Shown here: in pieces, positions 1-64,000 of the stretch
Numbering within the stretch: the stretch's first letter is position 1
How the letters are laid out: every line of letters begins with the position of its first letter
Origin: a virus
Direction: 5' to 3' (one strand)
IMG/VR virus record: IMGVR_UViG_3300025570_000007
Length of the DNA stretch: 64,000 nt
Notes under the pieces: generated by a model
What the model was told of the DNA's origin: nothing
Seen by the model: the letters and a program-made list of their open reading frames with translations, nothing else
The model's database searches: none
Program-made: the position numbers and the translations under genes

Positions 1-2
1 TT

Positions 3-356
3 ATCTACCTTTTCCTTACTATATAGCATGTATAGGTTGTGATAGATTGGAGCTAACCACGGATCCATTTTATCCTTTATATCTCCTGGTAAAAATCCTA
101 TATCTTCTTTAGACACTGTTGGTCTTGTTATTATTACCTTCTTTACCTGTTTTGTAAATAACATATCTAATGCAACTTGTGCTGCTACTAAGGTTTTACC
201 GCTTCCTGCCATCCCTTTCAGCACGGTTATAGGATTTGTAAGAATAGTAGCTTTTGCTTCTTTCTGTTCTTCGTTTAGTTGTAAGTTAAATTTAATTGGA
301 TTCTTCGGTCTGCGTTTTTGAGTAAATATCTCATCAGTGTGTGAATTACTTGCCAT
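3..356 (-). CDS. phoH: PhoH-like ATPase, N-terminal part (runs off the window edge; not in ORF track)
   Basis: Manual translation MASNSHTDEIFTQKRRPKNPIKF...LKGMAGSGKTLVA...IITRPTVSKEDIGFLPGDIKDKMDPWLAPIY: Walker A plus the PhoH GFLPG..EKM.P motif. Confidence 0.92.
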   Translation of the reverse strand, partial: MASNSHTDEIFTQKRRPKNPIKFNLQLNEEQKEAKATILTNPITVLKGMAGSGKTLVAAQVALDMLFTKQVKKVIITRPTVSKEDIGFLPGDIKDKMDPWLAPIYHNLYMLYSKEKVD

Positions 357-403
357 ATAGGAACTTTATTGTTTAGTATAAATATCCGAAAAATTCCTCG
401 TAT

Positions 404-441
404 AAACAAAAAAAGAGAGGGCTAATGCCCTCCCTCTTATT
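404..441 (-). terminator. Rho-independent terminator after the major capsid gene
   Basis: Minus strand GAGGGC-ATTA-GCCCTC stem followed by TCTTTTTTTT, about 20 nt past the capsid stop. Confidence 0.85.
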
Positions 442-459
442 ATCTATGATAAGTGTTAC

Positions 460-2067
460 TTATATAGTCTCTAAATCACTGATGAAGATCTTACCGTAAA
501 ATTCTGGTCTGATCATTTGTTTAGCGTAACGAGTCATGATACCTTTACGTGGAGTAAAAGTTTCTGGATCGTATACTAACGGTGTCATCATTAACGGAAT
601 GTATGGAGCATATACAGCACCTGTTTCCAAGAATTGAGAACCTCTGTATCCCATAAGGATTGTGTTTTCAGTCATGTAAGGGTTTTTGTATACCTTGTAA
701 CGTCCGTTTAATGATCCGGCTTTTTGTACACCGAATGCAAAGTCCATTTTGTCACCGTCTGTGTTAGCAGCAAATCCTGGAATAGATTCTAAGATTGTAG
801 CTACTGTTGGAGATACTACTAAGAAGTTAGCTCCACCACGTAAAGTTTTTTGATGAATTTTGTTTGAGATCTTTTGGATTTTAGTACCAAGTGTTTGGAA
901 CCATTGTCCTTGAGTGTTATAGAAATCTGTAGAAGCAGCTGTTCCTGAAGACCAAGCTCCATTCTCATATGTTCTGTTATTTCTAGCTGACCACTTTTCA
1001 GTTGTACGAGCACCTAAGATTAACATATCTAAGATCTCTAAATCGATCTCCATAGAGATATATTCAGACAATAGAGAAGTTAATTCAGCTTCTGCGTCAA
1101 TGTTTTGGTAAGCACTAAGATCTTGAGAAAATTCTGGTGTCCATTGTGCTTTTAACTTACGTGTTTTAGCAACAATTGCTTCAGAAGCAAGTTCTACGTT
1201 GATCTCAGGAATACTGATTGGATTGTTTGCTGAGTTTAAAGTTGTGTTACCGTCTTCAAAGTCACCTCTCTTATTATCAGTTGGTTGTTTGTGATAAACA
1301 ACAGATCCTGTGATTGATGTATCTACTGATGTAGCAGATTTTGCGATAACGAAAGTTACTGCATTTCCTGATACTGTAGTATACTGTGGTAAACTTGTTA
1401 CGTCTGCTGATGCAGATAAGATTCTAAAAGCTCTTACGCCTTCAGCATCAAAGTTAGTACCTGAAAAATCAACTGCTACTGTGTAGTAGTCGCCTGGATT
1501 AATTCCAGCTTCAAATCCGATAGATGCAGATGTTGCAGCTCCTACCCCTTGAGTGATGGCTAAAGAAGCCGAGTTGATTGTGTATCCAAATCTTCCTGCT
1601 CCGTAAAGACCTCCGTCTACGTCTTGATCTACAGCCATTTTACTGTTTGCAGTTGAAACGTTTCCGTAGATATTGTCTCCTTCAGAGAAAGGTGCATTAC
1701 CTGATCCGTATTTAAAATCTAAGTAAAATACAAGTCCTGAAGGTAAATTCATTGGTTGTACAGATACAAAGTCTTTAGAAGCGATTTGAGCGAATACTTT
1801 ACGTACTAATGGTAAAGCTACTCCTGCCCATTGTTCTCCTGAACCGGCTGTGAAGCTTGCTCCTGCAGTACCGTTACCGGTAACAGAACCTTCAGATACG
1901 ATTCTTTTAGCTTGATTCTCAAGAATCATAGCCATGTTATTTTTCTCGATTTCGTTAGAGATTCCCTCTAATAATCCAGACTGTTGCCATTTCCCAGCTA
2001 AACGTGCAGCATCTGCTTGTACGCTTTTGTAAGGGTTAGCACTCTCTAATAATTGGTTAATTTCCAT
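460..2067 (-). CDS. Major capsid protein, T4 gp23-like
   Basis: VSVQPMNLPSGLVFYL, AKTRKLKAQWTPEFSQDL, DAEAEL..LLSE.IS.EID.EI, YAPYIPL, F.PRKGIMTRYA motifs of gp23. Confidence 0.97.
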   Translation of the reverse strand: MEINQLLESANPYKSVQADAARLAGKWQQSGLLEGISNEIEKNNMAMILENQAKRIVSEGSVTGNGTAGASFTAGSGEQWAGVALPLVRKVFAQIASKDFVSVQPMNLPSGLVFYLDFKYGSGNAPFSEGDNIYGNVSTANSKMAVDQDVDGGLYGAGRFGYTINSASLAITQGVGAATSASIGFEAGINPGDYYTVAVDFSGTNFDAEGVRAFRILSASADVTSLPQYTTVSGNAVTFVIAKSATSVDTSITGSVVYHKQPTDNKRGDFEDGNTTLNSANNPISIPEINVELASEAIVAKTRKLKAQWTPEFSQDLSAYQNIDAEAELTSLLSEYISMEIDLEILDMLILGARTTEKWSARNNRTYENGAWSSGTAASTDFYNTQGQWFQTLGTKIQKISNKIHQKTLRGGANFLVVSPTVATILESIPGFAANTDGDKMDFAFGVQKAGSLNGRYKVYKNPYMTENTILMGYRGSQFLETGAVYAPYIPLMMTPLVYDPETFTPRKGIMTRYAKQMIRPEFYGKIFISDLETI

Positions 2068-2095
2068 AATTATTTTTAAAAAATGTGTTCTTTAA

Positions 2096-3244
2096 TTATT
2101 TTATAATTCCTGCTAGTTTCTGCATTCTTCTAACAGCGTCTGATGCTTCAGAGATAATCTCTGGTTTTGCAGCAGTAGTTCCGGTGGCTTTTGAAGCTCT
2201 ACCTAATTTTGCTTCTTGTATTTTGCGTCCTCTTATAGGCTTAGCAATTACGTTTTTAGAAACAGTTTCGTAAACTAATTTAACTTCTTTTACTGTCTCA
2301 GCTTTATCAAATGCAGTGATAATATTCACTTTTTGAGACTCGTTTAAATTATTTACTTTGAATACCTTATTTACATAAAGTAATTTAGCATTAAGAAGAT
2401 TAACTTCTTGAAGTTGTTTCTTAAGTACGTTAACTGTCTTAACTGCCTCTTTCAAGTCAGCTTTTACTTCTTCCACAGTTTCTTCTTTAGATTCTTCTTG
2501 TTCGTTTCTCATTGCTGATCCGGCTCCGGCTCCTAAGTCCTGTAAAAGTGCTATTGCTTTTGCAGCAATAGGTCCTCCTTTAGCTACTAGAGCTTTTAAT
2601 CCGTCAACGATACTATCAAGTCCAGCTGCAGCTCCTCCGGTTGGTTCTCCACCAAATTGACCTTCGTTTGCTTCGCCTTCTTCCATTGCAGAAAGTTCTC
2701 TAAGAAGTTCGTCTAAATCAATTTCCTCTTCTTCTTCTGCTCCCATCATATCATCAGCAGGCATTTCTTCGCCTGGTAATTCTTCTCCTGGGATTGGTTC
2801 TCCTTCTAGTCCACCTTCGCCAGCCTCTTGGCCAACTATGTCTCTAATAAGGTCTTTTAAATCGTCGATAGTTAAATCTTCAATTTCTAATTCGTCTTCA
2901 AGTTCACCTTCTTCGCCAGCTTCTGCTTCGTCTTCAGATTCTTCTGAATCAACCTCGGCTTCGTCTTCTAGACCTTCTTCTTCCTCTTCGAAAGTAAGTT
3001 CTTCCTCAAGTTGTTTAGTCTGTTCAGTTGTGTCTTTCGTGTTAACGTCTACTTCTCCACCTTGGATTTCATCAACTGTTTCTTCATCAGACTCTTCCAT
3101 CTCTTGAAGTTTTGCAGCTAACATGCTTTTTAAATGAGGTGTCAATGTTTCCTCTAAAGCGTCTTTAGCGTTGATTATAGCAGCTTCACGTACAGACTTC
3201 GCGGCAGCAATAGCTTCCTTGAATAGTTCTTTGTTGTTGTGCAT
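2096..3244 (-). CDS. Prohead core/scaffold protein (gp22-like)
   Basis: Highly acidic coiled-coil protein directly upstream of the capsid gene; C-terminal RMQKLAGI motif. Confidence 0.8.
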   Translation of the reverse strand: MHNNKELFKEAIAAAKSVREAAIINAKDALEETLTPHLKSMLAAKLQEMEESDEETVDEIQGGEVDVNTKDTTEQTKQLEEELTFEEEEEGLEDEAEVDSEESEDEAEAGEEGELEDELEIEDLTIDDLKDLIRDIVGQEAGEGGLEGEPIPGEELPGEEMPADDMMGAEEEEEIDLDELLRELSAMEEGEANEGQFGGEPTGGAAAGLDSIVDGLKALVAKGGPIAAKAIALLQDLGAGAGSAMRNEQEESKEETVEEVKADLKEAVKTVNVLKKQLQEVNLLNAKLLYVNKVFKVNNLNESQKVNIITAFDKAETVKEVKLVYETVSKNVIAKPIRGRKIQEAKLGRASKATGTTAAKPEIISEASDAVRRMQKLAGIIK

Positions 3245-3356
3245 TTAATAAATTTTTGTTGTGTCTACGATTATTGGAATCGTAATAGGAAAGTTTTTTA
3301 TGCGAATACAGTATAGTGACTGTATATTTGTAATAATAAATAGTGCTAGGTTCCGG

Positions 3357-3392
3357 AAACAAGAAAACCTACCGTTTCGGGTAGGTTCTTAT
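3357..3392 (-). terminator. Rho-independent terminator
   Basis: Minus strand AACCTACC-CGAAAC-GGTAGGTT followed by TTCTTGTTT. Confidence 0.8.
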
Positions 3393-3413
3393 GGTGTGTT
3401 ATGTTTTTACTAT

Positions 3414-4040
3414 TTACTTCTGAAAGATTAATACATCTTCGCTGTCAAAGAAAAGAACTGATGTTTTAAATCCGCTTTCATCGTTTGGAGTATACCCTAC
3501 TTCTGTAGGATCTAGTGTATAGTTTATAGCAAAACCATCTTCGATTTCTTTTGCGTTTTCAGGATCTGTTAATATCTGTTGTCTTTGACTTTCTAGATAT
3601 TTTAAAAGTTCTTTAGGGTCTCTATTATCTTTTACCTCAACATTACCAGGAGATCCGTAATCTGTTTCAGTGCGTACAGGTCTGTTAAGATCTATCCCTA
3701 CTTTCTTGAAGAGATCAGCTACTGATATATCTTTTCCGCTTATGTAGTTAGAGGTCTCCTCTTTTTCGTTTTCTTTAATTCCCTGGAGGTAATCTCTAAC
3801 GATTGAGTCGATTTCGTCTGTGTCTTTACTTGAGATTAAAGAGTCCCAAGTATTCCATCCTTGTTGATCTTCATCATCTCCTGTTAAATCATCGTAAACC
3901 TGTCTTAATACCTCTTGTCCGTATTTTTTCTCAATATAGGTTTGTGCGTTAAATTCCTTGATTACTGTGTTAACTCTCTTACTATCGAAAGTTTGTTTAT
4001 TCTCTATTAAGAATTTTTTAAGGTCGAAATTGTCTGCCAT
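3414..4040 (-). CDS. Hypothetical protein, putative internal head protein
   Basis: In the head cluster; N-terminus MADNFDLKKFLIE; several I/L-x-E sites. Confidence 0.55.
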   Translation of the reverse strand: MADNFDLKKFLIENKQTFDSKRVNTVIKEFNAQTYIEKKYGQEVLRQVYDDLTGDDEDQQGWNTWDSLISSKDTDEIDSIVRDYLQGIKENEKEETSNYISGKDISVADLFKKVGIDLNRPVRTETDYGSPGNVEVKDNRDPKELLKYLESQRQQILTDPENAKEIEDGFAINYTLDPTEVGYTPNDESGFKTSVLFFDSEDVLIFQK

Positions 4041-4081
4041 TTTATTATTATTATTATTATTATGCTAAATATATGTGTTTT

Positions 4082-5065
4082 TTATCGTTTTTGCAACTGT
4101 TTATCTAAGTAATCTTGGTAAGCTTCTGCTTCTTCTGGTCTCATTTCTCTATCTATCTCGATTGAGTCGTAATCAGTTTCGCCATATGATCCTGCAGCTA
4201 TCCCTACATAATACTTACCTGTGCTTGTACTTTTTCCGTTCATCTCAACATCATACCCTTCTCTTTCTGATTCATCTTGATCCCAAGGATTATCTGTTCC
4301 TCCGTATGGAAGTACTCCGTCTTCTGTCCACTCTATGTCGTCTGGATGTTCTAATGTATTTTCTTTAACACTTCCTTTACGTTTTGCTAATTCTTTCTTA
4401 ACATCTTGTATATCTTGTTCATTTCCTTCGTACCTTGATAGATTAACAATCATATCAGCTAGTGCATCATTAGAATATCCTTCAAGACCTTCAATAACAA
4501 TTAATTTAATTACATCTTCCTTAAGTACTCTCTCTTTAGGTGTTAATCCTTCAAATAACGATTCATATGCCCATTGATGTAGTTGATCTGCATGCTGATC
4601 CTGTAATCTGTTTAATTGATCATCTGTTAACTCGGTTCCATCTTCAAAATTAGCTGTTGCTATGAAAGTATCGGTAAAATCAGGGTAATCCCTATCATCT
4701 ACACCGTCTAGTTGAACTGTTCCCATGTCTACCTTCTTTCCGTCAATAGTTCCTGCTGGTTCTACTGGTAAGTCTGGAGATATTTGGAATCCTTTAATAC
4801 TTTTAACGCTATATGTGATTTCCCCTATTTTATCTTTTAGTAGAGCTAATGCTTCATCTTCGCTACCTGCTTCTACAGTGTATCCATAGTCTACTCCTGG
4901 TCTACTCTCTACATTTACAACTATCTTATACTGTAAAGGCTCTTCTTTAATGACTCTATGGGTAACTAGCTTATTTTCGTTAGTATTATCCTCTGTTAAA
5001 ATCTTTTTACCTTGTTCCTCCTTATAGTTAGTTAGAAACCTGTAATAGTTGAATCTTTCTCCCAT
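4082..5065 (-). CDS. Hypothetical acidic protein, putative internal head protein
   Basis: Modular acidic ORF punctuated by LTE/IKE/LFE/LKE/VKE; coupled to the protease gene. Confidence 0.55.
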   Translation of the reverse strand: MGERFNYYRFLTNYKEEQGKKILTEDNTNENKLVTHRVIKEEPLQYKIVVNVESRPGVDYGYTVEAGSEDEALALLKDKIGEITYSVKSIKGFQISPDLPVEPAGTIDGKKVDMGTVQLDGVDDRDYPDFTDTFIATANFEDGTELTDDQLNRLQDQHADQLHQWAYESLFEGLTPKERVLKEDVIKLIVIEGLEGYSNDALADMIVNLSRYEGNEQDIQDVKKELAKRKGSVKENTLEHPDDIEWTEDGVLPYGGTDNPWDQDESEREGYDVEMNGKSTSTGKYYVGIAAGSYGETDYDSIEIDREMRPEEAEAYQDYLDKQLQKR

Positions 5066-5643
5066 TATGCTCTTAATATGTCGTTAATTAGATCGTGTGC
5101 TTTACAGTATCTGGTGCAAGCTTGCTTTCCTTCGTTTAAACTTACTGGATTCATAAATGCTCCATGTGTTGAAGGATTAGATACAAAGTCCCAGCATACT
5201 AACTCAAAATCAGGCTGTACTTCTAATGTTCCTTCATTTGTTTGTTCTACTGATCCTGTTCCTCTTGATGAAATACCTATTGTATGACCTGCTTTTACAA
5301 TCTCCTTTACAATATTTCCTGAAGGTGTATTAAGAAGTTCTATTCTTCCTTTCAGTTCATCACCATCCCACCATAATTCTTTGATTATATGTGATGCATT
5401 CTTTAAAGACACTACTGCTGATTCAGGATGATCTAACTCACCGTAAGCATTCCCGTTCTTTACAAACTCGTCTACATATTTTTGAGCTTCAGTTACTAAA
5501 ATCTCTTTTTTATATACTCTCCCGTTCTGGTTTTTAGCTCCAGCTCTTTGTAATACACCTTCTACCTCAAAAACACCAGGTCTTTGCTTAGATTCCCTAA
5601 GGATAGGTTTAAACGATGTTATATCTACAAGTAATTTTGTCAT
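5065..5643 (-). CDS. Prohead protease, T4 gp21-like
   Basis: KNQNGRVY, GELDHP (catalytic His), GISSRG.GS (catalytic Ser), WDFVSNPS. Confidence 0.96.
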   Translation of the reverse strand: MTKLLVDITSFKPILRESKQRPGVFEVEGVLQRAGAKNQNGRVYKKEILVTEAQKYVDEFVKNGNAYGELDHPESAVVSLKNASHIIKELWWDGDELKGRIELLNTPSGNIVKEIVKAGHTIGISSRGTGSVEQTNEGTLEVQPDFELVCWDFVSNPSTHGAFMNPVSLNEGKQACTRYCKAHDLINDILRA

Positions 5644-5649
5644 GTTCTT

Positions 5650-5901
5650 TTAGTTTCCTGTTCTACTCTTTACTCCTTTGTATGCACCAAGTAAGTGACT
5701 GGCTATTGATTTAGCATCCATGTTTGTTAACTGGTCTGCTGATCTTCTGTAATGTTCTGCAAGCTTATATAAAAGTTCCTCCATTTCCTCTGCAGAAAAG
5801 TATCGAAGTTCGTCCATTATCTGTTCTACACTCTGATTTTTATTATTAGAGCTTTCGTACAGTTTAGCTTTCCAGTTATGTATATCGAAATCTGATTTCA
5901 T
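5650..5901 (-). CDS. Hypothetical protein (probable start MKSDFDIH at 5901)
   Basis: ATG at 5901 lies just past the upstream stop; the track start at 5949 overlaps the previous gene. Confidence 0.6.
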   Translation of the reverse strand: MKSDFDIHNWKAKLYESSNNKNQSVEQIMDELRYFSAEEMEELLYKLAEHYRRSADQLTNMDAKSIASHLLGAYKGVKSRTGN

Positions 5902-5902
5902 A

Positions 5903-7678
5903 TTACTTTTTTCTTTTAGTATATTTTCTTTTTGGAGACTTATTCTCATTAACTTCTCCTCCTGCTGGATTCTGTCTTATCATTTCCTGCTGTTCTGGTG
6001 ATGCTACTTGTGTCTTAGGTAGCTCTATCGATCTGTATTTCTGAAGGACTGGTTCTAAGTCTTTTTTAAATGCTGCTGATATTGCTGGTGCCATAAATGG
6101 ACCTATGTTTGTATATATATTCTCAATATTCTGTCTAGTGTCTAGATAAGTCTTTTCAATCTTAGCGATATGATCTGCTAAATCTGTAGCTCCTTTACGT
6201 ATACGTGCTGCTAGGTCTTCGTTATCACTATTTTCATAGTTGATATACCTTTCTAAATTTTCTGCTCTAGCTTCTTTAAGAAGTTTTCTGTCTTCTGTAA
6301 GAATACCTGTGATCATTTTCTTAAAGGTTTCTTTAAGTTGTTCTCTTACTTTATTTTCTTCATATACACCGAAAGCATCTTCCTCTGATCGTTCTGCTGC
6401 TCTATCTGATGCATTTCTATCTTGGGATGCTCTTATTTTAGCGTTCTTTAAAGAAAGTCCTTTTGCTACGTATCTCTTAACTAATGCGTCAAATGATTTT
6501 GAAGCTTCTTCTATATTATCAGTACCTTCTTCAACACTCTCTTCTACTTCCTGTAAATTACTTGCAAGATAGTCTACTAAATCTTTCTTAGCGTGTGGAA
6601 TCATTCCTGGCTCTGTCATAGGACCGTCTTTCCATTCATCCCATACTGCAAGTAAGTGTTTGATAGCTTTTTCTAATCTTGGACCCATAGACTCTACGTA
6701 TCCTCCATTTCCATAATCATCTTCTTTTACTATCTTACCTCCTTTAATTTTTCTTGCTCTACCTTCTTCTAGAGATTTTGCACTATTTAAAGCTTTAAGT
6801 ATTATCTCTTTCTTTGATAATTGATCAGATGATAATGTTTCCTCTCCTAAATCAAAAAGTCCTTTAGCTTTCATTTTCTTAACCCAAGCTTGTCTACTCT
6901 TTCTATGTTCTTCTCTTCCAGCTGGTGATAGTTTTTTATGGTGATTAAGTCCATCTACCTTTCCTTGATACTGGTTAGTAGCTTTAGGGTAGCTTGGATG
7001 TTTCATTTCTTTAAAATTAGTCTTCTTCTTATCCATTACCATTTTTGCTATACTTAGACTACGTCCCCAAAGACTTGTTGGATTAGCATCTATATAGTCC
7101 TGTATTTCATCAGCGGTTAAATCATCCCACTTTGGATGCTCACTCATGGAGTTCTTATCTCCTTTCTCAAAAGCCGGAGTTCCATGAGGTGAAAATTCAC
7201 TTATTTTACCTTTTTTAGATTCCTTTAGTGTAGCTTTCTTAAGTCCGTTATAAGTATCAACAGTATTTTTTGCTGTTGCTGGTGTCATTTGGTCATGTTT
7301 ATCTACTTTCTTAGAATCTCCTGACATTAAATGCAAGTAGAAGTTACAGTCTTTAGCTAAGTTTTTCATAACTTTAGCTTTGGCTTTTTCATAGTCACTC
7401 TTTTGTACAGTTCCTACTGTATCGATACCCATTTTTTCTAACTCCACGTCAACACCTCTCTGAATTGATTCTAATGAGTAGTTCTTTTCAAGATCTGCTG
7501 CTGGTGTTTTTTTAGCCTCTACAATCACACCTTTATTCTTAAGAATCTGTACAGTGTCTTTGTATCCGTTAAAAGGACTAATGTAGTTAGGTAGCTGTAG
7601 TTTAGCATCTCTAACAAATTGTGTTTTAGAGAAGTTATTCTCTAATATTGCGTTATATTTTTCCTGTAGTGTCTTCAT
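5903..7678 (-). CDS. Hypothetical charged protein, putative internal head/core protein
   Basis: 591-aa ORF between portal and protease with many LKE/LEE/LQE/LTE sites. Confidence 0.55.
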   Translation of the reverse strand: MKTLQEKYNAILENNFSKTQFVRDAKLQLPNYISPFNGYKDTVQILKNKGVIVEAKKTPAADLEKNYSLESIQRGVDVELEKMGIDTVGTVQKSDYEKAKAKVMKNLAKDCNFYLHLMSGDSKKVDKHDQMTPATAKNTVDTYNGLKKATLKESKKGKISEFSPHGTPAFEKGDKNSMSEHPKWDDLTADEIQDYIDANPTSLWGRSLSIAKMVMDKKKTNFKEMKHPSYPKATNQYQGKVDGLNHHKKLSPAGREEHRKSRQAWVKKMKAKGLFDLGEETLSSDQLSKKEIILKALNSAKSLEEGRARKIKGGKIVKEDDYGNGGYVESMGPRLEKAIKHLLAVWDEWKDGPMTEPGMIPHAKKDLVDYLASNLQEVEESVEEGTDNIEEASKSFDALVKRYVAKGLSLKNAKIRASQDRNASDRAAERSEEDAFGVYEENKVREQLKETFKKMITGILTEDRKLLKEARAENLERYINYENSDNEDLAARIRKGATDLADHIAKIEKTYLDTRQNIENIYTNIGPFMAPAISAAFKKDLEPVLQKYRSIELPKTQVASPEQQEMIRQNPAGGEVNENKSPKRKYTKRKK

Positions 7679-7853
7679 CTAAGTAATCGAACATTTTAGT
7701 ATTATGTGGTCTTTTTTTTCCTTTAACTTTCTTAAAAGCTTTTGGAGATCCTGTTTGTGCTCCTGATCCTGGTGTAAATGAAGCTCCACCCCCTGTGGTG
7801 TTCATCTCCTTTATTACACTTTGAACAAAATTTGTTAATTCACTTCTCTTCAT
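7653..7853 (-). CDS. Small hypothetical head-cluster protein
   Basis: MKRSELTNFVQSVIKE|MNTTGG...PKAF; coupled ORF. Confidence 0.6.
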   Translation of the reverse strand: MKRSELTNFVQSVIKEMNTTGGGASFTPGSGAQTGSPKAFKKVKGKKRPHNTKMFDYLDEDTTGKI

Positions 7854-8704
7854 TACTTCTTTAATTCTTGGACCAGCTCGTAATATTGCATTATATTTAC
7901 AAGATGATCGTCAGTTACTCTTTTTGTTTTAGGTACCGGTATAATTGTCTTAACTACTTCCTGTAGTTTAATTCCAATAATTTCATCTTCAACGTCATTA
8001 CCTACCTCTATTATAGCTACTCTAAGTTTACTTAGCTCTTCATTTACTATATTTCTCAACCTAGTTGAGGAATCTACTGATGTTATAAATTCTCTCAGTA
8101 TATTTTTTTGCTCTGGTAAAAGAGATTTGTACCTTTTATTAAACTTCTCTAAAAGTATCTTAAAGGTCAGTAGTTTTAAATCTTTATCGTATTTAGAATA
8201 TTCTTCTATTAACGTATCTTTTACATCATCCTTATCCTGTTCTGCATTTGTAAGATGTTCCAGTAAGGTTGTCTTATTATCAATAAGTACCTCTGGATCG
8301 ACAACATCTGTGGCTTTATGGGCTTCTAGTAAACAGTATAATGCTGCTAGTGGTTTATAGTCTGGTACTTTTATTGAAAAGAATTCCTCTACGTCGTAAC
8401 TTTCTTTAATTTCCTTAATAAGACTGTATTTCTGTTTCTTAAGGGTATCTGAATTAACCGTTCTAGATATTTCTATGATGGTTGATACGATAGATTCTGC
8501 CTTATTTTGAGATACTGCTCTATTCTTAAGGATGAACTCATACAACTTAAATTCACGCACTAACGCTGTCTTACCTGTATAGAAGTTTTTTAATATCTTC
8601 ACAGCAGGGGAATCTTGATTATTTAAAGTATCGGCAGCAATTTGTTTTACTAGCAACTCAAATATCAGTCCCGTATTTTTATACTTACTATGTTTTATGC
8701 GCAT
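7853..8704 (-). CDS. Hypothetical head-assembly protein downstream of the portal
   Basis: 283-aa helical ORF preceded by the late-type motif at 8746-8754. Confidence 0.55.
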   Translation of the reverse strand: MRIKHSKYKNTGLIFELLVKQIAADTLNNQDSPAVKILKNFYTGKTALVREFKLYEFILKNRAVSQNKAESIVSTIIEISRTVNSDTLKKQKYSLIKEIKESYDVEEFFSIKVPDYKPLAALYCLLEAHKATDVVDPEVLIDNKTTLLEHLTNAEQDKDDVKDTLIEEYSKYDKDLKLLTFKILLEKFNKRYKSLLPEQKNILREFITSVDSSTRLRNIVNEELSKLRVAIIEVGNDVEDEIIGIKLQEVVKTIIPVPKTKRVTDDHLVNIMQYYELVQELKK

Positions 8705-8757
8705 TATTGTTTAGTTTTTCGTGTATAAGTATACCGCTCTACTTATATAAATAGTAT

Positions 8758-10698
8758 TTAATTATCTAAATCTATAATTAGGTCTTCGTTCAGTAGCTCG
8801 TCCTTCTCTTCTATAGGTTCTTCAAAGATAAGTTTTTTCTTTTCTGTGAACATTTCTTTGTTCTGTAAAAAAACTTGCTTTGCAATAGTTCCTACTCTAG
8901 CTGGTGATTTACTACTTTCTTGAACGTTTTCATTATCTGAGGGGTATCCTCCTTTCATACCGTGTCGTCCTAATGGATCTCTTCCTCCCATTCCGTCGTT
9001 TGTTCCGTAATGTGATGCATGTGTTCTTGGTGCTCCACCTTCTGGTCCAGGTTCCCCTACTTGATGAGGTCCTGTTGGGTTTGGATGATCTTCATACCCT
9101 GCTGGTACTTCTCCGAAAGAGACTCCCTTATCTCCTTCAAAAGCTCTTCTACCGTATAGTGTTGCTAGATCGTGAGGTGTTCCGTATGATTTTCCTGATT
9201 TAGATGGATCGTTACCTTCGTTCTCTATTTGAGCTAATCTAAATAATCGTTTGTGATCTTCAGCAATTAGGTCTCTCATCTCTATGTATTGATCCTCTGA
9301 TAAGTTAAATATATTGTCGTAGATAAAGTCAGTTGAGAATAATTTAGAGTCTCTCATTTGATTTGCTAAATCGACTTTTTCTTTCAGTAATGCTACCTTC
9401 TCTTGTTCAAAGATAATTGAAGGATTTGTAAGTTTAATTTCGAAGTTAGTTAGAGCTGCTCCTTTAAACCCTTGTGCGTATAAATGTACTAGTGCTATCT
9501 TGGTTAACTCTGATTCTAATATTCTCTGTACTCTCTCTACAGTGTGAGCAAACCTAACATCTTCTGCTGCTATAGTAGCTTTACCCGATAAGTCTTCTTC
9601 ATATCCGAAATAAGCTTTTGGTATTTTAAGTGCTGCGAATAGTTTAGCTCTGAGGTATTCTATATCGTTTGTACCGTCGTATTGTAGACCTGGTGTAGTT
9701 TCAATTCTTGTTGATTGATCTCCTCCTCTTATTGGAAGGTAAAAATCTTCCATCATGTTCATCATGTTGAAACGTAAGTTGTAATCCCCTGTCTGTGGAT
9801 CAACGTACGGTGTTTTCTTCATGGTATTAATAGTCTTCTGCATGAACTGCTCTACCTCTTGAGGTGGAATCTGTCCTACGTTAACATAGAAGGTTCTCTT
9901 CTCAGGAGCTCTCATTATACGATGTATTAGCATCGCATCTTCCATTAAGGTTAGCTGTTTATATATCTTTCTACCTGGTTCTATGTAAGCTCGTCCGTAC
10001 GGTAAGTAACTTGTATCTGCTATTAACCTAAAGTGAGCTACTTCGTAATTATCAAACTCTAATATTTTTGAATTGTCTCTGCGATGTACTGTAGGATCTT
10101 GTGATGCTGCAATTCCGTCAGGGTCTAACTGGAATGTTACCTTGGTTGGGTTTTCAGGGTCAAGACCTTCTGTCCTTGTCATATGGTACACCGTATAAGG
10201 TAGTACGTTAAATACTCCAAACTCTTCTGCAATCTCTAATTTTAAGAAAAAGTCACCGTATTTACACATATTCCTTGTCCAAGACCATAGGTTAAATTCT
10301 ATGTTAAGTACGTCGTAAAATAGATTGTAAAGTACTCTCTGCAGGTTTTCATCAGAAGATTTAATAGAGAGTACTTCTCCCATATCATTCTTTAGAGTCG
10401 CTTCATCCGCTATAATATCTAATGCTGACATTATAATTGCATCTGAGTCCATTGCTTCATAATCTGCGTATAGTTGGATACGGAGTGTTTGGTAATTTAA
10501 ATTAGGGTTAAATATATTTTTATTGTTGTAAATATATAATCTCGAGAACCTGTCAACAAGTGAGTTTGTCTGGTATTTCCCTGTTTTCTGTATTTGATTT
10601 ACATCAACTACTTTTAACTGGTCGCCGCCAACATTTCTTATTACTACATCAGAAGAAAACAATCTTCCTAGTCTCTTAAATAGTGAAGTATCTGCCAT
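8758..10698 (-). CDS. Portal protein, T4 gp20-like
   Basis: MEDAMLIHRIMRAPEKRTFYVNVG.IPP, MMEDFYLP.RGG, T.I.T.PG, KLFAALKIP. Confidence 0.96.
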   Translation of the reverse strand: MADTSLFKRLGRLFSSDVVIRNVGGDQLKVVDVNQIQKTGKYQTNSLVDRFSRLYIYNNKNIFNPNLNYQTLRIQLYADYEAMDSDAIIMSALDIIADEATLKNDMGEVLSIKSSDENLQRVLYNLFYDVLNIEFNLWSWTRNMCKYGDFFLKLEIAEEFGVFNVLPYTVYHMTRTEGLDPENPTKVTFQLDPDGIAASQDPTVHRRDNSKILEFDNYEVAHFRLIADTSYLPYGRAYIEPGRKIYKQLTLMEDAMLIHRIMRAPEKRTFYVNVGQIPPQEVEQFMQKTINTMKKTPYVDPQTGDYNLRFNMMNMMEDFYLPIRGGDQSTRIETTPGLQYDGTNDIEYLRAKLFAALKIPKAYFGYEEDLSGKATIAAEDVRFAHTVERVQRILESELTKIALVHLYAQGFKGAALTNFEIKLTNPSIIFEQEKVALLKEKVDLANQMRDSKLFSTDFIYDNIFNLSEDQYIEMRDLIAEDHKRLFRLAQIENEGNDPSKSGKSYGTPHDLATLYGRRAFEGDKGVSFGEVPAGYEDHPNPTGPHQVGEPGPEGGAPRTHASHYGTNDGMGGRDPLGRHGMKGGYPSDNENVQESSKSPARVGTIAKQVFLQNKEMFTEKKKLIFEEPIEEKDELLNEDLIIDLDN

Positions 10699-10724
10699 TA
10701 ATATGGTTTAGTTATAAATATGTG

Positions 10725-12299
10725 TTATTTAAAGATCCATGAGATATCCTCGCTCCCATGAGTCGTTTGAATAATATAAGGATTATTTTGCTGGCTGCCA
10801 ACGGAAGATATGATTGCTTTGTTGTTGGCATTTAAATTTGTGAAAGATGATAACTGTGCTCTAGACAGGTCTAACCCTTGTTGACGGAGTCTTAATGCAG
10901 TATCACGTACATACAGGGCTGTTGCAAAGGCCATCAATAAGTCATCGTTATAATTCGTCTGTGCTTGTGCTTTACCGTTCTTCCATACAAATACTCTCAT
11001 TTCTCCGAGTAGTCGTTTTGACTGTATTGTTACACTTTTTTCACGTACGTACTCCATCATTTTAGCAATCACTAATGGACGGGTTCTCATCGACATTGTA
11101 AAGCCCGGTACTAGTTGATCTCTTTCGTACTTTATCATATACGATTCAACTGTGTCTAACTGGTTCTTAGGACTGTAGTATAGATTCTTGTATTCCCGTT
11201 CAAGTACCTGTTCGATTGTAGACCATCCTATATTTGCATTCTCTATGACAAGTAGTGCATCATTATAATCAGATGCTACACCTACTAGTATGTTTCCTAA
11301 CTGTTTCGGGGATACCTTGCCTTTATATTCCCCTACTTGTACACAAGCTTCTATGTCAAAAATATGGAATCCTGAGTAATCTTTAGAGTCCCCTCTTGAT
11401 ACATCTGCTACAACCATATACGATTTTGTATAGTCTGGCTGTTCCCATATCCATAAGTTATGGTCTACTCCTCTTTTCTCTACTGGGTCTGTTTGGTAGG
11501 TTTGTTCGTAGAAAGACAGGTCTTCCGGTTCAAATACAGTATCACCCGAAGCTAAGAAATCACAGTCACATTCCTGTGCTGCCATCCTTTCCCCAAGGTC
11601 CCTGTCTTGTAAGTCTCTCCACTCTTGACTTCTTTCAGGATGTACCGTCCAAGGTAGCCTAACCGGTAAAAATGAATTTTCACCTGTTTCTGCTTTTTCC
11701 CATGTTAAGTGAAACCAGTTACCAATTCCGTTAGGAGTTGATAGTGCCATACACTGTCCCCCTGTAGCTAACGTTTGTTGTGCAGCTGCAAATGTTTCGT
11801 CAATGTTGTCAATAAAGGCTGCTTCATCGAGAATTAACAGTGATACCGCTTCTGAACGAGCAGCATCTGAGTTAGATGATTTGGCTTGTATTTTAGATCC
11901 GTTTTTAAGTCTAAGTGATAATTTGTTCTTCTCAACGTGAGACAGCTTTAACCATTTAGGTAGTTGGTCGTACATGAAAATCACTTTTGATACAAGGTTT
12001 CTTGCTGTTGCTTGTGTAGTTGCTAAGGCTAGTACGTTTTTATCTTTATGGAATATCATCAACCATAAACTGTAAGCAGCTGATAGTGTTGAGATACCTA
12101 GCTGTCTTGACTTAAGTGTTATGATGTATTGATGATCCTTAAATAAGTGGAGTACTTCACTTTGAAAAGGGTATAGGTTGAATAGGATTCTACCTCTCTG
12201 TGGATGTTGTATATAACAATACTTCCTCATAAAGTAGGCAGGGTCCTTTGCACACTTGATATACTCTTGTGCAACTATCTGTTTTATGTTTTGTGCCAT
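10725..12299 (-). CDS. terL: Terminase large subunit, T4 gp17-like
   Basis: LYPFQ adenine motif, KSRQLGIST Walker A variant, LILDEAAF Walker B, STPNG coupling motif, ADVSRG..DYS and DDLLMA nuclease motifs. Confidence 0.96.
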   Translation of the reverse strand: MAQNIKQIVAQEYIKCAKDPAYFMRKYCYIQHPQRGRILFNLYPFQSEVLHLFKDHQYIITLKSRQLGISTLSAAYSLWLMIFHKDKNVLALATTQATARNLVSKVIFMYDQLPKWLKLSHVEKNKLSLRLKNGSKIQAKSSNSDAARSEAVSLLILDEAAFIDNIDETFAAAQQTLATGGQCMALSTPNGIGNWFHLTWEKAETGENSFLPVRLPWTVHPERSQEWRDLQDRDLGERMAAQECDCDFLASGDTVFEPEDLSFYEQTYQTDPVEKRGVDHNLWIWEQPDYTKSYMVVADVSRGDSKDYSGFHIFDIEACVQVGEYKGKVSPKQLGNILVGVASDYNDALLVIENANIGWSTIEQVLEREYKNLYYSPKNQLDTVESYMIKYERDQLVPGFTMSMRTRPLVIAKMMEYVREKSVTIQSKRLLGEMRVFVWKNGKAQAQTNYNDDLLMAFATALYVRDTALRLRQQGLDLSRAQLSSFTNLNANNKAIISSVGSQQNNPYIIQTTHGSEDISWIFK

Positions 12300-12358
12300 T
12301 TATTATCTATAATGTATTATATAAATAGCTACGGTGTATGGAAAGATATTTCTATTTT

Positions 12359-12985
12359 CTATAAAGGCTCGTCTCCTTTTTCAAAATCTACATCTTCACC
12401 GCTAAGGTCTTCAGGTTCTCCAGCTTCATCTCCTAATGGTACATCTTCTGCAGGAGGTGTTTCGTCAAATGCATCTTCTCCAGGTGCACCACCTTCTCCA
12501 CCAGGAAATTCTCCACCACCACCACCTCCGGCTGCAAATGGATCATCTGCTCCTCCTTCTTCTTCTGCTCCTTGAATTGGTGCTGTTTTATAAAGTATGG
12601 CTAGTTTATCTAGTGCTTGTTGAAATTCGTCTACTGTACCCAGGAAGTACTTTTTTCCTTGTATAGTTGCTTGGAAGTTTTTTCCTGACCATTTTAGTGT
12701 AAAGTCCTGATCGTTCTGAAGATTAATTCTAAATTCTGTAGGTCGGGGTGATACCCAGTCTATTGTTTTTACAAACTCTTTATAGTCTTTAGTCATTAAC
12801 TTAGTTAACGACTTCTTAAGGGTTGGAAATTTTTCAAGCATAGTATCTGTAGCATCCGGTAATACGGCTTCCGTACTTGCTGTTTCGTCTCCTTTTGGGT
12901 CTTCTGGTTGTGGCTCTTCATCTTGTTCTAATAGAACTTCAATATAAGCTTCTTCCATTAATTTTATAAGGTCTCTTTTTTTCAT
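12359..12985 (-). CDS. Hypothetical protein with acidic Gly-rich tail, putative head protein
   Basis: Long ORF; N-terminus MKKRDLIKLMEE...VLLE. Confidence 0.55.
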   Translation of the reverse strand: MKKRDLIKLMEEAYIEVLLEQDEEPQPEDPKGDETASTEAVLPDATDTMLEKFPTLKKSLTKLMTKDYKEFVKTIDWVSPRPTEFRINLQNDQDFTLKWSGKNFQATIQGKKYFLGTVDEFQQALDKLAILYKTAPIQGAEEEGGADDPFAAGGGGGGEFPGGEGGAPGEDAFDETPPAEDVPLGDEAGEPEDLSGEDVDFEKGDEPL

Positions 12986-12991
12986 CTTTTA

Positions 12992-14509
12992 TTAAATTAA
13001 TCCGCTTAAATCTAATGATATTCCTATAGCTTTTGCAGCTTTAACTAGGATAGGTTTCATCTGCTTTCTCTTCTCCTTGCTACCGTTTTTATAGATTTCT
13101 AGCATTCTAATGTACTTCTGTCTTGGAGTTTCCTCGTCTTCGTTCTCATACATATCTTTACCGTACTCAACTTCTCTATCTGCTCTCTCTAAATCTTCCC
13201 AAGGTTCAAATGTATCTTTTGAATCATCTTTAGGAGCATCTTTATCAGTTTTATTAGCTTTTGCTTCTCTCACGTAACTTGTTAGAATCCTCTTAGCATC
13301 GTCAATAGCATTCTCTAATTCAGTATCGTCTAACTCGCTCCAGTACTGCCTATCGTCTCCGTCTAAGTACTGTCCTGATACTTTCTCCCATTCATTTTCT
13401 ATCTCTCCTCCTATATCCCATATTTTACCTTCTAGTTTACCTATCTGTTCAACATACGGATTTACAACTCTGTCTGTATTTCCTGAGCCTTGCATTGGTC
13501 CGAATTCTTTTATAGACTTTTTAATATGAGATGATCGGTAATGGTCTTTTAGGTATTCTATTATCTCTTCTGCTGCATCAGATTCACTTACACCGTCCTC
13601 AGATGCTCTACTCTTTATAATGTTTACAATATCATCTCCATCTCCTCTACCTTCACTAACATCTTCTGTTTCGTTTAAAGCTTGAAAATGCTTTACCATA
13701 TTGTTCTTTATAACGTCTCTATGTACTATTGCTTCTCCTGAAGGTTTTACACCTACTTCTCCTATCTCTTTGTCGAAGGAAAAATCTGCTAAATGTAGCG
13801 TATCTTGGTCGATATGAAAAGCAAAATCATCTTCAAAATCATTCTTATACTTTATAAATATTTCAAATGAATTAGGCTCTACATGATGTATCTTAGCACT
13901 ATCGATTTCTTCACCAACTTCTCTTAAGGCAGTCGCTAACGCTTTTCCTACCTCTCTTGCAATTGCCTGGGTCTCTTCTACACTAAACTCTATTCCTCGT
14001 TCTTCTTTAATCTCTTCTCCATCTGCTGTCTTAATACTCTCTACATCAGAATTATCTTTTAACTTATCTAATTCTTTCTTATCTGTATATTCAGCTGGTT
14101 GACCGTTTATAAAAGCTGTTTTTTCTCCTTCTTTTATTGTAGACTTCTCTAGAAGAGCCTTAATATCACTGTATTTTTTCATTTTTGATTCTTTAATCAT
14201 AATGTACCTATTATCTTCTGTTTTTTCTGCTTCTCCGTTGGAAATAAAACTGTTCCATACTCTCTCTGCATCTTTTGTCATTGCTTGATCTGAGTATAAT
14301 CCTTTTGTTAGTTTGTCGTTTGCTGCTCTGTAGAGTTCTTTTCCTATTCCTACTCCTCTATAGTCTTTAGATACTGTAACAGAGTCAACTTGGTAAGAAT
14401 CTTTAAAAGGCTTTAACCTCAGTGCTCCTACTTTCTTATCGCCTACTACCGCAATAACTACCTTCTTTCCGTTAGCTTTTATAAAACGAAAGTCTATAGT
14501 TTCTTCCAC
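12992..14509 (-). CDS. GNAT-domain fusion to a putative internal head protein
   Basis: N-terminal VDSVTVSKDYRGVGIGKELY (GNAT acetyl-CoA motif R.xGxG); remainder acidic with repeated IKE sites. Confidence 0.65.
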   Translation of the reverse strand: MEETIDFRFIKANGKKVVIAVVGDKKVGALRLKPFKDSYQVDSVTVSKDYRGVGIGKELYRAANDKLTKGLYSDQAMTKDAERVWNSFISNGEAEKTEDNRYIMIKESKMKKYSDIKALLEKSTIKEGEKTAFINGQPAEYTDKKELDKLKDNSDVESIKTADGEEIKEERGIEFSVEETQAIAREVGKALATALREVGEEIDSAKIHHVEPNSFEIFIKYKNDFEDDFAFHIDQDTLHLADFSFDKEIGEVGVKPSGEAIVHRDVIKNNMVKHFQALNETEDVSEGRGDGDDIVNIIKSRASEDGVSESDAAEEIIEYLKDHYRSSHIKKSIKEFGPMQGSGNTDRVVNPYVEQIGKLEGKIWDIGGEIENEWEKVSGQYLDGDDRQYWSELDDTELENAIDDAKRILTSYVREAKANKTDKDAPKDDSKDTFEPWEDLERADREVEYGKDMYENEDEETPRQKYIRMLEIYKNGSKEKRKQMKPILVKAAKAIGISLDLSGLI

Positions 14510-14510
14510 C

Positions 14511-14972
14511 TTATTCTGGCTTTTTATTCCCTACAATTTCTTTATAGTCCTGCATAGTAAGAATCTCATCATGTGTACTTCCTAACCTTATTGCTCTTTC
14601 TGCTACATCGTGAAGATCCATATCTGATTTAGCGTCTTCTTTTGCGTATTCTAATAACCGTATAAATAGTGGAATATCTAATGTTACCTTATCAGCAGGA
14701 TTTTCAGATTCCCCTACGAAGTTTAACTCTTCTTCAGTTTCTGCAGCTGCTACTAGGTCCATTAGGTGCCTGTCTTGAAGCAATTCGGTGTTTAGTGCCG
14801 TAAATGCGTTCATAAAATCATCTCCTCGTCCTACATGTGCTATATAATCTCGACCATCCTCGTAGGTATTCTCTAAATACTTTGTTAGTGATTCAAGTGC
14901 GTCCATATCATACCCCAGGTAGTATGTATTGTCTTCGGTAAAAGCTTCTACAATTAGCTTACTTAGCTTCAT
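14511..14972 (-). CDS. Hypothetical protein, putative internal head protein
   Basis: MKLSKLIVE N-terminus; C-terminal D.VTLDIPLFIRLLEYAKEDA..DMDLH domain; late-type motif upstream. Confidence 0.6.
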   Translation of the reverse strand: MKLSKLIVEAFTEDNTYYLGYDMDALESLTKYLENTYEDGRDYIAHVGRGDDFMNAFTALNTELLQDRHLMDLVAAAETEEELNFVGESENPADKVTLDIPLFIRLLEYAKEDAKSDMDLHDVAERAIRLGSTHDEILTMQDYKEIVGNKKPE

Positions 14973-15002
14973 ATTAATGTATTTTTATATAAATAGCGGT
15001 GA

Positions 15003-15578
15003 TTACTTGAAATGTTGCTTTAGGTGAGTAGTGTATTCCTTAATTCCGTCCATTATCTTCTTTTTCTCGTTTGAATTAGAATTCCAATCCTCAATATCGC
15101 CCTGTTCTGTAACAAAGGTAGATTTTGCATTCACTAAGTCTAGTGCCCAAGCTTCTATATCATTAGCAAATGCGCTCATATTTCCTTGCATCATTCTCTC
15201 CTCATATTGCTTATATAGCCCTGCTTTTCTTAACTTAGCTTCATATCCAATAGTGCAATCAAAACAGAATCCATGTATCTTATACATTTTTTTTGCTAAA
15301 TGATGCTTCATCGAACCTTTACACTTCGGACATGTTAGCGGAATACGTAAAGCTTTTTTTGCTGCATCTAGTTTAGTAATATTCTGCTTTAATCCGTTTT
15401 TTATTGTCCACTGTTTTCCGCCTTCTTCCCAAAAATCTCCTTCTTTATGTCTTTCTGAACTTCTTTTGTATCCTGTTTGAGATTTTGTAGCTGCAGTAAA
15501 GTCTTTATTGACTATATTACGTACTCTTTCTATATCGGATTTCTTAAATTCTTTCTTTAGTAACGATTCTTTACTCAT
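15003..15578 (-). CDS. Hypothetical zinc-binding protein
   Basis: CPKC...CFDC pairs. Confidence 0.6.
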   Translation of the reverse strand: MSKESLLKKEFKKSDIERVRNIVNKDFTAATKSQTGYKRSSERHKEGDFWEEGGKQWTIKNGLKQNITKLDAAKKALRIPLTCPKCKGSMKHHLAKKMYKIHGFCFDCTIGYEAKLRKAGLYKQYEERMMQGNMSAFANDIEAWALDLVNAKSTFVTEQGDIEDWNSNSNEKKKIMDGIKEYTTHLKQHFK

Positions 15579-15723
15579 TATTCAACTTTATTTTATATTC
15601 ATGATAAGCTTCAGCAAATTTTAACATCACTTTCCACTTCCTTCCAGCACTTCTTCCTCCTGTGTATATCTCTCTAGGTTGTTTTGCTGACCAGTTACGG
15701 TAGTATTCTTCAACTTCACTCAT
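15571..15723 (-). CDS. Small hypothetical protein, 50 aa (not in track)
   Basis: MSEVEEYYRNWSAKQPREIYTGG...KLNNE*, overlapping both neighbours. Confidence 0.55.
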   Translation of the reverse strand: MSEVEEYYRNWSAKQPREIYTGGRSAGRKWKVMLKFAEAYHEYKIKLNNE

Positions 15724-16261
15724 ATCCTAGTGCTATTAATGTTTGTATTACTTCGTCTGAATCACCGTCTTTGCATCGTATTGCTATACCTCCTGCTTCT
15801 TGCCATTCTTTAATGTTAGACTTCTTATCGTCTATTAGGATTGCATTGGGAGATGCGTATCTCTGCTTGTCTTCCGAGTATGCGAATATAACCTTAGGTG
15901 GCGGTACTATATTATCCCTAACCCAGAGATTCTTACCTAACCTAGATGTGTCGTCTCTAGAAGGAGATGTTAATAAGTCCGGTGTATATTGTGCTAAGAA
16001 TGACCACAGTTTCTTACCTTGTGGCATCCAATTCATTTTTTGCCAAAACTGTATACCTATCTCTTGATCTATTAACTTCCAGAAAATAGGGTCTCCGTAA
16101 TCCTCTAAAAATTCATCAGGAGTTTTTCCTGTGAAGTGTTCGAAACGTCCTTTAAAATCTGTCAATACCCCGTCCATGTCACAGTAGATCTTATACGGCG
16201 GTATTTCTTTAATAGGGTATGCTTCTAATAAATCTACTAATTGTCCCATAACCATTTCCAA
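15716..16261 (-). CDS. HAD-superfamily 5'(3')-deoxyribonucleotidase-like phosphatase
   Basis: IYCDMDGVLTDF motif I, LTSP motif II, K..W, ILIDD...NI.EW..AGG motif IV. Confidence 0.88.
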   Translation of the reverse strand: MEMVMGQLVDLLEAYPIKEIPPYKIYCDMDGVLTDFKGRFEHFTGKTPDEFLEDYGDPIFWKLIDQEIGIQFWQKMNWMPQGKKLWSFLAQYTPDLLTSPSRDDTSRLGKNLWVRDNIVPPPKVIFAYSEDKQRYASPNAILIDDKKSNIKEWQEAGGIAIRCKDGDSDEVIQTLIALGYE

Positions 16262-16593
16262 TTTTCTTCTTCTTGTGATGCTTTCTTCTCGTACGGATGA
16301 TCCGTATAGGAAAGTCCCATATTTGAATACCTAACATACCAGGTAGGTGACTGGAGGTAGTGTTGGTATTCATGTATTATTGTTCTAGCTAAATCCTCTT
16401 TTGATTCTATGTTATTACAGTATATTGTGATTTCATTACCTGTAAAGCAATACTGTCCTTTAGCTGTATCTCCTTCATAGGCTAGTTCATACTCTAAGTA
16501 AGGAGTGCATGGTTGAAATTTAGAGTATCCGTAAAAGTTACATACTTCAGTAATATACTCTTTAGCTAATCTCCTTACAGTTCTTTTATCCAT
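16237..16593 (-). CDS. Zincin-like metallopeptidase
   Basis: RTIIHEYQHYLQ (HExxH) and Y.DHPYE.KA. Confidence 0.75.
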   Translation of the reverse strand: MDKRTVRRLAKEYITEVCNFYGYSKFQPCTPYLEYELAYEGDTAKGQYCFTGNEITIYCNNIESKEDLARTIIHEYQHYLQSPTWYVRYSNMGLSYTDHPYEKKASQEEENWKWLWDN

Positions 16594-17236
16594 TGCTATT
16601 TTTTACCTTATCTTCCCATGTTCTAAAAGTCATGTTTCCTTTTAGGTATGCTTCTTTTTCTATCTCTTGAAGACTTTCATCTTCATTAACATTAGAAGTG
16701 TTTACATTACCTAACCTATCTTCCATATTTTGCATATGGTGTATCATCTCATGAGTAAATGATCTCATAACATCTTTCGGATGCCTACCTTCTACATACA
16801 GAACTACTTCCTTCTTAACAGGATCATAGTAAGCTGTTTTACCGAAAAAGTCTGCTGATTCTACCATATCTCTTCTTATCTTAATTTCCGGAAGAGGTTG
16901 TATTTTCATACCTAAGTCTACCATGTGTTCTAAAATAGAGCCCATAAAAGGAGTAAAGCTGTATCCAGCACTGTCACTATGTTTTGCTAACTTAACAATT
17001 ATTCTATCATTATTAAGTACAACTTCATATTCCTGTCCTAGTGAGTTATAAAGCTCTTTATATACCTGTGTGAGTTTTGCTCTGTCTTCTGAAGCTATTG
17101 GTGCAGCTGGAGATATGTGTGTTCCTGCTGATCCTTCTGTTGTTCTGACCTTCTTTTCGAAGAGATGTTCATCCCTTAAGGTATTATTAACAGCTTCATG
17201 CATGTTCTTTGTTGCTTCGTCTAGTGCTGATTTCAT
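16586..17236 (-). CDS. Zincin-like metallopeptidase domain protein
   Basis: TAYYDP...GRHPKDVMRSFTHEMIHHMQ (HExxH) and E.EA. Confidence 0.75.
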   Translation of the reverse strand: MKSALDEATKNMHEAVNNTLRDEHLFEKKVRTTEGSAGTHISPAAPIASEDRAKLTQVYKELYNSLGQEYEVVLNNDRIIVKLAKHSDSAGYSFTPFMGSILEHMVDLGMKIQPLPEIKIRRDMVESADFFGKTAYYDPVKKEVVLYVEGRHPKDVMRSFTHEMIHHMQNMEDRLGNVNTSNVNEDESLQEIEKEAYLKGNMTFRTWEDKVKNSNG

Positions 17237-17750
17237 ATTTAATTACATTTATTACATTCTCCTTATCTTCAGTCGATAATTGACTGGGTATCCATTCACC
17301 TTTTTCGAGGTACTCTGTTTGAGTTCTTATAGCAGAAGCAGAGAGTTTATTTTCTTCATCTCCTATCCTTGGAAGCTCTACTAATTCAACTTTCAAGTAT
17401 TTCTCCTTATTCCTCTTACTTTTAAAATAAGCAAACTTTTTTAATTCCTCCGGTAATGAACCTGTTATAATTTTCGAATACGTATCGTAATATGCATCTA
17501 CATAATCGTAAATATCTTTTATAGGGGATCCTTTAGAAAGTACTATGTCTGTATTAGCTGGAAGATATTTTAAATATATTTTCCATATCTCTGCTGACTG
17601 CTTAGGAGTTATAGTTATTCCCTCTCTGACTACTGATCCTATAAATATAATTAGCTTATCAGAACTGTTTCCTAACATAACTGCATTTTCGAAGTGTGCT
17701 TTGTGGGGTGGTTTAAACCCTCCTGCGTATAGTGATACTGTTGGTTTCAT
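17196..17750 (-). CDS. HIGH-superfamily (cytidylyltransferase-like) nucleotidyltransferase
   Basis: GGFKPPHKAH (HxGH-like) and LSASAIR (KMSKS-like SAT..R). Confidence 0.85.
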   Translation of the reverse strand: MKPTVSLYAGGFKPPHKAHFENAVMLGNSSDKLIIFIGSVVREGITITPKQSAEIWKIYLKYLPANTDIVLSKGSPIKDIYDYVDAYYDTYSKIITGSLPEELKKFAYFKSKRNKEKYLKVELVELPRIGDEENKLSASAIRTQTEYLEKGEWIPSQLSTEDKENVINVIKYEISTRRSNKEHA

Positions 17751-18601
17751 AGTTCTCTAACTGCTTTTAATGCTTTTTCTTTATTATGTCCTTTATCTGT
17801 CCCTATCTCTCCTGATTTTACGGATACCATACTTTCGAAGATACCTTTTACTCTATTAAATGATCTTTCTGTGGTTAGTTTTCTACTAATGTCTGTCAGT
17901 AGTTCAGCAAAACTTCCTTCTATGTTGTAATGTGTAAGTAATTTTTCGACTAATCTCCAGTCGGTTGTTGACCATATATGCTCTTTTTCAAGAGTATGAA
18001 AATCTCTATCCAACTTTACTTTTCTTACCTCTAATCTACTAGAGCTAAGGTTAAATTCATACTCTTCATCCCATCCCATAAGTGCAGGAAATTCTTCTAT
18101 CCCTAATCGTTCTGCTACTTCGTAAAAATCTTCTTCTATTAAAACTGTTTTAACTAGTCCTAATACTAACCCCTGTTTTTCTGCAGGTAAATTTAAGAAG
18201 TTGTACTTAAATAAACTCTCTTCTTCTGTTAGTGCTATTATATTATCTACCTGGATGCATTCTAAAGCTCCTCTTATTGGAAAAAGAACTGTGATTATCT
18301 CCCCTGAATTGTAATACTTTCTTCCTAGGTATTTACTGCTTCTGAAAGGTATTATAATATGTTCAGGTAAGGAGTTGGTGACTTTTAGTATTTTTTTCTT
18401 TACTTGTTTCTTATCTGTTCCTTCAATATATACTATTATATCTAAATCTCCATAGACTATTTTCTTTCCTGCAACTACGCTTCCTGACAGTCTTGCATGT
18501 ACAAATCCAGGTACTTTCTTTAAGACTGTATCTATGTATGATTGAAATGTATCTTGTACATCTCTCTTATGTATCATCGAACCTCCTGCTACTCCGCTCA
18601 T
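17747..18601 (-). CDS. DNA polymerase beta-superfamily nucleotidyltransferase
   Basis: LSGSVVAGKKIVYGDLDIIV (hGS..DxD) plus IQVD third carboxylate. Confidence 0.75.
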   Translation of the reverse strand: MSGVAGGSMIHKRDVQDTFQSYIDTVLKKVPGFVHARLSGSVVAGKKIVYGDLDIIVYIEGTDKKQVKKKILKVTNSLPEHIIIPFRSSKYLGRKYYNSGEIITVLFPIRGALECIQVDNIIALTEEESLFKYNFLNLPAEKQGLVLGLVKTVLIEEDFYEVAERLGIEEFPALMGWDEEYEFNLSSSRLEVRKVKLDRDFHTLEKEHIWSTTDWRLVEKLLTHYNIEGSFAELLTDISRKLTTERSFNRVKGIFESMVSVKSGEIGTDKGHNKEKALKAVREL

Positions 18602-19509
18602 ACCTTATAAGGTGTTAATTTTGAATCTTCAGGTAAAAATTTTCCTGTCAAGTTTAAAGCTTCTTGTTTGAGTTTCCAATACATTTGACAATCGTCAGGT
18701 ATGTCTACTCTTGTACTATCTAATACCTTTAGGTACAGGTCTAACACACCTTCTAAATTAAACTGATCCATGTATGTTTTAATTAACATCATTATATCAT
18801 GGTAATTTCTCAGTGTACTTAGTCTAAACTCAAGTCCGTAAAGTGCAGTTAGAAATTCTACTGCTTTTTTAGGTGTATCCGCCACTATTCGCTGAGTTAT
18901 TTTATTCTTAACTCCGTAATTGTGGGAGAAGGTATAGCCTTTATTTGAAAATAGTGCGATAATTAACTGTGTACGGTGTAGCCCTTTTACATTGCCCTCG
19001 TAACTGTCTGAATGGTATGCGAACTTTAACCAGTCTATATTTCCTATACTTATATCAACTTGTACATTCTCGGGTAACCAGCAGTTATGGTATGCACCAA
19101 ATTGTGGTGCTACTAAGAATAATGTTCCTGCTGATGATCCTTTTGCATTTGCTACAAGATCCGTATTAGAGTCATTTAATTTATCTGCAAGTGCTACAAT
19201 TATAGATTTTTTACGAAGTTGTTCATCTGTAGCAGTTCTAGCTCGCTTCTTAAAAACTGTAAAAAGCTTATTAATTATATCGTGATCTAGATCCCAGTCT
19301 GCTAAATCAGTAAATGCATATTCAGATAATGCTAAATCGATATCTCCTGAAAATTCTTTCTTTCCTGCAGAACCTATTAATTCTAATCCGCCTATATGTC
19401 TTCTTGCTTTCGGGAAGACCGTATAAAGTTGTTCGAAGAATAGATCTAAAGTAGGTTGTACGTTTTCTCGTTTAATCCTTGAAGTTTCACTAAAAACATT
19501 TCCTCCCAT
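18598..19509 (-). CDS. DNA polymerase beta-superfamily nucleotidyltransferase
   Basis: LIGSAGKKEFSGDIDLAL, VQVD, KGLHRTQL; N-terminus MGGNVF. Confidence 0.8.
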   Translation of the reverse strand: MGGNVFSETSRIKRENVQPTLDLFFEQLYTVFPKARRHIGGLELIGSAGKKEFSGDIDLALSEYAFTDLADWDLDHDIINKLFTVFKKRARTATDEQLRKKSIIVALADKLNDSNTDLVANAKGSSAGTLFLVAPQFGAYHNCWLPENVQVDISIGNIDWLKFAYHSDSYEGNVKGLHRTQLIIALFSNKGYTFSHNYGVKNKITQRIVADTPKKAVEFLTALYGLEFRLSTLRNYHDIMMLIKTYMDQFNLEGVLDLYLKVLDSTRVDIPDDCQMYWKLKQEALNLTGKFLPEDSKLTPYKV

Positions 19510-19533
19510 TCTATAACCTTTTTTAATTAATCA

Positions 19534-19566
19534 TAAAGATAAGAAACAATCTTTAAGTCTACAACT
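19534..19566 (-). promoter_or_regulatory. Bacteroidota-type (-33/-7) promoter for the nucleotidyltransferase operon
   Basis: AGTTG-N20-TATCTTTA, same spacing as the array promoters. Confidence 0.7.
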
Positions 19567-20341
19567 TTAAAACTGTCGGATATTCCTTAAAAATAGGCTT
19601 TACTTCAGGGTTATCTAATTTATATAGTTTATATATTGTTTGAAATAAATCAAAATTATGGTCTATCTCGTCAACTATCTTAACTTGCCACCCTTTTCCT
19701 TGGTACACTCCTTTCTTTTTCGATTCACTCCTTGTTAAGGCTTTAAGCCAAAGTATACCTGTTCTTTCTATCTTCGTACCTGTTGCTTCTTCTATAGATT
19801 TTGCATAAGCTGAAAGTTGTAGGTTGTAGGCTCGGTGTAAGTTGTTAGAAGTCTTTAAATCTAGTAGCCACACTTCTCCATCCATTTTCACTACTAAATC
19901 AGCTGTTCCTGCATACTTATGTGTATCTGAGTATGTAAATTGTTCTGAGGATATTAGTTCAGGTTTATGTGTTGTCCAAAATTCATGGAACTTTATAATC
20001 ATTGCCCATACTACTTGAGAATACTTAGCATTACCGTAGTCATCCAACCAGGTAACTTCTTCTCCTTTTACTAATGCTTCAGCTGCTTCATGTACTTGCG
20101 TACCTTCTCTACCTGCTTTTGCCAGTATTAAATCAGCATTATGTCCTACATCTTTCAACCAGTTGTCAAAAAACTTATTCTTAGGCATGTACTGTAGAAC
20201 TGTTGTGACTGAAGGGTAGTATACTCCTTCTGATCTTCTATATACTCTCCTATCTAGGAAGGTAATTTGTTTTAATTTAGGTTTGAATTCTAACCTCTCT
20301 TTTTTAGCTTCTTTTAAGATACTGTTACCTTCTCTAATCAT
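19559..20341 (-). CDS. PD-(D/E)XK (Cas4/RecB-like) exonuclease
   Basis: YPSVTTVL, GT.VH, E...YAGTADL, LLDLKTS, QLSAYA. Confidence 0.88.
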   Translation of the reverse strand: MIREGNSILKEAKKERLEFKPKLKQITFLDRRVYRRSEGVYYPSVTTVLQYMPKNKFFDNWLKDVGHNADLILAKAGREGTQVHEAAEALVKGEEVTWLDDYGNAKYSQVVWAMIIKFHEFWTTHKPELISSEQFTYSDTHKYAGTADLVVKMDGEVWLLDLKTSNNLHRAYNLQLSAYAKSIEEATGTKIERTGILWLKALTRSESKKKGVYQGKGWQVKIVDEIDHNFDLFQTIYKLYKLDNPEVKPIFKEYPTVLKL

Positions 20342-21270
20342 ATGGCATTCATTTTGTGCAACATTAGATTACGAAAATCTAATTCCTTTGTCGACTGTAT
20401 TAGTTCTGTGAAAGCTTTAAATCCCATTTCACTAGGATCTTTCTGCTTTAAATCTACTAAGAAAACCTTTTTACCTATTTTAATCAACTCTTCAGCATGT
20501 CTTAGTGCTGCTTTCTGTGCATCTAGGTCTAATGCAATGTATATATCTTCTACGTCTGATGTGATTATTCTCTTCAATAACGAATCTGCTATTGCTTTTC
20601 CTAAGATAGGAATTGAATTACGTTTAACTGCCATGGCATCGAAAACTCCTTCTACTAATATAATTGGCTGGTTCCAGTTAATAAGATTCTCAAAGAAAAT
20701 TATATTTTTATCTGTTTCTGGTCCTTTGTACTTGAAGTAATTTCCTTCGTAAGTTCGGCCAATAAAGTAATTGAGTTTATTCGATGAAGAATAACTTGGG
20801 ATAATAACTCTTCCGGCATAGAGTCCATCTGTTGCGTATCCAACATTATATTTAATAAAATCATTGTCGGTAAGTCCTCTCTCATATAGGTATCTTCTTA
20901 CTTTGTTTGCGATAACTGATACTTTTGTAGCTGAAGCTAGTGGTTGAAATTCTTCTGGTAGTTTAGTTACCTCTTCTCCGCGGTATATGTATTTCTTCCC
21001 TTTCCTTACGTACTTTAGTATTTCGTCTGCTTCGCTTTTAGGTATTTTAGCTTGCTTAAGTAGTGAGTATATCGACTGTCCTCTAGTCTGACATACCCAG
21101 CATTCCCAAAAGTTTTTACCTTCCTCGTTGGTTCTTAGATTGATCTCTAATTTAGGTTTCTTATGATTACAGAAAGGACAAGCAAAAGCGTGATTATCTC
21201 TAGCTCTCTTATAACTCTTTCCTAAGATACCTTCTAACGACCCTAGTAGAAAAGTATAGTCCATACACAA
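20338..21270 (-). CDS. dnaG: DNA primase (CHC2-type zinc finger plus TOPRIM); start may be 21264
   Basis: CPFC.H, WECWVC, YLYERGL, RVIIP, VEGVFDA, ALDLDA, KDP. Confidence 0.92.
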   Translation of the reverse strand: MCMDYTFLLGSLEGILGKSYKRARDNHAFACPFCNHKKPKLEINLRTNEEGKNFWECWVCQTRGQSIYSLLKQAKIPKSEADEILKYVRKGKKYIYRGEEVTKLPEEFQPLASATKVSVIANKVRRYLYERGLTDNDFIKYNVGYATDGLYAGRVIIPSYSSSNKLNYFIGRTYEGNYFKYKGPETDKNIIFFENLINWNQPIILVEGVFDAMAVKRNSIPILGKAIADSLLKRIITSDVEDIYIALDLDAQKAALRHAEELIKIGKKVFLVDLKQKDPSEMGFKAFTELIQSTKELDFRNLMLHKMNAI

Positions 21271-21282
21271 TAGTTTATTCTT

Positions 21283-21315
21283 CTAATGTACGAATAATAA
21301 TCTACGATACCAACT
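21283..21315 (-). promoter_or_regulatory. Bacteroidota-type promoter for primase/exonuclease
   Basis: AGTTG-N20-TACATTAG. Confidence 0.6.
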
Positions 21316-21508
21316 AATCCTCTTTTTTTAATTGGCTTACTAGTTCTTGTAGGAATGGTTGGTAATTATGTTTACCGTAATTCTCTCTAAGTATCTCAGC
21401 TACTCCTGCTGCAAGTTCTTTATATCCTAAATCTGGATCAACTTGGTTTATTGCCTGATCAAGTGCAGAATAGATATCCTCCTTGATTATTAATTTAGTT
21501 AATTTCAT
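21314..21508 (-). CDS. Small hypothetical protein with MKL...IKE N-terminus
   Basis: MKLTKLIIKE|D. Confidence 0.6.
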   Translation of the reverse strand: MKLTKLIIKEDIYSALDQAINQVDPDLGYKELAAGVAEILRENYGKHNYQPFLQELVSQLKKED

Positions 21509-21509
21509 A

Positions 21510-21827
21510 TTAATCGAATCCGCTGTTTCCTTTTTCTCTTTGTTTACCTAGCCATGCTTTTTTTCCCTGCTTATACTTATCTCTTTCTTGCTTAAAAGCA
21601 GGTATTTTAAATACATGCATCCAAGGTTGTGTTCTATCTATAATTACCTCTAAGCTTAGGTCTTTATCTTGCTTCCACCTCTCTAGATCTCCCTCATCGT
21701 TTATCTGTGTTAGTGAATCTCGTTTTGGATCAGCTAAACTATCCCCTCTCTTAACGTTAACGCCAAACTTTAAATCCGATAAAGTAGTCCGTGTTCCTTG
21801 TTCTTGTAATATTTGTAGTAGTTTCAT
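21510..21827 (-). CDS. Hypothetical protein with MKL...LQE N-terminus
   Basis: MKLLQILQE|Q. Confidence 0.6.
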   Translation of the reverse strand: MKLLQILQEQGTRTTLSDLKFGVNVKRGDSLADPKRDSLTQINDEGDLERWKQDKDLSLEVIIDRTQPWMHVFKIPAFKQERDKYKQGKKAWLGKQREKGNSGFD

Positions 21828-22315
21828 TTAAAGTGTTTAAAAAAATCTTTTCTAAAGAATTTACCGAGTATATTATCGTTAATATAGTTGTCCCTATTCT
21901 CTAATACCTCTTTTATAAATAGGTGCTTACATTCAAAATAAGTAAGTAGCTTTTTAGTTGCTACATATTCTATAATCTCTCTCTTGAAATCCTCTTCTGT
22001 ACCGTTCTTTACTAGCTCCATAATCTCCTTCTGAGATCCGAAGTATGTTTTCCAGTCTGATTCTTTTATTACTTTTTTCTTAAGAGGTGTCTTTCCTCTA
22101 AGTTTAAGTATCTTTCTCTCCTCTTTAAGGGCTTCTAAAGCTTTTTTACCTAGTCTTACATTTCTCTCAAAGTATAGAACTTTTCTCCCTATGTATTTTT
22201 TACCTGACGGTATATGAGTAACTTCGTATATGAACCCGTAAGTACCTTCTGGCATGTCTGAGATTTCAGTTACAGGTTTTGTTTTATATGTCCACAGTGG
22301 TTTTGTGCTTATCAT
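21824..22315 (-). CDS. GIY-YIG nuclease, T4 endonuclease II (DenA)-like
   Basis: GFIYEVT...GKKYIGRK, ESDWKTYFGS, FKREI, Y.E, YIN.NI. Confidence 0.8.
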   Translation of the reverse strand: MISTKPLWTYKTKPVTEISDMPEGTYGFIYEVTHIPSGKKYIGRKVLYFERNVRLGKKALEALKEERKILKLRGKTPLKKKVIKESDWKTYFGSQKEIMELVKNGTEEDFKREIIEYVATKKLLTYFECKHLFIKEVLENRDNYINDNILGKFFRKDFFKHFK

Positions 22316-22322
22316 AATAGTA

Positions 22323-23201
22323 TTATTTTCTTAATGATTCTATAACCTTATCATCATTGAAGATGTCTTTTTGACTACTGTACGGACATGATGTAATATC
22401 TTGGGCTAATCCGAAAGGCTGGTATAAGTTGTTTGGAAATGTTGCTTTTAAAGTAAATGGATTTGCTTCTATATTACTGTGTAGTCCGTATCCAAAGATA
22501 CTAGGGTGCGTAGTTACCCAACATACTGTTGAAGGTAGTCTATACGCTGCTGCGAGATGTTGTGCAAAAGAATCTACTAACAACCTTTTATCTGCTATGT
22601 TTAGCAAGACTGCAATACTTCTGAATCCGTCTAGGGCTTGCATAACGTTAGGGTATGTTTTTTGATCTTGCCTTTTTATATGAACAATTGTATGAGTATC
22701 TTGAAACTCTTCAATTACCCTTAGTACTGTACTCTCAGGAATATCTCTTGTCCAGGAATAGTTAAATCCCTGATTTGAAGGTCCTCCGTTTGGCTGTATA
22801 ACTAGTATAGGCTTTTCTGTTTTGTAGAAAGGCGTAAAGTACTCTATCTCCGATTCTGTTAGGTATATTTGAGGGGTTTCTCCGTCGTACTGTAACCCCC
22901 ATTGGTTACACCATATACTATATAAGTGATCTTGTTCTAGTATGTAGTCTGAGTGGGTATACGGATCTGTGTAGTACATTTTACACTTACCTTCCTTACC
23001 TTTTATATACTTCTCGTAAATAGGTCCGTGTTCATTTGAATTATGTACAAAGTCTGCTGCTGGGTTATGTAGGAATATGTCTGGGTAAGCGCATACTATA
23101 TGTATTTTAGCGTTCAAGTGTTTCTTTCTGATAACTTTCAGTATAGCGGTAGCCATTATATGCTTACCTAGCCCGCCGTCGATGTGAAATACAACTGTCA
23201 T
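22323..23201 (-). CDS. Glycosyltransferase, GT9 (heptosyltransferase)-like fold
   Basis: N-terminal GGLGK.I.ATA; C-terminal VDSF..HLAAA...PSTV.W. Confidence 0.75.
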   Translation of the reverse strand: MTVVFHIDGGLGKHIMATAILKVIRKKHLNAKIHIVCAYPDIFLHNPAADFVHNSNEHGPIYEKYIKGKEGKCKMYYTDPYTHSDYILEQDHLYSIWCNQWGLQYDGETPQIYLTESEIEYFTPFYKTEKPILVIQPNGGPSNQGFNYSWTRDIPESTVLRVIEEFQDTHTIVHIKRQDQKTYPNVMQALDGFRSIAVLLNIADKRLLVDSFAQHLAAAYRLPSTVCWVTTHPSIFGYGLHSNIEANPFTLKATFPNNLYQPFGLAQDITSCPYSSQKDIFNDDKVIESLRK

Positions 23202-23213
23202 ATATTAGTTTAA

Positions 23214-24023
23214 TTAGTAGAAATATTCATAAAACCATTCGTAATGTTTTTTAATTAGCATACAGGTATCGTAACCTAAGACCTCTATTGCGGTACTCTC
23301 TACAGGACGTACTTCAGTTCTTATTACATGATCCCCGTAAACTCCGTAAACTGCATCATCTTCTTGTGTGATTTGGGCTACGTTATTGAGATCGTGGTTA
23401 AAGTAGGGTGTGTCTATAAACTTATAATACTTCTGTAACACTTCTTCTGGGTTACTCACTAGATCTTCAAATGTAATAAAGTGAACTTTACTGTCAATCT
23501 TCTGCTTTACCATCTCTTTTAGCCTCTCAAAAGCCATCCCTATTGGAGGGGTTTGTGCCCATATGTCTACTCTCTTTGCTGTAGTGGTTCCTTTCATTTC
23601 TGACCAGTTTATTACTCCCTGATCTAAGTGTTCACTCTTTCTAAAGTTCTTCTCCATTGAACACATAATATCGACAGGATCTCTCAATAGGCATACTATT
23701 TTAGGGTCCGGGTAAAAGGAGTTAAGAAAGTTATAATGTATTCCCCACCCTCTACTTTTATCTAATATGTAGGGTTTATCTGTAATTGCATTAAAAAATC
23801 CTTCCATTCCTTCTTTACAGAAGTTAAGGTACCCCTTAGTCATTAGATTTACGTCTTGTGCTTTAAATTCAGGGGAGTTTGAGAAATTCTGTCTTGAAGC
23901 ATAAACCAACTCTAGTACCCCCGAAGTAGGGGTTACGTAGAAGTCTGGGTTCTGCCCTATTATGTTTTGAAAAAGGGTAGAACCTGCTCTAGGAAGAGAT
24001 GATTGAAAAAATACTTTTTGCAT
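23214..24023 (-). CDS. PAPS-dependent sulfotransferase
   Basis: SLPRAGSTL 5'-PSB loop, DKSRGW, RDP.D..S 3'-PB motif, FEDL..NP. Confidence 0.9.
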   Translation of the reverse strand: MQKVFFQSSLPRAGSTLFQNIIGQNPDFYVTPTSGVLELVYASRQNFSNSPEFKAQDVNLMTKGYLNFCKEGMEGFFNAITDKPYILDKSRGWGIHYNFLNSFYPDPKIVCLLRDPVDIMCSMEKNFRKSEHLDQGVINWSEMKGTTTAKRVDIWAQTPPIGMAFERLKEMVKQKIDSKVHFITFEDLVSNPEEVLQKYYKFIDTPYFNHDLNNVAQITQEDDAVYGVYGDHVIRTEVRPVESTAIEVLGYDTCMLIKKHYEWFYEYFY

Positions 24024-24039
24024 AACTAGTGTTTAATGC

Positions 24040-24072
24040 ATAAGTTACGAAAACTTTTCTAAGGTAGCAACT
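24040..24072 (-). promoter_or_regulatory. Bacteroidota-type promoter for sulfotransferase/GT
   Basis: AGTTG-N20-TAACTTAT. Confidence 0.55.
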
Positions 24073-24076
24073 TATT

Positions 24077-26152
24077 TTAGAATAATGGATTCCATATTGT
24101 CCCGTTATAGTAGTATAGTTTACTAGATCCTGATGATCCTGATGATATTATCATTCCTTCAGCGGCTGTTGGTGTTGATATTCTTCTACTTAGTTGTAAA
24201 ATACCGTGACTAGTTGTTGATCCTGTTATATGTAAATTCTGTACATATGTTGTACTGGTCTCTGCTGCTGTTATACCGCTTCCTATTATAAAAGAGTCAT
24301 TAACTGCTAAACTATTATCTCTTCCTCCCAATACGGCTGAGTAGTCTCCTGATACTGTATTATTAACTCCTCCTCCTACTGTGCCGTATTTAGAGCATGC
24401 TACGTTTTGACACCCTCCTGATACAGTTCCGAAGCATAATTCTGCTAGGTTGCTGCATCCTCCTCCTACTGTTGACCCTATACCTGTGAATGCACAGGTT
24501 ATATTACCGGAACCTCCTCCTATTGTTGAACTGTCTCCTGATGCTGTGTTGCTGGAGCCTCCTGATATTGTTCCACATGATCCTGATACTGTGTTGTTGT
24601 ATCCTCCTGATACTGTTCCGTAGCTCGCTGATACTGTACTGTTATTTCCTACTGGCTGTATTGAGCCTAATGCTGTGCCAATTTCGTATATTCCTGCTAC
24701 TCCTGTTAATCCTGTTAATCCTGATCCATCTCCGTGGATTATTCCTTCTATATATGCATCTGTTGTATTTACATTTCCTAATGTTGTTGTATTACTGCCT
24801 CTTCCAATTGCTGCATGCCCTATTACTATTTGATTAACTTCCGAACTTCCACTTGATTTTGTCTGAGTTCCTATGAAGATGGAGCAGTTCGGTGTTGTAT
24901 TATTTGTAGTTGATGTGCTTCTTCCTGCTTCGTGGCCAACGGCAACATTATATCCTCCATCTACACTTAAAGATAGTGCTCGATTTCCAACAGCTGTATT
25001 ATATTGACCTAATACATTATTACTTAAGAAAGCGGCTTGGTATCCTATCGCTACATTCCTACTACCTACTGTGTTACTTTGTAATGCACAAGTTCCTAAA
25101 GCTGTATTAAATACAGAAGTTGTACTAGATTTACCTGCGTTTATTCCGATGTATGCTGATCCGTCTCCATCATCTAAGTTAAGCTTACTTCCGGTTATAT
25201 CGTTTACAGTTATACTGTCCGTAGTCGTATTTCCTGCTGTTGTAACTTGTTGTAAGGTTAATGCTGCTATAGATGAAGTTACATATGATTCTAAATAATT
25301 TCGAGTAGTTACAACTTGTCCAGTAGTTTCATTACTAATTAAGGTTGTTGTTAAACTTGGTGCCACTATCGTTCTATCGGTATTCAATAAAAGAACTTTA
25401 TCTTGTTGACCTTCAGTTATTTGATTAGTTGCTGTGTTCCCTAATGAGAATACTATATCCCCAGTATTATCACCAACCATTATATTTAGGTTCTTACCTG
25501 TAATAAGACCATGCGCTCTTAACCATGGAGCGTAATAAGAATCGTTTTGTATACCTAAATAAACACCTTCATCAAATGCATCTCCGTTAATAGTTGCTCT
25601 AAATCCAGCTATGGCTGCATTTCCAACCGTATCTGTGTTATTTACAAGGAATCCTGTTGCCTTATTATTAGAACTTTCTACATAGAACCCTTCTTCGTTA
25701 TTTGCAGGTTGTACTTGTGTTCCAAAGTAGGCATCTATGGGATTTACAATAGTAGATACAGGATGTGATATTCCAGTCAATCCTGATCCATCTCCTACGA
25801 ATGATCCACTAAAAGAACCTGATATGATTGCTATTATATCGTCTGCGAAAAAAAACCTATCTCTGGTTGTGCTGATTACCATATTAGAGGAATCGCCCAT
25901 GTTAAAAGCCATCACTTCTGCTCCAGTATAGTCTATTGAGAGAGCACCAACATATGGAGCTGATACTCCTATTTTGCTAAGATTGTTAAGCATAATGCCG
26001 TTGGAGCTTGTAACTGCTAATGTAAATGATTTAGCACCTCCTATAGTCTGGTTAGTTGTTGTATCTACTATACCGCTTAATGATATACCGTCGCTAACCG
26101 ATAAGCTTCCTGTTATTTGTACGTTATTTCTAAATATATGCTCGTTTGCCAT
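24077..26152 (-). CDS. Tail fibre / adhesin-like virion protein
   Basis: NTAxGxxAL beta-roll repeats, TVSGGxxN repeats, GDGSGLT linkers. Confidence 0.75.
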   Translation of the reverse strand: MANEHIFRNNVQITGSLSVSDGISLSGIVDTTTNQTIGGAKSFTLAVTSSNGIMLNNLSKIGVSAPYVGALSIDYTGAEVMAFNMGDSSNMVISTTRDRFFFADDIIAIISGSFSGSFVGDGSGLTGISHPVSTIVNPIDAYFGTQVQPANNEEGFYVESSNNKATGFLVNNTDTVGNAAIAGFRATINGDAFDEGVYLGIQNDSYYAPWLRAHGLITGKNLNIMVGDNTGDIVFSLGNTATNQITEGQQDKVLLLNTDRTIVAPSLTTTLISNETTGQVVTTRNYLESYVTSSIAALTLQQVTTAGNTTTDSITVNDITGSKLNLDDGDGSAYIGINAGKSSTTSVFNTALGTCALQSNTVGSRNVAIGYQAAFLSNNVLGQYNTAVGNRALSLSVDGGYNVAVGHEAGRSTSTTNNTTPNCSIFIGTQTKSSGSSEVNQIVIGHAAIGRGSNTTTLGNVNTTDAYIEGIIHGDGSGLTGLTGVAGIYEIGTALGSIQPVGNNSTVSASYGTVSGGYNNTVSGSCGTISGGSSNTASGDSSTIGGGSGNITCAFTGIGSTVGGGCSNLAELCFGTVSGGCQNVACSKYGTVGGGVNNTVSGDYSAVLGGRDNSLAVNDSFIIGSGITAAETSTTYVQNLHITGSTTSHGILQLSRRISTPTAAEGMIISSGSSGSSKLYYYNGTIWNPLF

Positions 26153-26170
26153 TACTTATCTTTATTATAA

Positions 26171-28495
26171 TTAGATAGATTTCTTAAATGCTGTTATTAT
26201 CATATTCACATCATAAGTACCTATATCTGCATCTACCGTTAATGTTGCATTTGATCCATCGTTAGTTAGTGAGAAAGATGTTGATAGGATGCTTGTTCCT
26301 CCTACTGCAATCTGACTATAGGAATCGTTTAAGGTTATAGCTGATGTTTGATCCCATCCTCCGTAGAGAGTTCCTACTTTTTTCTGAGATTCACCTGAGT
26401 TTGAAATTGTGTAATCGGCTTTAAATCCTGTGTATCCTGATACTCCTATTTCGAATGCTTGTATATTATGTACCCCTACTAAACTTCCTGATGAGTATTG
26501 TATGTACTCAACTCCTGGGCTTGCTTCTGGTGCATTCTTAATAACTGATGTTCCTGCTACTGTAAGTGACCCTGTTATAGATGCACTTCCTGTATAAGAA
26601 CCGTTCCAATCAGTAACGATGTTTGTTAGTCCAGATCCGTCTCCTACGAATGATCCAGAGAATATAGATCCTGATATTGCAGTGGTATCTACAAAGTTTA
26701 CTACTCCGCCTGATATAATTAACGAACCTGTTATTGAAGCATCTCCGTTTAATAATCCGGTCCACTGTATACCTGTTAAGTTAGAACCATCTCCGTAGTA
26801 TGTACTAGATGATACTGATCCTGTTATGTTTAGGCTTCCTGATATTGACACTAAATCGTTATCAAATTCTCCGTAAATTAATGGAGTGCCAACACCAAAC
26901 CCTATGTAAAGTTTATTGCTGTGCGTACCTGTTGACGGGCCTGCATAACTTCCTAGAAATAGGTTATTACTTCCTGCACTTACTCCAAGGCCTGTATTAT
27001 ACCCCAGTGCTACGTTATAATTACCAGAGGATTGATTAAACAAGCTGTTTTGTCCTATCCCGGTATTATAATTACCTGTTGAATTATTTCTTAAAGAATA
27101 AGCACCTAGAGCATTGTTATGTTGTCCTGTACTATTATTACATAGTGAAGAAAATCCTACTGCTGTATTAAGTTGTCCGCTTGATACAATAGCTCCAAGT
27201 GAGCAAGCACCAATGCTTGTATTAAATGTTCCTGTGTTTTGATTTCCTGCTTTCCATCCTATGTAAGTAGTACATCCGTTTGCACATCTTCCTGCATCAC
27301 CTCCTACTACCGTATGATAAGAACCTACTGGCGTATTAACTGCATCGATACCTATTCCTACTGAGTATTGTTTACCTATACATGTTCCTGTGTAATTGTT
27401 ACGTCCTATCGCAATTGAAGTTGCATGTTGGTTTTTTATTTCCGTATAAGTATCTATTGTTGTAACTCCTGCTAAGTTGGCTGGACCTACTACGCTTAAG
27501 CTTCCTGTTATATCTGCTGAACCTGTGTAAGGGAATGTATCGGCTGTAACTCCTGTTAATCCGGATCCGTCTCCTGAAAAGGATCCTGAAAATAGAGAGC
27601 CTGTTGTCCATGTTACGTCAGAGAAGTCCACTGATCCTGTTACTGCAAATGATCCTGTTATTTCTGCTGCACCTTCAAATAATCCACTCCATGCTGCTAC
27701 CGGGGCAATTCCTGTTAGGTTTGAACCATCTCCGTAGTACGTACTTGCTGATACTGCTGAGGCTGATACGTCAGCGTTAAATACTAGTATACTGTTTGCA
27801 AAATCTCCGTATATTAACGGATTATCATCTGCTTGATTATTTATGTATAATTTATCAGCTGAATATGCTGTAGTTGTTGTTGGTCCTGCTGCATACCCTA
27901 CTAATACGTTTCTATCACCTGATTGGATGTTTAATCCTGTATTAGCCCCAATTGCCGTGTTACTATCATCGGAAGCTAAGTTAGCTAATGATTGATAACC
28001 AATAGCTGTTAACCCGTAGGAAGTCACAGTGCTCTGTGCAGCTGATCTACCTATTATTACGTTATTAGCTCCTGCTAAGTTAATACTAGCGTCAACACCT
28101 ATAACAACACTCCCTGATGTCTGTGTATAGTTTATACTTGCACCTGATCCTGAGTTTATTATTAGTATGTTGTCGTGGTTATCGTTTAAAGATAATGATC
28201 CTGAAATACGTAGTATACTTCCATCAAATGTGAAACTCGGCTCTCCTTGAAGTAGTCCTGCTATTCCTGTACCTGTAATTACTTGGTTATCTACGTTATT
28301 TAGTATGGATGAGCTAGCTGAGGTTCCTCCTAAAGGAATCGTTACAAAGTCTCCTGAGTCGTAGTGCAGTTTTAAGATACTCCCGCTTCCTTCTAAAGAA
28401 CTTGAGTATATAACTGATCTAAAGTTATTATCCATCTCTTGATGAGTAAGAGAGAGACCTTTTTCTAGTCTATATGTAATTCCTGGTATTGCCAT
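26171..28495 (-). CDS. Tail fibre / adhesin-like virion protein with internal duplication
   Basis: N-terminal R..KG..LT..EMD.NF anchor; two blocks of NxxxG repeats each ending LYI...PLIYG.F. Confidence 0.75.
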   Translation of the reverse strand: MAIPGITYRLEKGLSLTHQEMDNNFRSVIYSSSLEGSGSILKLHYDSGDFVTIPLGGTSASSSILNNVDNQVITGTGIAGLLQGEPSFTFDGSILRISGSLSLNDNHDNILIINSGSGASINYTQTSGSVVIGVDASINLAGANNVIIGRSAAQSTVTSYGLTAIGYQSLANLASDDSNTAIGANTGLNIQSGDRNVLVGYAAGPTTTTAYSADKLYINNQADDNPLIYGDFANSILVFNADVSASAVSASTYYGDGSNLTGIAPVAAWSGLFEGAAEITGSFAVTGSVDFSDVTWTTGSLFSGSFSGDGSGLTGVTADTFPYTGSADITGSLSVVGPANLAGVTTIDTYTEIKNQHATSIAIGRNNYTGTCIGKQYSVGIGIDAVNTPVGSYHTVVGGDAGRCANGCTTYIGWKAGNQNTGTFNTSIGACSLGAIVSSGQLNTAVGFSSLCNNSTGQHNNALGAYSLRNNSTGNYNTGIGQNSLFNQSSGNYNVALGYNTGLGVSAGSNNLFLGSYAGPSTGTHSNKLYIGFGVGTPLIYGEFDNDLVSISGSLNITGSVSSSTYYGDGSNLTGIQWTGLLNGDASITGSLIISGGVVNFVDTTAISGSIFSGSFVGDGSGLTNIVTDWNGSYTGSASITGSLTVAGTSVIKNAPEASPGVEYIQYSSGSLVGVHNIQAFEIGVSGYTGFKADYTISNSGESQKKVGTLYGGWDQTSAITLNDSYSQIAVGGTSILSTSFSLTNDGSNATLTVDADIGTYDVNMIITAFKKSI

Positions 28496-28518
28496 TTTTT
28501 AATTTATTATAAATAGTG

Positions 28519-28887
28519 TTAAGGTTCTATTGGAAACTCGCTACTAATGTTTTCTGGTTTTGTTATGTCTCTTAATTTCTGCCTATATTCTCTCCACTCT
28601 TCCTTTTTCTCTTCTAGAAGAGGGACGTCTGGGAGTTGTGTCCAGTCACTATCTACGAGTTTTGTGTTTCTCCTAATTCTAAGTATGTGAATATCTAGAA
28701 CTTCTTTTCTAGGCTCTATACGTTTTACGTGTTTACCGTTAATTACCGTATATTCCCCTGAAATAGCTTCTTGCCATTCGTTGTGCTGCAGTACTATTAC
28801 AGGTTTCGGTATAGTGTGTCCATGTATCTCTTCTGTATAGAAACCTATATACTCTCCTTTATCGTTATAATGTCCAAAATAATCCAT
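28519..28887 (-). CDS. Tail fibre assembly chaperone (probable start MDYFGHY at 28887)
   Basis: R.RRN..L..SDWTQLPDVPL...W..YRQ.LRDIT; follows a fibre gene. Confidence 0.85.
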   Translation of the reverse strand: MDYFGHYNDKGEYIGFYTEEIHGHTIPKPVIVLQHNEWQEAISGEYTVINGKHVKRIEPRKEVLDIHILRIRRNTKLVDSDWTQLPDVPLLEEKKEEWREYRQKLRDITKPENISSEFPIEP

Positions 28888-28888
28888 C

Positions 28889-30460
28889 TTAGTACCCCAT
28901 TGCCATCCATCTTCCTGTTCCACCATCTATAACAAGTGTGCAAGCTGTAGTTGAAACATTGTAAACATGGTTAGTTCCTCTAGATCCTGAAGAGGTTCTG
29001 TCAGTTGAACATGTTACCGATACGCATCTGGTTGGGAATGCGATTGGGAAAGTTATTGTAGGTTCTGTTGTACCGCCGGAGACGTATCCAAACTGTATAA
29101 TTAATCCTGTACTTAATCTCTGATATCCTGTGGTTGTGGTAAAGTTGCTAGCTACGTTTGTAACAACACTTCCTCCTGCTCCTGTACCTATTGTTGTTGT
29201 ATCTCCGTTTGCTAATAAAATTTGGGTGCTTGTACCGCCTTGCTTTATTAGCTTATTTGCTGTTACGTTTCCTGTTGCAACAATACTACTCCCTGCTGTT
29301 ACTGCTCCTGTTACATTTAAAGTATTTGAGAGTGTTGTTGCTCCTACTATCTTTAGTGTACTTTTGCCGGTAATATTCCCAGCAATATTCATACCGCCTG
29401 ATCCTGATATAAAACCTGTTACGTTTAAAGTTCCTCCTAGTGTAGTATTTCCTCCAATATTTAAAGTACCCCCTCCGTCTATATCTCCATCAAAATCTGC
29501 ATCTCCAGATCCTGATATTATCCCTGCTACTGTTATACCTATGTCTGAAGGATTATTTGTGTTAAACCCTATTTTACCGCTTGCTTGAAAAGTAGCAATA
29601 ACACCGTTTGCAGTTCCTGTTGTGCTTGTATAATTTCCTCCGTCAGCCCAGTCTATGTTAAACCCTTCTTTTTTGTTACTATCAGTGTTAACCATTACTA
29701 CTACGTTACCTCCATCTGTTCCTGTTGGAGATTCTAATAACAGTCCCTGTGAAAAAGAACCTACCGGTATTAATCTTTCTAATCCTCCGGATAAGTTATT
29801 TACTATATCTGCAATAACAGGTCTAATTTTATTTTGAGTATTTACGTAGTCTGTTGTTTTAGCGATACCTAATCCTAGAGTTGAAGAAACTGTTGTAATT
29901 CTCTGTGCAAACCCTGTGTTATTTCCTGTACCTACTCCTAACCCTGTAGAACTTAAAGTAGCTATAGGGTTAGCCGTTAAGGTATTATTTACTTGAAATT
30001 TTAAATAGTTACTACTGTTAGCAGTAAGGTATATGTCTTTTGAAGTATCGTATATTTTTCCAACTCTACCTGCAAGAGTACCTATACTGTAGAAATCTGT
30101 TTGAGCAAATTTACTAGTTCCTGTACTTGGTGTCTTTAGTGAAAGTTTTCCTGATGCATATGTAAGGTTAGAGCTTGCTCCAAAAGCTCCATTATCGTTA
30201 TACTGTATTTGAGTATTAGATCCAGCTGCTGATGCAGTTGATCCGGAGATAATAGTTGTTCCTCCATCTGCTCCTAATGGAACATCTGTATACCTTCCAT
30301 TTTCGTAACCTACTCCTAGTGCTGTGCTCCCTGAGTAGTGTAGTCTTAAGGTAGTTCCGCTATCTTGTATTGAACTTGAATAGTAAAACTGAGCTTGGTT
30401 TCTATCTAATTCATCGTATGTTAAGGCTGTTCCTTTATTTATTCTTAATACTATACTCAT
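28889..30460 (-). CDS. Tail fibre protein with gp53-like C-terminal domain
   Basis: N-terminal LR..KG.ALT..ELD.N; C-terminal GYQRL.TGLIIQFG...ITFPIAFP...W.A.GY. Confidence 0.82.
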   Translation of the reverse strand: MSIVLRINKGTALTYDELDRNQAQFYYSSSIQDSGTTLRLHYSGSTALGVGYENGRYTDVPLGADGGTTIISGSTASAAGSNTQIQYNDNGAFGASSNLTYASGKLSLKTPSTGTSKFAQTDFYSIGTLAGRVGKIYDTSKDIYLTANSSNYLKFQVNNTLTANPIATLSSTGLGVGTGNNTGFAQRITTVSSTLGLGIAKTTDYVNTQNKIRPVIADIVNNLSGGLERLIPVGSFSQGLLLESPTGTDGGNVVVMVNTDSNKKEGFNIDWADGGNYTSTTGTANGVIATFQASGKIGFNTNNPSDIGITVAGIISGSGDADFDGDIDGGGTLNIGGNTTLGGTLNVTGFISGSGGMNIAGNITGKSTLKIVGATTLSNTLNVTGAVTAGSSIVATGNVTANKLIKQGGTSTQILLANGDTTTIGTGAGGSVVTNVASNFTTTTGYQRLSTGLIIQFGYVSGGTTEPTITFPIAFPTRCVSVTCSTDRTSSGSRGTNHVYNVSTTACTLVIDGGTGRWMAMGY

Positions 30461-30463
30461 TTT

Positions 30464-31633
30464 TTATAATTTTGTAAACTTGTTAACTCCAAAGTTCATA
30501 TCCAGTTTTGCTACTACAACCATATCCGTATCTGCTGATTTAGGTATCGGTTGTCCCATTTTTGCTACTGCTATTAATTCATTAGCATCGTTATATAATC
30601 CTACTGTTGTAAAGTACGGTTGGAAATCTGATCCTGATATATTAGGTGCTATTTCTCCTGATGATATATCTAGAGCAGTCTTATTTAATGTATGATTCAA
30701 TTCCCCTGATTTTAACTTACAGTGGTAGTTATGTGTATAAATAGGTAAATTTGATTTCCAGTTCAATGTTGCATTGAAATAGTTGTTAAAGTACCCTGCT
30801 ACAATATCATCTGTTATTATAATCTGTCCATGAGGGTAGATTATATTTCCAACGTATTTTCTCGGCAGTGATGATTCGAAGTATAGGTTTCCTTCTCCAT
30901 CATCTACAATTCTTGTTGAATGTTGATCAGCTACTTCAGGGTCTATTGCGTTTGGATCTTCTCCTGTATAATCTGGGCCTAGATACTGCCCTCCTGCTGG
31001 TATTGTCTCTAGTACGTAGTCTCCTTCATCTTCAATATAATCTAAATCTGATAGAGGAAATGTTGATCCGTAAAGGTTTGTGGTGTTTTCTGCATACAGG
31101 TTATATATGTTATCGTAAGAATTAATACCTGCATCTGTAACGTAATTGTTCAGTACGTAGTTATGTCCATCACTTCCTGATCCACCTGATCCTGTTATAA
31201 TAGTTGATGTTATATCTGGCTCTAGTGATAGTGAGCCTGGTTCTATATGAGTTCCGTATAATTCTTTCGGTATTGAAAATACTGCTACCCTCTGGTAGAG
31301 GTATCTTGATCCGCTTACGTTAAATGAAGACTGTAGATAATTTTCATATGAACTTGAAACCGGTATTGATGCACTTGTAAAAAGGCTGTAGTATAAATGG
31401 TGTATGCTTTCGAAAGCTAGTCGCTTATCAAAAAGTACTTGAGAAGTACTTAGTACCCCTCCTCCGAAAGTTAGATTTATATCTTGCGGTATGTATGTTC
31501 CTGAGCCTGATAAACCAACAATGTTGAGTATGCCTAGGTCTATATACTGACTTCCACTAGCAGTCCACGACTTGCGTGCATTGTAAGTCGAAATATAAGC
31601 ATCTTGTTTGTTTAGTTTTTTGTAAGCACTCAT
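30464..31633 (-). CDS. Baseplate/tail structural protein
   Basis: C-terminal YFTTVGLYND.NELIAVAKM..P shared with the adjacent paralogue. Confidence 0.7.
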   Translation of the reverse strand: MSAYKKLNKQDAYISTYNARKSWTASGSQYIDLGILNIVGLSGSGTYIPQDINLTFGGGVLSTSQVLFDKRLAFESIHHLYYSLFTSASIPVSSSYENYLQSSFNVSGSRYLYQRVAVFSIPKELYGTHIEPGSLSLEPDITSTIITGSGGSGSDGHNYVLNNYVTDAGINSYDNIYNLYAENTTNLYGSTFPLSDLDYIEDEGDYVLETIPAGGQYLGPDYTGEDPNAIDPEVADQHSTRIVDDGEGNLYFESSLPRKYVGNIIYPHGQIIITDDIVAGYFNNYFNATLNWKSNLPIYTHNYHCKLKSGELNHTLNKTALDISSGEIAPNISGSDFQPYFTTVGLYNDANELIAVAKMGQPIPKSADTDMVVVAKLDMNFGVNKFTKL

Positions 31634-31636
31634 TCA

Positions 31637-32644
31637 TTAATAATCAAGTTTGATTCTCACTAGTGCTTCCGAAGTAAAATCCTTTAATAAAGGTCTAGAC
31701 ATCTTAGCTACTGCTATTAAATCGTTATTATCGTTATACAGTCCTACTGTTGTAAAATATGATTGAGGAGAATTAATCATGATGTCATGTCTAAGTTCTC
31801 CAGATCCTGTAATATTTGAAGGATTTGTAGAGTAATTAAGCTCAGCGTTTCTCGCTCTTATAAATACATAATTAGAAGATATAGTCTCTTCTGATTGAAG
31901 TGATCCACTTGCTCCTGCTGCTATTACATTATAGAACTTACTTAAGTTACCGTCGTCTGAATTCTCAGTTATGCCTGTTGCTAGTGTTATTCCATCTGCA
32001 GCATCGTCTAATGCTGTTCCGTTTAATACTATAATACCTACATCAGGTAAGAATTTACCGTAGCTTCCTGCTGATGTTGTGTATCCTGTTCCTCCATCAT
32101 AAGATGTTCCATAAGATCCACTAACTATATCGTAAACTCTTCCTGCATCTACATAAGAAACAGTTGTAGTATCATTACTATTATCAGTTAAATGTATTGT
32201 TTGTGCTCCGTTTGTTAACTTAAGGTTAAGTGAGCCAGGAAATAATTTCTCTTTATATCTTGCTCTATCCATAGATAGTACATAAACATAATCAGATGTT
32301 ACTGTTCCGAAAGTGAAATCTGTATCTTCATCTCCAAACACTAAATTCCTGTACTGTCCGTATATTGTTGAGGACGGCGATTTACCTGTTACACTTGAGT
32401 TATATAGACTTGTTCCTTTCCCGTCTTTATGTCCAAAAGCAATAGAGAACTGTACTTTTGCAGTACTAACTGTTCCGGGATTACTTTCATATACTTCGTA
32501 AAAGTAATTACCTGTGTTACTTGCAACCTGTCCTGAAGCTGTGTGGAAAGAGTTAAGGTATACTGTGTCTGTTGACCAAAGAGGTGCAACTACTGATTCA
32601 GCACTTATTGTGATATCTTCTGGGTCTAATCTTTTAAATGACAT
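31637..32644 (-). CDS. Baseplate/tail structural protein (paralogue)
   Basis: MSFKRL N-terminus, PGSL.L, C-terminal YFTTVGLYNDNNDLIAVAKMSRP. Confidence 0.7.
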   Translation of the reverse strand: MSFKRLDPEDITISAESVVAPLWSTDTVYLNSFHTASGQVASNTGNYFYEVYESNPGTVSTAKVQFSIAFGHKDGKGTSLYNSSVTGKSPSSTIYGQYRNLVFGDEDTDFTFGTVTSDYVYVLSMDRARYKEKLFPGSLNLKLTNGAQTIHLTDNSNDTTTVSYVDAGRVYDIVSGSYGTSYDGGTGYTTSAGSYGKFLPDVGIIVLNGTALDDAADGITLATGITENSDDGNLSKFYNVIAAGASGSLQSEETISSNYVFIRARNAELNYSTNPSNITGSGELRHDIMINSPQSYFTTVGLYNDNNDLIAVAKMSRPLLKDFTSEALVRIKLDY

Positions 32645-32652
32645 ATGTTATA

Positions 32653-33312
32653 TTAGTTATTAACTTTTACAATAGTTACAGGAACAGTTACTCTTGCTCC
32701 TGAGTCTCTCCCTATTACAGTTATTGTTGTCTGTAATGTTGATTGGCTACCGAATAAAGTGTTAATAGTTGTTGCTGTGAGGTTGATCGATGTTCCTATT
32801 ACTGTCTTAGAAACGTTAGTTCCTAGTGTAGTTGTTGAGTTTAGTCTTTCTGCTTCCGGTGTATTAACTCCTACTCCGTTATATGTCTGAAGTACTCTAG
32901 CATCTGCGATAGTTGCTACATACCCTCCTGCTTCAAAAGTCTGAGAGGATCCTAAGTAGTTTAGTGTTTGTGGAGTAATTGCAAGAGATGCTCCTTGCTT
33001 TAATCTTATAGAAGTGTACCCGATATCTAAAATAGGCAACTTAGCTGTTCCTCTTGGAAGTGTTGTAAGCTTGTATTTCATGATTTGAGTTTCATCAGGA
33101 AATGCTTCCAATACAGGAAGATTTTCTATTGCTTCTCCGTAGTACGCTGATCCTAATGGATGACTTGGATTATACAGTGTATAGTCGATTTCATCATCTC
33201 CTAGAGCGAATTGTGTAATTTTGAAAGAACCGTCTCCTCTTGCAAGAAGTTCTCTTCCTTTTTTAGTCAATATTGCATCGACTGTAACGATTGAATTATC
33301 TAAGTATCCCAT
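32653..33312 (-). CDS. Baseplate/tail-collar-like structural protein
   Basis: ILTKKGRELLA...ITQFALGDDEIDY. Confidence 0.7.
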   Translation of the reverse strand: MGYLDNSIVTVDAILTKKGRELLARGDGSFKITQFALGDDEIDYTLYNPSHPLGSAYYGEAIENLPVLEAFPDETQIMKYKLTTLPRGTAKLPILDIGYTSIRLKQGASLAITPQTLNYLGSSQTFEAGGYVATIADARVLQTYNGVGVNTPEAERLNSTTTLGTNVSKTVIGTSINLTATTINTLFGSQSTLQTTITVIGRDSGARVTVPVTIVKVNN

Positions 33313-33364
33313 TTAAGTATTATTCTATATTATATAAATATGTAAAAGTTTTGTTATTTATTCC

Positions 33365-34294
33365 TTATCCACAAGATGATGAATTTATCACTTGTCCGTA
33401 TTCGTTTGTAAACATGATTGTACTATTACCTTCTATAAAGATAGCTGCATCATTAGCTGCTAATATTTTTGAAGTATTCCCTGTAAATTTAAATATGCTG
33501 ACCGGTGTTGTAGAACCTGATATCCAAAATGGAAGTTTAGTCTTATTGCTTGTTTCGTCACTTGTAAAAAATAATTCCTCTAAGATCCTGTCATTTACAG
33601 CTATTGAACAGATGCTCGAAGTTGGAAAAGTATCTTGAAATATCTCTCCTTTAAAGCTTCTTCCTATTACTGCTGGACTCACTCCTGAGTAGTTCTCTGA
33701 TGTTGAAACACTTCCTTTATATCTTGCATTTGACCATCCTGTATCTGAGTATAAACTATCTTGTATTGTTGCCGGTGAAGCATTTCCATCTATGATTGAT
33801 TGCCAGTTGCCTGGTTGTGAATTATTCTCTACCCTATCTGCTTCAACTTGTCTTCTCGAAGGTCTATTAACTTGTGCATTACCTATTAAAGGATTATATT
33901 CACTAAATGCAAACTGTAAATCTGTAATAAATGGTGTAAAATCTATCGATACGCTTGGTGCAAGATCATCAAATACGCCAGAACTTATATCCGGTACTGT
34001 AAAAGGATCTACTCCGAAGTAGTAGAAAGGTATAGCAGTGTTATAGAAACTTCTCTTAACCACTGCTAAGTTGTATAACACGTTATTGAAGATAAATCTT
34101 ATAGCTTCTACCTGGTCTAGTACAGTTTCAAGATCTTGATTACTTACTCCGTCTACTGATAAAGCAGATTTTGTAACGGTTAATCCTGATATGGTTCCTG
34201 TATTGTCTCCATTATCATCGTAGTTCACATTAATTCTTCCGGTAAGGTTTATTGCTCCGTTTACGTGTATCTGTATAAATGTTGCTTCTGTCAT
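33365..34294 (-). CDS. Hypothetical virion structural protein
   Basis: Long ORF inside the tail/baseplate cluster. Confidence 0.55.
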   Translation of the reverse strand: MTEATFIQIHVNGAINLTGRINVNYDDNGDNTGTISGLTVTKSALSVDGVSNQDLETVLDQVEAIRFIFNNVLYNLAVVKRSFYNTAIPFYYFGVDPFTVPDISSGVFDDLAPSVSIDFTPFITDLQFAFSEYNPLIGNAQVNRPSRRQVEADRVENNSQPGNWQSIIDGNASPATIQDSLYSDTGWSNARYKGSVSTSENYSGVSPAVIGRSFKGEIFQDTFPTSSICSIAVNDRILEELFFTSDETSNKTKLPFWISGSTTPVSIFKFTGNTSKILAANDAAIFIEGNSTIMFTNEYGQVINSSSCG

Positions 34295-34309
34295 GCTATT
34301 TTATAATTA

Positions 34310-37300
34310 TTAACAAGTTCCCTCATATCCTGACCATGCTGTTCCGTTCCAGTATTTCCAGCTAGCTCCGTCAGAGTAATATCCTGCTGGTGCTAGGAGA
34401 CCGGTATTATTATAAGCGAATATTTGGTATTCGTTAGCTAGTACCGTGGACGGTGTAGGGTACGGTGATCCTTCTGTATATGCTGCAAAGATATTTACCG
34501 GGTATTGGAATCCACAAGCTTTTTGTGCAGGTTGAAAAGCGTCATTATTGTACCCTATATTCTGTACTGCTACTTTAAGTGTTACTGGTGTTGGTATTGA
34601 TAGGTTTATCTCGCTGCTCTCTAATATACAGGATCCTCCGCTATTTGCACGAAACTGTATTACATAGACTGGGTAAGGTCCTACTGTTATTAGCCCTATG
34701 TCCGGGTAGGCTGCTGCTAGGTCTAAATACTCCGTATATACTGGGTTAGAGTTTGGTGTTATCCAGGCGCTCCACGGTAAGGCTAAACTATTATCTCTTA
34801 CTCTAAATTCATAGGACGTACTTGCCTCTGTACCTGTAAATGCAAAAGGCGGTAGGAAATATCCACCTGTCCCGTCACTTCCGTATGTCATACTTGTTAA
34901 ACTAGTCCAATTTAAGGTACATTCCCCGAAGGTTACTGTTCTTGTCTGTGCACAGCTGTTTCTTATAGCATCCCTAACTGTTACAGTTATACTCTCCCCT
35001 ACTGTGTACCCTGTAAAGGTATGCGTAGTTTCATCATAGATCTGTATACCGTTTACTAAGTATTCTATGTTAGTGTTATAAGATGTGTTAAACCATGTTG
35101 AAATATCATAAGTGTTGAATGAAGTTACTATAAAGGGTGCTGATGAGTCAATCTCTAAGTCGCAAGCTACTACTATTACCTCTCTTACTGCGTTGCATCC
35201 TACTAATGTTGAATGTGTTGCTGTTACACTATAAGTATCATACTGTGACCATGATCCTGGTGTTGATTGAGTTGTGAAATCATAAGTAAAGTTCCAGGCT
35301 GTTACCGGTACACTTGTACTACCTTGAAAGAATACTGTAATATCGTATATTTCTGAGATTCCTCCGAATAGTGTGAATAGGTTTGTTTCAGATGTTGATA
35401 CTAACGGGTCTATGTAGAGTGGTGCGATGTCTACTGATATTGAGCATGCGTTTGCAGGCACATCCCTGTAGAATTGAACGTCGTATAGTACGGTAGGGTA
35501 GTTAATTTGCTTAAACGGGTTATTCTTATTCAGGTCTCTAGTGCTTACTTCTATTCGTGATCCTGAAAGTATCCCGTCAAATTTAGCTTCATTATGACTT
35601 CTTTCGAAGTATCCTGGTCCTTTATCCCCTACCCACTGTTTGGCAGCTACAAATCCATAAGGTGTTTGAACTCCCTTTCTAAAGTTTGTTGATGATTCTC
35701 CATCTACTGCTCCTGTTCCTACTGATCTAAAACTTCCTGCGTTTGACCCTGTTGTGAAGGCAGTATCTATTGAACCTGTGTGAACTGGTAGTGTATATGT
35801 CATTGTAGGAGAAACTATTTTACTCCTCTCTAATAAATGTGGTTTAATTATTATCCCTGTATCTGCAACTGATCTAGCAGGTATAAAATCCCTTACCATT
35901 CTAAAGATTACATTATCGAAAAATTTTATTAACCTTACAAAATCCTTTACATCGTACCTGCTAACATTTTCAAAGACTAAATCTTTATAGTTGTTTAGTG
36001 CAAAGTATCCTGATGTTCTTGTTTCTCTAGGGTCCCCAATATAATCGTCTATATTAAATGAAGAAGTCGGAAACAGTACTTGTGATTGTGATACTATGTA
36101 ACTGTCTATATTATCTGTCGGCGAAAAGCCTACTTCAATTCTATGAAGATCTTGAGTGTATCCACTGCCTTCCTGTACTATCTTAGTGTAGTACGATAAC
36201 GTATCTCCTACTGCTATACTTCCTGTATTACTTGTTCTAACCTTATCTAAAGAACCTGTCCAAGCTTGATCTCCTCCAAAGAAGGGTAGATCGTTTGACG
36301 ACTGGCCCCCGTATACTTTAATTTTTAATATGTCAGAAGGTATTCCAAAACATGAAATAAGAGCTCTTAATCCTCTCTCAGTACCTTTTGATTTTAACAG
36401 TAGTGGCAGGTTATGGTAAAGTCTCTTATATATTTCTTTTTGATAATCGTTTTGTGAAACAGATACTTCTCCTGATACATTTATAGTTGATAGTACTTCG
36501 TTACCTGTATCGTAAGAGTTTTTTGTAAAGTACCTAAATAGGTCGTCTACCGATTTGTTACTTGTATATAGTTTAACTCCAAAGTTTTTTAATAGATCTT
36601 CTACAAGATCTTTTGAAACACCTCTATTTAACCTATTATCTGCATTATACTTTTCAGACACATTCTTAGTGTATATCCACAAGTTATCAAAATGCTGTGC
36701 AACCATATGTACTAATAGTAGATAAGGTTCGTTATCTAAATCCTCTCTTAAGTAACTTGGGATAGTGTTAGTAAGTATATCATAATTAGAATCATCATAT
36801 AAAGTAGCTGATTCTACTGCTGTGTTAAACCATAGCTCTGCTACTGGATTTGATATACTTGCATTAACGTACGGTTTTACAAGATTTGTCTTCGGCCATG
36901 AGGTTGAACCATTTTCGTAGTATAGGTGTTTTTCGTAATGGTCAAAGTTATCTAAAACTCCATTGATTAAATTTTCATAATAATCTCTACTTCCTGATAT
37001 GCCTGCTGTAGCTGAAGTAGTATTTACCGTATCTAGGTTTAGTTGGTATGATTCTAATAACTGTACTTTATATTGAAAATTTCTTAATCTTTCCTCTGCT
37101 GAAGAGAAGTTAATAAATTCTGAATAGTCTGTATAGTCAATGCTTAGTGTTGCTCCTTTTTCAGCAAATGCTGATGTTAGTTCTCTGTTTGAATTATTTA
37201 CAGGGAAGCTAAAAAGTTCGTTGTAGTTAAAATATCCTGTTGATTCTGCTGTCTGTTCATCAACATCTATCTCAAAGTTAGGCCCTTTTATAGTGGGCGG

Positions 37301-38002
37301 TGTAATTACTTCAGGGATTATTTCTGTTGTTACTTGAAATGCTATTGCATCAGAAATATTTTCTACAAGTGTTACGCTATCTTTAAGGCTTGTATTATTA
37401 GGAAGAGGTTCGTATAGTTTTACATCTATTGCTACTTTTCCGTTAACAGTCTCTGTCTTAATGTTAATTGCTGAACTTGCTAAATCTACCCTGTTGTATA
37501 GGTAGAATTCAGTTATATACGCACTTGAAAGTATTTTACTTTGTACTTCTCCTGTAGTCTTTAATATAAAGTCGTCGGTAAGTTTTGTCGATAATAGCCT
37601 CACCTCTGTTCTATCAGGTGATATTGATTCAATGTAGAATAAGTTATCTTGGTTTAAATCAGAATATAAGTTATTGTAAAATTTGTAAAGTATCTTTATA
37701 TCTGTTCCTGCATACCCGTATGAGATAAGGTCTTTTTCAGGATCAATATCGATAGCTACTGCTCCATCTTTACCGGCAGAAGCACCATCTAAACTTATAG
37801 TGTAGTTTTTATAGTTACTATCTGAGTATAATTTTAGATCGTCTATTGATAGAAAAGTAATTTCTACAAAGTTTTCAGAAGGATTAAATAGAGCATTTAC
37901 AGAGAAAGATTCTACTAGGTTAGAATCCTCTGTTGTTAGAAACTGGCTACTTTCTAGTGTAGTTGCTTCTATTTTATTTATATTATATTTTAGTTTAGCC
38001 AT
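34310..38002 (-). CDS. Large baseplate wedge-like protein
   Basis: 1230 aa; IP.YL.ED, LLKSKGT.RGL..LI.CFG (P2 gpI/T4 gp7-like motif); beta-rich variable C-terminus. Confidence 0.65.
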   Translation of the reverse strand: MAKLKYNINKIEATTLESSQFLTTEDSNLVESFSVNALFNPSENFVEITFLSIDDLKLYSDSNYKNYTISLDGASAGKDGAVAIDIDPEKDLISYGYAGTDIKILYKFYNNLYSDLNQDNLFYIESISPDRTEVRLLSTKLTDDFILKTTGEVQSKILSSAYITEFYLYNRVDLASSAINIKTETVNGKVAIDVKLYEPLPNNTSLKDSVTLVENISDAIAFQVTTEIIPEVITPPTIKGPNFEIDVDEQTAESTGYFNYNELFSFPVNNSNRELTSAFAEKGATLSIDYTDYSEFINFSSAEERLRNFQYKVQLLESYQLNLDTVNTTSATAGISGSRDYYENLINGVLDNFDHYEKHLYYENGSTSWPKTNLVKPYVNASISNPVAELWFNTAVESATLYDDSNYDILTNTIPSYLREDLDNEPYLLLVHMVAQHFDNLWIYTKNVSEKYNADNRLNRGVSKDLVEDLLKNFGVKLYTSNKSVDDLFRYFTKNSYDTGNEVLSTINVSGEVSVSQNDYQKEIYKRLYHNLPLLLKSKGTERGLRALISCFGIPSDILKIKVYGGQSSNDLPFFGGDQAWTGSLDKVRTSNTGSIAVGDTLSYYTKIVQEGSGYTQDLHRIEVGFSPTDNIDSYIVSQSQVLFPTSSFNIDDYIGDPRETRTSGYFALNNYKDLVFENVSRYDVKDFVRLIKFFDNVIFRMVRDFIPARSVADTGIIIKPHLLERSKIVSPTMTYTLPVHTGSIDTAFTTGSNAGSFRSVGTGAVDGESSTNFRKGVQTPYGFVAAKQWVGDKGPGYFERSHNEAKFDGILSGSRIEVSTRDLNKNNPFKQINYPTVLYDVQFYRDVPANACSISVDIAPLYIDPLVSTSETNLFTLFGGISEIYDITVFFQGSTSVPVTAWNFTYDFTTQSTPGSWSQYDTYSVTATHSTLVGCNAVREVIVVACDLEIDSSAPFIVTSFNTYDISTWFNTSYNTNIEYLVNGIQIYDETTHTFTGYTVGESITVTVRDAIRNSCAQTRTVTFGECTLNWTSLTSMTYGSDGTGGYFLPPFAFTGTEASTSYEFRVRDNSLALPWSAWITPNSNPVYTEYLDLAAAYPDIGLITVGPYPVYVIQFRANSGGSCILESSEINLSIPTPVTLKVAVQNIGYNNDAFQPAQKACGFQYPVNIFAAYTEGSPYPTPSTVLANEYQIFAYNNTGLLAPAGYYSDGASWKYWNGTAWSGYEGTC

Positions 38003-38330
38003 TTGTTTCTAAATCGAATATTTGTTGATTTGCATCTAATAACTGTGCTCTCAGCTGTGCGATTTCATCTAATAGCGGTTGTAAATCTTCACTAGTGTTT
38101 TCTAAGTTAGTTAATTCACTACTTCTTTTTAGTATGTACTGGTGTGAATTTATATCTCCTTCTGCTGGTATGTTGTAAAAGAGTTTGTCATATAGTCTAA
38201 ATAGTTCCTCTACTGTATCGTTATCTTGTACAGGTGTTGGATCTACGAAGGTTGTAAAATCATTATTAACAACTGTGTCAAATTGATCTTTAATATAGAC
38301 AGTTTTCGATATTCTAACTTCATTACCCAT
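37995..38330 (-). CDS. Small baseplate-cluster protein with C-terminal coiled coil
   Basis: Coupled to both neighbours. Confidence 0.55.
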   Translation of the reverse strand: MGNEVRISKTVYIKDQFDTVVNNDFTTFVDPTPVQDNDTVEELFRLYDKLFYNIPAEGDINSHQYILKRSSELTNLENTSEDLQPLLDEIAQLRAQLLDANQQIFDLETNG

Positions 38331-39447
38331 TTCTTACCACTTTAAATATGTTCTCATTATCTACGACAATGTCACTACCGTCTAACTCTGTTTTAATTAA
38401 TATACGATAATATCTCTCAGGTTGCAACCCTCCCATATAAATATCGAAGTATGATCCGTTTGAATCACAACTAATTTTTGTAAAGTCTGTATCGAAGTCA
38501 ACTATCATCTCTTCTGTATTCTCATCTCTTATTCCCCAATACGATGCTTCGGGTAGAGCATAATTTGTTAAGTATATTGATGATGTAGTAAATGTTCTTG
38601 TAGGATATTTAGGTTTAGCTGTTAACTTGAACCTCTGTTTTCCTTCGTCTTGATACCTTCCTCTATTGTTTTTTATGCCAATTGTTGAGATGTCTGTAGA
38701 AAGTACAGATAAGCTTCCTGTTATGTACGAAGCATCGTCCCATTTAAATTCTAAGAAAGGAGGGTATATTGTATTAGTATCTCTACTAAAGTACTTTAAC
38801 CTTATTGAAGCGCTTGTATAGGCTTCATATCCATTCTCTAACTTTACAATAAATCCTTTGTTAGATAACGAACCTGAATACATTTGCTTAATTGCTGCAG
38901 TAACATTTATGTCAACATCGTGAGTAGAGTTAAGTTTATGATTCTGTACGAACTCCATTGATTCTCCGTTTGAAGATGTATACCATGTTGCTCCTCCGAC
39001 TTTTCCGTTTATCCAAGAAGATGTAACATCTGCAATAACAGATCCTGATACTTGCCAAGGATTTCCTTCTCCGAATTGAATATACTCCCAACTCACTCCT
39101 GTAATACTAGGTATAATATCGTCAAATTTACCTACTCCGTTATCCCATTCAACTGCTCCTGCAATGTATATAGGGTAAGCATACAGGTTATATTCTATAG
39201 GAAGCTCACTTGCTTCAGCTAAGTACATATGGTAACTCGAACTAAAGTTTGTACTACCTATGATGTTATTAATTACATCAGCTATATCTTCGTCAGCAAA
39301 CTTAGTAAGAATACGGTTTGTTTCTCCAAAATCACTACTCTTTGGGTAACCTCCAATCTCTATAATTTCATCGTTACCTGCATTACCTGTTGATTGTTCA
39401 GTAAAGATAAATGTATCTTTTTCCGGGAATATTCTATATACTGCCAT
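38323..39447 (-). CDS. Virion structural protein (beta-sandwich, DNRLRE-like N-terminal part)
   Basis: KDTFI...N.G.DEI.EI...RIL.KF, N.GFIVK, FSRDT.TIYPP.LE. Confidence 0.55.
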   Translation of the reverse strand: MAVYRIFPEKDTFIFTEQSTGNAGNDEIIEIGGYPKSSDFGETNRILTKFADEDIADVINNIIGSTNFSSSYHMYLAEASELPIEYNLYAYPIYIAGAVEWDNGVGKFDDIIPSITGVSWEYIQFGEGNPWQVSGSVIADVTSSWINGKVGGATWYTSSNGESMEFVQNHKLNSTHDVDINVTAAIKQMYSGSLSNKGFIVKLENGYEAYTSASIRLKYFSRDTNTIYPPFLEFKWDDASYITGSLSVLSTDISTIGIKNNRGRYQDEGKQRFKLTAKPKYPTRTFTTSSIYLTNYALPEASYWGIRDENTEEMIVDFDTDFTKISCDSNGSYFDIYMGGLQPERYYRILIKTELDGSDIVVDNENIFKVVRNG

Positions 39448-39455
39448 TTGTTTTT

Positions 39456-39728
39456 TTATCTACTTAAGTATTTTGAAATTTCAGTTGCCATCTTAGTACA
39501 ATTATCACGACTCATTCTATAAGTCCCTCTACTAAAAGTATCAGATAGTTGTTCTATTAATTCCTCTAACTCCATACCCTTAAACGAAGTATTAGCGAAT
39601 TCGTATACGCCTCTTCCACCTAGGTATACATCGTACATTTGACACTTACCATCAGGACATCTTGCATCTTCTTTAGGTTTAATTTCAAATGGAGAGTTAC
39701 TTTCTTTTATAATGTTAACTAGTTTCAT
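39456..39728 (-). CDS. Hypothetical protein with MKL...IKE N-terminus, inserted in the baseplate operon
   Basis: MKLVNIIKE|S. Confidence 0.55.
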   Translation of the reverse strand: MKLVNIIKESNSPFEIKPKEDARCPDGKCQMYDVYLGGRGVYEFANTSFKGMELEELIEQLSDTFSRGTYRMSRDNCTKMATEISKYLSR

Positions 39729-39754
39729 ATTTACTTTAGTATTATTTTAATTTA

Positions 39755-41578
39755 TTATAGAGTTGTAGTACGACCTTTTATATCTATATCTGGGTGTTTA
39801 ACTTCGAATATCATTATATCATAGGAAGGGTAAACTATATTATTTCTAGTTGCTCCTTCAATATCGTATGCGTATGTTGAGTAATTACCTCCTTGTTTAT
39901 TTACGATTTCTACTTTCTGTACTGTCTGTACTCCTGTAACTCTGTCAAGCAAACTATATATTGCAGATAAATTAACTGGTTGGTTAATGCTCCATTTGTT
40001 TATTGCAAAATAATCTTTTAACGTATTTGTACAAGCTAATAAAACATCTCTACTGTTGTAGTTAGGTCTTACTAGTATATCAAAATTTACTCCAATATTT
40101 ACAACAAAAGCATCTTTTATGTTTATTGAATCTGTTAAGAGCATATATTGTGATAGGTATGTCTTTAGGTTCTGTTTAAGGTTTCTTGTGGCTACAAGTA
40201 AGTTGCTATTATTATCATAAGCTAATACATATAGTGAAAGTGCAAGCGGGTTACTATCCACTATGTTATCCGTAGTTGAACTGTCGCTATTCAATTCATC
40301 TTGAGTAATGAATACCTTACCTACTGTCCCGTATTTTGGCGGGAGAGACATAGCTCTAACTGTATAATCTTGTAGTGTAACTGCTCTTCCTTGCTCTGAA
40401 AATGCTCTCATTGCATTCTGCCTCAGCTCTTCTACTGTATCTCCATCTTTTCCTCCTATAGCTGCTTTAGGGTTATTGAAAGCTAATGTACTTTGGTAAG
40501 TAGTATCTACGGCTGTTGAAGTTGCTGTATACTGTGTTAATGTGTTTGCAGGTACGTTTGAAGATATTCCACCTCCTTTTAAGTACCTGATTGTTAAAGT
40601 GGTATTAGAAGGAGCTAATCCGTATGTCTGTGTATATAGGAAGTTTGAAGGATCGTAAGCAATACTTAAAGTACTTATACCTTGATTTGTTCCCATTCCA
40701 ACATTTGTAGGATCAGGTGTAAATGTTGAATCGTCTGTTCCCGTTACTCCTGCTCCAAATTGAACTTCTAATTGCCCTTCCGAATTGAATCTTGTAACAA
40801 ATCTTCTTGGAACTTTCTGTAAATTCATAAGATGAGGTACACTATTTGCATCGTATTCTGAATTAGATTCGTTTACATATATTGTCTCTTGTCCTAGAAA
40901 AGGAACTTCGTACCATATGTTATCGTTTTCATCTACTATATCTAAAATCCCAATAATATCGGTATCGTCAATAACTACCGTTGTATACTTTTCTGCATTA
41001 GTGAATATCGATGTAGTTGTTTTAACTTCTCCTGAGAATGCTTTTGTATATTTCTTAAGTAGGAATTCTACTGGTAATCCTGTACCTGAATCTATTGAAT
41101 AGATTGTTATGTCTGTAGGATCGTATGAACTAGAGTAATTAAAGTCTACTTTCTTATCTATTAGGAAAGGTATATTTCCTGCTGAATCTGAATTTATTAC
41201 TGTATTCTCCGATACTGTCAAGGCTTGGTCAAAGTTTGGTTCACTATCTGATGCATTAGCACTCACTCGTTGAGTTACTTCTACATCTACTTCTGATACT
41301 GTCGTAACTCTTGGACGGTATCCCATCATATAAGCTAAGTTATATAAATTTCCTGGCTCTTTTGCGTACTGTACAAATGTCTCTTGTAACTGTATATCTT
41401 GGTAAAAGGATAATATGTCCCCTACATATGCTGCCATTTCTATGAACATAGTCCCAGGAGCGGTAGGAGAGAAGTCGTTATAAGTATCGGGGAAATAGTT
41501 CTTAGCGTACTCTGTCAGTTGATTTTTAAAATCACCGAACTCCCTGTTTACGTATTTTATATTTCTATCTTGAGCCAT
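39755..41578 (-). CDS. Baseplate wedge subunit, T4 gp6-like
   Basis: YNDFS...PG.MFIE.AAYVGD.LSFY, LAY..GY.P, GG.D.DT.EE.R.NA...F..Q.RAVT..DY. Confidence 0.9.
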   Translation of the reverse strand: MAQDRNIKYVNREFGDFKNQLTEYAKNYFPDTYNDFSPTAPGTMFIEMAAYVGDILSFYQDIQLQETFVQYAKEPGNLYNLAYMMGYRPRVTTVSEVDVEVTQRVSANASDSEPNFDQALTVSENTVINSDSAGNIPFLIDKKVDFNYSSSYDPTDITIYSIDSGTGLPVEFLLKKYTKAFSGEVKTTTSIFTNAEKYTTVVIDDTDIIGILDIVDENDNIWYEVPFLGQETIYVNESNSEYDANSVPHLMNLQKVPRRFVTRFNSEGQLEVQFGAGVTGTDDSTFTPDPTNVGMGTNQGISTLSIAYDPSNFLYTQTYGLAPSNTTLTIRYLKGGGISSNVPANTLTQYTATSTAVDTTYQSTLAFNNPKAAIGGKDGDTVEELRQNAMRAFSEQGRAVTLQDYTVRAMSLPPKYGTVGKVFITQDELNSDSSTTDNIVDSNPLALSLYVLAYDNNSNLLVATRNLKQNLKTYLSQYMLLTDSINIKDAFVVNIGVNFDILVRPNYNSRDVLLACTNTLKDYFAINKWSINQPVNLSAIYSLLDRVTGVQTVQKVEIVNKQGGNYSTYAYDIEGATRNNIVYPSYDIMIFEVKHPDIDIKGRTTTL

Positions 41579-41988
41579 TATTGTTCAAAGTTTATTACTA
41601 ATTCATCCTCTATGTTTGTGTCTGAGATAGAGTATCTCATTAATAAAACTACTGTATTATTATCAGGTGTTGCTTGAACTTCTAATACACTTGGTACAAC
41701 TCTAGGAAAATATAAATCCAATCCTTGTTTTACTACATTTTTAATATCGTCAATCTTATCTTCTGTAATATTCTCAAAGAGAAGATTCCTTAACGGGGTT
41801 CCAAAAGTTGGATTTAAGTATCTTTCACCTAATCCTGTTAAAAAGTAATTAACCAAGTTGTACTTAACTGCATCTTTAGATTCATAGGTAGAATTAAATA
41901 CCGCAGCTCCTGAAAAGGGGAGCGATACTCCTATTGCTTTTCTAGGCTGTAGATCTAGAGGATTAATTTTCTTAACTTCGTAGGCCAT
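41578..41988 (-). CDS. Baseplate wedge/sheath initiator, gp25/GpW-like
   Basis: NL.N..LT..GER...P.FG..L...LFE, YFPRV. Confidence 0.9.
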   Translation of the reverse strand: MAYEVKKINPLDLQPRKAIGVSLPFSGAAVFNSTYESKDAVKYNLVNYFLTGLGERYLNPTFGTPLRNLLFENITEDKIDDIKNVVKQGLDLYFPRVVPSVLEVQATPDNNTVVLLMRYSISDTNIEDELVINFEQ

Positions 41989-41991
41989 GTC

Positions 41992-42462
41992 TTATATTTT
42001 ACCTTTTTCTTTATCTTTTTCTAAAATAGCACTGTTAATTGATTTAGCTTTTTTCATAAAATCAAATTGATTTAAGTCTAATCCTGGCTGTGGACCTTGT
42101 GCTGTCATTACTTGTGGGGATAATCCCATTTCGTTTACCATTTGAGAGGCCATATTAGGTCTCTGGTAAGTTTGTGCTATTGAGCTATCTCCTGAAGCTA
42201 CTTGCTTAAAATCCCCTTGGCTCATTGAAGCTTTAGTTTCTGCTAATAGCTGTGTTAGTGTATCACCCTGTACTGTATTACCTGTTCCCGGTACTGTCGG
42301 TGTTTTGGCGTAATAGCTTACGTCCTTACCTGGCGATACTCTTTCATTTACTACTGGAGTGCTTGCTACATTAATTGCTTCTGTAAGCATATCTTGTAAC
42401 TCCTCCTTAATAGCTGCTTTTACTTCTTCTCGAATGACTTTTCTTAATACGTCTAGTTTCAT
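41992..42462 (-). CDS. Hypothetical protein
   Basis: MKLDVLRKVIREEV...IKEEL..MLTE; late-type motif upstream. Confidence 0.6.
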   Translation of the reverse strand: MKLDVLRKVIREEVKAAIKEELQDMLTEAINVASTPVVNERVSPGKDVSYYAKTPTVPGTGNTVQGDTLTQLLAETKASMSQGDFKQVASGDSSIAQTYQRPNMASQMVNEMGLSPQVMTAQGPQPGLDLNQFDFMKKAKSINSAILEKDKEKGKI

Positions 42463-42482
42463 CTTAATTATAAATAGTTGTG

Positions 42483-43283
42483 TTATGGAAGTTGGTTGTC
42501 TATTCTGAATTTTAATTCATCTAATAGAATTTTGGTGCTTGAACTAAATGAGGACTGTCCTTGTAATACTATAATCCCTATGTTATCTTTAGCTACTGCT
42601 ATTCTTCTAGGTACTGTAGATTTTATAGACTTATCCTCTATTATCTCTAAAGTATAGTCTCTTCCACTTTTAGACCTATACTTATAACTCTCATCTGGTG
42701 TTCCTTCGGAACCTGTATTTTCTCTTGGCTGTGCTTGATTTAATAAAGCTAACAGCTCATCCGGGTTATCTAACTCTTCGATGCACCCTATTAGTTTAAC
42801 ATCAACTGACTGTAAAACTGTTCTTATGTTTAACAGGCTGGGCTCTATTCCCGATACTAGTCCGTTCACAGATTTTACGTCATCCTCCAAGGCTTCCAGT
42901 AGTTTTTCAACTTTCCTTAACCTTCCTGCTAGTGTTGTCGTCTTACCTAAACTAACTCCCCTACCCCCGGGATGAAAGATTATTGCGGTTGGGATTGGAT
43001 TTTTAAGTAGTAATTTTCTTAATATTTTAGCTGCCCTTATCGGTACTAGTAGCTGGTTTGTCAGTTTTTTAAACCTACCTGTTGTTTTTTCAAACTGGTT
43101 GATAGCATCAAGTAGATTGTTTCTAAGATCAATTATACCCTTCAACTCTTTTTGAACAGGGCATGAATTTGCGAACTTATTTAACATACTCAGAGCCTCG
43201 GACTGTATACGAGCTTCTAATTCTCCCTGTATCCTACCTACTTGGGTTGCTACTATTTTCGACAAACTAGACTGTATTGACAT
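42483..43283 (-). CDS. Hypothetical baseplate-cluster protein
   Basis: Long ORF coupled to the gp5-like gene. Confidence 0.55.
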   Translation of the reverse strand: MSIQSSLSKIVATQVGRIQGELEARIQSEALSMLNKFANSCPVQKELKGIIDLRNNLLDAINQFEKTTGRFKKLTNQLLVPIRAAKILRKLLLKNPIPTAIIFHPGGRGVSLGKTTTLAGRLRKVEKLLEALEDDVKSVNGLVSGIEPSLLNIRTVLQSVDVKLIGCIEELDNPDELLALLNQAQPRENTGSEGTPDESYKYRSKSGRDYTLEIIEDKSIKSTVPRRIAVAKDNIGIIVLQGQSSFSSSTKILLDELKFRIDNQLP

Positions 43284-44458
43284 TATGATGTAAACACTTT
43301 TTTAGATTTTAACTTCGATGCACCGTTTATATTTATCTGATTTCTCAGTACCTTAATTACAGGTTGCATCTGTATTCCTCTCTTATTTATCTTCGGTATA
43401 GGTTTTCCGTCTGCTGTAATTGCTGTAGCCATGTCTTTTGCCATTCCCTCTAACATGTTCAATAGCTGTTGTAAAAATATTTCAGTTTGATTACCCAGTA
43501 GTACTGCTTCAATACTTGTTTTAGGTGCCGTTAAAGCTTCTTTTCCTAAGTATATTGCAGGAGCATCTAGAGCAAGATATTCTTTTGCATCTAAGTTAAT
43601 ACTACCTTCTGTGTTCAGTCCTATTGACTCTGTACTTAGTAGTAGTATATCGTCTGCTTTAGCATTAAATACTAACCTCCCTCCACTTATAATAACTTGA
43701 TTACCTTTGTACTGATCTGCTTTTACAGGTTCTCTTTTATAAGCATCTCTCTTTTCACTTGCTTGAACTAGAGGTATCTGATGGTTAGAAACCATGTAGA
43801 TAGAGCTAGCATCTTCGTTTATATCTTCTGTAATTGTTGTAAACCCGTCTTCGGTAGTAACTTGCCCATTACTAAATATCATCATAGGTGCTCCTAAATT
43901 ACTATCATCAATCCAGGGATTAGCTTTTCCTTTTGCTCCTGTAAACCTTACTGATTGCCCTTGTCTCCCTTCTATTTGAATATCTCCCATCGCTGACTGT
44001 ATAGGATTTATAGTAGACTCCTGTATGAACTCCCCTCCTTTACTTATGTCTAACGTTGGATTAGAGTACACATCTAAGTACGTATTTGAATTTGGATGAT
44101 TCCAAATATTCACTACAGCTGTATAATAGTTTACTAATTTACCCGATAGGCTTGACGTTCTACTTGTTGGCCTTGATTCCAACTTTACCAACTCTCCTAT
44201 TACAGGAACCACTTTTATTGTACCGTTCCCCTGGTATGCAAACCTTAACTGGTCTGCAGTATCTTCTGAGGAATCAGTGCTTTCGTACCTAAAGAATACT
44301 CCGTTGATAGATTTTGCTCCTCCTTTATTGCGGTACTGAGGGTGGCTTGCATCTAGTATAATATCCAACACCCTGCCAAACTTAGATGCAGGGGATGAGG
44401 ATTTTCCTGTTGGAATTCCTGGTGAGAAGCTTTCTTTATTGAAGTTGTTAGTGTACAT
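43283..44458 (-). CDS. Baseplate hub/spike protein, gp5-like
   Basis: OB-fold P.IGE.V, GDI.IEGR.GQS.RF, beta-helix-like stretch, I.LG...E.VLLG. Confidence 0.65.
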   Translation of the reverse strand: MYTNNFNKESFSPGIPTGKSSSPASKFGRVLDIILDASHPQYRNKGGAKSINGVFFRYESTDSSEDTADQLRFAYQGNGTIKVVPVIGELVKLESRPTSRTSSLSGKLVNYYTAVVNIWNHPNSNTYLDVYSNPTLDISKGGEFIQESTINPIQSAMGDIQIEGRQGQSVRFTGAKGKANPWIDDSNLGAPMMIFSNGQVTTEDGFTTITEDINEDASSIYMVSNHQIPLVQASEKRDAYKREPVKADQYKGNQVIISGGRLVFNAKADDILLLSTESIGLNTEGSINLDAKEYLALDAPAIYLGKEALTAPKTSIEAVLLGNQTEIFLQQLLNMLEGMAKDMATAITADGKPIPKINKRGIQMQPVIKVLRNQININGASKLKSKKVFTS

Positions 44459-44826
44459 TAACTCTCTTTACTTGGATCTTCTTTTGACTTATCTAACTTC
44501 TCTTGTTCCTGTTCTTGCTCTAATAAAAGGTCTTGGAGGTCTGAGAAGTCAAATTCATCCGATGTAGTTCCTTTAGCTGATGCTGATTCTAGTCTTTGGA
44601 TTATTGTTGCTAGTTTTATTAACTGCTCATCATTCTTTACCCCTATCTCCATATACTCTTTAATCATCGGTACAAGTAGGGTTGCATCCCCTATACTTTC
44701 CACAAGGGGTTTAAGTTCACCTATAAGGCTCTTCACTTGCCCTTTCGTCTCTTTAGAGTTGTTGTAAATCTCTTCAAAAAGGTCTGAGAGTTTCTTGTCT
44801 CCGAATATCTTTTTATCTGTATCCAT
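44458..44826 (-). CDS. Hypothetical helical protein (weak terminase small subunit candidate)
   Basis: Helical hairpin with acidic tail, late-type motif upstream; function not established. Confidence 0.45.
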   Translation of the reverse strand: MDTDKKIFGDKKLSDLFEEIYNNSKETKGQVKSLIGELKPLVESIGDATLLVPMIKEYMEIGVKNDEQLIKLATIIQRLESASAKGTTSDEFDFSDLQDLLLEQEQEQEKLDKSKEDPSKES

Positions 44827-44851
44827 CCTGTTCTTCTTTACTATAAATAGA

Positions 44852-45559
44852 TTATAGTTCTTTTAATGTAATTTTACCTTGATCGTGGTAGGTATAGTAC
44901 ATTTTGTAGAAGTCTTTTTTCAAAGCAGATATAACCTTAGTTAGGTGGGGAGTCTCACAATCGGTCATTTCCCGTATATAGATGTAAAGTGCTTTCTTTT
45001 TAAAAATATCTAAATCATACCTTGTCTTAAACAGAGTTAAGACAGCATCTGCAATCTTCTTCTCACTATCTTTTATAAACATTTCGTCTAAATTCTCATA
45101 GGTTACCTCAACCCATAAGTCTATAAACTGCCCTAATGTAATACTGCCTGGAAGTACTACTTCTTTTCCGTATTCATAAGATTCTTCTATATCGTCAAAA
45201 GACCCTATCTGTTTTAACTTCTTATAGTTTTTATTGTTATAGTTTATTAGCCAACGCTTCACAATAGTTCCGAAATATGAGTATGCTTTTGCGCCTACTG
45301 TAGGGTCAAACTTCATAATCTTTTCTTCAAGTAACATAGAAACTACCTCATGTTTAAGGTCTTCTATCTGTTCAACGTCTGTATAGTAGAACTTAAAGGT
45401 ATGTATTATATTTTCTGCTAATTTATAGAAGGGAGTATATATATGCTCTGTAAATATCTTTGCCCTGATATCGGGATCTCCTAATGAATTGTTGTAGAGT
45501 ACAATGTTCTCTTCTGTTTCTTTTGTAAAGTAGTTATTCGATGATTTCTTCCTTGCCAT
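44852..45559 (-). CDS. Phage late sigma factor, T4 gp55-like (probable start MARKK at 45559)
   Basis: N-terminal NYF, KLAENII, sigma region-2-like KFDP..GAKAYSYFGTI..R.LI. Confidence 0.7.
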   Translation of the reverse strand: MARKKSSNNYFTKETEENIVLYNNSLGDPDIRAKIFTEHIYTPFYKLAENIIHTFKFYYTDVEQIEDLKHEVVSMLLEEKIMKFDPTVGAKAYSYFGTIVKRWLINYNNKNYKKLKQIGSFDDIEESYEYGKEVVLPGSITLGQFIDLWVEVTYENLDEMFIKDSEKKIADAVLTLFKTRYDLDIFKKKALYIYIREMTDCETPHLTKVISALKKDFYKMYYTYHDQGKITLKEL

Positions 45560-45839
45560 AGTTTTCGGGTAGCATGTAGCGGTCAAGCTCTTGCTGTACG
45601 GTTTTTAGTTGTTCAAAAAAATAACCGACCTCATCATCTGACTTGAATGCTCCTTTTTCGTCAATTTCATTTAGGTGCTTTTGTGAATCTCTTATTACTT
45701 CTGATATATTCTGCAGATACGTTGCTTGATTCATTGCAATATCTTCATACTTTTCGACCTTTATCATCAGGTTCCTAATCGCTATTCCTGCAATTACTAT
45801 AAGCACTATAAGTAGTGCTATGCTTATTACTGATATCAT
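45534..45839 (-). CDS. Membrane-anchored coiled-coil protein
   Basis: N-terminal TM helix, then GAFKSDDEVG.FF. Confidence 0.65.
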   Translation of the reverse strand: MISVISIALLIVLIVIAGIAIRNLMIKVEKYEDIAMNQATYLQNISEVIRDSQKHLNEIDEKGAFKSDDEVGYFFEQLKTVQQELDRYMLPENYGKEEIIE

Positions 45840-45846
45840 TTTTAAT

Positions 45847-46533
45847 TTATTTTTTGTTGTTATACCTAGGCTTAATTAAACCTTTCACTGATTCTACTAA
45901 CCTGTCTTCGTACATATCGCATTCTATTTTAGAAGCTAAGTAATCTGATGATTGTAGAATATATACTAGGTTAGTTTTAAATTTAGATTTTGGATTAAAG
46001 TTTATGAAGTAAGCTTTATTAGCTTCATCAAAAACTCCGTCATGACATCTTATAGCTAAGTACTCTTTCTGATTTAAAGGGATTCCAAACTTCTGAAGTA
46101 TATAGAGTGACCTATCCTGTATCAGCATAAAGTCTAAATCTTGATTATTAGTGTAGAGTTCCCCCATCTTTTCTTTCCTCCAATCATCTGAGGAGGCTAT
46201 ATAATTCTCCCTTTCTCCGTCCCCTATTTTACCTAGGTCGTGAAATAATGCTGAGAATACTAATTCTTCATCAGTAAAATCTACCTTACCTCCCATGCTT
46301 AAGTAAAACTCTTTCATCTTTAGAGACATCTGCACTACCCTATTCACATGTTCTACGTACCCTCCTGGAAAAGCACTGTGGTAATGTACCTTGATAGAGG
46401 CAGGAGCTATAGCGTAATAGTCTTCCATAGATTTAACCATATCTAGTACTTGATCCTTACGGTCTGTTATAAAATGGTTTATTAATTTTAAATGAACATC
46501 CCAATTACTTTGTATCTTCTCTGCTGAAATCAT
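45847..46533 (-). CDS. HD-domain phosphohydrolase (YhaM-like HD)
   Basis: APAS...HSAFPGG..EH, FHDLGKIG, AIR.HDG, D..AS. Confidence 0.85.
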   Translation of the reverse strand: MISAEKIQSNWDVHLKLINHFITDRKDQVLDMVKSMEDYYAIAPASIKVHYHSAFPGGYVEHVNRVVQMSLKMKEFYLSMGGKVDFTDEELVFSALFHDLGKIGDGERENYIASSDDWRKEKMGELYTNNQDLDFMLIQDRSLYILQKFGIPLNQKEYLAIRCHDGVFDEANKAYFINFNPKSKFKTNLVYILQSSDYLASKIECDMYEDRLVESVKGLIKPRYNNKK

Positions 46534-46534
46534 A

Positions 46535-46708
46535 TTAATTCTGTATTTCAGTATTAAGTAATACCTGCATATCCCTCAATATTTCCCCTACCTCTTTAAG
46601 CGTACTTATAGCCTCTACTCGTTCATTCCTATTAATATGAAAACTTATAGATTTAGATAGGTTTTGAATTTGCTCTATTTTTAATTGAATATAGTTCTTG
46701 TTTCTCAT
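46535..46708 (-). CDS. Small hypothetical protein, 57 aa (not in track)
   Basis: MRNKNYIQLKIEQIQNLSK...LLNTEIQN*, stop 1 nt before the HD start. Confidence 0.6.
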   Translation of the reverse strand: MRNKNYIQLKIEQIQNLSKSISFHINRNERVEAISTLKEVGEILRDMQVLLNTEIQN

Positions 46709-46936
46709 GATTTATTTAGGATTATTTTTAATTATGTTAATAAGATACAGTCCTTGCAGTATTATCCACTGCAATATCTATGCTATTACCTTAAGTATCT
46801 TATACTAAAGTAATAACTGTTCGTTAGGTATTTGATTTAGACTATATCTTAATTACTAACTATTTTATAAGTTATTTTATTTATATATTAAACTAATAAT
46901 AATTAAATACTATTTCTTATCTACTCTGTTATATCT

Positions 46937-46969
46937 TTAAGTTATGAATTTATTTTTTAAGAAACAACT
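46937..46969 (-). promoter_or_regulatory. Bacteroidota-type promoter upstream of the HD/sigma operon
   Basis: AGTTG-N20-TAACTTAA in an AT-rich intergenic gap. Confidence 0.5.
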
Positions 46970-46984
46970 GGGAAGGTGCTTTTA

Positions 46985-47203
46985 TTATAGATGGCATACT
47001 AGTTTGAAGTTATCACTTACCCACTGTAAGCATTTACCCTTATTTTTTTCTAAGAATGTAAGTGTTTTTGCTGGATGGTTGAAGGGGTAAGCGTATATGC
47101 CTGCATTAGCATTATTATTAAGTCGGTAGATATCTTTAATAAGGTGTTCTATGATATATAGTTTATCATTTTCTTTACTTCTATATAGGTTACCTACTTT
47201 CAT
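46985..47203 (-). CDS. Hypothetical protein
   Basis: ORF in a coupled run. Confidence 0.6.
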   Translation of the reverse strand: MKVGNLYRSKENDKLYIIEHLIKDIYRLNNNANAGIYAYPFNHPAKTLTFLEKNKGKCLQWVSDNFKLVCHL

Positions 47204-47416
47204 CTAAACTTCTTTTTTACTACAAGATACCTGTAAGTCTGTAAAAACATGTTCGTATTCTTCAAAACGATGTTCGCGAATAGGTCTTAAATAAGGTTCT
47301 GTATTAAAGTACAGTACTAAACAAGGTGAAATATTTTTATACACTTCAACATATTCATATTTAATTAATTCGCCATTATTTATTCTTGATTTGATTTTAT
47401 TATGATATGGATACAT
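47204..47416 (-). CDS. Hypothetical protein
   Basis: ORF in a coupled run. Confidence 0.6.
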   Translation of the reverse strand: MYPYHNKIKSRINNGELIKYEYVEVYKNISPCLVLYFNTEPYLRPIREHRFEEYEHVFTDLQVSCSKKEV

Positions 47417-47595
47417 TAAAACTTTCTTTTTAATATAGGGTACTTATAGTAATTAACTTCCTCCCATCCTTCTCTCTCAGAATCTGTAGACTTAACTAAG
47501 GTGAAGAATCTAACATCTTCTAAGTCATTCAGAGCTGGTATCTTAACTAATCCATTAGCTTCAGCTTCTTGTTCTGTAATTCTCTGAATAGCCAT
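47416..47595 (-). CDS. Small hypothetical protein, 59 aa (not in track)
   Basis: MAIQRITEQEAEANGLVKIP...GWEEVNYYKYPILKRKF*, TAATG overlap. Confidence 0.55.
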   Translation of the reverse strand: MAIQRITEQEAEANGLVKIPALNDLEDVRFFTLVKSTDSEREGWEEVNYYKYPILKRKF

Positions 47596-47596
47596 A

Positions 47597-47791
47597 TTAT
47601 TCGTCTGCTAAGTTACCTGCTTGTATAAGTAAAAAAAACTCTAAAACTAGGAACGTAATTCTTCCCACTGTATTGTGAAACAGCCACCATTCTAACGGAT
47701 AGTAATTCAATGCTAAAAACGCACCTATAGTATACGAAATTAAGTTAAGGCTAACAAATACTGCTCCTAACTTTAAGATAAATTTAAACAT
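47597..47791 (-). CDS. Small membrane protein
   Basis: Two hydrophobic helices. Confidence 0.6.
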   Translation of the reverse strand: MFKFILKLGAVFVSLNLISYTIGAFLALNYYPLEWWLFHNTVGRITFLVLEFFLLIQAGNLADE

Positions 47792-48012
47792 AACTTTTTT
47801 CTTTTATTAACCCTAAGTATACGTCTGCGGTGTATGTACTGGAGGGTATCGTTTATTTCTTTCAACTTCGCAGTAAGTTTCACTAAAGTCCCTTCACTGC
47901 TGGTAGTAAGGGAATTACTACAGTAACTACATGTATACTCTTTAACATGGTAAGTAACGTGCCGCGTCACTCTAAAATCATGGCCAAACACCATGCAATG
48001 AATGTTTTTCAT
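47773..48012 (-). CDS. DUF1660-like small Cys/His protein
   Basis: C..FGH.F...VTYHVKEY.C..C...LTT; own promoter AGTTG-N20-TATATTTAGG at 48023-48057. Confidence 0.65.
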   Translation of the reverse strand: MKNIHCMVFGHDFRVTRHVTYHVKEYTCSYCSNSLTTSSEGTLVKLTAKLKEINDTLQYIHRRRILRVNKRKKLCLNLS

Positions 48013-48037
48013 CTTACTACTGCCTAAATATACGATA

Positions 48038-48469
48038 CTAATTTAATACTAACAACTTTTCTCCGTAAAGAAGTTTAGTAAACTTTAAGACTAGTCCACA
48101 TTTTTCATACTCTTCTATATTCTCATAATACAAGCGAAGAATGTCTAAAGCATCGTGACATTCCGAGATATCGTATGTCTCTCCTACTTTATACTTAACT
48201 TCGATAGAATCTATATCTATCCTACTTAAGTAGCTATAGAGACGGTTAAAGTATGTATACATTATTTTATGTCTAACCTCTTTGTACTTCTCCGGATATC
48301 GCTGCTTGTACATAGCATCCAGTATAGTGAAGTTATTTACTCCTGTAGTCACCATCCCCATTAGTACGAATGGATTTGAAAGAACCTCTGATACTCCGTG
48401 CTCTTGGTAGACTTCTTCATCCCCTTTCTCGAAGATAGAGAATAAGTCGTTAGGGTTTATTTTTTCCAT
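48038..48469 (-). CDS. Hypothetical protein with C-terminal UVR-like EEYEKC motif
   Basis: YYE.IEEYEKC. Confidence 0.6.
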   Translation of the reverse strand: MEKINPNDLFSIFEKGDEEVYQEHGVSEVLSNPFVLMGMVTTGVNNFTILDAMYKQRYPEKYKEVRHKIMYTYFNRLYSYLSRIDIDSIEVKYKVGETYDISECHDALDILRLYYENIEEYEKCGLVLKFTKLLYGEKLLVLN

Positions 48470-48473
48470 TTTT

Positions 48474-48504
48474 TTGCTATACTGATAAATAGTTCATATA
48501 TTAC
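48474..48504 (+). promoter_or_regulatory. Bacteroidota-type promoter driving the plus-strand island
   Basis: TTG-N20-TATATTAC, about 21 nt before ATG 48526. Confidence 0.6.
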
Positions 48505-48525
48505 TGTAAACATAAAGAATATAGT

Positions 48526-48864
48526 ATGCATGATAAACTTGAAGAAATTATAACACTTTTAAACTCGTTAAAGATTAGTCAAAAATCTACAGACTGGATT
48601 GAAGATCTTCCTTCTGAGATATACGATAAGTATTTTGACGATATTGTAGATATAAGAGATTCAGGATTAAATATAGATAAACACCGTTGGTATGAATACG
48701 CTACTTGCGTTTTTGAATTACCAGAACAGGTATCTGACAAGTATATAGGAGTGAGACATATTAATGATTTATTCTCTGAGAGTATGACTTGCGATGATGT
48801 AGAACATACCTTAGTGTTTTTCGAAATGGTACCGGTTCGCACAACTACGTATGTACAAAGATAA
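48526..48864 (+). CDS. Hypothetical protein
   Basis: LNIDKHRWYE...F.EM..V....Y; first gene of a plus-strand run. Confidence 0.7.
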   Translation: MHDKLEEIITLLNSLKISQKSTDWIEDLPSEIYDKYFDDIVDIRDSGLNIDKHRWYEYATCVFELPEQVSDKYIGVRHINDLFSESMTCDDVEHTLVFFEMVPVRTTTYVQR

Positions 48865-48867
48865 CAT

Positions 48868-48972
48868 ATGATGGTGAATTTAGCAGTACCTATAGCATAC
48901 TTACTTGTAGCTGTATTAATGGTAATCTTCTTTATAGACGATGAAAGAGATAATCACGATAAGAAAAAATAA
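48868..48972 (+). CDS. Small membrane peptide, 34 aa (not in track)
   Basis: MMVNLAVPIAYLLVAVLMVIFFIDDERDNHDKKK*. Confidence 0.5.
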   Translation: MMVNLAVPIAYLLVAVLMVIFFIDDERDNHDKKK

Positions 48973-48974
48973 TA

Positions 48975-49214
48975 ATGGGACCAATAAAATTTAAAGAATG
49001 TAATGTGGAGTTTGCAAAAGACCAACCACCCTATAGTTCTATGCATGCATTTAAAGATGTTGACGGGGTAGTTACTAGTTGCTGGAAATTGTCATGGAAA
49101 GAGCGTTTACACGTACTATTCCACGGTAATATCTGGAAGTAAGAAATGACATTTAATAAGCCTTTAACTCCCTCATACATGTCTCCTTACCGGGATGAGA
49201 TATTTGAAAAGTGA
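48975..49214 (+). pseudogene. Small phage gene interrupted by an in-frame TAA at 49140-49142
   Basis: MGPIKFKECNVEFAKDQPPY...SCWKLSWKERLHVLFHGNIWK*EMTFNKPLTPSYMS...EK*; the frame stays open and ends overlapping the next start. Confidence 0.65.
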
Positions 49215-49501
49215 TGACAGATAACATAAAACCGCTTATAGAGATAGATCCAGGCTGTGAATGTGACGATAAATGTCTATGTTATGATGGAGGATCAGAG
49301 CAAATACTACAGGTCTATGACATCCCATTAAACCTCCTCCCTAAAGAAGATGCTCCAACGATAAGCTTTCATGATAATGTTAATAAAGAAGTTGGACGAT
49401 TTAATATAGTAGACGGAGTACTAACCTTTTCCGGATCAGTAGATGCATCAGCACAAATATTCATAGACGAAGTTCTTAGCCAATGGCAAAATCAACACTA
49501 A
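49211..49501 (+). CDS. Hypothetical protein
   Basis: C-terminal L.FSG.VD.SA.IF. Confidence 0.6.
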   Translation: MMTDNIKPLIEIDPGCECDDKCLCYDGGSEQILQVYDIPLNLLPKEDAPTISFHDNVNKEVGRFNIVDGVLTFSGSVDASAQIFIDEVLSQWQNQH

Positions 49502-49656
49502 TAGACACAAAGAAAGCAACTCATTTAGAATTACTAGAAGAGTATGAGAGGGTTATGGACATGTGGGGTAAGTACTCATGTGACTCCTTTGGATTCTACC
49601 TCGGTGCCATTCACGATGCAATTGTTGATAAAGGAGGCTGGCCTGGGAAAGAATAG
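49483..49656 (+). CDS. Small hypothetical protein, 57 aa (not in track)
   Basis: MAKSTLIDTKKATHLELLEEY...KGGWPGKE*. Confidence 0.55.
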   Translation: MAKSTLIDTKKATHLELLEEYERVMDMWGKYSCDSFGFYLGAIHDAIVDKGGWPGKE

Positions 49657-49659
49657 GTG

Positions 49660-49842
49660 TTAGAGACTGTTAAAGAGATCGGACCAGTACTTATGTCCTT
49701 GAGGAGATTCACACCAGAGAAAAACACCGCTTAGTGTCGAAGACAGTCCATAAGAATTAAAATCTAAATCTTCAGTAGCATTACCTATAGCCTCAGTTCT
49801 ATAAGGTTCTTCAAGTTGCTCTAAGTGTTGTCGATGTGTCAT
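49660..49842 (-). CDS. Hypothetical protein (probable start MTHRQH)
   Basis: L.EPYR..AI.N...F.W..SPQGH.YW motif. Confidence 0.65.
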   Translation of the reverse strand: MTHRQHLEQLEEPYRTEAIGNATEDLDFNSYGLSSTLSGVFLWCESPQGHKYWSDLFNSL

Positions 49843-49914
49843 AGTAAAATTAGTTTTAGGTGTAGTGTAAGATAACAAGGGCACGCCGCGAGTTATTTGA
49901 ATAAATTATAATTA

Positions 49915-50061
49915 TTAGTAAGTAGGGTATGCTGTTCTCATTGCTTCTTCAATAGCAGCTATAGTAGCTTCGTACCTAAGGCTTTCCATCTGTTTATTCG
50001 ACACATATCCATGAGGAATGCATTGAGATAAATGTTTCTTATAGAGTTTCTTTGCGTCCAT
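49915..50061 (-). CDS. Small hypothetical protein, 48 aa (not in track)
   Basis: MDAKKLYKKHL...AIEEAMRTAYPTY*. Confidence 0.45.
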   Translation of the reverse strand: MDAKKLYKKHLSQCIPHGYVSNKQMESLRYEATIAAIEEAMRTAYPTY

Positions 50062-50069
50062 ATGTAGTA

Positions 50070-50204
50070 TTATGTTTTTATATATTTAACAACGTCTTCA
50101 CTAACTGTCTGTCCTAAAGATAAGGAAAATTCTCCACATTCACAAAACATATCATGAGTAACATTCTTAAAACATCCCTTACAGTGCCTATTCTCTTTGT
50201 CCAT
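50070..50204 (-). CDS. Small Cys-rich protein, 44 aa (not in track)
   Basis: MDKENRHCKGC...FCECGEF. Confidence 0.45.
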   Translation of the reverse strand: MDKENRHCKGCFKNVTHDMFCECGEFSLSLGQTVSEDVVKYIKT

Positions 50205-50212
50205 AACATTTT

Positions 50213-50497
50213 TTACAAGGGGGAAAAGGTTCTCGCGCATATTCCACGATAAGTATAGTCTTCCCTAACCCGGTTAATCCTCTTTTGAACTAAATCAGTG
50301 ACTAGTACACGATCAGCCTTTTGATCACGCCCGTCATTGTAACCTTTTCTGTAGAGTTCCTTCAACCCTTCCTCGGTAAGACTTTGGGAAAGGGCCCAAT
50401 TAACCCCGGCCAGGAAATGCTCTTGTGCTACATCCTGGGTAAGGTGTATGTGTTTGCTATATGTTCTAGCAGCCTTTATTACATCTTTATCTTTCAT
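50213..50497 (-). CDS. Hypothetical protein
   Basis: F.AG..WA and Y.KGY.DG motifs common in small phage proteins. Confidence 0.55.
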   Translation of the reverse strand: MKDKDVIKAARTYSKHIHLTQDVAQEHFLAGVNWALSQSLTEEGLKELYRKGYNDGRDQKADRVLVTDLVQKRINRVREDYTYRGICARTFSPL

Positions 50498-50599
50498 TCT
50501 GGATACTATTGGTTAATATTGTTTTTTATTGGCAAAGTCTTTGAGGATTTTGATTATCACTCGAATATAGGCTATCCCGCTTTTAAAGCCTGTAATGCT

Positions 50600-50743
50600 C
50601 TACTTAGTGTCATTTAGTTTGTTTTGAATAAAATCTAATGTTCTTTCCATTCCGTCAACAAATCCATCACACTCTTCTTGGGTATGTTCTTGTTTTATGT
50701 ACTTTACCAATAACTCTACTTGTTGTAATTTACTTACTTTCAT
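50600..50743 (-). CDS. Small hypothetical protein, 47 aa (not in track)
   Basis: MKVSKLQQVELLVKY...HTQEECDGFVDG. Confidence 0.5.
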   Translation of the reverse strand: MKVSKLQQVELLVKYIKQEHTQEECDGFVDGMERTLDFIQNKLNDTK

Positions 50744-50746
50744 AAT

Positions 50747-50944
50747 CTACTTTCTTAAATATTCCTGTATCCACTCCATACCCTTCTTATAAGCCTCTTC
50801 TGATGTTTCAAAAGGAGCTAATACATGCTCTGTAATCCAAGATGCTTTACCTTTTCTTATTATACCTACTATCCAATAATCTTGGTAGCTTGCCATTATA
50901 GTTACGTTTAACCACCAACCGTCTGGAATATCATTTGTATTCAT
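50747..50944 (-). CDS. Hypothetical protein
   Basis: ORF with F.T.EEA motif. Confidence 0.55.
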   Translation of the reverse strand: MNTNDIPDGWWLNVTIMASYQDYWIVGIIRKGKASWITEHVLAPFETSEEAYKKGMEWIQEYLRK

Positions 50945-51177
50945 AATTTCTCTATTTCCTGTTTAACGTCTTCCCATTCTTTAATCCAAAGATTCATATT
51001 AAACTTATGTTCTATTTCTTTTTTTACTTGATAGTTTCTCTATTTTTTTTTTGAAAGTCTCGTATTTCAATCCACATTTCGTGAGCATCGGTTTCGTTAA
51101 ATTGAAACCCTAAATTTATAGCTGTTTGCCATATTAATTTTATTTCTGCTTTCGTTTCGTTTTTGATACTCATTTTT

Positions 51178-51399
51178 TTAATTATTAAAAAAGTTCATAT
51201 GTAAAATTTTATTTAGATTATCGGTGTTAGATAATTCTGTTCTAACGCTATTCAAAGTGTTTAAAACATCTGCGTTATCCATATCTAAAATACTTACGAT
51301 TCCAACGTGTAAAGCTCCATTTTCTAATTTAGTCATATTTAAACCTCTAGAGTTTAATCCTTTATTTGCTTTGTTTATTTGTGTTTTTGTAGCTTTCAT
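51178..51399 (-). CDS. Hypothetical protein
   Basis: ORF with promoter-like TTG-N18-TATCTTTA at 51434-51462. Confidence 0.55.
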   Translation of the reverse strand: MKATKTQINKANKGLNSRGLNMTKLENGALHVGIVSILDMDNADVLNTLNSVRTELSNTDNLNKILHMNFFNN

Positions 51400-51491
51400 A
51401 ATTTAAAATTTAAGTAGCTGTATTGCTATGGTGTAAAGATAAACCTTTTTTTGGATATACAATACTTTTTTATCTCTTTTGCTGTCATAAC

Positions 51492-51653
51492 TTAACTTAT
51501 ATAATGTATAATATTAATTGCCTGAGCTATTAAAGATATTATTAGTAACGAAGTACCTTTCGTATGATCTTTATCGTTTATATTCTCATAGATCCATACT
51601 GGAATATATGCTAATATCGCTACTAATGCTATTGATGAAAAAAATATGGTCAT
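51492..51653 (-). CDS. Small membrane protein (probable start MTIFF at 51653)
   Basis: Two TM segments; the track's longer N-terminus runs through a promoter. Confidence 0.55.
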   Translation of the reverse strand: MTIFFSSIALVAILAYIPVWIYENINDKDHTKGTSLLIISLIAQAINIIHYIS

Positions 51654-51717
51654 ACCTAATGAATTTTTTTGGAATTTTTTTTCTCGATTTTCGTGTTTTA
51701 TAACCTTTTTTACAATT

Positions 51718-51750
51718 CTAAATATACGAATAACTACCTTATTAACCAAA
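51718..51750 (-). promoter_or_regulatory. Bacteroidota-type promoter
   Basis: TTTG-N20-TATATTTAG. Confidence 0.7.
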
Positions 51751-51940
51751 TACCTCAGTAAATAAAAAGGTATATATGTATATACCACCTATATGGTGAA
51801 AAATCGACAGCATTATGACCACTAGTATGGGCTCTCCCGCCTGTGCTCTCACCCCGTTAGGGAACAATACCGGCAGTGTTATATCAGTATGATCTAACCT
51901 TGATAGCAACCTGATCTATCTCCTTCCGGAACAAGGAAGG

Positions 51941-52252
51941 CTATTCGCCCTCCACTAGTTCCATGTCTGTGTATCTCATCTTGTAGCTTGTCTGTTGGCT
52001 CATCATATCATATGAGTACATATGCAAGTACGTCTTCTTACTACTACTCAGTCTAACATTCATACCATCGTAGATTAATTCATCAGCCTTCTCTATTGAT
52101 AGACTAGCTCCATAGTCTTCATCATAACTATAACATCTGATAATATAGTCTAGATCTTTGTACTTAATTCTTAACTCAGTATCCTCCTCGATTAGATTTG
52201 CTATTGCCTCTCTAATGTTTAATGTTGCTTTTAATTGTGCTGTGTAAGTCAT
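51941..52252 (-). CDS. Cassette hypothetical protein
   Basis: ATG embedded in the repeat leader. Confidence 0.75.
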   Translation of the reverse strand: MTYTAQLKATLNIREAIANLIEEDTELRIKYKDLDYIIRCYSYDEDYGASLSIEKADELIYDGMNVRLSSSKKTYLHMYSYDMMSQQTSYKMRYTDMELVEGE

Positions 52253-52325
52253 AACTCTTATTGTTTTAATTATACCTAAATATAAGAAATATATAACAGT
52301 GAGGCAACTTTAATTGCCGTGAAGT

Positions 52326-52535
52326 TTAGTCAGTTGTTAGAGAGAATACTCTGTAGTTATCTAATGTTTCCTGAATACTATCTCTTCTTAGTTGACTCTT
52401 TGAGAACTCTAACCCATCCTCTTTCAACACCTCCCTGGTAGCATCATATAGTAATTTACTTTGTACTAACATCTCTACAGTCATTGACTTATATTGCTCA
52501 TGCGTTAACTTCTCTATAAATGATTCTAATGTCAT
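52326..52535 (-). CDS. Hypothetical protein
   Basis: Second ORF of a cassette. Confidence 0.6.
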   Translation of the reverse strand: MTLESFIEKLTHEQYKSMTVEMLVQSKLLYDATREVLKEDGLEFSKSQLRRDSIQETLDNYRVFSLTTD

Positions 52536-52548
52536 AATGTTTGGTATT

Positions 52549-52575
52549 AAAAGAAGGAGGGTTTTTACACCCTCC
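52549..52575 (-). terminator. Probable terminator/attenuator
   Basis: GGAGGGT-GTAAAA-ACCCTCC followed by TTCTTTT. Confidence 0.6.
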
Positions 52576-52583
52576 GTTCCTAG

Positions 52584-53099
52584 TTAAAATTCTAATGCTA
52601 ACTGTATTCCTAATCCTGTTCTTATCAACTCATATGCTGATTGTACCTTTCTTGTTGGTAAGAATGTCATACCTTTCCAATCGATTAACTCTCCATCTTG
52701 AATTGTTAAAGCATGTTTAGCTACTAACACTATAAATGTCCCTTCTGGATTAGCTTGAACGAATGACTTAAGAGTCTTTTGTCTCCATACTTCCTCTCCA
52801 TGAAGTTTGTATAGATTTCTAGTCTGCTTTCTAGTACAGATCTTTACGTCAAATGTTCTCCCATCTAACTCTATTCCGTCCTTAGAAGCTTTCTCCATTC
52901 TACCTACAATCTGTTCGTTCTTTGTTCCTCTTCTGTCAACTCTCTTAAACTCTTCTTTACAGAATTTATGAGCTGAATTGTAAGCAATACCACTAGCAGC
53001 AGCTAAGCTTCTTACTACACAATCATTCTTTTCACCTCTCGCTAAAGCTGATCCTGATTCGATTAACTCGTTGTAACTGTTTTCAATTTGTAAATACAT
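52584..53099 (-). CDS. Papain-fold (C39-like) peptidase-like protein
   Basis: NDCVVRSLA (Cys) ... GTFIV.V.KHA..I.DG..ID (His/Asp). Confidence 0.6.
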   Translation of the reverse strand: MYLQIENSYNELIESGSALARGEKNDCVVRSLAAASGIAYNSAHKFCKEEFKRVDRRGTKNEQIVGRMEKASKDGIELDGRTFDVKICTRKQTRNLYKLHGEEVWRQKTLKSFVQANPEGTFIVLVAKHALTIQDGELIDWKGMTFLPTRKVQSAYELIRTGLGIQLALEF

Positions 53100-53166
53100 A
53101 ACCTCTGTTTTAATTATTATACCTAAATATAAGAAATATCTACGTTACTAGCAACTAATTCCGGAA

Positions 53167-53289
53167 TCATTTTGCATGACCTATTTGACTTTCTCTTAAT
53201 ATGTTACCTAAGTTTACATTGAAGATATATTCTGCTAATACCTTTGATCTTATCTCATTCATTCGCTCGTTGTATCCTTCTGGTGGCAT
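53167..53289 (-). CDS. Small hypothetical protein, 40 aa (not in track)
   Basis: MPPEGYNERMNEIRSKV...GHAK*. Confidence 0.4.
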   Translation of the reverse strand: MPPEGYNERMNEIRSKVLAEYIFNVNLGNILRESQIGHAK

Positions 53290-53307
53290 AGTATTGTTTT
53301 TTAATTG

Positions 53308-53514
53308 TTATTTAGTTAATTTAATTGTTTTTCTATCAACTGACCATAATGGAGTTCTACCTAAAGTTACTTGAAACTCTCCATGGATAGGATTCACTCC
53401 TGCGAAGGTTAAAATACCTACGTACCTCTCTCCTTTAACCTTAACCTCTACCTTCTTTCCAATCCAGCGTTTGAATTGTGGTACTGTCTGCTTTAATAGT
53501 AAATCTTTAAACAT
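53308..53514 (-). CDS. Cassette protein, Sm/SH3-like small barrel
   Basis: WIGKKVEV...G..Y.G.L pattern. Confidence 0.65.
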   Translation of the reverse strand: MFKDLLLKQTVPQFKRWIGKKVEVKVKGERYVGILTFAGVNPIHGEFQVTLGRTPLWSVDRKTIKLTK

Positions 53515-53555
53515 AACCTCTGTTTTAAATATACCTAAATATATGAATAATCTAG

Positions 53556-53813
53556 TTAGGATCCAACTTTTAAATGAGTATATAATGATCCGTAGTACCC
53601 TCCTCCTCCTTTATTAGAGCTCCAGGTATCTGCATGAACTCCTGTAGCACCGGTAATAATTTCATCTCCTTTTTGGTACCTGTACTGTCTTACAAACCCT
53701 ACTCCTTCCTTATCGATAGGAACAAACCCTGCTCGAGTTAAGGCATTGTAATGCCACTGATCTTCTACCTTGTGTACTTTCTTATCTGCTTTGTTAAAAT
53801 CTACTGTGTTCAT
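53556..53813 (-). CDS. Cassette hypothetical protein
   Basis: ATG in the repeat leader. Confidence 0.75.
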   Translation of the reverse strand: MNTVDFNKADKKVHKVEDQWHYNALTRAGFVPIDKEGVGFVRQYRYQKGDEIITGATGVHADTWSSNKGGGGYYGSLYTHLKVGS

Positions 53814-53860
53814 AACTCTTATTGTTTTAATTATAACTAAATATATGAATAATAACTCTG

Positions 53861-54217
53861 TTAGGCAACTCTACCTAACAGTTTTTCTAGTTCCGGAAAC
53901 TGCCCTCCTATAGTCTTCATTTGAGCTATCTTCTTACTCTCCTCTCTCTTCTTAGCAATCGCTTGCTTCTTTTCCTCTCTATAAGCTTCAACCCAATATG
54001 CCATTTGATCTTCATGCTGATCTAAAGCCTCTCCTCTATCAGCTTCTGACTCATATCTCTGCCAATGACTTCCGTAAGCACTTTCCCACTCTACAGCTGG
54101 TACTGTAAACTTACCTTCTGCATCCATTCCATAATCTATATCACTTACATAACTTCCTCCTGTATTGCAATATGCTTCGAACTCCTTATTTGTAATTTTA
54201 ATCTCTGTAGTACCCAT
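53861..54217 (-). CDS. Cassette hypothetical protein
   Basis: ATG in the repeat leader; C-terminal T.GGQFPEL..L. Confidence 0.75.
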   Translation of the reverse strand: MGTTEIKITNKEFEAYCNTGGSYVSDIDYGMDAEGKFTVPAVEWESAYGSHWQRYESEADRGEALDQHEDQMAYWVEAYREEKKQAIAKKREESKKIAQMKTIGGQFPELEKLLGRVA

Positions 54218-54282
54218 AACTCTTATCGTTTTAATTATACCTAAATATACGATTAATTAAGGTAGTAGGCAACTAATTTAAT

Positions 54283-54311
54283 AAGAAAAGGCTCCTTAAA
54301 AAAAGAGCCTT
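54283..54311 (-). terminator. Rho-independent terminator
   Basis: AAGGCTC...GAGCCTT followed by TTCTT. Confidence 0.65.
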
Positions 54312-54341
54312 ATTCCTAATAATAATTAAAACTACAGTGGG

Positions 54342-55172
54342 TTATGAAGCAACTGTATTTGGTTGAACAACTTGCTTTGAATGATATCTTATCAAGTTCT
54401 CTATATTTTTATATCTTACATTTTCAAATGTATGTGTGTAAGTATTCTCTGTTTCTATTCTCTTATCATCTACATATTCATATTCATACTGGACTAAATT
54501 TAATTCAATATTACATGACTTTCCCGATTTGGTTTTAGAAACGATTCTAGCTTTTTTAATCTGTCTTACTTCATGATTGAAAGCAATATCCATCATTGGA
54601 TAGTTACATTTCTTTCCTGTCTCAAAATTTATCTTTCCAAACTCTACTCCTTCTTTTTCAAGACGATCTAAAAGTATTTGTTTTGCTTCTTGCTTCTGCC
54701 TATCTTCCACTCCTGTAATCTCTTTCTCTAAATCCCAAATCTCTTTGTACTTTTTATTAATCCCCTCCTTACATTCAGAATGTATAGCATTTATATTATT
54801 GATAATAGTCTGCTTATCTAATAAGATAACCTTAGCACAATTTCCCATTACGATTAATCTCTCTAATTCAAAAGTAGATTCTTCTGATGTCGAGTAAGCT
54901 GACATCCTAAGTCCTCTTACTGCTTTAGTATCATCACCATAAAAAGTATCAAATTGTAATGAAAACATCTCTCTAGCAAAAGTCTCATCATCTCTTTTTC
55001 TTTCAACTTGGAATGATGAACTTCCTTGTTTAATATCAAACCCTTCTATGAGCTGATCGCCAAAACGATGATTAACGTACTCTGTACATCTTGCGTTTCT
55101 AATGTCTTCTAAGTCCCATCTCTCTTTCTTAAGTTCGATAAGCTTCTCTTGTAAAATTTGTAATGCTGTCAT
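54342..55172 (-). CDS. Cassette hypothetical protein (coiled coil)
   Basis: 276-aa ORF, ATG in the repeat leader. Confidence 0.8.
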   Translation of the reverse strand: MTALQILQEKLIELKKERWDLEDIRNARCTEYVNHRFGDQLIEGFDIKQGSSSFQVERKRDDETFAREMFSLQFDTFYGDDTKAVRGLRMSAYSTSEESTFELERLIVMGNCAKVILLDKQTIINNINAIHSECKEGINKKYKEIWDLEKEITGVEDRQKQEAKQILLDRLEKEGVEFGKINFETGKKCNYPMMDIAFNHEVRQIKKARIVSKTKSGKSCNIELNLVQYEYEYVDDKRIETENTYTHTFENVRYKNIENLIRYHSKQVVQPNTVAS

Positions 55173-55221
55173 AACCTTTATATGTTTTTAATTATACCTA
55201 AATATAAGAAATATATATACG

Positions 55222-55632
55222 TTAGCCAACTATTTCTTTAAGTTCTTTTAAAGTATTTTGACAGGTTATTAGTTGCTTTTCTAATAAATTAATCTTATCT
55301 TTAGCAGCTTTTCTAATATCTAATTGATCAGAATACATCGCTTTATAAAACTCACCCTCTGTAATAGTAGTTTTCTCCGGAACTTCCTCTATATTAATAT
55401 CTCTTAAATCTCTATCAGTAAAAATAGTAGCTCCCCAATGACATCCATATCCTCCCCTACCTGGTGCAAATCCCACTTTTACAACTCCGGCAACTTTTAA
55501 TAATTCTCTCTCTAAATCCTTATCAAATTTATTAACAAATAAGAACTTTAATCTTCTTCCCTCTACTCTCTTATCATTAAAAATGGTAACAGACTTTCCT
55601 AATTCCTTTTCAATAAAATGCTTTAGTTTCAT
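55222..55632 (-). CDS. Cassette hypothetical protein
   Basis: FNDKR..GRRLK; ATG in the repeat leader. Confidence 0.75.
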   Translation of the reverse strand: MKLKHFIEKELGKSVTIFNDKRVEGRRLKFLFVNKFDKDLERELLKVAGVVKVGFAPGRGGYGCHWGATIFTDRDLRDINIEEVPEKTTITEGEFYKAMYSDQLDIRKAAKDKINLLEKQLITCQNTLKELKEIVG

Positions 55633-55709
55633 AACCTATTGTTTTAATTATACCTAAATATATGAAATAAAAAGGGAAGGAGCAACTCTTCCCCTTATTT
55701 CTTTTTCAA

Positions 55710-55865
55710 CTATTCTACTATAAAATCTACAGCTTCCTCTCCTATTCCTTTACCATTTCTAGTAATCTCATAACTAGGATCCATTCCGGACACCATTATA
55801 TCATTAACTAATTCATTAATACTGTTAAACTCCTTTTTGTAATACTCACATTTTAAACTATACAT
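55710..55865 (-). CDS. Cassette hypothetical protein (true start MYSLKC at 55865)
   Basis: The track extension crosses a promoter repeat. Confidence 0.7.
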   Translation of the reverse strand: MYSLKCEYYKKEFNSINELVNDIMVSGMDPSYEITRNGKGIGEEAVDFIVE

Positions 55866-55923
55866 ATCCTTTGTTTTAATTATTATACCTAAATATATGA
55901 AATATCTTTGAGAGGAGCAACTT

Positions 55924-56091
55924 CTACATCCACTCATTTTCTACATAAATACTTATCTTATCACACATGTAATCTAGATCATCAACATCTTCTTGACTGA
56001 ATCCTTCTGCTATTGCTAGCTTTATAAATGTGTCAACTCGAATACCTGCAAATACGAGCAGTTTAAGTAGTCCTACTGAAATTAATATCAT
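55924..56091 (-). CDS. Small hypothetical protein, 55 aa (not in track)
   Basis: MILISVGLLKLLVFAG...ENEWM*, AAGGTTATG leader. Confidence 0.5.
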   Translation of the reverse strand: MILISVGLLKLLVFAGIRVDTFIKLAIAEGFSQEDVDDLDYMCDKISIYVENEWM

Positions 56092-56104
56092 AACCTTTTA
56101 TTTT

Positions 56105-56269
56105 TTAATCTACATAATAATCAATTGTATCCCAACCATCTTTTCCTCTCACTTTTGTAAAATACTTAGGACCTGCCCTAAAAGCTTTTGAAGTTTGAGA
56201 ATGAGATTTGAAATTATACTCAATCTTAGTCTTAGCTACTTCAGCTGTAATTTCTATTAAGTCTGCCAT
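56105..56269 (-). CDS. Small hypothetical protein, 54 aa (not in track)
   Basis: MADLIEITAEVAK...DGWDTIDYYVD*. Confidence 0.55.
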   Translation of the reverse strand: MADLIEITAEVAKTKIEYNFKSHSQTSKAFRAGPKYFTKVRGKDGWDTIDYYVD

Positions 56270-56287
56270 AATCTAAATTTACGAAAT

Positions 56288-56593
56288 TTACTTCATACTT
56301 CCAATTTTATTTTGAATGAATACTTTAAACTTATAAGATAATACATGCGAACCTATAGACCAGGATATCTTCTCTGTTGCAGATTCAGTAATGGAGTAAT
56401 TATAATGATCATATAAGCAAAATATACTTCCTTCTTGATCTAAATAAATCCATTCCGGAGCAAAGCTATCTGTTGCCTTACCTGTAGGAACTCCTAATGC
56501 AGTTTCTAAATCTAATAACGAAGCTATAATGCTTTCGCTCTTACTTGTTCCTGTAATATCTACACTTAACCTATCTCTTACTTTATCGAACAT
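56288..56593 (-). CDS. Cassette hypothetical protein
   Basis: GTS...L...LG.P...EW...F.LYD...WSIG pattern. Confidence 0.75.
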   Translation of the reverse strand: MFDKVRDRLSVDITGTSKSESIIASLLDLETALGVPTGKATDSFAPEWIYLDQEGSIFCLYDHYNYSITESATEKISWSIGSHVLSYKFKVFIQNKIGSMK

Positions 56594-56681
56594 AACCTTT
56601 GTTTTTAATTATACCTAAATATAAGAAATAAAAAGGGAAATAACAAATACCTCCCTTAGTTTCTCCATAGATATTATCTAT

Positions 56682-56972
56682 CTATTTAGCATTTCTTATG
56701 ACTGTGTAGATGTAGCCCATTCTAATTTTTCCACACTTTAAACCTTTAGCCCAATCCTCAGATTCTAGCTTTGTAAAGATTTCTTTTTTCTCTAACCCTT
56801 CTCCATGAAGTTCTAGAATTCTGTGCTTCAAAGTTCCACCTACACCAATCTTGGTATTTTGAGCTTCTTTGATCAGTAATTCTAAGTTAGCATTCTTCAT
56901 TCTTGCAAGACCTTTAGCTTTAATTCCTAAATCCTTTGCTTCTTGTACTAGTGCTGCTTTTGACATAATCAT
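56682..56972 (-). CDS. Cassette protein with Rho-N/HeH-like N-terminus and HTH-like C-terminus
   Basis: KA.L...AKDLGIK....MK...L..LI; I.EL..EGL....I...L. Confidence 0.55.
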   Translation of the reverse strand: MIMSKAALVQEAKDLGIKAKGLARMKNANLELLIKEAQNTKIGVGGTLKHRILELHGEGLEKKEIFTKLESEDWAKGLKCGKIRMGYIYTVIRNAK

Positions 56973-57057
56973 TAATTTTTAACTGTTAATACTTTCTTTT
57001 TATTATACCTAAATATAAGAATTAAAAAGGGAAGGAGCAACCCTTCCCTGGTTTATT

Positions 57058-57393
57058 TTAAGCCTCATTAATGTACTTTTTAATAATCTTGGTAGGGTAG
57101 ACTGTATGACTATTATTTCCTACAACATCTTCCCACCATTTAATTCCCATTGTTAATCTTGGAATTGCAAATCTCATAATATCTTCATCATGTACTCTGA
57201 AAAATACATCATGTCTTCCTCCTGTTTCAGGAACAATGTTTCCATCTGAATCTATATCAGGGTCTGTCACTACTGTTTCGATTAGTTCTACCCTTGTATT
57301 CATATCATCTTTAAAGAAATTAATGAAATCTTCTTTCATACTATCTTCTAATATGGTACCTGGCCAAACGCATAATTGATTAAATTTACTCAT
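57058..57393 (-). CDS. Cassette hypothetical protein
   Basis: TGGR.D.FF..H.EDI..FA.PRL..GI.WWED. Confidence 0.8.
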   Translation of the reverse strand: MSKFNQLCVWPGTILEDSMKEDFINFFKDDMNTRVELIETVVTDPDIDSDGNIVPETGGRHDVFFRVHDEDIMRFAIPRLTMGIKWWEDVVGNNSHTVYPTKIIKKYINEA

Positions 57394-57454
57394 AACTTAT
57401 ATTGTTTTTATTATTACACCTAAATATACGAAATATCTACGTAAGGAGCAACTT

Positions 57455-57823
57455 TTATCCGTTTAAAATCTTCACTATGTTTCTAGATCCTTGAGACATT
57501 TCTCTTTCCCTCCTTGACTTTCTATTAGCTTCAAGTTGCTTGCAAGCATCAGAAATCATTTCTTCTAATATTCCTTTATCAAAAGGTACATAATGTAAAT
57601 TATCATCTGTTTCTAAAGCTACAATTAAAGCTCCGACAGATTTATCTCTGTATGATTCGAAACCTACTAATATTTCCCCAAATGATTTGTAATGATCTAA
57701 TAATTCTTCTTTATATGAAGTAGAATGCTCTAATCCCATCTCTAACCCCATTTCAAAGAAAAATGAATTAGCATCCTGTTTTAATGAATAGATTAAGCAA
57801 TCTAATAATGTGTAATTTTTCAT
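57455..57823 (-). CDS. Cassette hypothetical protein
   Basis: ATG in the repeat leader. Confidence 0.75.
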   Translation of the reverse strand: MKNYTLLDCLIYSLKQDANSFFFEMGLEMGLEHSTSYKEELLDHYKSFGEILVGFESYRDKSVGALIVALETDDNLHYVPFDKGILEEMISDACKQLEANRKSRREREMSQGSRNIVKILNG

Positions 57824-57894
57824 AACCTTTATTGTTTTTATTATACCTAAATATAAGAATTAAAAAGGGAAGGAGCAACCCTTCCCCTGTTTTT

Positions 57895-58200
57895 TTAAGA
57901 ATGTTTAAAGTAAATGTAAAGGGCTCTCCCACCTTCTTTAGGTTTACATAAACATCTACTAATTTTTCTGGATCTTAAAGCTCTCCTAAGGCATTCAGCG
58001 TATTTCTTATTACCTCCCCAAGAAGTACCTCTATAAAAATCATACAGGTTTTCCATAATTTGGCTTTCTGTTTTACCGGGATATTTTGTAACATAAGCTA
58101 CAATTTCGTCTTGGTTTACTATTCTTTTAAGTCCTCCCCCACCCCAAAAGTTTTCCCCAAATGTTCGGTAAATCTTTTTTGATTCTAAATCTGTTGTCAT
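57895..58200 (-). CDS. Cassette protein, winged-HTH-like
   Basis: I..YV..YPG.T..QI...L ... LRRAL....I.R ... Y.Y. Confidence 0.55.
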   Translation of the reverse strand: MTTDLESKKIYRTFGENFWGGGGLKRIVNQDEIVAYVTKYPGKTESQIMENLYDFYRGTSWGGNKKYAECLRRALRSRKISRCLCKPKEGGRALYIYFKHS

Positions 58201-58257
58201 AACTTATATCGTTTTATTATTATACCTAAATATACGAATAATTAAATTAGGCTCCAA

Positions 58258-58455
58258 CTAACAGGGTACATATTTTGTAATTATTATTTCTTCATTCCAT
58301 CCTTCTGTACAGGTTCCATCTGGAAATTTACCTTCATCATTTATTCCTAACATCTCTAGATTTCCTGAACTATTTCTTAAGACTGTTACCTTAGTCTTAA
58401 TTCCTGAAACATCAATGTAAGTCTCTCCTAATACTACTGTTTTAAAATCTGCCAT
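58258..58455 (-). CDS. Cassette hypothetical protein
   Basis: ATG in the repeat leader. Confidence 0.7.
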   Translation of the reverse strand: MADFKTVVLGETYIDVSGIKTKVTVLRNSSGNLEMLGINDEGKFPDGTCTEGWNEEIIITKYVPC

Positions 58456-58603
58456 AACTCTTATCTTTTAATTATACCTAAATATAAGAAATATCTTTGA
58501 GAGGAGCAACTTTTAATTAAAAGGAAGGGTAGTAATAAAATAAATTAACGCCCCCATTAAATCGTTTGTGTGCCATTATTGGCGTTACTCCCTCCCCTTT
58601 TTC

Positions 58604-58852
58604 TTACATTTCTGCTAATGTTATTTCGTAAAGGACGTCTTCCATCTCTCCACTTGATTCGATATCATCTAACCATTGACAAACATGCATATCTATGTCC
58701 TGTCTATTGATAGCTTCATTTATGTATGCTTTCATAAAAGCTAATCGTACCTTAGTTAGAGGTACTCCATTTGCTGGATGATCGTCCGGAAGTCTTAAAT
58801 TATCTTCAATTGCTTCTTCGAACATTTCAGGAAGATCTATTTCTATTTTCAT
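58604..58852 (-). CDS. Hypothetical protein
   Basis: ATGA overlap with an upstream micro-ORF. Confidence 0.7.
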   Translation of the reverse strand: MKIEIDLPEMFEEAIEDNLRLPDDHPANGVPLTKVRLAFMKAYINEAINRQDIDMHVCQWLDDIESSGEMEDVLYEITLAEM

Positions 58853-58932
58853 GATAAGTCTTTTTTACAAATTGAACATTTACCATTTTTGACTTGTACC
58901 ATTGTACAACACTTTTTACAAAATCTGAACAT
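58849..58932 (-). CDS. 27-aa zinc-ribbon-like peptide (not in track)
   Basis: MFRFCKKCCTMVQVKNGKCSICKKDLS*, ATG in the repeat leader. Confidence 0.65.
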   Translation of the reverse strand: MFRFCKKCCTMVQVKNGKCSICKKDLS

Positions 58933-58985
58933 AACCTTTTGTTTTAATTATTATACCTAAATATACGAATAACTACCTTAGTAAC

Positions 58986-59378
58986 CTACCAGTTTCCTAA
59001 ATTAATTGAATGTAAATGAGCTAAAGCTATTTCTTTTGAAATACCAACTCCTATTAAGCTTTCTTCTAATTCAACACCAAACCCCTCTCCATCTAAACTA
59101 TCAATTCTTTTTCTGTAAGTATCTCTATCTTCTTGGCAAAAATAAGTATCCAATAATAATTCAAACTCAAAAACTGTAGAATTATATCCTTGCTCTTTAT
59201 TAAAATCTTCAACCTCCTTTTCCAGCTCCTCACTTATCTCATATTCGTAAGGATCTATTCCTTCCTGTTCCTTAAACATCTTTTCTAAAAGTTGCTTAAA
59301 TGGAATAAAGTCAAATGAAAACTTATTAGTCCATTCATCTCCTCTACAATTTGTGTGTACTATTATATATACTTTCAT
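58986..59378 (-). CDS. Cassette hypothetical acidic protein
   Basis: ATG in the repeat leader. Confidence 0.75.
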   Translation of the reverse strand: MKVYIIVHTNCRGDEWTNKFSFDFIPFKQLLEKMFKEQEGIDPYEYEISEELEKEVEDFNKEQGYNSTVFEFELLLDTYFCQEDRDTYRKRIDSLDGEGFGVELEESLIGVGISKEIALAHLHSINLGNW

Positions 59379-59447
59379 AACCTTTGTTTTAATATACCTA
59401 AATATAAGAAATAAAAAGGGAAGTACAAACTACTTCCCTAATTGCTT

Positions 59448-59627
59448 TTACCATCTTCCTAAGAACTCTCCTTCATCATCATATATCCACGTTTCCGTAA
59501 TATGACAATCTCCATCATACCTCTCCTTAATGCTCTCCCATTCTTTTTTAGCATCCGACTTAGTAGGGTGCTCATTTGAGGAGTATTCATCTCCCTCGTT
59601 GTCCTTGTAATTGAAATCGTAAACCAT
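59448..59627 (-). CDS. Cassette hypothetical acidic protein (true start MVYDF at 59627)
   Basis: The track N-terminus is a translation of the repeat. Confidence 0.7.
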   Translation of the reverse strand: MVYDFNYKDNEGDEYSSNEHPTKSDAKKEWESIKERYDGDCHITETWIYDDEGEFLGRW

Positions 59628-59630
59628 AAT

Positions 59631-60003
59631 CTTTATTGTTTTATTATTATACCTAAATATATGAAATATAATTAAGGTAGGCAACTAAGTACCTACCTTT
59701 TTTAAATTAATCCCATACCTCTATATCCTCAAGGATATTCTCCAAGCAACTATCATAAGGATTTCCCTGCCCTAGCAATTGATTAAACCCATACTTTCCG
59801 TAAGCTTGATAGTTTGAAACTATATTAGTGCCCCTTACTGCATCATCTACTAAATTCATAGCTTCATTTACTAATTCTTGAGCTTGCATAATAGCCTCTT
59901 TTCTTTCTACTAAATCCATAACCTTTATTGTTTTATTATTATACCTAAATATATGAAATATAATTAAGGTAGGCAACTAAGTACCTACCTTTTTTAAATT
60001 AAT
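59631..60003. repeat. Exact 81-bp direct repeat (59631-59711 and 59923-60003)
   Basis: Identical ctttattgttttattattatacctaaatatatgaaatataattaaggtaggcaactaagtacctaccttttttaaattaat. Confidence 0.92.
59707..59919 (-). CDS. Cassette hypothetical protein (true start MDLVERK at 59919)
   Basis: The track N-terminus is a translation of the repeat. Confidence 0.7.
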   Translation of the reverse strand: MDLVERKEAIMQAQELVNEAMNLVDDAVRGTNIVSNYQAYGKYGFNQLLGQGNPYDSCLENILEDIEVWD

Positions 60004-60262
60004 AAGCAAATACTTCTCCACCTACTTTAATTTCCGTAATTGTGTCAAAGTTAATCATTCTATAACCTCCACTTTGCATATCATAACATCCTAGTAGATT
60101 ATACTTAGATGGATCATACTTTAATGTCCCCCCTTTTAAATGCTTCTTAACACCTAATCGAGCATTCATCACTCTTACCTCTCCATTTTTTTTAATGAAC
60201 GTAATTGTGAATGTTTTTCCGGACTTAACCGATTCTAAATTTTTGAATTCTGATAGTAGCAT
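59999..60262 (-). CDS. SH3 beta-barrel / WYL_2 (DUF2693)-like protein
   Basis: F.I.F.KKNGEVR.M.A...YD....GYR.IN...I. Confidence 0.75.
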   Translation of the reverse strand: MLLSEFKNLESVKSGKTFTITFIKKNGEVRVMNARLGVKKHLKGGTLKYDPSKYNLLGCYDMQSGGYRMINFDTITEIKVGGEVFAY

Positions 60263-60319
60263 AACCTTTTGTTTTTATTATTATACCTAAATATATGAAT
60301 AATTAGGGTAGGCTCCAAC

Positions 60320-60514
60320 TTAATAATTAAAGATATCAGCAAAGTTCTGAATAAATAATTCTTTAGTATCTTCACTTAAATCCTCTAACTTCTCTCCAAA
60401 TATTTCCTGAAGTTCAGAATATACATCTTCTTCAGATCTCCCTTCTAGTAAACTGCTCTCCTCCTTTTTTAATATGTCCTTTAGTTCAATTTCAAAACTC
60501 ACCTTAATTAACAT
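60320..60514 (-). CDS. Cassette hypothetical acidic protein
   Basis: ATG in the repeat leader. Confidence 0.7.
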   Translation of the reverse strand: MLIKVSFEIELKDILKKEESSLLEGRSEEDVYSELQEIFGEKLEDLSEDTKELFIQNFADIFNY

Positions 60515-60591
60515 AACCTTTTGTTTTTATTATTATACCTAAATATACGTAATATAAGTAAGGTAGGCAACTAAGTACCTACCTTTTTTAA

Positions 60592-60864
60592 TTAGTTTGA
60601 AATTACTTTTAGACCTGGCTGGAATACTGTCTTATACCCTCCTCCTAGACTATCAATAACTCTATCAATAAAGTCTTGTAATAGGTAGGTACCATCCGAA
60701 GATCCAAATCCATGACCTTCCGGCCAATCATCTGTCCATTCTGTTGCTACTTCAACAGCTATCTCTGTTAAAGATCCAAAATGTATTTGGTGAATGATTT
60801 CATTAAAGCCTTCTATCTTAGATGACTTTGTTACTAAATGTACTGGGTGTACTAAAAAATCCAT
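60592..60864 (-). CDS. Cassette hypothetical protein
   Basis: W.EG.GFGSSD motif; first cassette of the array. Confidence 0.75.
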   Translation of the reverse strand: MDFLVHPVHLVTKSSKIEGFNEIIHQIHFGSLTEIAVEVATEWTDDWPEGHGFGSSDGTYLLQDFIDRVIDSLGGGYKTVFQPGLKVISN

Positions 60865-60961
60865 AACTCTTATCGTTTTAATTATACCTAAATATATGAA
60901 TTATAATTGTAACTACCTACCCTTTCCGGAAATTAATTAAGGAAAATAAAGTTACTTAAAT

Positions 60962-60995
60962 AGTTGCTCCTTACATATATAGTCCGTATCTTTAG
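60962..60995 (+). promoter_or_regulatory. Divergent Bacteroidota-type promoter with no ORF downstream
   Basis: AGTTGCTCC...-N20-TATCTTTAG on the plus strand. Confidence 0.65.
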
Positions 60996-60999
60996 ATAG

Positions 61000-61130
61000 A
61001 AGCAATAGATAAGTCTTGGGCGGGGTGTCACATCAACACCGGAAGAGTAGACGGGCCGGTACCTTATATTCAAATCCCCTCCTTTCCGGCCTACGAACCA
61101 TTCTTCACATTTCCAACTATTTTCCGGAAT
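61000..61130 (+). ncRNA. Candidate structured small RNA
   Basis: GC-rich, ORF-free; stems GGTGT/ACACC and GTAG..GGCCGG/CCGGCCTAC downstream of a promoter. Confidence 0.35.
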
Positions 61131-61292
61131 TTTTCAATATATTTTAATATACATATTTATATACCTGTATATACCTATCCCCCATATAGCAACAAAGCTT
61201 GAATAGAGAGGAGTTACTTGAATAGAGGCAAAGCTTGATTGAAGGGACAAAGCTTGATAAGCAACTGTCCTTGAAAGGGCCCTTCCTTAGTA

Positions 61293-61532
61293 CTATAGTC
61301 TAGTTACTTGTCTATTTAGAGAGAGGGTTAAACGGTCCCTTAGTTTAGTAGTTGTAAGAGACTCTTGCCTGGTAGTGCACCGGTAGAGGAAGGTTACATT
61401 AAACCTAGTAATCAACTTCCGGCATACTTTAATGTGGTACTGAGAGGTACAGGACTTAATACACTTGCTTATCTTGTAGTAGGCTTTATACTTACTACTC
61501 TTTGACAGTCTCTTGAGGGAAGGTTTAGTCAT
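61293..61532 (-). CDS. Basic hypothetical protein
   Basis: KI...I.SC....H...C..LI..F; promoter AGTTG-N20-TATCTTAA at 61537-61569 ends only about 5 nt before the ATG (possibly leaderless). Confidence 0.6.
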   Translation of the reverse strand: MTKPSLKRLSKSSKYKAYYKISKCIKSCTSQYHIKVCRKLITRFNVTFLYRCTTRQESLTTTKLRDRLTLSLNRQVTRL

Positions 61533-61589
61533 AGTATTAAGATAAGAATTAATACCCAGACAGGCAACTGTACCATAGAGACAATTACG

Positions 61590-61710
61590 GTGAGAAGGAC
61601 GGCGGGAAGACGTAGTGAGGATGGCGGGAATACCCTACCTAGTGAGGACGTAGTGAGGATAGCGTGAAGACGGCGGGAGTCTCCCCTATTTTACCCCTTT
61701 TACCCCTTCT
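61590..61710. repeat. Degenerate short G-rich repeats plus pyrimidine repeats in a non-coding region
   Basis: GGCGGGA x3, TAGTGAGGA x3, TTTTACCCC x2. Confidence 0.75.
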
Positions 61711-62163
61711 TATTCCGGAAAGAGAGGAAGGTACGGGCCTAGACGGGCCTTTTATTCCATTATTCACATTTTTTAAGGAATCTCCTATAGTACCTATTGT
61801 ATTATATGTAAGGAAGGGAAGGTTTTACTGTTAATGTCGTAAAAGTCGAGGTTCATAGAAAAAATCTATAGAAAAAATTTGTTTTTTAGACAGGCACCTG
61901 CCTTACATCTCTATCCTTCTTTCCATACCTACCCTATTCAATTCTTACACATATACATATATACTCATGTACCTCTATACTTATATAACTATATACACAT
62001 ATACTTCTATACTTTTTTATACACTTGACCTACTTAGCCTTCCTTATACATGTTATATAAGGTTTTCCCTATATCTCTCAGTGTCTCTATAGGAATCTAT
62101 TCAATACGATTATAGTATATTGTAATGCTTTGGAAGGTTATTAGATACAGTATTAACTACTCG

Positions 62164-62502
62164 TTATATGACATAACTCTCGAAAGGACTAGTTGTTAGC
62201 TTACCATCTTTCTTCCATTCTTTTTCTAAAAAGTTATGCAAGTCTCTTAACGATACACCTTCTTCTTCTATATGCCCGTTACGTAATATATCTCCTGTCT
62301 CTTGATCATATGACCACATCTCTCCTTTACCTAAGTCTCTTTCATCTAACGTTATAGTAGCTTCAGGTATCTCTTCTACATGATTATGATCATATCCTTT
62401 TATATGATGATCTTTATGTATCTCTTCTTTTACTATATACCCTATTACCGATGTACCTATTAACACCTTACCTAATACACCTAGAAAGTCTCTTCTATTC
62501 AT
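62164..62502 (-). CDS. Hypothetical protein with Tat-like N-terminus
   Basis: MNRRDFL followed by a hydrophobic stretch. Confidence 0.6.
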   Translation of the reverse strand: MNRRDFLGVLGKVLIGTSVIGYIVKEEIHKDHHIKGYDHNHVEEIPEATITLDERDLGKGEMWSYDQETGDILRNGHIEEEGVSLRDLHNFLEKEWKKDGKLTTSPFESYVI

Positions 62503-62827
62503 TCTTATTATTCTTTTGACTCTGAGATTCCCTCTTGGCTAATTTCTTTTTTAATTCTTTGATTTCCTTCTCTATTGTTTCTACTTCATATTCTTTCCAT
62601 AACTCCCTTAAGTAGTCATTCATCCTAGGTACTGCTTTCTCTAGGAAGGTCCATCTTATATGTCCTCCTAGTGGTATGGAAGGAACCATCTTTAATTTAA
62701 TAAAGTCTATACTGTCCATAAATTCTAACTCCCTCTTATAGTATACAATGTTTTCCATTAATTCGGTTTCCGTCTTAGGATCACTCCATAAACTTACTGA
62801 TCTAATTCTTGTTTTCTCTCTTCCCAT
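62495..62827 (-). CDS. Hypothetical protein
   Basis: ORF with C-terminal coiled coil. Confidence 0.6.
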   Translation of the reverse strand: MGREKTRIRSVSLWSDPKTETELMENIVYYKRELEFMDSIDFIKLKMVPSIPLGGHIRWTFLEKAVPRMNDYLRELWKEYEVETIEKEIKELKKKLAKRESQSQKNNKNE

Positions 62828-62839
62828 CCTGTTCTAAAT

Positions 62840-63454
62840 TTATTTTAATTTATATTTGAACATTCCTTTATCGTCGTAATAATTTTTATCTAAATCTAAG
62901 TCACAAGGCACTTCTGCAAATTCTCGCATTGTTGGATTGTATGTACCTAAACTAACCCCTTCAACGATTAACTCGCATCCATCTTTAATTATAATGTTTG
63001 CTTGAGGTGAAACACTACCTTCTACGATTAATTGTGTATTGTGACCATTAATAGTAAAAGTACCAGTGCCTGTAATATTACCAGTTACAACCAAATGCAC
63101 ATTTACAGTACTATAATTTATGCCATCTTCTAAATGTAAATCACCTTCAATTTTAGCCCAAATACACGTGTATCTGTAATCTGCGGAATCTAAGCAACCA
63201 CTAGCTATTATGTGCCTTTTGTTGTCTTTTAAGTAATCCCAGATAAATGCGGTTTCCCTTGTGTCGTGTTCTCCTAATACTGTTAATGTTTCAGCCTTGC
63301 TATATAAGCTAAAGTCAGTAACTGCTGATTGTTGGGGGGAGTAAACCTTCTCAACTGCTTGCGTACATTTATCTTCACAAGATGTTAACAGTAACATAAT
63401 ACCAATACCTATTTTGAAATATTTAATTTCACTAAAATCTTTTATACTTTTCAT
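62840..63454 (-). CDS. Putative lipoprotein
   Basis: Basic N-region, hydrophobic core, lipobox LLLTS|C, beta-helix-like body. Confidence 0.65.
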   Translation of the reverse strand: MKSIKDFSEIKYFKIGIGIMLLLTSCEDKCTQAVEKVYSPQQSAVTDFSLYSKAETLTVLGEHDTRETAFIWDYLKDNKRHIIASGCLDSADYRYTCIWAKIEGDLHLEDGINYSTVNVHLVVTGNITGTGTFTINGHNTQLIVEGSVSPQANIIIKDGCELIVEGVSLGTYNPTMREFAEVPCDLDLDKNYYDDKGMFKYKLK

Positions 63455-63480
63455 ATTTTATAATTTAATGTTTATTATTT

Positions 63481-63532
63481 TAATAACAGTTGATATAAGT
63501 CATTAAAAACGCCTCATATCTTTGTGTTAGGC
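63481..63532 (-). mobile_element. attC-like recombination site (short)
   Basis: Coding strand GCCTAAC-ACAAA-GATATGAG...CTTATATC-AACT-GTTATTA; the upstream ORF stop lies inside TAAC. Confidence 0.6.
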
Positions 63533-63751
63533 AACATTTAAAACTAACTTATCGCCTTTTAAATCATAAGCCAAAAAACCATATTTTTTATTCGGTAGGT
63601 ATTCTATGTAATTCTCAATAGTGTCTTTATAATCAGATAAGTTGTCGCCAATATAATCAAGGTCGTGGGTGTCATAATATCCGTTTTCATAAGCATCTAT
63701 TGCGTCCTCTATACTTTTTAATTCTTCTAATATCTCTTCAGTCCATTTCAT
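63527..63751 (-). CDS. Acidic hypothetical protein in an attC-like cassette (true start MKWTEE at 63751)
   Basis: Bounded by complementary 10-mers GTTAGGCAAC and GTTGCCTAAC. Confidence 0.7.
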   Translation of the reverse strand: MKWTEEILEELKSIEDAIDAYENGYYDTHDLDYIGDNLSDYKDTIENYIEYLPNKKYGFLAYDLKGDKLVLNVA

Positions 63752-63762
63752 AATAAAACGTT

Positions 63763-63885
63763 GCCTAACAATGTGTATAAGCAATAGCTGTCAGGCTTTT
63801 TAACTATTGCAGTTGTTTAATATTTAATTTTGCTTCTCTTTGCTTGGTTCGTGTAGGCTACTGCTCATACACAAATACGTTAGCA
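63763..63885 (-). mobile_element. attC-like recombination site (long)
   Basis: Coding strand TGCTAAC..TGTGTATGAGCAGTAGC...GCTATTGCTTATACACA..GTTAGGC; 17-nt imperfect inverted arms. Confidence 0.65.
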
Positions 63886-63999
63886 AAAATAATTTACTAC
63901 TATCCACATCCAAATGAAGTGCATTACTTGGTCTACTACAAAATGACCCCAAGGTAAAGTGTTTTGCTTTAATTCAGTTTGAAACGAACCCATCGTTTT
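63880..63999 (-). CDS. C-terminus of a DUF3307-like membrane protein (runs off the window)
   Basis: ...LPWGHFVVDQVMHFIWMWIVVNYFC*, DQxxH motif; stop inside TGCTAAC. Confidence 0.55.
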   Translation of the reverse strand, partial: KTMGSFQTELKQNTLPWGHFVVDQVMHFIWMWIVVNYFC

Positions 64000-64000
64000 A

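Follow-up and report, generated by a model that had tools for sequence, protein, structure and literature searches.

What is the role of the repeat that heads nearly every small gene in a 9-kb stretch of a viral genome, and does it allow these genes to be exchanged? An earlier note on this locus had described co-oriented, individually promoted gene cassettes delimited by the repeat, and had proposed that recombination between their leaders gains, loses or reorders them. The DNA analyzed here (the window) is 64 kb out of a genome of approximately 170 kb, and includes T4-type head, portal, terminase and baseplate genes. The large terminase shares 76% identity with that of Flavobacterium phage immuto, followed by T4-like cyanophages as the next matches, and the host of the closest isolate is Flavobacterium. 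These genes place the window phage among the Immutovirus-like T4-type myophages of Flavobacteriia.

When the whole 64 kb was searched with TATATTTAGGTATAAT, 21 copies with 0-1 mismatch were found, all of them minus-strand and confined to 52269-60896; five further matches require 3 mismatches. At up to 3 mismatches, the 26 matches observed compare with 4.2 ± 2.0 by chance, and none of 100 shuffles reached 26, confirming that the repeat-delimited array is real. The count of 21 given in the earlier note holds for the units, but the gene count is higher, since these units head 26 ORFs, with four units preceding 2-3 genes each. The cassettes are co-oriented as described, with the correction that genes and units lie on the minus strand, and the limits of 51941-60921 are exact, with the stop codon of the final cargo gene at one limit and the -33 end of the first unit at the other (Table 1).

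Table 1. Cassettes of the array, all on the minus strand (window positions; hairpins are terminator-like and their activity is predicted).
Cassette	Span	Unit	Unit variant	Hairpin	ORF(s)
1	60592-60921	60862-60921	core 60884-60896; GGTAGG box		90 aa, 60592-60864
2	60320-60585	60512-60572		60560-60585, with -33 box	64 aa, 60320-60514
3	59999-60320	60260-60320			87 aa, 59999-60262 (WYL_2)
4	59707-59991	59917-59978		59966-59991	70 aa, 59707-59919
5	59448-59699	59625-59686		59674-59699	59 aa, 59448-59627
6	58986-59439	59376-59431	shifted TTTG	59417-59439	130 aa, 58986-59378
7	58604-58990	58930-58990	GGTAGG box		27 aa, 58849-58932; 82 aa, 58604-58852
8	58258-58511	58453-58511			65 aa, 58258-58455
9	57895-58259	58198-58259			101 aa, 57895-58200
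10	57455-57888	57821-57880		57865-57888	122 aa, 57455-57823
11	57058-57453	57391-57453	core with 1 mismatch		111 aa, 57058-57393
12	56682-57049	56970-57042	32-nt leader	57028-57049	96 aa, 56682-56972
13	55924-56657	56591-56648	shifted TTTG	56633-56657	101 aa, 56288-56593; 54 aa, 56105-56269; 55 aa, 55924-56091
14	55710-55922	55863-55922			51 aa, 55710-55865
15	55222-55696	55630-55687		55671-55696	136 aa, 55222-55632
16	54342-55231	55170-55231			276 aa, 54342-55172
17	53861-54274	54215-54274			118 aa, 53861-54217
18	53556-53881	53811-53870	core with 1 mismatch	53858-53881	85 aa, 53556-53813
19	53167-53568	53512-53568			68 aa, 53308-53514; 40 aa, 53167-53289
20	52326-53156	53097-53156			171 aa, 52584-53099; 69 aa, 52326-52535
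21	51941-52309	52250-52309			103 aa, 51941-52252

In the coding direction, the units run from (A/G)GTTG(C/G) through 20 nt to TATATTTAGGTAT, and then through a leader, for example AAT(AAT)(T)AAAAC(A)ATAARRGTT, directly into the ATG. The distance to the ATG is 15-22 nt from the TATATTTAGGTATAAT core (32 nt in one unit) and 56-73 nt from the -33 box. Information content peaks at AGTTGC, TTTCnTATATTTAGGTAT and the start context GGTTATG, and, with the units aligned at the ATG, the consensus base is A at -6 and -9 to -14. The GTTG box is found at the fixed distance in 17 of the 21 units, and is replaced by a shifted TTTG in two (cores at 59406 and 56623) and by GGTAGG in two (60896 and 58965), while the -7 box ends in A, not the canonical G, in every copy. 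One pair of 91-nt intergenic units (59621-59711 and 59913-60003), flanking an unrelated gene (the 70-aa ORF), is 98% identical. Terminator-like hairpins are enriched (19 observed vs. 3.0 ± 1.7), and the -33 box lies inside the hairpin of the upstream gene in 9 of the 21 units; the hairpin of cassette 10 reads GGGAAGG-GTTGCT-CCTTCCC-TTTTT. The unit is absent from the structural genes.

Judged from sequence, the cargo is almost entirely orphan genes with fast turnover. Its members are mutually unrelated, as previously noted, none having a paralog in the window at E<1e-5, and for 14 of 25 cargo proteins the fetched loci (1.9 Mb) contain no homolog. The flanking core genes are collinear among relatives, with 40-65% amino-acid identity. 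Pfam at E≤0.01 returned nothing for 21 of the 26 cargo proteins, nor for an additional 53-aa protein discussed below, and only WYL_2 (PF10902, in the 87-aa protein of cassette 3) passes its cut-off (29.9 bits; cut-off 26.7). The anti-defence or host-takeover role put forward for the cargo in the earlier note is putative. The most conserved cargo is the 276-aa ORF of cassette 16, with homologs in 20 fetched loci; its product has a coiled coil and beta domains, and no match to a known fold was found. Another conserved cargo, of few in the array, is the 101-aa ORF of cassette 9, which has homologs in 10 of the fetched loci, and the 51-aa ORF of cassette 14 shows 79-81% identity to its homolog in IMG/VR genome G001, clearly above neighboring genes. 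The 171-aa ORF of cassette 20 belongs to phrog_3754 and has a papain-like fold with invariant Cys27/His129, and the 27-aa micro-ORF of cassette 7, containing CxxC...CxxC, overlaps the 82-aa ORF at ATGA.

Arrays of the same unit were detected in 52 fetched loci, each with at least 4 units and including phage immuto, and likewise in G001 and 5 more IMG/VR genomes; the design is a clade-wide trait, not unique to the window phage. Gene content and order are not fixed among these relatives, which are mostly metagenome assemblies where repeats may produce misjoins. Among assemblies of the window's own phage, 5 contigs (including L015, L019 and L152) carry a 53-aa cassette, which is missing from the window, from 7 of the 10 contigs listed and from L274; L024, the tenth of those listed, ends short of the site. 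The unit of cassette 1 in the window is the chimeric junction left at the missing cassette, with a crossover interval of 21 bp. Immuto gene 135 is missing in L172, where a chimeric unit is also left. Cassette order is shuffled between L205 and L252, whose shared blocks, at 88-95% identity, end at -26 to +40 relative to units. Overall, 102 of 199 homology-block ends fall in unit windows compared with 25.8 expected (∼four times), although these ends are not independent and the enrichment is not separable from selection against within-gene breakpoints, because the intergenic spaces of the array are almost all units. G001 carries one whole cassette in tandem duplicate, with a period equal to the unit spacing. 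The breakpoints anticipated in the earlier note thus do occur in the repeats, in two chimeric-unit indels and two shuffled relatives.

These crossovers make it probable, in our judgment, that the array is a hyperplastic, and probably early, region in which insulated, separately promoted cassettes are exchanged by homologous recombination between units. The position of -33 boxes within upstream terminators points to insulation and separate promotion, and, because one 55-90 bp unit flanks each cassette, cassettes could be deleted, inserted, duplicated or reordered with expression intact. The likely enzymes would be a RecA/UvsX-type phage system or the host's own; a RecA/UvsX-like gene is present in two complete relatives, and neither a tyrosine nor a serine recombinase was found in these two genomes, so that "recombinase-free", as the platform had been called, is apt in the sense of lacking a dedicated site-specific enzyme. 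Excision may pass through a mini-circle intermediate.

The units could instead be expression signals only, with incidental recombination there and with turnover arising mainly from illegitimate or microhomology events filtered to gene boundaries. Two of three strain-level breakpoints around the array do fall outside full units, one at 51020, just past a stop codon, and one at 63530, with only 8-9 bp of microhomology. That ∼23 contigs belonging to the window's own phage showed only one in-array indel also counts against exchange between units. Conservation of the core in very distant phages also needs selection for function beyond gene conversion, and the coincidence of units with intergenic space fits this explanation as well. 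We nevertheless regard it as unlikely, since the crossovers at both chimeric-unit indels lie within 20-50 bp of identity, and the tandem duplication follows the unit spacing. Moreover, a polymorphic or orphan cassette lies, in three cases, between the two units that resemble each other most in their genome, and leader variants are genome-specific, being closer within genomes than between them (0.27 vs. 0.34; reached by 0 of 1000 permutations).

As to expression, the unit can be read as a Bacteroidota -33/-7 promoter with a short A-rich leader lacking a Shine-Dalgarno sequence. It would form a compact expression module of four parts: an A/T-rich tract with the -33 box (A/G)GTTGC, a 20-nt spacer with TTCn at its end, an extended -7 box TATATTTAGGTAT, and a predicted A-rich 5' UTR of ∼16-23 nt, free of a Shine-Dalgarno sequence, leading into GTT-ATG. 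In Bacteroidota, the -7 box spans -12 to -5 with the start site ∼5 nt away, and A at -6, -12 and -13 promotes Shine-Dalgarno-free translation (PMC6847099); 5' UTRs in F. psychrophilum have a median length of 24 nt (PMC9723704). No enrichment was seen for sigma-70-type sites (47 vs. 45.6 in shuffles). The Bacteroidota assignment made earlier fits at the -33 TTG, the 20-nt spacing and the -7 TAnnTTT, but not at the -7 end, and recognition by unmodified host sigma-A is uncertain because, in every relative, A replaces the near-invariant G(-5) of TAnnTTTG and is followed by an invariant GGTAT (PMC6847099). This departure, together with the occurrence of canonical TTG-N18-21-TAHHTTTG at just one non-coding site in the window (63913, minus strand), would suit phage-specific middle or delayed-early promoters, at which host RNA polymerase would have to be modified or joined by a phage-encoded factor recognizing the invariant TTTAGGTAT or AGTTGC extensions, like MotA/AsiA at T4 middle promoters. 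Such promoters seem improbable here, since the two-box layout and 20-nt spacing agree with host grammar, the two complete relatives yielded no Sigma70_r2 domain, the window shows no other promoter class able to drive the first genes, and, by analogy, T4-type orphan-gene arrays use host-type early promoters (PMC2839356). We infer that the units are active promoters recognized by host sigma-A early in infection, and that the hairpins act as terminators; that the promoter density also titrates RNA polymerase is speculation.

Exchange between units would operate as described for the PeSL (promoter-early stem-loop) elements of RB49/phi1, although the array uses the transcription and translation signals of Bacteroidota. 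PeSL elements, known from the T4-type phages RB49/phi1, T4/PST and KVP40/nt-1 (Arbiol et al. 2010, PMC2839356; Comeau et al. 2014, PMC4122927), are likewise repeated intergenic sequences of ∼60-100 bp, in which a host-type promoter with an overlapping or adjoining terminator stem-loop extends up to the start codon, and they too occupy hyperplastic regions ahead of orphan genes in T4-type myoviruses. The comparison, already drawn in the earlier note, is apt. In both systems, cassette indels between close relatives leave one chimeric unit, the PeSL case being RB49 ORF192 vs. phi1. There is, however, no sequence homology, and the array promoter is of the Bacteroidota -33/-7 type (TTG, 20 nt, TATATTTAG) rather than sigma-70 -35/-10. 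Unlike PeSL elements, the array units have an A-rich leader without a Shine-Dalgarno sequence, carry a stem-loop in just 9 of 21 cases, and are packed at a very high density (21 per 9 kb), with promoters and terminators that are predicted. The array is, on this comparison, probably a Bacteroidota-phage counterpart of PeSL elements, a kind of element already known.

T4 early promoters are also many, uniform, extended host-type copies with an A-rich upstream tract that precede small non-essential early genes, but they follow another sigma grammar, and the array repeats the whole intergenic region, leader included. The SPO1 host-takeover module and T5 pre-early region share with the array small early gene clusters and several strong host-type promoters; we know of no description of repeat-mediated cassette exchange in either. 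Integron arrays resemble it in their co-oriented, unrelated small cassettes and rapid gain and loss, but integron cassettes are promoterless and moved by IntI at attC hairpins. An integron-like or other site-specific system, with the imperfect inverted repeats at the junctions as attC-type sites, is scarcely credible, since each cassette has its own promoter, no integrase was found in the two complete relatives, just nine of the 21 units have a hairpin, followed by T-runs as in terminators, and junctions arise by homologous crossover within the promoter core and not at a hairpin.

A different motif, CTATTTATATAA, was found at 7 intergenic sites, with an exact match at 3. Two predicted terminators stand apart from the units, one at 54288-54311, beyond the 276-aa ORF of cassette 16, and one at 52556-52575, inside cassette 20 between its two ORFs.

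The array claimed in the earlier note was confirmed, and its coordinates proved exact. Scanning the 64-kb window with TATATTTAGGTATAAT identified 21 copies at 0-1 mismatch, all on the minus strand and all confined to 9 kb; the remaining matches (n=5) each carried three mismatches, and 4.2 ± 2.0 matches at ≤3 mismatches are expected in shuffled sequence. Read on the minus (coding) strand, the unit consists of (A/G)GTTG(C/G), 20 nt, TATATTTAGGTAT, a leader and the ATG. The leader is A-rich and occupies 15-22 nt before the ATG (32 nt in one unit), and the distance from the -33 box to the ATG is 56-73 nt across the 21 units. At its fixed distance, the upstream box is GTTG in 17/21 units; in two units it is a shifted TTTG, and in another two GGTAGG replaces it. 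Information content is highest in AGTTGC, in TTTCnTATATTTAGGTAT and around the start codon (GGTTATG). The 21 units are followed by 26 ORFs of 27-276 aa, among which no paralogs were found.

The primary-sigma promoter of Bacteroidota comprises a -33 TTTG and a -7 TAnnTTTG (-12 to -5) placed ~5 nt from the start site, and translation proceeds without a Shine-Dalgarno sequence, with A at -3, -6, -12 and -13 being favourable (PMC6847099); the median 5' UTR of F. psychrophilum is 24 nt (PMC9723704). A promoter function is predicted for the unit, which conforms to this grammar. Its TTG, 20-nt spacer and TATATTT agree with the grammar, and the -33 TTG, the 20-nt spacing and 7 of the 8 TAnnTTTG positions (consensus from PMC6847099) are matched in 17-21 units. 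The predicted 5' leader is ~16-23 nt long, alignment on the ATG gives a consensus with A at -6 and from -9 to -14, and the unit leader contains no purine-rich Shine-Dalgarno sequence at working distance. A TATAAT that follows the core, the extended -7 box motif inside the unit, was considered as a sigma-70 -10 box and rejected, because relatives show TATCAAT or TATTAAT instead; sigma-70-type sites are also not enriched in the window (47 vs 45.6 in shuffles). Canonical TTG-N18-21-TAHHTTTG sites occur eight times in the window, and seven of them lie inside genes.

The -7 box of the unit invariably ends in A (position -5), where the host has G, and an invariant GGTAT follows; this holds for all copies in the window and in the relatives, and the uniform A at -5 poses a testable question about sigma-A recognition. 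An ambitious reading, to which we give little credence, is that the invariant TATMTTTAGGTAT (A for host G at -5, plus GGTAT) and the extended AAAAAGTTGC would define a promoter class that host sigma-A alone reads poorly, and that is activated, or exclusively recognised, via a phage-encoded appropriator. If this were true, the units would constitute a takeover switch acting on the RNA polymerase of Bacteroidota, and also a clade-wide docking sequence for exchange of early-gene mini-circles among diverse Flavobacteriia myophages.

Terminator-like hairpins are abundant, with 19 found compared to 3.0 ± 1.7 in shuffles. The -33 box lies inside the hairpin of the upstream gene in 9/21 units (for example, GGGAAGG-GTTGCT-CCTTCCC-TTTTT), and two freestanding predicted terminators were detected beyond those nine units. 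The hairpin stems vary in sequence from unit to unit, and their position is constant.

Outside the array, the window codes for head, portal, terminase, baseplate and fibre proteins of T4 type, all on the strand that also carries the array; the T4-type markers include the major head protein (phrog_138), portal (phrog_213), large terminase (phrog_2) and baseplate wedge (phrog_219). The large terminase shares 76% identity with its counterpart in the cultured Flavobacterium phage vB_FspM_immuto (immuto; Immutovirus, 160 kb, host Flavobacterium sp. LMO8), and the matches ranking next are gp17 proteins of T4-like cyanophages. Since the terminase is closest to that of immuto, the host is very probably a member of Flavobacteriia. 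Neither tRNA genes nor Rfam families were found in the window, the latter not even at E≤1 around 51.4-52.0 kb. Proteins of the window are also encoded on a 170-kb contig and ~20 further metagenome contigs. Among 50,697 phage records, none was matched by the array in megablast, and only blastn linked it to immuto, at the units only. Exact-motif scans of IMG/VR and metagenomes returned no relative above 85% nucleotide identity besides contigs of the same strain, and a protein search for close relatives with the 276-aa cargo gave a single partial match of 56%. The breakpoints documented inside this phage's own array therefore come from one event, and the others from different lineages.

The same design was found across the clade. 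At least 18 unit copies lie at the syntenic place in immuto, ~20 are present in G001 (IMGVR_UViG_3300020048_000027; 153.6 kb), five more large IMG/VR genomes have 12-19 apiece, and the fetched loci with ≥4 units number 52 in all. The clade consensus reads AAAAAGTTGC, ~19 nt, TTCn, TAT(A/C)TTTAGGTAT, (C/T)AATAATTAAAAC or AATTAAAAAC, ~8 nt, TTATG. Leaders have a flavour particular to each genome, with a leader edit distance of 0.27 within vs 0.34 between genomes, a difference reached in 0/1000 permutations. The core genes flanking the array are collinear, with 40-65% amino-acid identity. Cargo genes with homologs number five in G001 and two in immuto, and 14/25 have no homolog in 1.9 Mb of fetched loci. 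Homologs of the 276-aa cargo occur in 20 fetched loci, those of the 101-aa cargo in 10, the 51-aa and 171-aa cargo in 8 each, the 54-aa cargo in 6 and the 87-aa (WYL_2) cargo in 5. Relative order also differs, as homologs of the 87-aa, 96-aa, 82-aa and 54-aa genes are rearranged in three loci (L026, L029 and L032).

Recombination within units could be traced by comparing close relatives. Independent assemblies of this phage yielded contigs that match the window at 99.9-100% identity, and an extra 53-aa cassette, bordered by two near-identical 46-bp units, is found in L015, L019 and L152 and on five contigs in all. The single unit that the window has at this place is a chimera, whose left part matches the upstream copy and whose right part matches the downstream copy, and this alignment places the crossover within the 21 bp TATATTTAGGTATAATTAAAA. 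Gene 135 of immuto lies between two units identical over ~50 nt; in the IMG/VR contig L172, which is 86-93% identical to immuto in aligned array blocks, the gene is absent and one chimeric unit is present. The loci L205 and L252 share four blocks of 88-95% identity arranged as A-B-C-D vs D-A-C-B, with block ends mostly at -26 to -28 or +36 to +40 of the unit core. When all non-identical pairs with blocks of ≥85% identity were considered, 102/199 internal block ends fell within -55 to +45 of a unit core vs 25.8 expected (binomial p ~1e-38), a test in which the 199 ends are not independent and in which mechanism is inseparable from selection, because units are nearly the only intergenic space. 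In G001 (62200-62776; also in L014), three units 288 bp apart enclose two 100% identical 73-aa genes, a tandem duplicate of the unit and its cassette, although an assembly effect could also account for it. The window's 70-aa gene lies between two full intergenic units, which match each other at 98% identity over 91 nt, although the genes next to it are unrelated.

An integron/attC reading was rejected, as tyrosine (PF00589) and serine (PF00239) recombinases are absent from G001 (94% complete) and immuto, and the crossover at the 53-aa cassette lies in the unit; moreover, integron cassettes are promoterless, in contrast to the array, where every cassette has a promoter-like unit. Both of these complete relatives encode a RecA/UvsX-like protein, and a Sigma70_r2 domain is absent from both.

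Breakpoints were also found outside units. Upstream of the array, a 74-aa gene (359-bp segment) is present in the window and L152 and missing from L015, L016 and L019, and its indel junction carries the 8-9 bp direct repeat TTGC(C)TAAC, a microhomology. This repeat resembles the -33 box and overlaps stop codons. Downstream of the array, a module replacement begins immediately 3' of a stop codon, with no unit, and three strain haplotypes were distinguished. The window has a 48-bp remnant; L276 (1275-1458) has a 67-aa gene there instead; and L015, L016 and L272 (11233-20312) carry a different module with 83, 159, 329 and 169-aa HTH genes, followed by an opposite-strand 1305-aa gene. Junctions between these haplotypes lie at stop/start overlaps such as GAAATAGAGAAATTATGAAT, and none are at units.

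The closest described system is the promoter-early stem-loop (PeSL) element. In phages RB49 and phi1, PeSLs combine an A/T-rich tract, a sigma-70 early promoter, a stem-loop terminator of variable register, a Shine-Dalgarno sequence and a start codon; they cluster ahead of the orphan genes of hyperplastic regions, where cassettes are lost or inserted (RB49 ORF192 vs phi1) and mini-circles are formed through recombination between PeSLs (PMC2839356). Comeau et al. extended PeSLs to T4/PST and KVP40/nt-1 and proposed them for all T4-like phages (PMC4122927). Like PeSLs, the array sits in a T4-type myovirus genome, its units are concentrated in a hyperplastic region before orphan genes, a stem-loop overlaps the predicted promoter, though in 9/21 units only, and close relatives differ by indels or replacements with junctions in the motif (the 53-aa cassette, gene 135, and L205/L252). 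Unlike PeSLs, with which it shares no sequence similarity, the unit has no sigma-70 -35/-10 promoter and no Shine-Dalgarno sequence at its 3' end, and the array uses Bacteroidota -33/-7 and Shine-Dalgarno-free signals. The lack of sigma-70 enrichment and of a Shine-Dalgarno sequence argues that the array, which behaves in these comparative tests of sequence as PeSLs do, is PeSL-like in its working and not a sequence-level member of the family. No relevant paper emerged from a full-text literature search that combined PeSL with Bacteroidetes. The interpretation offered in the earlier note, an expression platform in which recombination between leaders gains, loses or reorders genes, was largely right: cassettes delimited by predicted promoters and recombination within units both hold, and to this we add that the design is clade-wide and that its mechanism corresponds to one already described, making the array no surprise to a T4 specialist.

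To our knowledge, documented cases of promoter-mediated modular shuffling have so far been confined to T4-type phages that infect Proteobacteria and use sigma-70 promoters. The same shuffling is now seen in Bacteroidota myophages, across a large clade whose promoter and translation grammar is different; this makes the design convergent and general, as had been predicted by Comeau et al. (2014). The hundreds of natural copies give a compact (~60 nt) consensus of promoter, leader and start context. This consensus could be an expression part for Flavobacteriia, in which genetic tools are scarce.

The cassettes also provide a defined set of small orphan genes that could be screened for toxicity and counter-defence; among their products are a putative papain-fold protein, a WYL_2 protein and a 27-aa peptide resembling a zinc ribbon. 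There is no Pfam match at E≤0.01 for 21/26 cargo proteins, one match only is above the Pfam cut-off, and the family matches in Pfam and PHROGs are confined to WYL_2 (87 aa) and phrog_3754 (171 aa). The 171-aa family has invariant Cys27 and His129, and its model (pLDDT 82) has papain-fold cysteine peptidases or deubiquitinase-like proteins as nearly all of its best 50 structural neighbours, among them the C39 domains of ComA and PCAT1, staphopain and viral tegument DUBs; with a best Z of 7.5, which is middling, the model offers a papain-fold peptidase/DUB-like lead and not an assignment. BLIP-II, the sole result of a profile search with this family against PDB sequences, was a spurious short match. 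The AlphaFold2 model of the conserved 276-aa cargo is confident (pLDDT 86) and shows two beta domains and a long coiled coil, a fold with no PDB match at E≤0.001 and with virus-only clusters in the atlas. The 27-aa ORF, which was missed by the gene callers, contains CxxC...CxxC and shares an ATGA overlap with the start of the 82-aa gene, to which its predicted translation is coupled.

Coordinates of the array and of other features in the window
Feature	Position	Strand	Context
Array	51941-60921	minus	21 cassettes
TATATTTAGGTATAAT at 0-1 mismatch	52269-60896	minus	n=21
Site of extra 53-aa cassette	between 60920 and 60876		
70-aa gene	59707-59919		between two full units
27-aa ORF	58849-58932	minus	directly behind unit 7
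171-aa cargo (phrog_3754)	52584-53099	minus	
Conserved ORF-free stretch	51790-51940	minus	directly after last cassette
Start of module replacement	51020		
Window haplotype remnant	50971-51020		downstream of array
74-aa gene	63527-63751		
74-aa gene indel junction	near 63530		
Canonical TTG/TAHHTTTG site	63913	minus	sole non-coding site
AGTTG-20 nt-TATMTTTAG, other leader	48055	minus	before conserved 143-aa gene
AGTTG-20 nt-TATMTTTAG, other leader	19564	minus	before nucleotidyltransferase operon
AGTTG-20 nt-TATMTTTAG, other leader	4096	minus	before 208-aa gene
AGTTG-20 nt-TATMTTTAG, other leader	51749	minus	before ORF-poor stretch
Unit-like promoter without array leader	60964	plus	directed away from array, into 1.1-kb ORF-poor gap
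GAGGACGTAGTGAGGAT-type repeats and TACACATATACATATA	61606-61682, 61946-62009		1.1-kb ORF-poor gap
CTATTTATATAA, exact	8743-8754, 12317-12328, 14985-14996	minus	
CTATTTATATAA, 1-2 mismatches	21911, 33330, 28505, 44839	minus	

Elsewhere in the window, two-box sites without the array leader were found at five places, four on the minus and one on the plus strand. Structural genes are without the array unit, and CTATTTATATAA or a near match to it occurs in seven short gaps, three times exactly, 12-35 nt upstream of these genes; its total count at ≤2 mismatches is not above chance, and it is the intergenic placement alone that is suggestive. We consider CTATTTATATAA a candidate late-type promoter motif, and together with the array unit it would fit two temporal promoter classes. 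The ORF-poor gap next to the array contains GAGGACGTAGTGAGGAT-type repeats and three copies of the 16-bp tandem repeat TACACATATACATATA; these are iteron-like, and the gap could be an origin or a regulatory region.

The stretch directly after the last cassette is ORF-free and GC-richer and has no Rfam match. It shows 72-79% nucleotide identity in the distant loci L032, L139/L206 and L201, whose flanking cargo is unrelated. It contains invariant blocks, among them TGATATAACACTG and GATTTTTCAC, a variable GC-rich middle, and a terminal AT hairpin with a T-run, making it a candidate non-coding RNA, 3' UTR element or DNA site.

What the first reader, a model, noticed from the sequence alone, without database searches (positions are those of the whole stretch)
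63481..63999. Integron-like attC cassettes in a lytic-type phage genome
Seen on the coding strand: ORF...TGC-TAA-C [17-nt imperfect inverted arms, 123 bp] GTTAGGCAAC - 74-aa ORF ending GTTGCC-TAA-C [GATATGAG/CTTATATC arms, 52 bp] GTTATTA - lipoprotein gene. Both upstream ORFs stop inside the TAAC. The 10-mer opening the middle cassette (63760-63769) is the exact reverse complement of the one closing it (63526-63535), while within each site the two ends match less well. Established: this is the signature of integron cassettes (RYYYAAC...G^TTRRRY, with a cassette's ends complementary in its circular form). Inference: the phage has captured cassettes through an IntI-like, ssDNA-hairpin recombinase, probably host-encoded since none is in the window. 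This is a second gene-acquisition route distinct from the promoter repeats, and the array may continue past the window edge.
Basis: partly seen in the sequence, partly recalled or inferred. Interest (0 to 1): 0.8.

Follow-up and report, generated by a model that had tools for sequence, protein, structure and literature searches.

The report
Integron-like gene cassettes in a phage
The end of this phage window holds small swappable gene units bounded by folded DNA hairpins. They belong to an integron-like gene-shuffling system shared by phages of Flavobacteria-type bacteria and their hosts, and no recombinase for it is in view here.

Summary
Both hairpin sites, the two stop codons inside TAAC and the exact complementary 10-mers (63760-63769 / 63526-63535) are present.

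Comparison with other DNA shows they are not chance:
- Site 1 is a conserved ~120-nt hairpin element. It occurs in about 28 viral contigs, in Cellulophaga phage phi18:3 and in 46 Bacteroidota genomes.
- Units made of hairpin + cargo + closing box recur at 86-99.9% identity in unrelated flanks. They always break at an AAC triplet.
- The box that opens the cargo is the reverse complement of the box that closes it, and the pair is specific to each cassette.
- Site 2 belongs to a short hairpin family with a conserved loop and compensatory stem changes. That family includes P12002L_attC1 of Qi et al. 2023.

The integron-like reading is supported, with two corrections. The hairpin travels with the ORF downstream of it, so the coding strand is the folding strand. 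The recombinases found beside related arrays are short Xer/IntI-clade enzymes that lack the IntI insert.

The window has no recombinase, so it resembles an orphan array (CALIN). This scan reached the same reading earlier on other genomes. I rate it a new variant of a known kind.

The parts
63880..64000 (-). 3' end of a DUF3307-family gene. It is the cargo of the upstream cassette and its start lies beyond the window edge.
   Evidence: Open-ended ORF. Weak DUF3307 hit. The same gene at 88-94% identity occurs in four viral contigs (L079-L082), with homology ending at 63879-63875 in three of them and at 63845 in L079, whose next unit begins with a related but degenerate hairpin.
63879..63887 (-). 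Closing box of the DUF3307 cassette (9 nt ending in TAAC and containing the stop codon).
   Evidence: In L079, L081 and L082 the gene is preceded by the reverse complement of this box.
63760..63881 (-). Site 1, the long attC-like hairpin site. Order: AAC, 5-nt spacer, 17-bp stem with two G.T pairs, ~68-nt loop, 2-nt spacer, opening 10-mer.
   Evidence: Folds and scan. 87% identity to phi18:3 with unrelated flanks. About 28 viral and 46 bacterial copies. The arms are invariant across 47 sequences.
63857..63873 (-). 5' arm of the site 1 stem.
63772..63788 (-). 3' arm of the site 1 stem.
   Evidence: A 15-nt stretch of it is identical in all 47 aligned copies.
63760..63769 (-). Opening box of the 74-aa cassette (begins GTT).
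   Evidence: It is the exact reverse complement of 63526-63535.
63527..63751 (-). 74-aa cargo ORF of unknown function. Its ATG lies 8 nt after the opening box and its stop codon lies inside the closing box.
   Evidence: Homologues at 66-86% identity in metagenomes. One of them (L095/L096) sits in the same cassette architecture in different flanks.
63526..63535 (-). Closing box of the 74-aa cassette (ends TAAC).
63526..63879 (-). The complete mobile unit (354 bp): hairpin site 1 + opening box + ORF + closing box.
   Evidence: Window versus L095: 86.4% identity over 352 nt, spanning 63872-63525 only. Analogous 356- and 367-bp units are 99% identical in different flanks.
63481..63528 (-). Site 2, the short hairpin site. 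Order: AAC, 5-nt spacer, 8-bp stem with one G.T pair, 13-nt loop, 4-nt spacer, GTT box.
   Evidence: It is a member of a short family with a conserved loop: 9 sequences, 95.7% of cells paired, 7 of 10 stem pairs with compensatory changes, 0 of 500 shuffles as good. P12002L_attC1 of Qi et al. 2023 has the same loop and is matched by my pattern for this family in the P12002L genome; it was not among the nine aligned sequences.
62840..63454 (-). 204-aa lipoprotein gene that follows site 2. It is possibly the cargo of the next unit, but the end of that unit is not established.
   Evidence: No relatives in IMG/VR. Only a 7-nt complement of its opening box is found, at 62137, which is not significant.
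53860..53869 (-). Isolated copy of the same closing 10-mer at the stop codon of a 118-aa ORF. It may be a relic of a cassette end.
   Evidence: No matching opening box is nearby.
55221..55230 (-). One-mismatch copy of the closing 10-mer at the stop codon of a 136-aa ORF. It may be a relic.

Best explanation
What it is. The window ends in a short row of integron-like gene cassettes. Read on the coding strand, each unit has this order:
1. a hairpin recombination site that starts just after an AAC;
2. an opening box that begins with GTT;
3. a small gene;
4. a closing box that ends in AAC and is the reverse complement of the opening box.

How it would work (inferred by analogy with integrons). A unit excises as a circle, in which the closing and opening boxes pair to complete the hairpin. 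A tyrosine recombinase of the Xer/IntI clade recognises the folded single strand. It exchanges strands within the AAC (equivalent to G^TT on the other strand) with another such site, so that whole genes are inserted, removed or reordered.

The window's phage encodes no such enzyme in 64 kb. Its cassettes are therefore orphans that need a recombinase supplied by the host or by a co-infecting phage.

Shown here: the discrete units, the AAC borders, the cassette-specific complementary ends, the conserved hairpins, and the linkage to short Xer/IntI-like recombinases in some relatives.

Inferred: the single-stranded substrate, the circular intermediate, the exact bond that is cut, and which enzyme acts.
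For: 1. Site 1 is a discrete conserved element. Its homology to phi18:3 starts at the TAAC and ends at the opening box, and the flanking genes are unrelated. The same holds in about 28 viral loci and 46 bacterial genomes.

2. Identical units occur in different flanks and break at AAC on both sides:
- L029/L031: 367 bp at 99.5%; L008/L015: 356 bp at 98.9%;
- a 1380-bp unit at over 98.8% identity in five species, a 2.4-kb unit and a unit of at least 3.3 kb;
- the window's own cassette versus L095.

3. The opening and closing boxes covary from cassette to cassette. A complement of 9 nt or more to a cassette's own box is found in 26 of 61 cases, against 3.3% when boxes are swapped between loci. 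L006 holds four cassettes, each with its own complementary pair.

4. Hairpin structure: the short family shows compensatory changes. The variants of the long element in phi19:3 and P12002L differ from the canonical arms on both strands so that pairing is kept. G.T pairs lie on the coding strand only.

5. In bacteria the flanks of a unit are other hairpin sites with different sequence but the same layout, so the units stand in arrays.

6. Recombinases of 266-279 aa lie 1-2.5 kb downstream of arrays, in the same orientation, in L073, L058, L029 and L032, with a fragment in L031. L085 has one about 0.2 kb from a 133-bp repeat that it shares with an array flank; I did not establish the relative orientation there. 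In the 210-kb record the only tyrosine recombinase sits about 1.2 kb from the element. The best profile hits are XerA/integron-integrase and the IntI subfamily.

7. Cultured sister phages phi18:3, phi13:2 and phi19:3 share a junction directly after an AAC and carry different cassettes upstream of it.
Against: - There is no recombinase in the window.
- 12 of the 15 viral records that carry the element have no tyrosine recombinase, including three that are 91-100% complete.
- The linked recombinases lack the IntI insert and score below the IntI cut-off.
- The stems have no bulged (extrahelical) bases.
- With DNA energy parameters neither strand of site 1 or site 2 folds better than shuffles (z about -0.15 to -1.4), and the minimum-energy fold of site 2 is a different structure.
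- Several loci hold only half of the long element, which shows that ordinary recombination inside it also happens.
- The arms of the long element are nearly invariant, so they provide almost no covariation themselves.
- Qi et al. obtained no verified IntI1 recombinants for P12002L_attC1, a member of site 2's family.
- The unit that would start at site 2 has no convincing closing box.
Confidence: 0.65

Rival explanations
1. The hairpins are regulatory elements (5' leaders, terminators or processing sites in RNA). Phage mosaicism arises by homologous recombination at these conserved intergenic repeats, as with the promoter-stem-loop cassettes of T4-type phages. No dedicated site-specific recombinase is involved.
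For: - The phage-type element always ends 8-12 nt before an ATG, and its loop is conserved.
- G.U-compatible pairing on the coding strand fits an RNA; the RNA fold is -31 kcal/mol with z = -2.8.
- Half-elements show recombination inside the repeat.
- In the Cellulophaga siphoviruses other modules break at a conserved intergenic leader rather than at AAC.
- The same window has a separate array of promoter-leader repeats.
Against: - Homologous recombination does not explain the single-triplet borders on both sides of units whose flanks share no homology.
- It does not explain the cassette-specific complementarity of opening and closing boxes.
- Bacterial copies have their cargo on the opposite strand, so the element is not a leader there.
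- There is no Rfam family and no promoter or terminator signal above chance.
Confidence: 0.15
2. The units are moved by a different hairpin-dependent enzyme. Candidates are an HUH/Y1 transposase of the IS200/IS605 or REP-associated type, or the large Bacteroidota-type phage integrase seen next to the array in phi18:3. The resemblance to integrons would then be convergent.
For: - The units insert next to a fixed short motif (AAC) and have subterminal hairpins on one strand, as in single-strand transposons.
- In phi18:3, phi13:2, phi19:3 and phi46:3 the array lies about 0.3 kb upstream of a 429-aa integrase of another family.
- Most carriers lack a Xer-like enzyme.
Against: - The enzymes repeatedly linked to arrays, in a fixed orientation, are Xer/IntI-clade tyrosine recombinases.
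- Complementary cassette ends are a hallmark of integron cassettes, not of IS200/IS605 elements.
- I did not search for HUH transposases.
Confidence: 0.12
3. Chance inverted repeats in AT-rich intergenic DNA.
For: Site 2's hairpin score is in the chance range genome-wide. TAAC stops are not enriched over the whole window: 19 of 83 TAA stops.
Confidence: 0.02

Closest known systems
CALINs (attC clusters lacking an integrase) in virulent phages, Qi et al. 2023 (PMC9892861), especially Polaribacter phage P12002L
   Same: - Orphan attC-type sites flanking small genes in a lytic-type phage of a Flavobacteriaceae host.
- P12002L_attC1 (their Table S3) has the same conserved loop and layout as the family of site 2.
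- P12002L also has a variant of the long element, and methyltransferase cassettes with complementary ends.
   Different: - That paper treats the sites as classical attC sites recognised by IntI1. attC1 gave no verified recombinants; attC2, on the other strand, did.
- It does not describe the conserved long element, the cassette borders, the inverted cargo orientation, or the short insert-less recombinase.
Classical integrons and sedentary chromosomal integrons (IntI, attI, attC; for example the Vibrio VCR arrays)
   Same: - AAC/GTT cores.
- Two-stem hairpin sites of 45-135 nt.
- A stop codon often inside the box.
- The first bases of a cassette are complementary to its own inner box.
- Arrays of heterogeneous sites.
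- The recombinase gene lies at the same end and on the same strand relative to the sites.
- Bacterial relatives keep the canonical gene-then-site order.
   Different: - The recombinases lack the IntI insert and are 266-279 aa long.
- There are no extrahelical bases; conserved G.T pairs are present instead.
- Phage cargo genes lie on the folding strand, downstream of their site.
- The complementary boxes are 9-14 nt long rather than 6-7.
- The stem sequence is conserved across classes of Bacteroidota.
Promoter-early stem-loop (PeSL) regulatory cassettes of T4-type phages
   Same: Repeated intergenic stem-loop elements flank small, variable early genes in a large myovirus, and modules are shuffled between phages.
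   Different: PeSLs are thought to act through homologous recombination and carry a promoter. Here the borders fall on a single triplet, the ends are complementary within each cassette, site 1 occurs only once in the window, and no promoter consensus is found.

Membership tests
Integron (IntI / attI / attC) | Integron integrase with the IntI-specific insert (profile TIGR02249 above its cut-off) | tested here: not met
   No tyrosine recombinase in the window. Array-linked enzymes in relatives score 161-185 bits against a cut-off of 265. They align to the IntI profile in two pieces with the middle missing.
Integron (IntI / attI / attC) | attC layout: outer boxes ending in AAC and starting with GTT, unpaired spacers, an inner imperfect stem, and a variable loop | tested here: met
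   Sites 1 and 2. Family alignments. Heterogeneous neighbouring sites with the same layout.
Integron (IntI / attI / attC) | The first bases of a cassette are complementary to the inner box of its own site, so the ends pair in the circular form | tested here: met
   The window's 10-mers. 26 of 61 cassettes against 3.3% in the control. Four different pairs in one array.
Integron (IntI / attI / attC) | Crossover at G^TT (AA^C on the bottom strand) | tested here: inconclusive
   All unit borders fall within or next to the shared AAC triplet. The exact bond cannot be resolved from sequence alone.
Integron (IntI / attI / attC) | Extrahelical bases in the inner stem that mark the recombining strand | tested here: not met
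   The 17-bp stem has no bulges. It has two invariant G.T pairs instead.
Integron (IntI / attI / attC) | Cargo gene precedes its attC on the top strand | tested here: not met
   In the window and in phage relatives the site precedes the gene on the coding strand. Bacterial relatives do meet this feature.
Integron (IntI / attI / attC) | Recognition by the attC covariance model (IntegronFinder, HattCI) | not testable with these tools
   The model is not available here, and Rfam has no hit. HattCI did predict P12002L_attC1, which belongs to the same short family.
CALIN (attC cluster lacking an integrase) | Two or more attC-type sites close together with no integrase nearby | tested here: met
   Two sites about 350 bp apart, and no recombinase in 64 kb. 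The sites were judged by structure and homology, not by the official model.
T4-type PeSL regulatory cassettes | A repeated early promoter plus stem-loop on both sides of the variable genes | tested here: not met
   Site 1 is single-copy in the window. No promoter-like signal above shuffles.
IS200/IS605-type single-strand transposons and their miniature derivatives | Y1 HUH transposase; separate subterminal hairpins at the left and right ends | not tested
   I made no search for HUH transposases. The architecture (one hairpin per unit and complementary unit ends) does not fit.

The most novel reading that the evidence does not exclude
These cassettes belong to a distinct gene-capture system found across Bacteroidota. 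It resembles an integron but is run by short Xer-type recombinases that lack the IntI insert, and its sites use conserved G.T pairs instead of extrahelical bases. It links virulent phages, temperate phages and host chromosomes into one cassette pool. In phages the units are inverted, so the recombination hairpin sits directly upstream of, and co-oriented with, each gene.
Probability: 0.45. Interest if true: 0.8.

Novelty: new variant of a known kind. Interest (0 to 1): 0.63.

Why it matters
Integrons are held to be nearly absent from Bacteroidota (IntegronFinder 2.0 paper) and to depend on the IntI-specific insert. This study shows the following.

- Cassettes with integron hallmarks are common in Bacteroidota genomes and in their phages.
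- They move at up to 99.9% identity between genomes labelled as different orders and classes.
- Where a recombinase is linked to them, it is an insert-less enzyme.

If that enzyme is confirmed, three things follow. It would widen the definition of integron-type recombination. It would give a mechanism for the hyperplastic small-gene regions of marine and freshwater phages. It would also identify a route by which lytic phages and hosts exchange single genes, such as methyltransferases and other counter-defence genes.

Tried and rejected
- Rfam, window 63300-64000 at E up to 10: no family.
- Sigma-70 promoter and intrinsic-terminator scans: nothing above shuffles.
- tRNA scan of 58-64 kb: none.
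- DNA-parameter folding of both strands of both sites: not better than shuffles, so thermodynamics alone does not pick out the sites or the strand.
- Whole genome of the window: not held, so nothing beyond 64000 could be read.
- Relatives of the lipoprotein gene in IMG/VR: none.
- Near matches of the window in the phage collection: only a baseplate segment and the element itself.
- Closing box for a unit starting at site 2: only a 7-mer, which is not significant.
- phi18:3 gp037 as an IntI-like enzyme: rejected. It is a 429-aa integrase with Phage_int_SAM_5 and Phage_integrase domains and no IntI hit, and it has no homologue in other carriers.
- The bacterial copies as a host RNA gene or a phage attachment site: considered and rejected. 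The same unit sits in different flanks in different species.
- An inverton (invertible segment between the two boxes): considered. I have no evidence for both orientations of any one cassette.

Full report
**Observation.**
On the minus (coding) strand an ORF that enters from beyond 64000 stops with TAA at 63882-63880, followed by C.

- Site 1 follows: a 5-nt spacer, a 17-nt arm (63873-63857), a loop of about 68 nt, the pairing arm (63788-63772), 2 nt, and a 10-mer beginning with GTT (63769-63760).
- Eight nt later a 74-aa ORF starts (63751). It stops inside a 10-mer (63535-63526) that is the exact reverse complement of the first one.
- Site 2 follows: a 5-nt spacer, 8-nt arms (63520-63513 and 63499-63492) around a 13-nt loop, 4 nt, and a GTT box. 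The ATG of a 204-aa lipoprotein gene comes next.

**Is it more than chance?**
- A generic scan for AAC-spacer-stem-loop-stem-spacer-GTT scores site 1 at 16; shuffled sequence reaches about 12.
- Site 2 scores 9.5, which is inside the genome-wide chance range.
- Given an AAC at that exact position, only about 0.4% of AAC triplets in shuffled sequence carry such a hairpin.
- The 10-mer pattern is enriched in the window: 14 matches with up to 1 mismatch, against 3.5 +/- 1.9.
- Two further copies lie at stop codons of ORFs at 53.9 and 55.2 kb.
- Folding energies with DNA parameters are not exceptional for either strand. The RNA-parameter fold of the coding strand gives the long hairpin at -31 kcal/mol, z = -2.8.

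The case therefore rests on comparison with other DNA, not on thermodynamics.

**Site 1 is a conserved, discrete element.**
- The only part of the last 2 kb with a match in the phage collection is site 1 itself. It is 85-87% identical to Cellulophaga phage phi18:3, between gp034 and gp035. The homology starts at the TAAC and stops at the opening box, and the genes on both sides are unrelated.
- Exact 18-21-mers from the arms hit 31 IMG/VR contigs. About 28 of them align over all or half of the element at 80-94% identity.
- A 24-nt pattern from the 3' arm hits 46 species genomes, most of them labelled Bacteroidota: Flavobacteriales, Sphingobacteriales, Saprospiraceae, Cytophagales and Bacteroidales. 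A few contigs binned with other phyla carry the phage-type element.
- In 47 aligned copies the arms are essentially invariant, including both G.T positions. The loops fall into unrelated types.
- Rfam has no matching family.

**The element is the head of a mobile unit.**
- L029 and L031 share 367 bp at 99.5%. L008 and L015 share 356 bp at 98.9%. Each shared piece is hairpin + small ORF, and the flanks on both sides are unrelated.
- Homology begins right after an AAC and ends at an AAC.
- In L008/L015 the opening box differs from the window's, and the closing box differs in the complementary way.
- The same holds in bacteria. A 1380-bp unit (deformylase- and Crp-like genes, named from their N-terminal sequences only, not profile-tested) is over 98.8% identical in five species. 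A 2.4-kb unit occurs in two species. A unit of at least 3.3 kb with a 741-aa outer-membrane-receptor-like gene (also unverified) is 99.8-99.9% identical in three genomes labelled Bacteroidia, Psychroserpens and Phaeodactylibacter.
- The flanks of these units are other hairpin sites with different sequence but the same layout, so the units stand in arrays.
- Over all copies, the opening box has an exact complement of 9 nt or more ending in AAC downstream in 26 of 61 cases. With boxes swapped between loci the figure is 3.3%.
- A 2.2-kb contig (L006) holds four units, each with its own complementary pair.

**The window's own units.**
- The ORF running off the edge belongs to the DUF3307 family (weak hit). 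It recurs in four contigs at 88-94% identity between its own opening and closing boxes, each time with a different neighbour. Homology to the window ends at 63879-63875 in three of them. In L079 it runs on to 63845, because the next unit there begins with a related but degenerate hairpin.
- The 74-aa protein has metagenomic homologues.
- In L095/L096 it sits behind a long element and before the same closing box, in different flanks. The window and L095 align at 86.4% over 63872-63525 only.
- In L092 it has another hairpin. In L094 it has none.

**Site 2.**
Its arms look like a truncated version of site 1's arms, with the same G.T position. It belongs to a short family that has a conserved 11-nt loop and variable stems.
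- Nine sequences were aligned. 95.7% of cells are paired, and 7 of 10 stem pairs carry changes on both sides. None of 500 shuffles is as good, and slid registers drop to 28-50% paired.
- Members of the family head cassettes that have complementary ends.
- One site with the same loop and layout is P12002L_attC1, predicted by HattCI in Qi et al. 2023. It was not in the nine-sequence alignment. In P12002L it heads a methyltransferase cassette with complementary ends.
- I could not find a convincing closing box for the unit that site 2 would head.

**Orientation.**
In every recurring unit the hairpin upstream of the phage ORF moves with it.
- The G.T pairs lie on the coding strand and would be A.C mismatches on the other strand. 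The coding strand therefore corresponds to the integron bottom strand, and the shared AAC corresponds to the G^TT crossover point.
- In bacterial copies the cargo lies on the opposite strand and ends inside the box. That is the canonical integron order.
- Phage cargo is thus inverted relative to classical cassettes, with the ATG 8-12 nt after the box.

**Recombinase.**
- The window has none, by tblastn and by an HMM built from the linked enzymes.
- Of 15 viral records with the element, two encode a full tyrosine recombinase and one a fragment. Each lies 1-2.5 kb downstream of the element, on the same strand. In a 210-kb record it is the only one present.
- Three records that are 91-100% complete have none.
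- Bacterial arrays in two Sphingobacterium genomes are linked to a homologue in the same way. In an Albibacterium genome a homologue lies next to a 133-bp repeat shared with an array flank.
- These proteins are 266-279 aa long. Their best hits are the XerA/integron-integrase and IntI profiles, below the cut-offs. They align to IntI in two pieces and so lack its insert.
- phi18:3 and its relatives instead have a 429-aa integrase of another family about 0.3 kb downstream of the array.

**Cultured relatives.**
- phi18:3, phi13:2 and phi19:3 are 97-98% identical from a point directly after an AAC onwards, and they carry different units upstream of it.
- phi19:3 has a variant of the long element with two compensatory pair changes and both G.T pairs retained.
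- One 363-bp module sits at different places in the early-gene regions of two of these phages.
- Other modules there break at a conserved leader, so homologous recombination acts alongside.

**Literature.**
- Qi et al. 2023 reported CALINs in virulent phages, including P12002L, and IntI1-mediated recombination of some of their sites.
- The IntegronFinder papers report almost no integrons in Bacteroidetes.
- My searches found no description of this insert-less system.
- Earlier notes of this scan on other genomes reach the same reading. I treated them as leads and tested the main points here.

**Verdict.**
The finding is real. The window holds an orphan row of at least two, possibly three, units of a widespread and barely described integron-like system.

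Noticed in passing
window 52500-55700, minus strand: Several small ORFs end in TAAC and are followed by a near-identical AT-rich unit of about 45 nt that runs into the next ATG. Two of these ORFs end with the cassette-type closing 10-mer.
   Followed up: partly
window 59676, 59968, 60562 (plus strand): Three copies of a one-mismatch variant of the 10-mer (starting GG instead of GT). They probably lie inside a repeated unit of the promoter array.
   Followed up: no
window 60900-62150: A stretch of about 1.2 kb with only short, implausible ORFs and no tRNA by ARAGORN. It may hold non-coding RNA.
   Followed up: partly
L001 (phi18:3) 2660-3330; L089, L090, L091: In four cultured Cellulophaga siphoviruses the cassette row ends directly upstream of a conserved 78-aa ORF and a 429-aa integrase. 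Upstream modules are reordered between the phages. phi18:3 gp034 appears to run through a degenerate hairpin site that has its own complementary boxes.
   Followed up: partly
L006 (2203-bp IMG/VR contig): A 127-bp terminal direct repeat makes this four-cassette contig look circular (about 2076 bp). It could be a real multi-cassette circle or an assembly loop. From their sequences, the cargo looks like an HNH nuclease and a DNA methyltransferase (not profile-tested).
   Followed up: partly
L033, L048, L061: A unit of at least 3.3 kb with a 741-aa outer-membrane-receptor-like gene (unverified) is 99.8-99.9% identical in three genomes labelled Bacteroidia MAG, Psychroserpens and Phaeodactylibacter. 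This points to very recent transfer between classes.
   Followed up: partly
L073 5530-5865; L067 left flank: Next to the recombinase there are sites in which an opening box is followed after only 11-17 nt by its complementary closing box. These could be empty cassettes or attI-like sites.
   Followed up: no
L080 about 1030-1090: The DUF3307 cassette here lies just downstream of what looks like the 3' end of a tRNA gene, and no clear hairpin site precedes it.
   Followed up: no
L099 (P12002L) 37300-39250 and 29200-31000, minus strand: The Mom-like gene and several methyltransferase genes of this cultured phage are each bracketed by hairpin sites of the same families, with complementary boxes. 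DNA-modification genes seem to be frequent cargo.
   Followed up: partly
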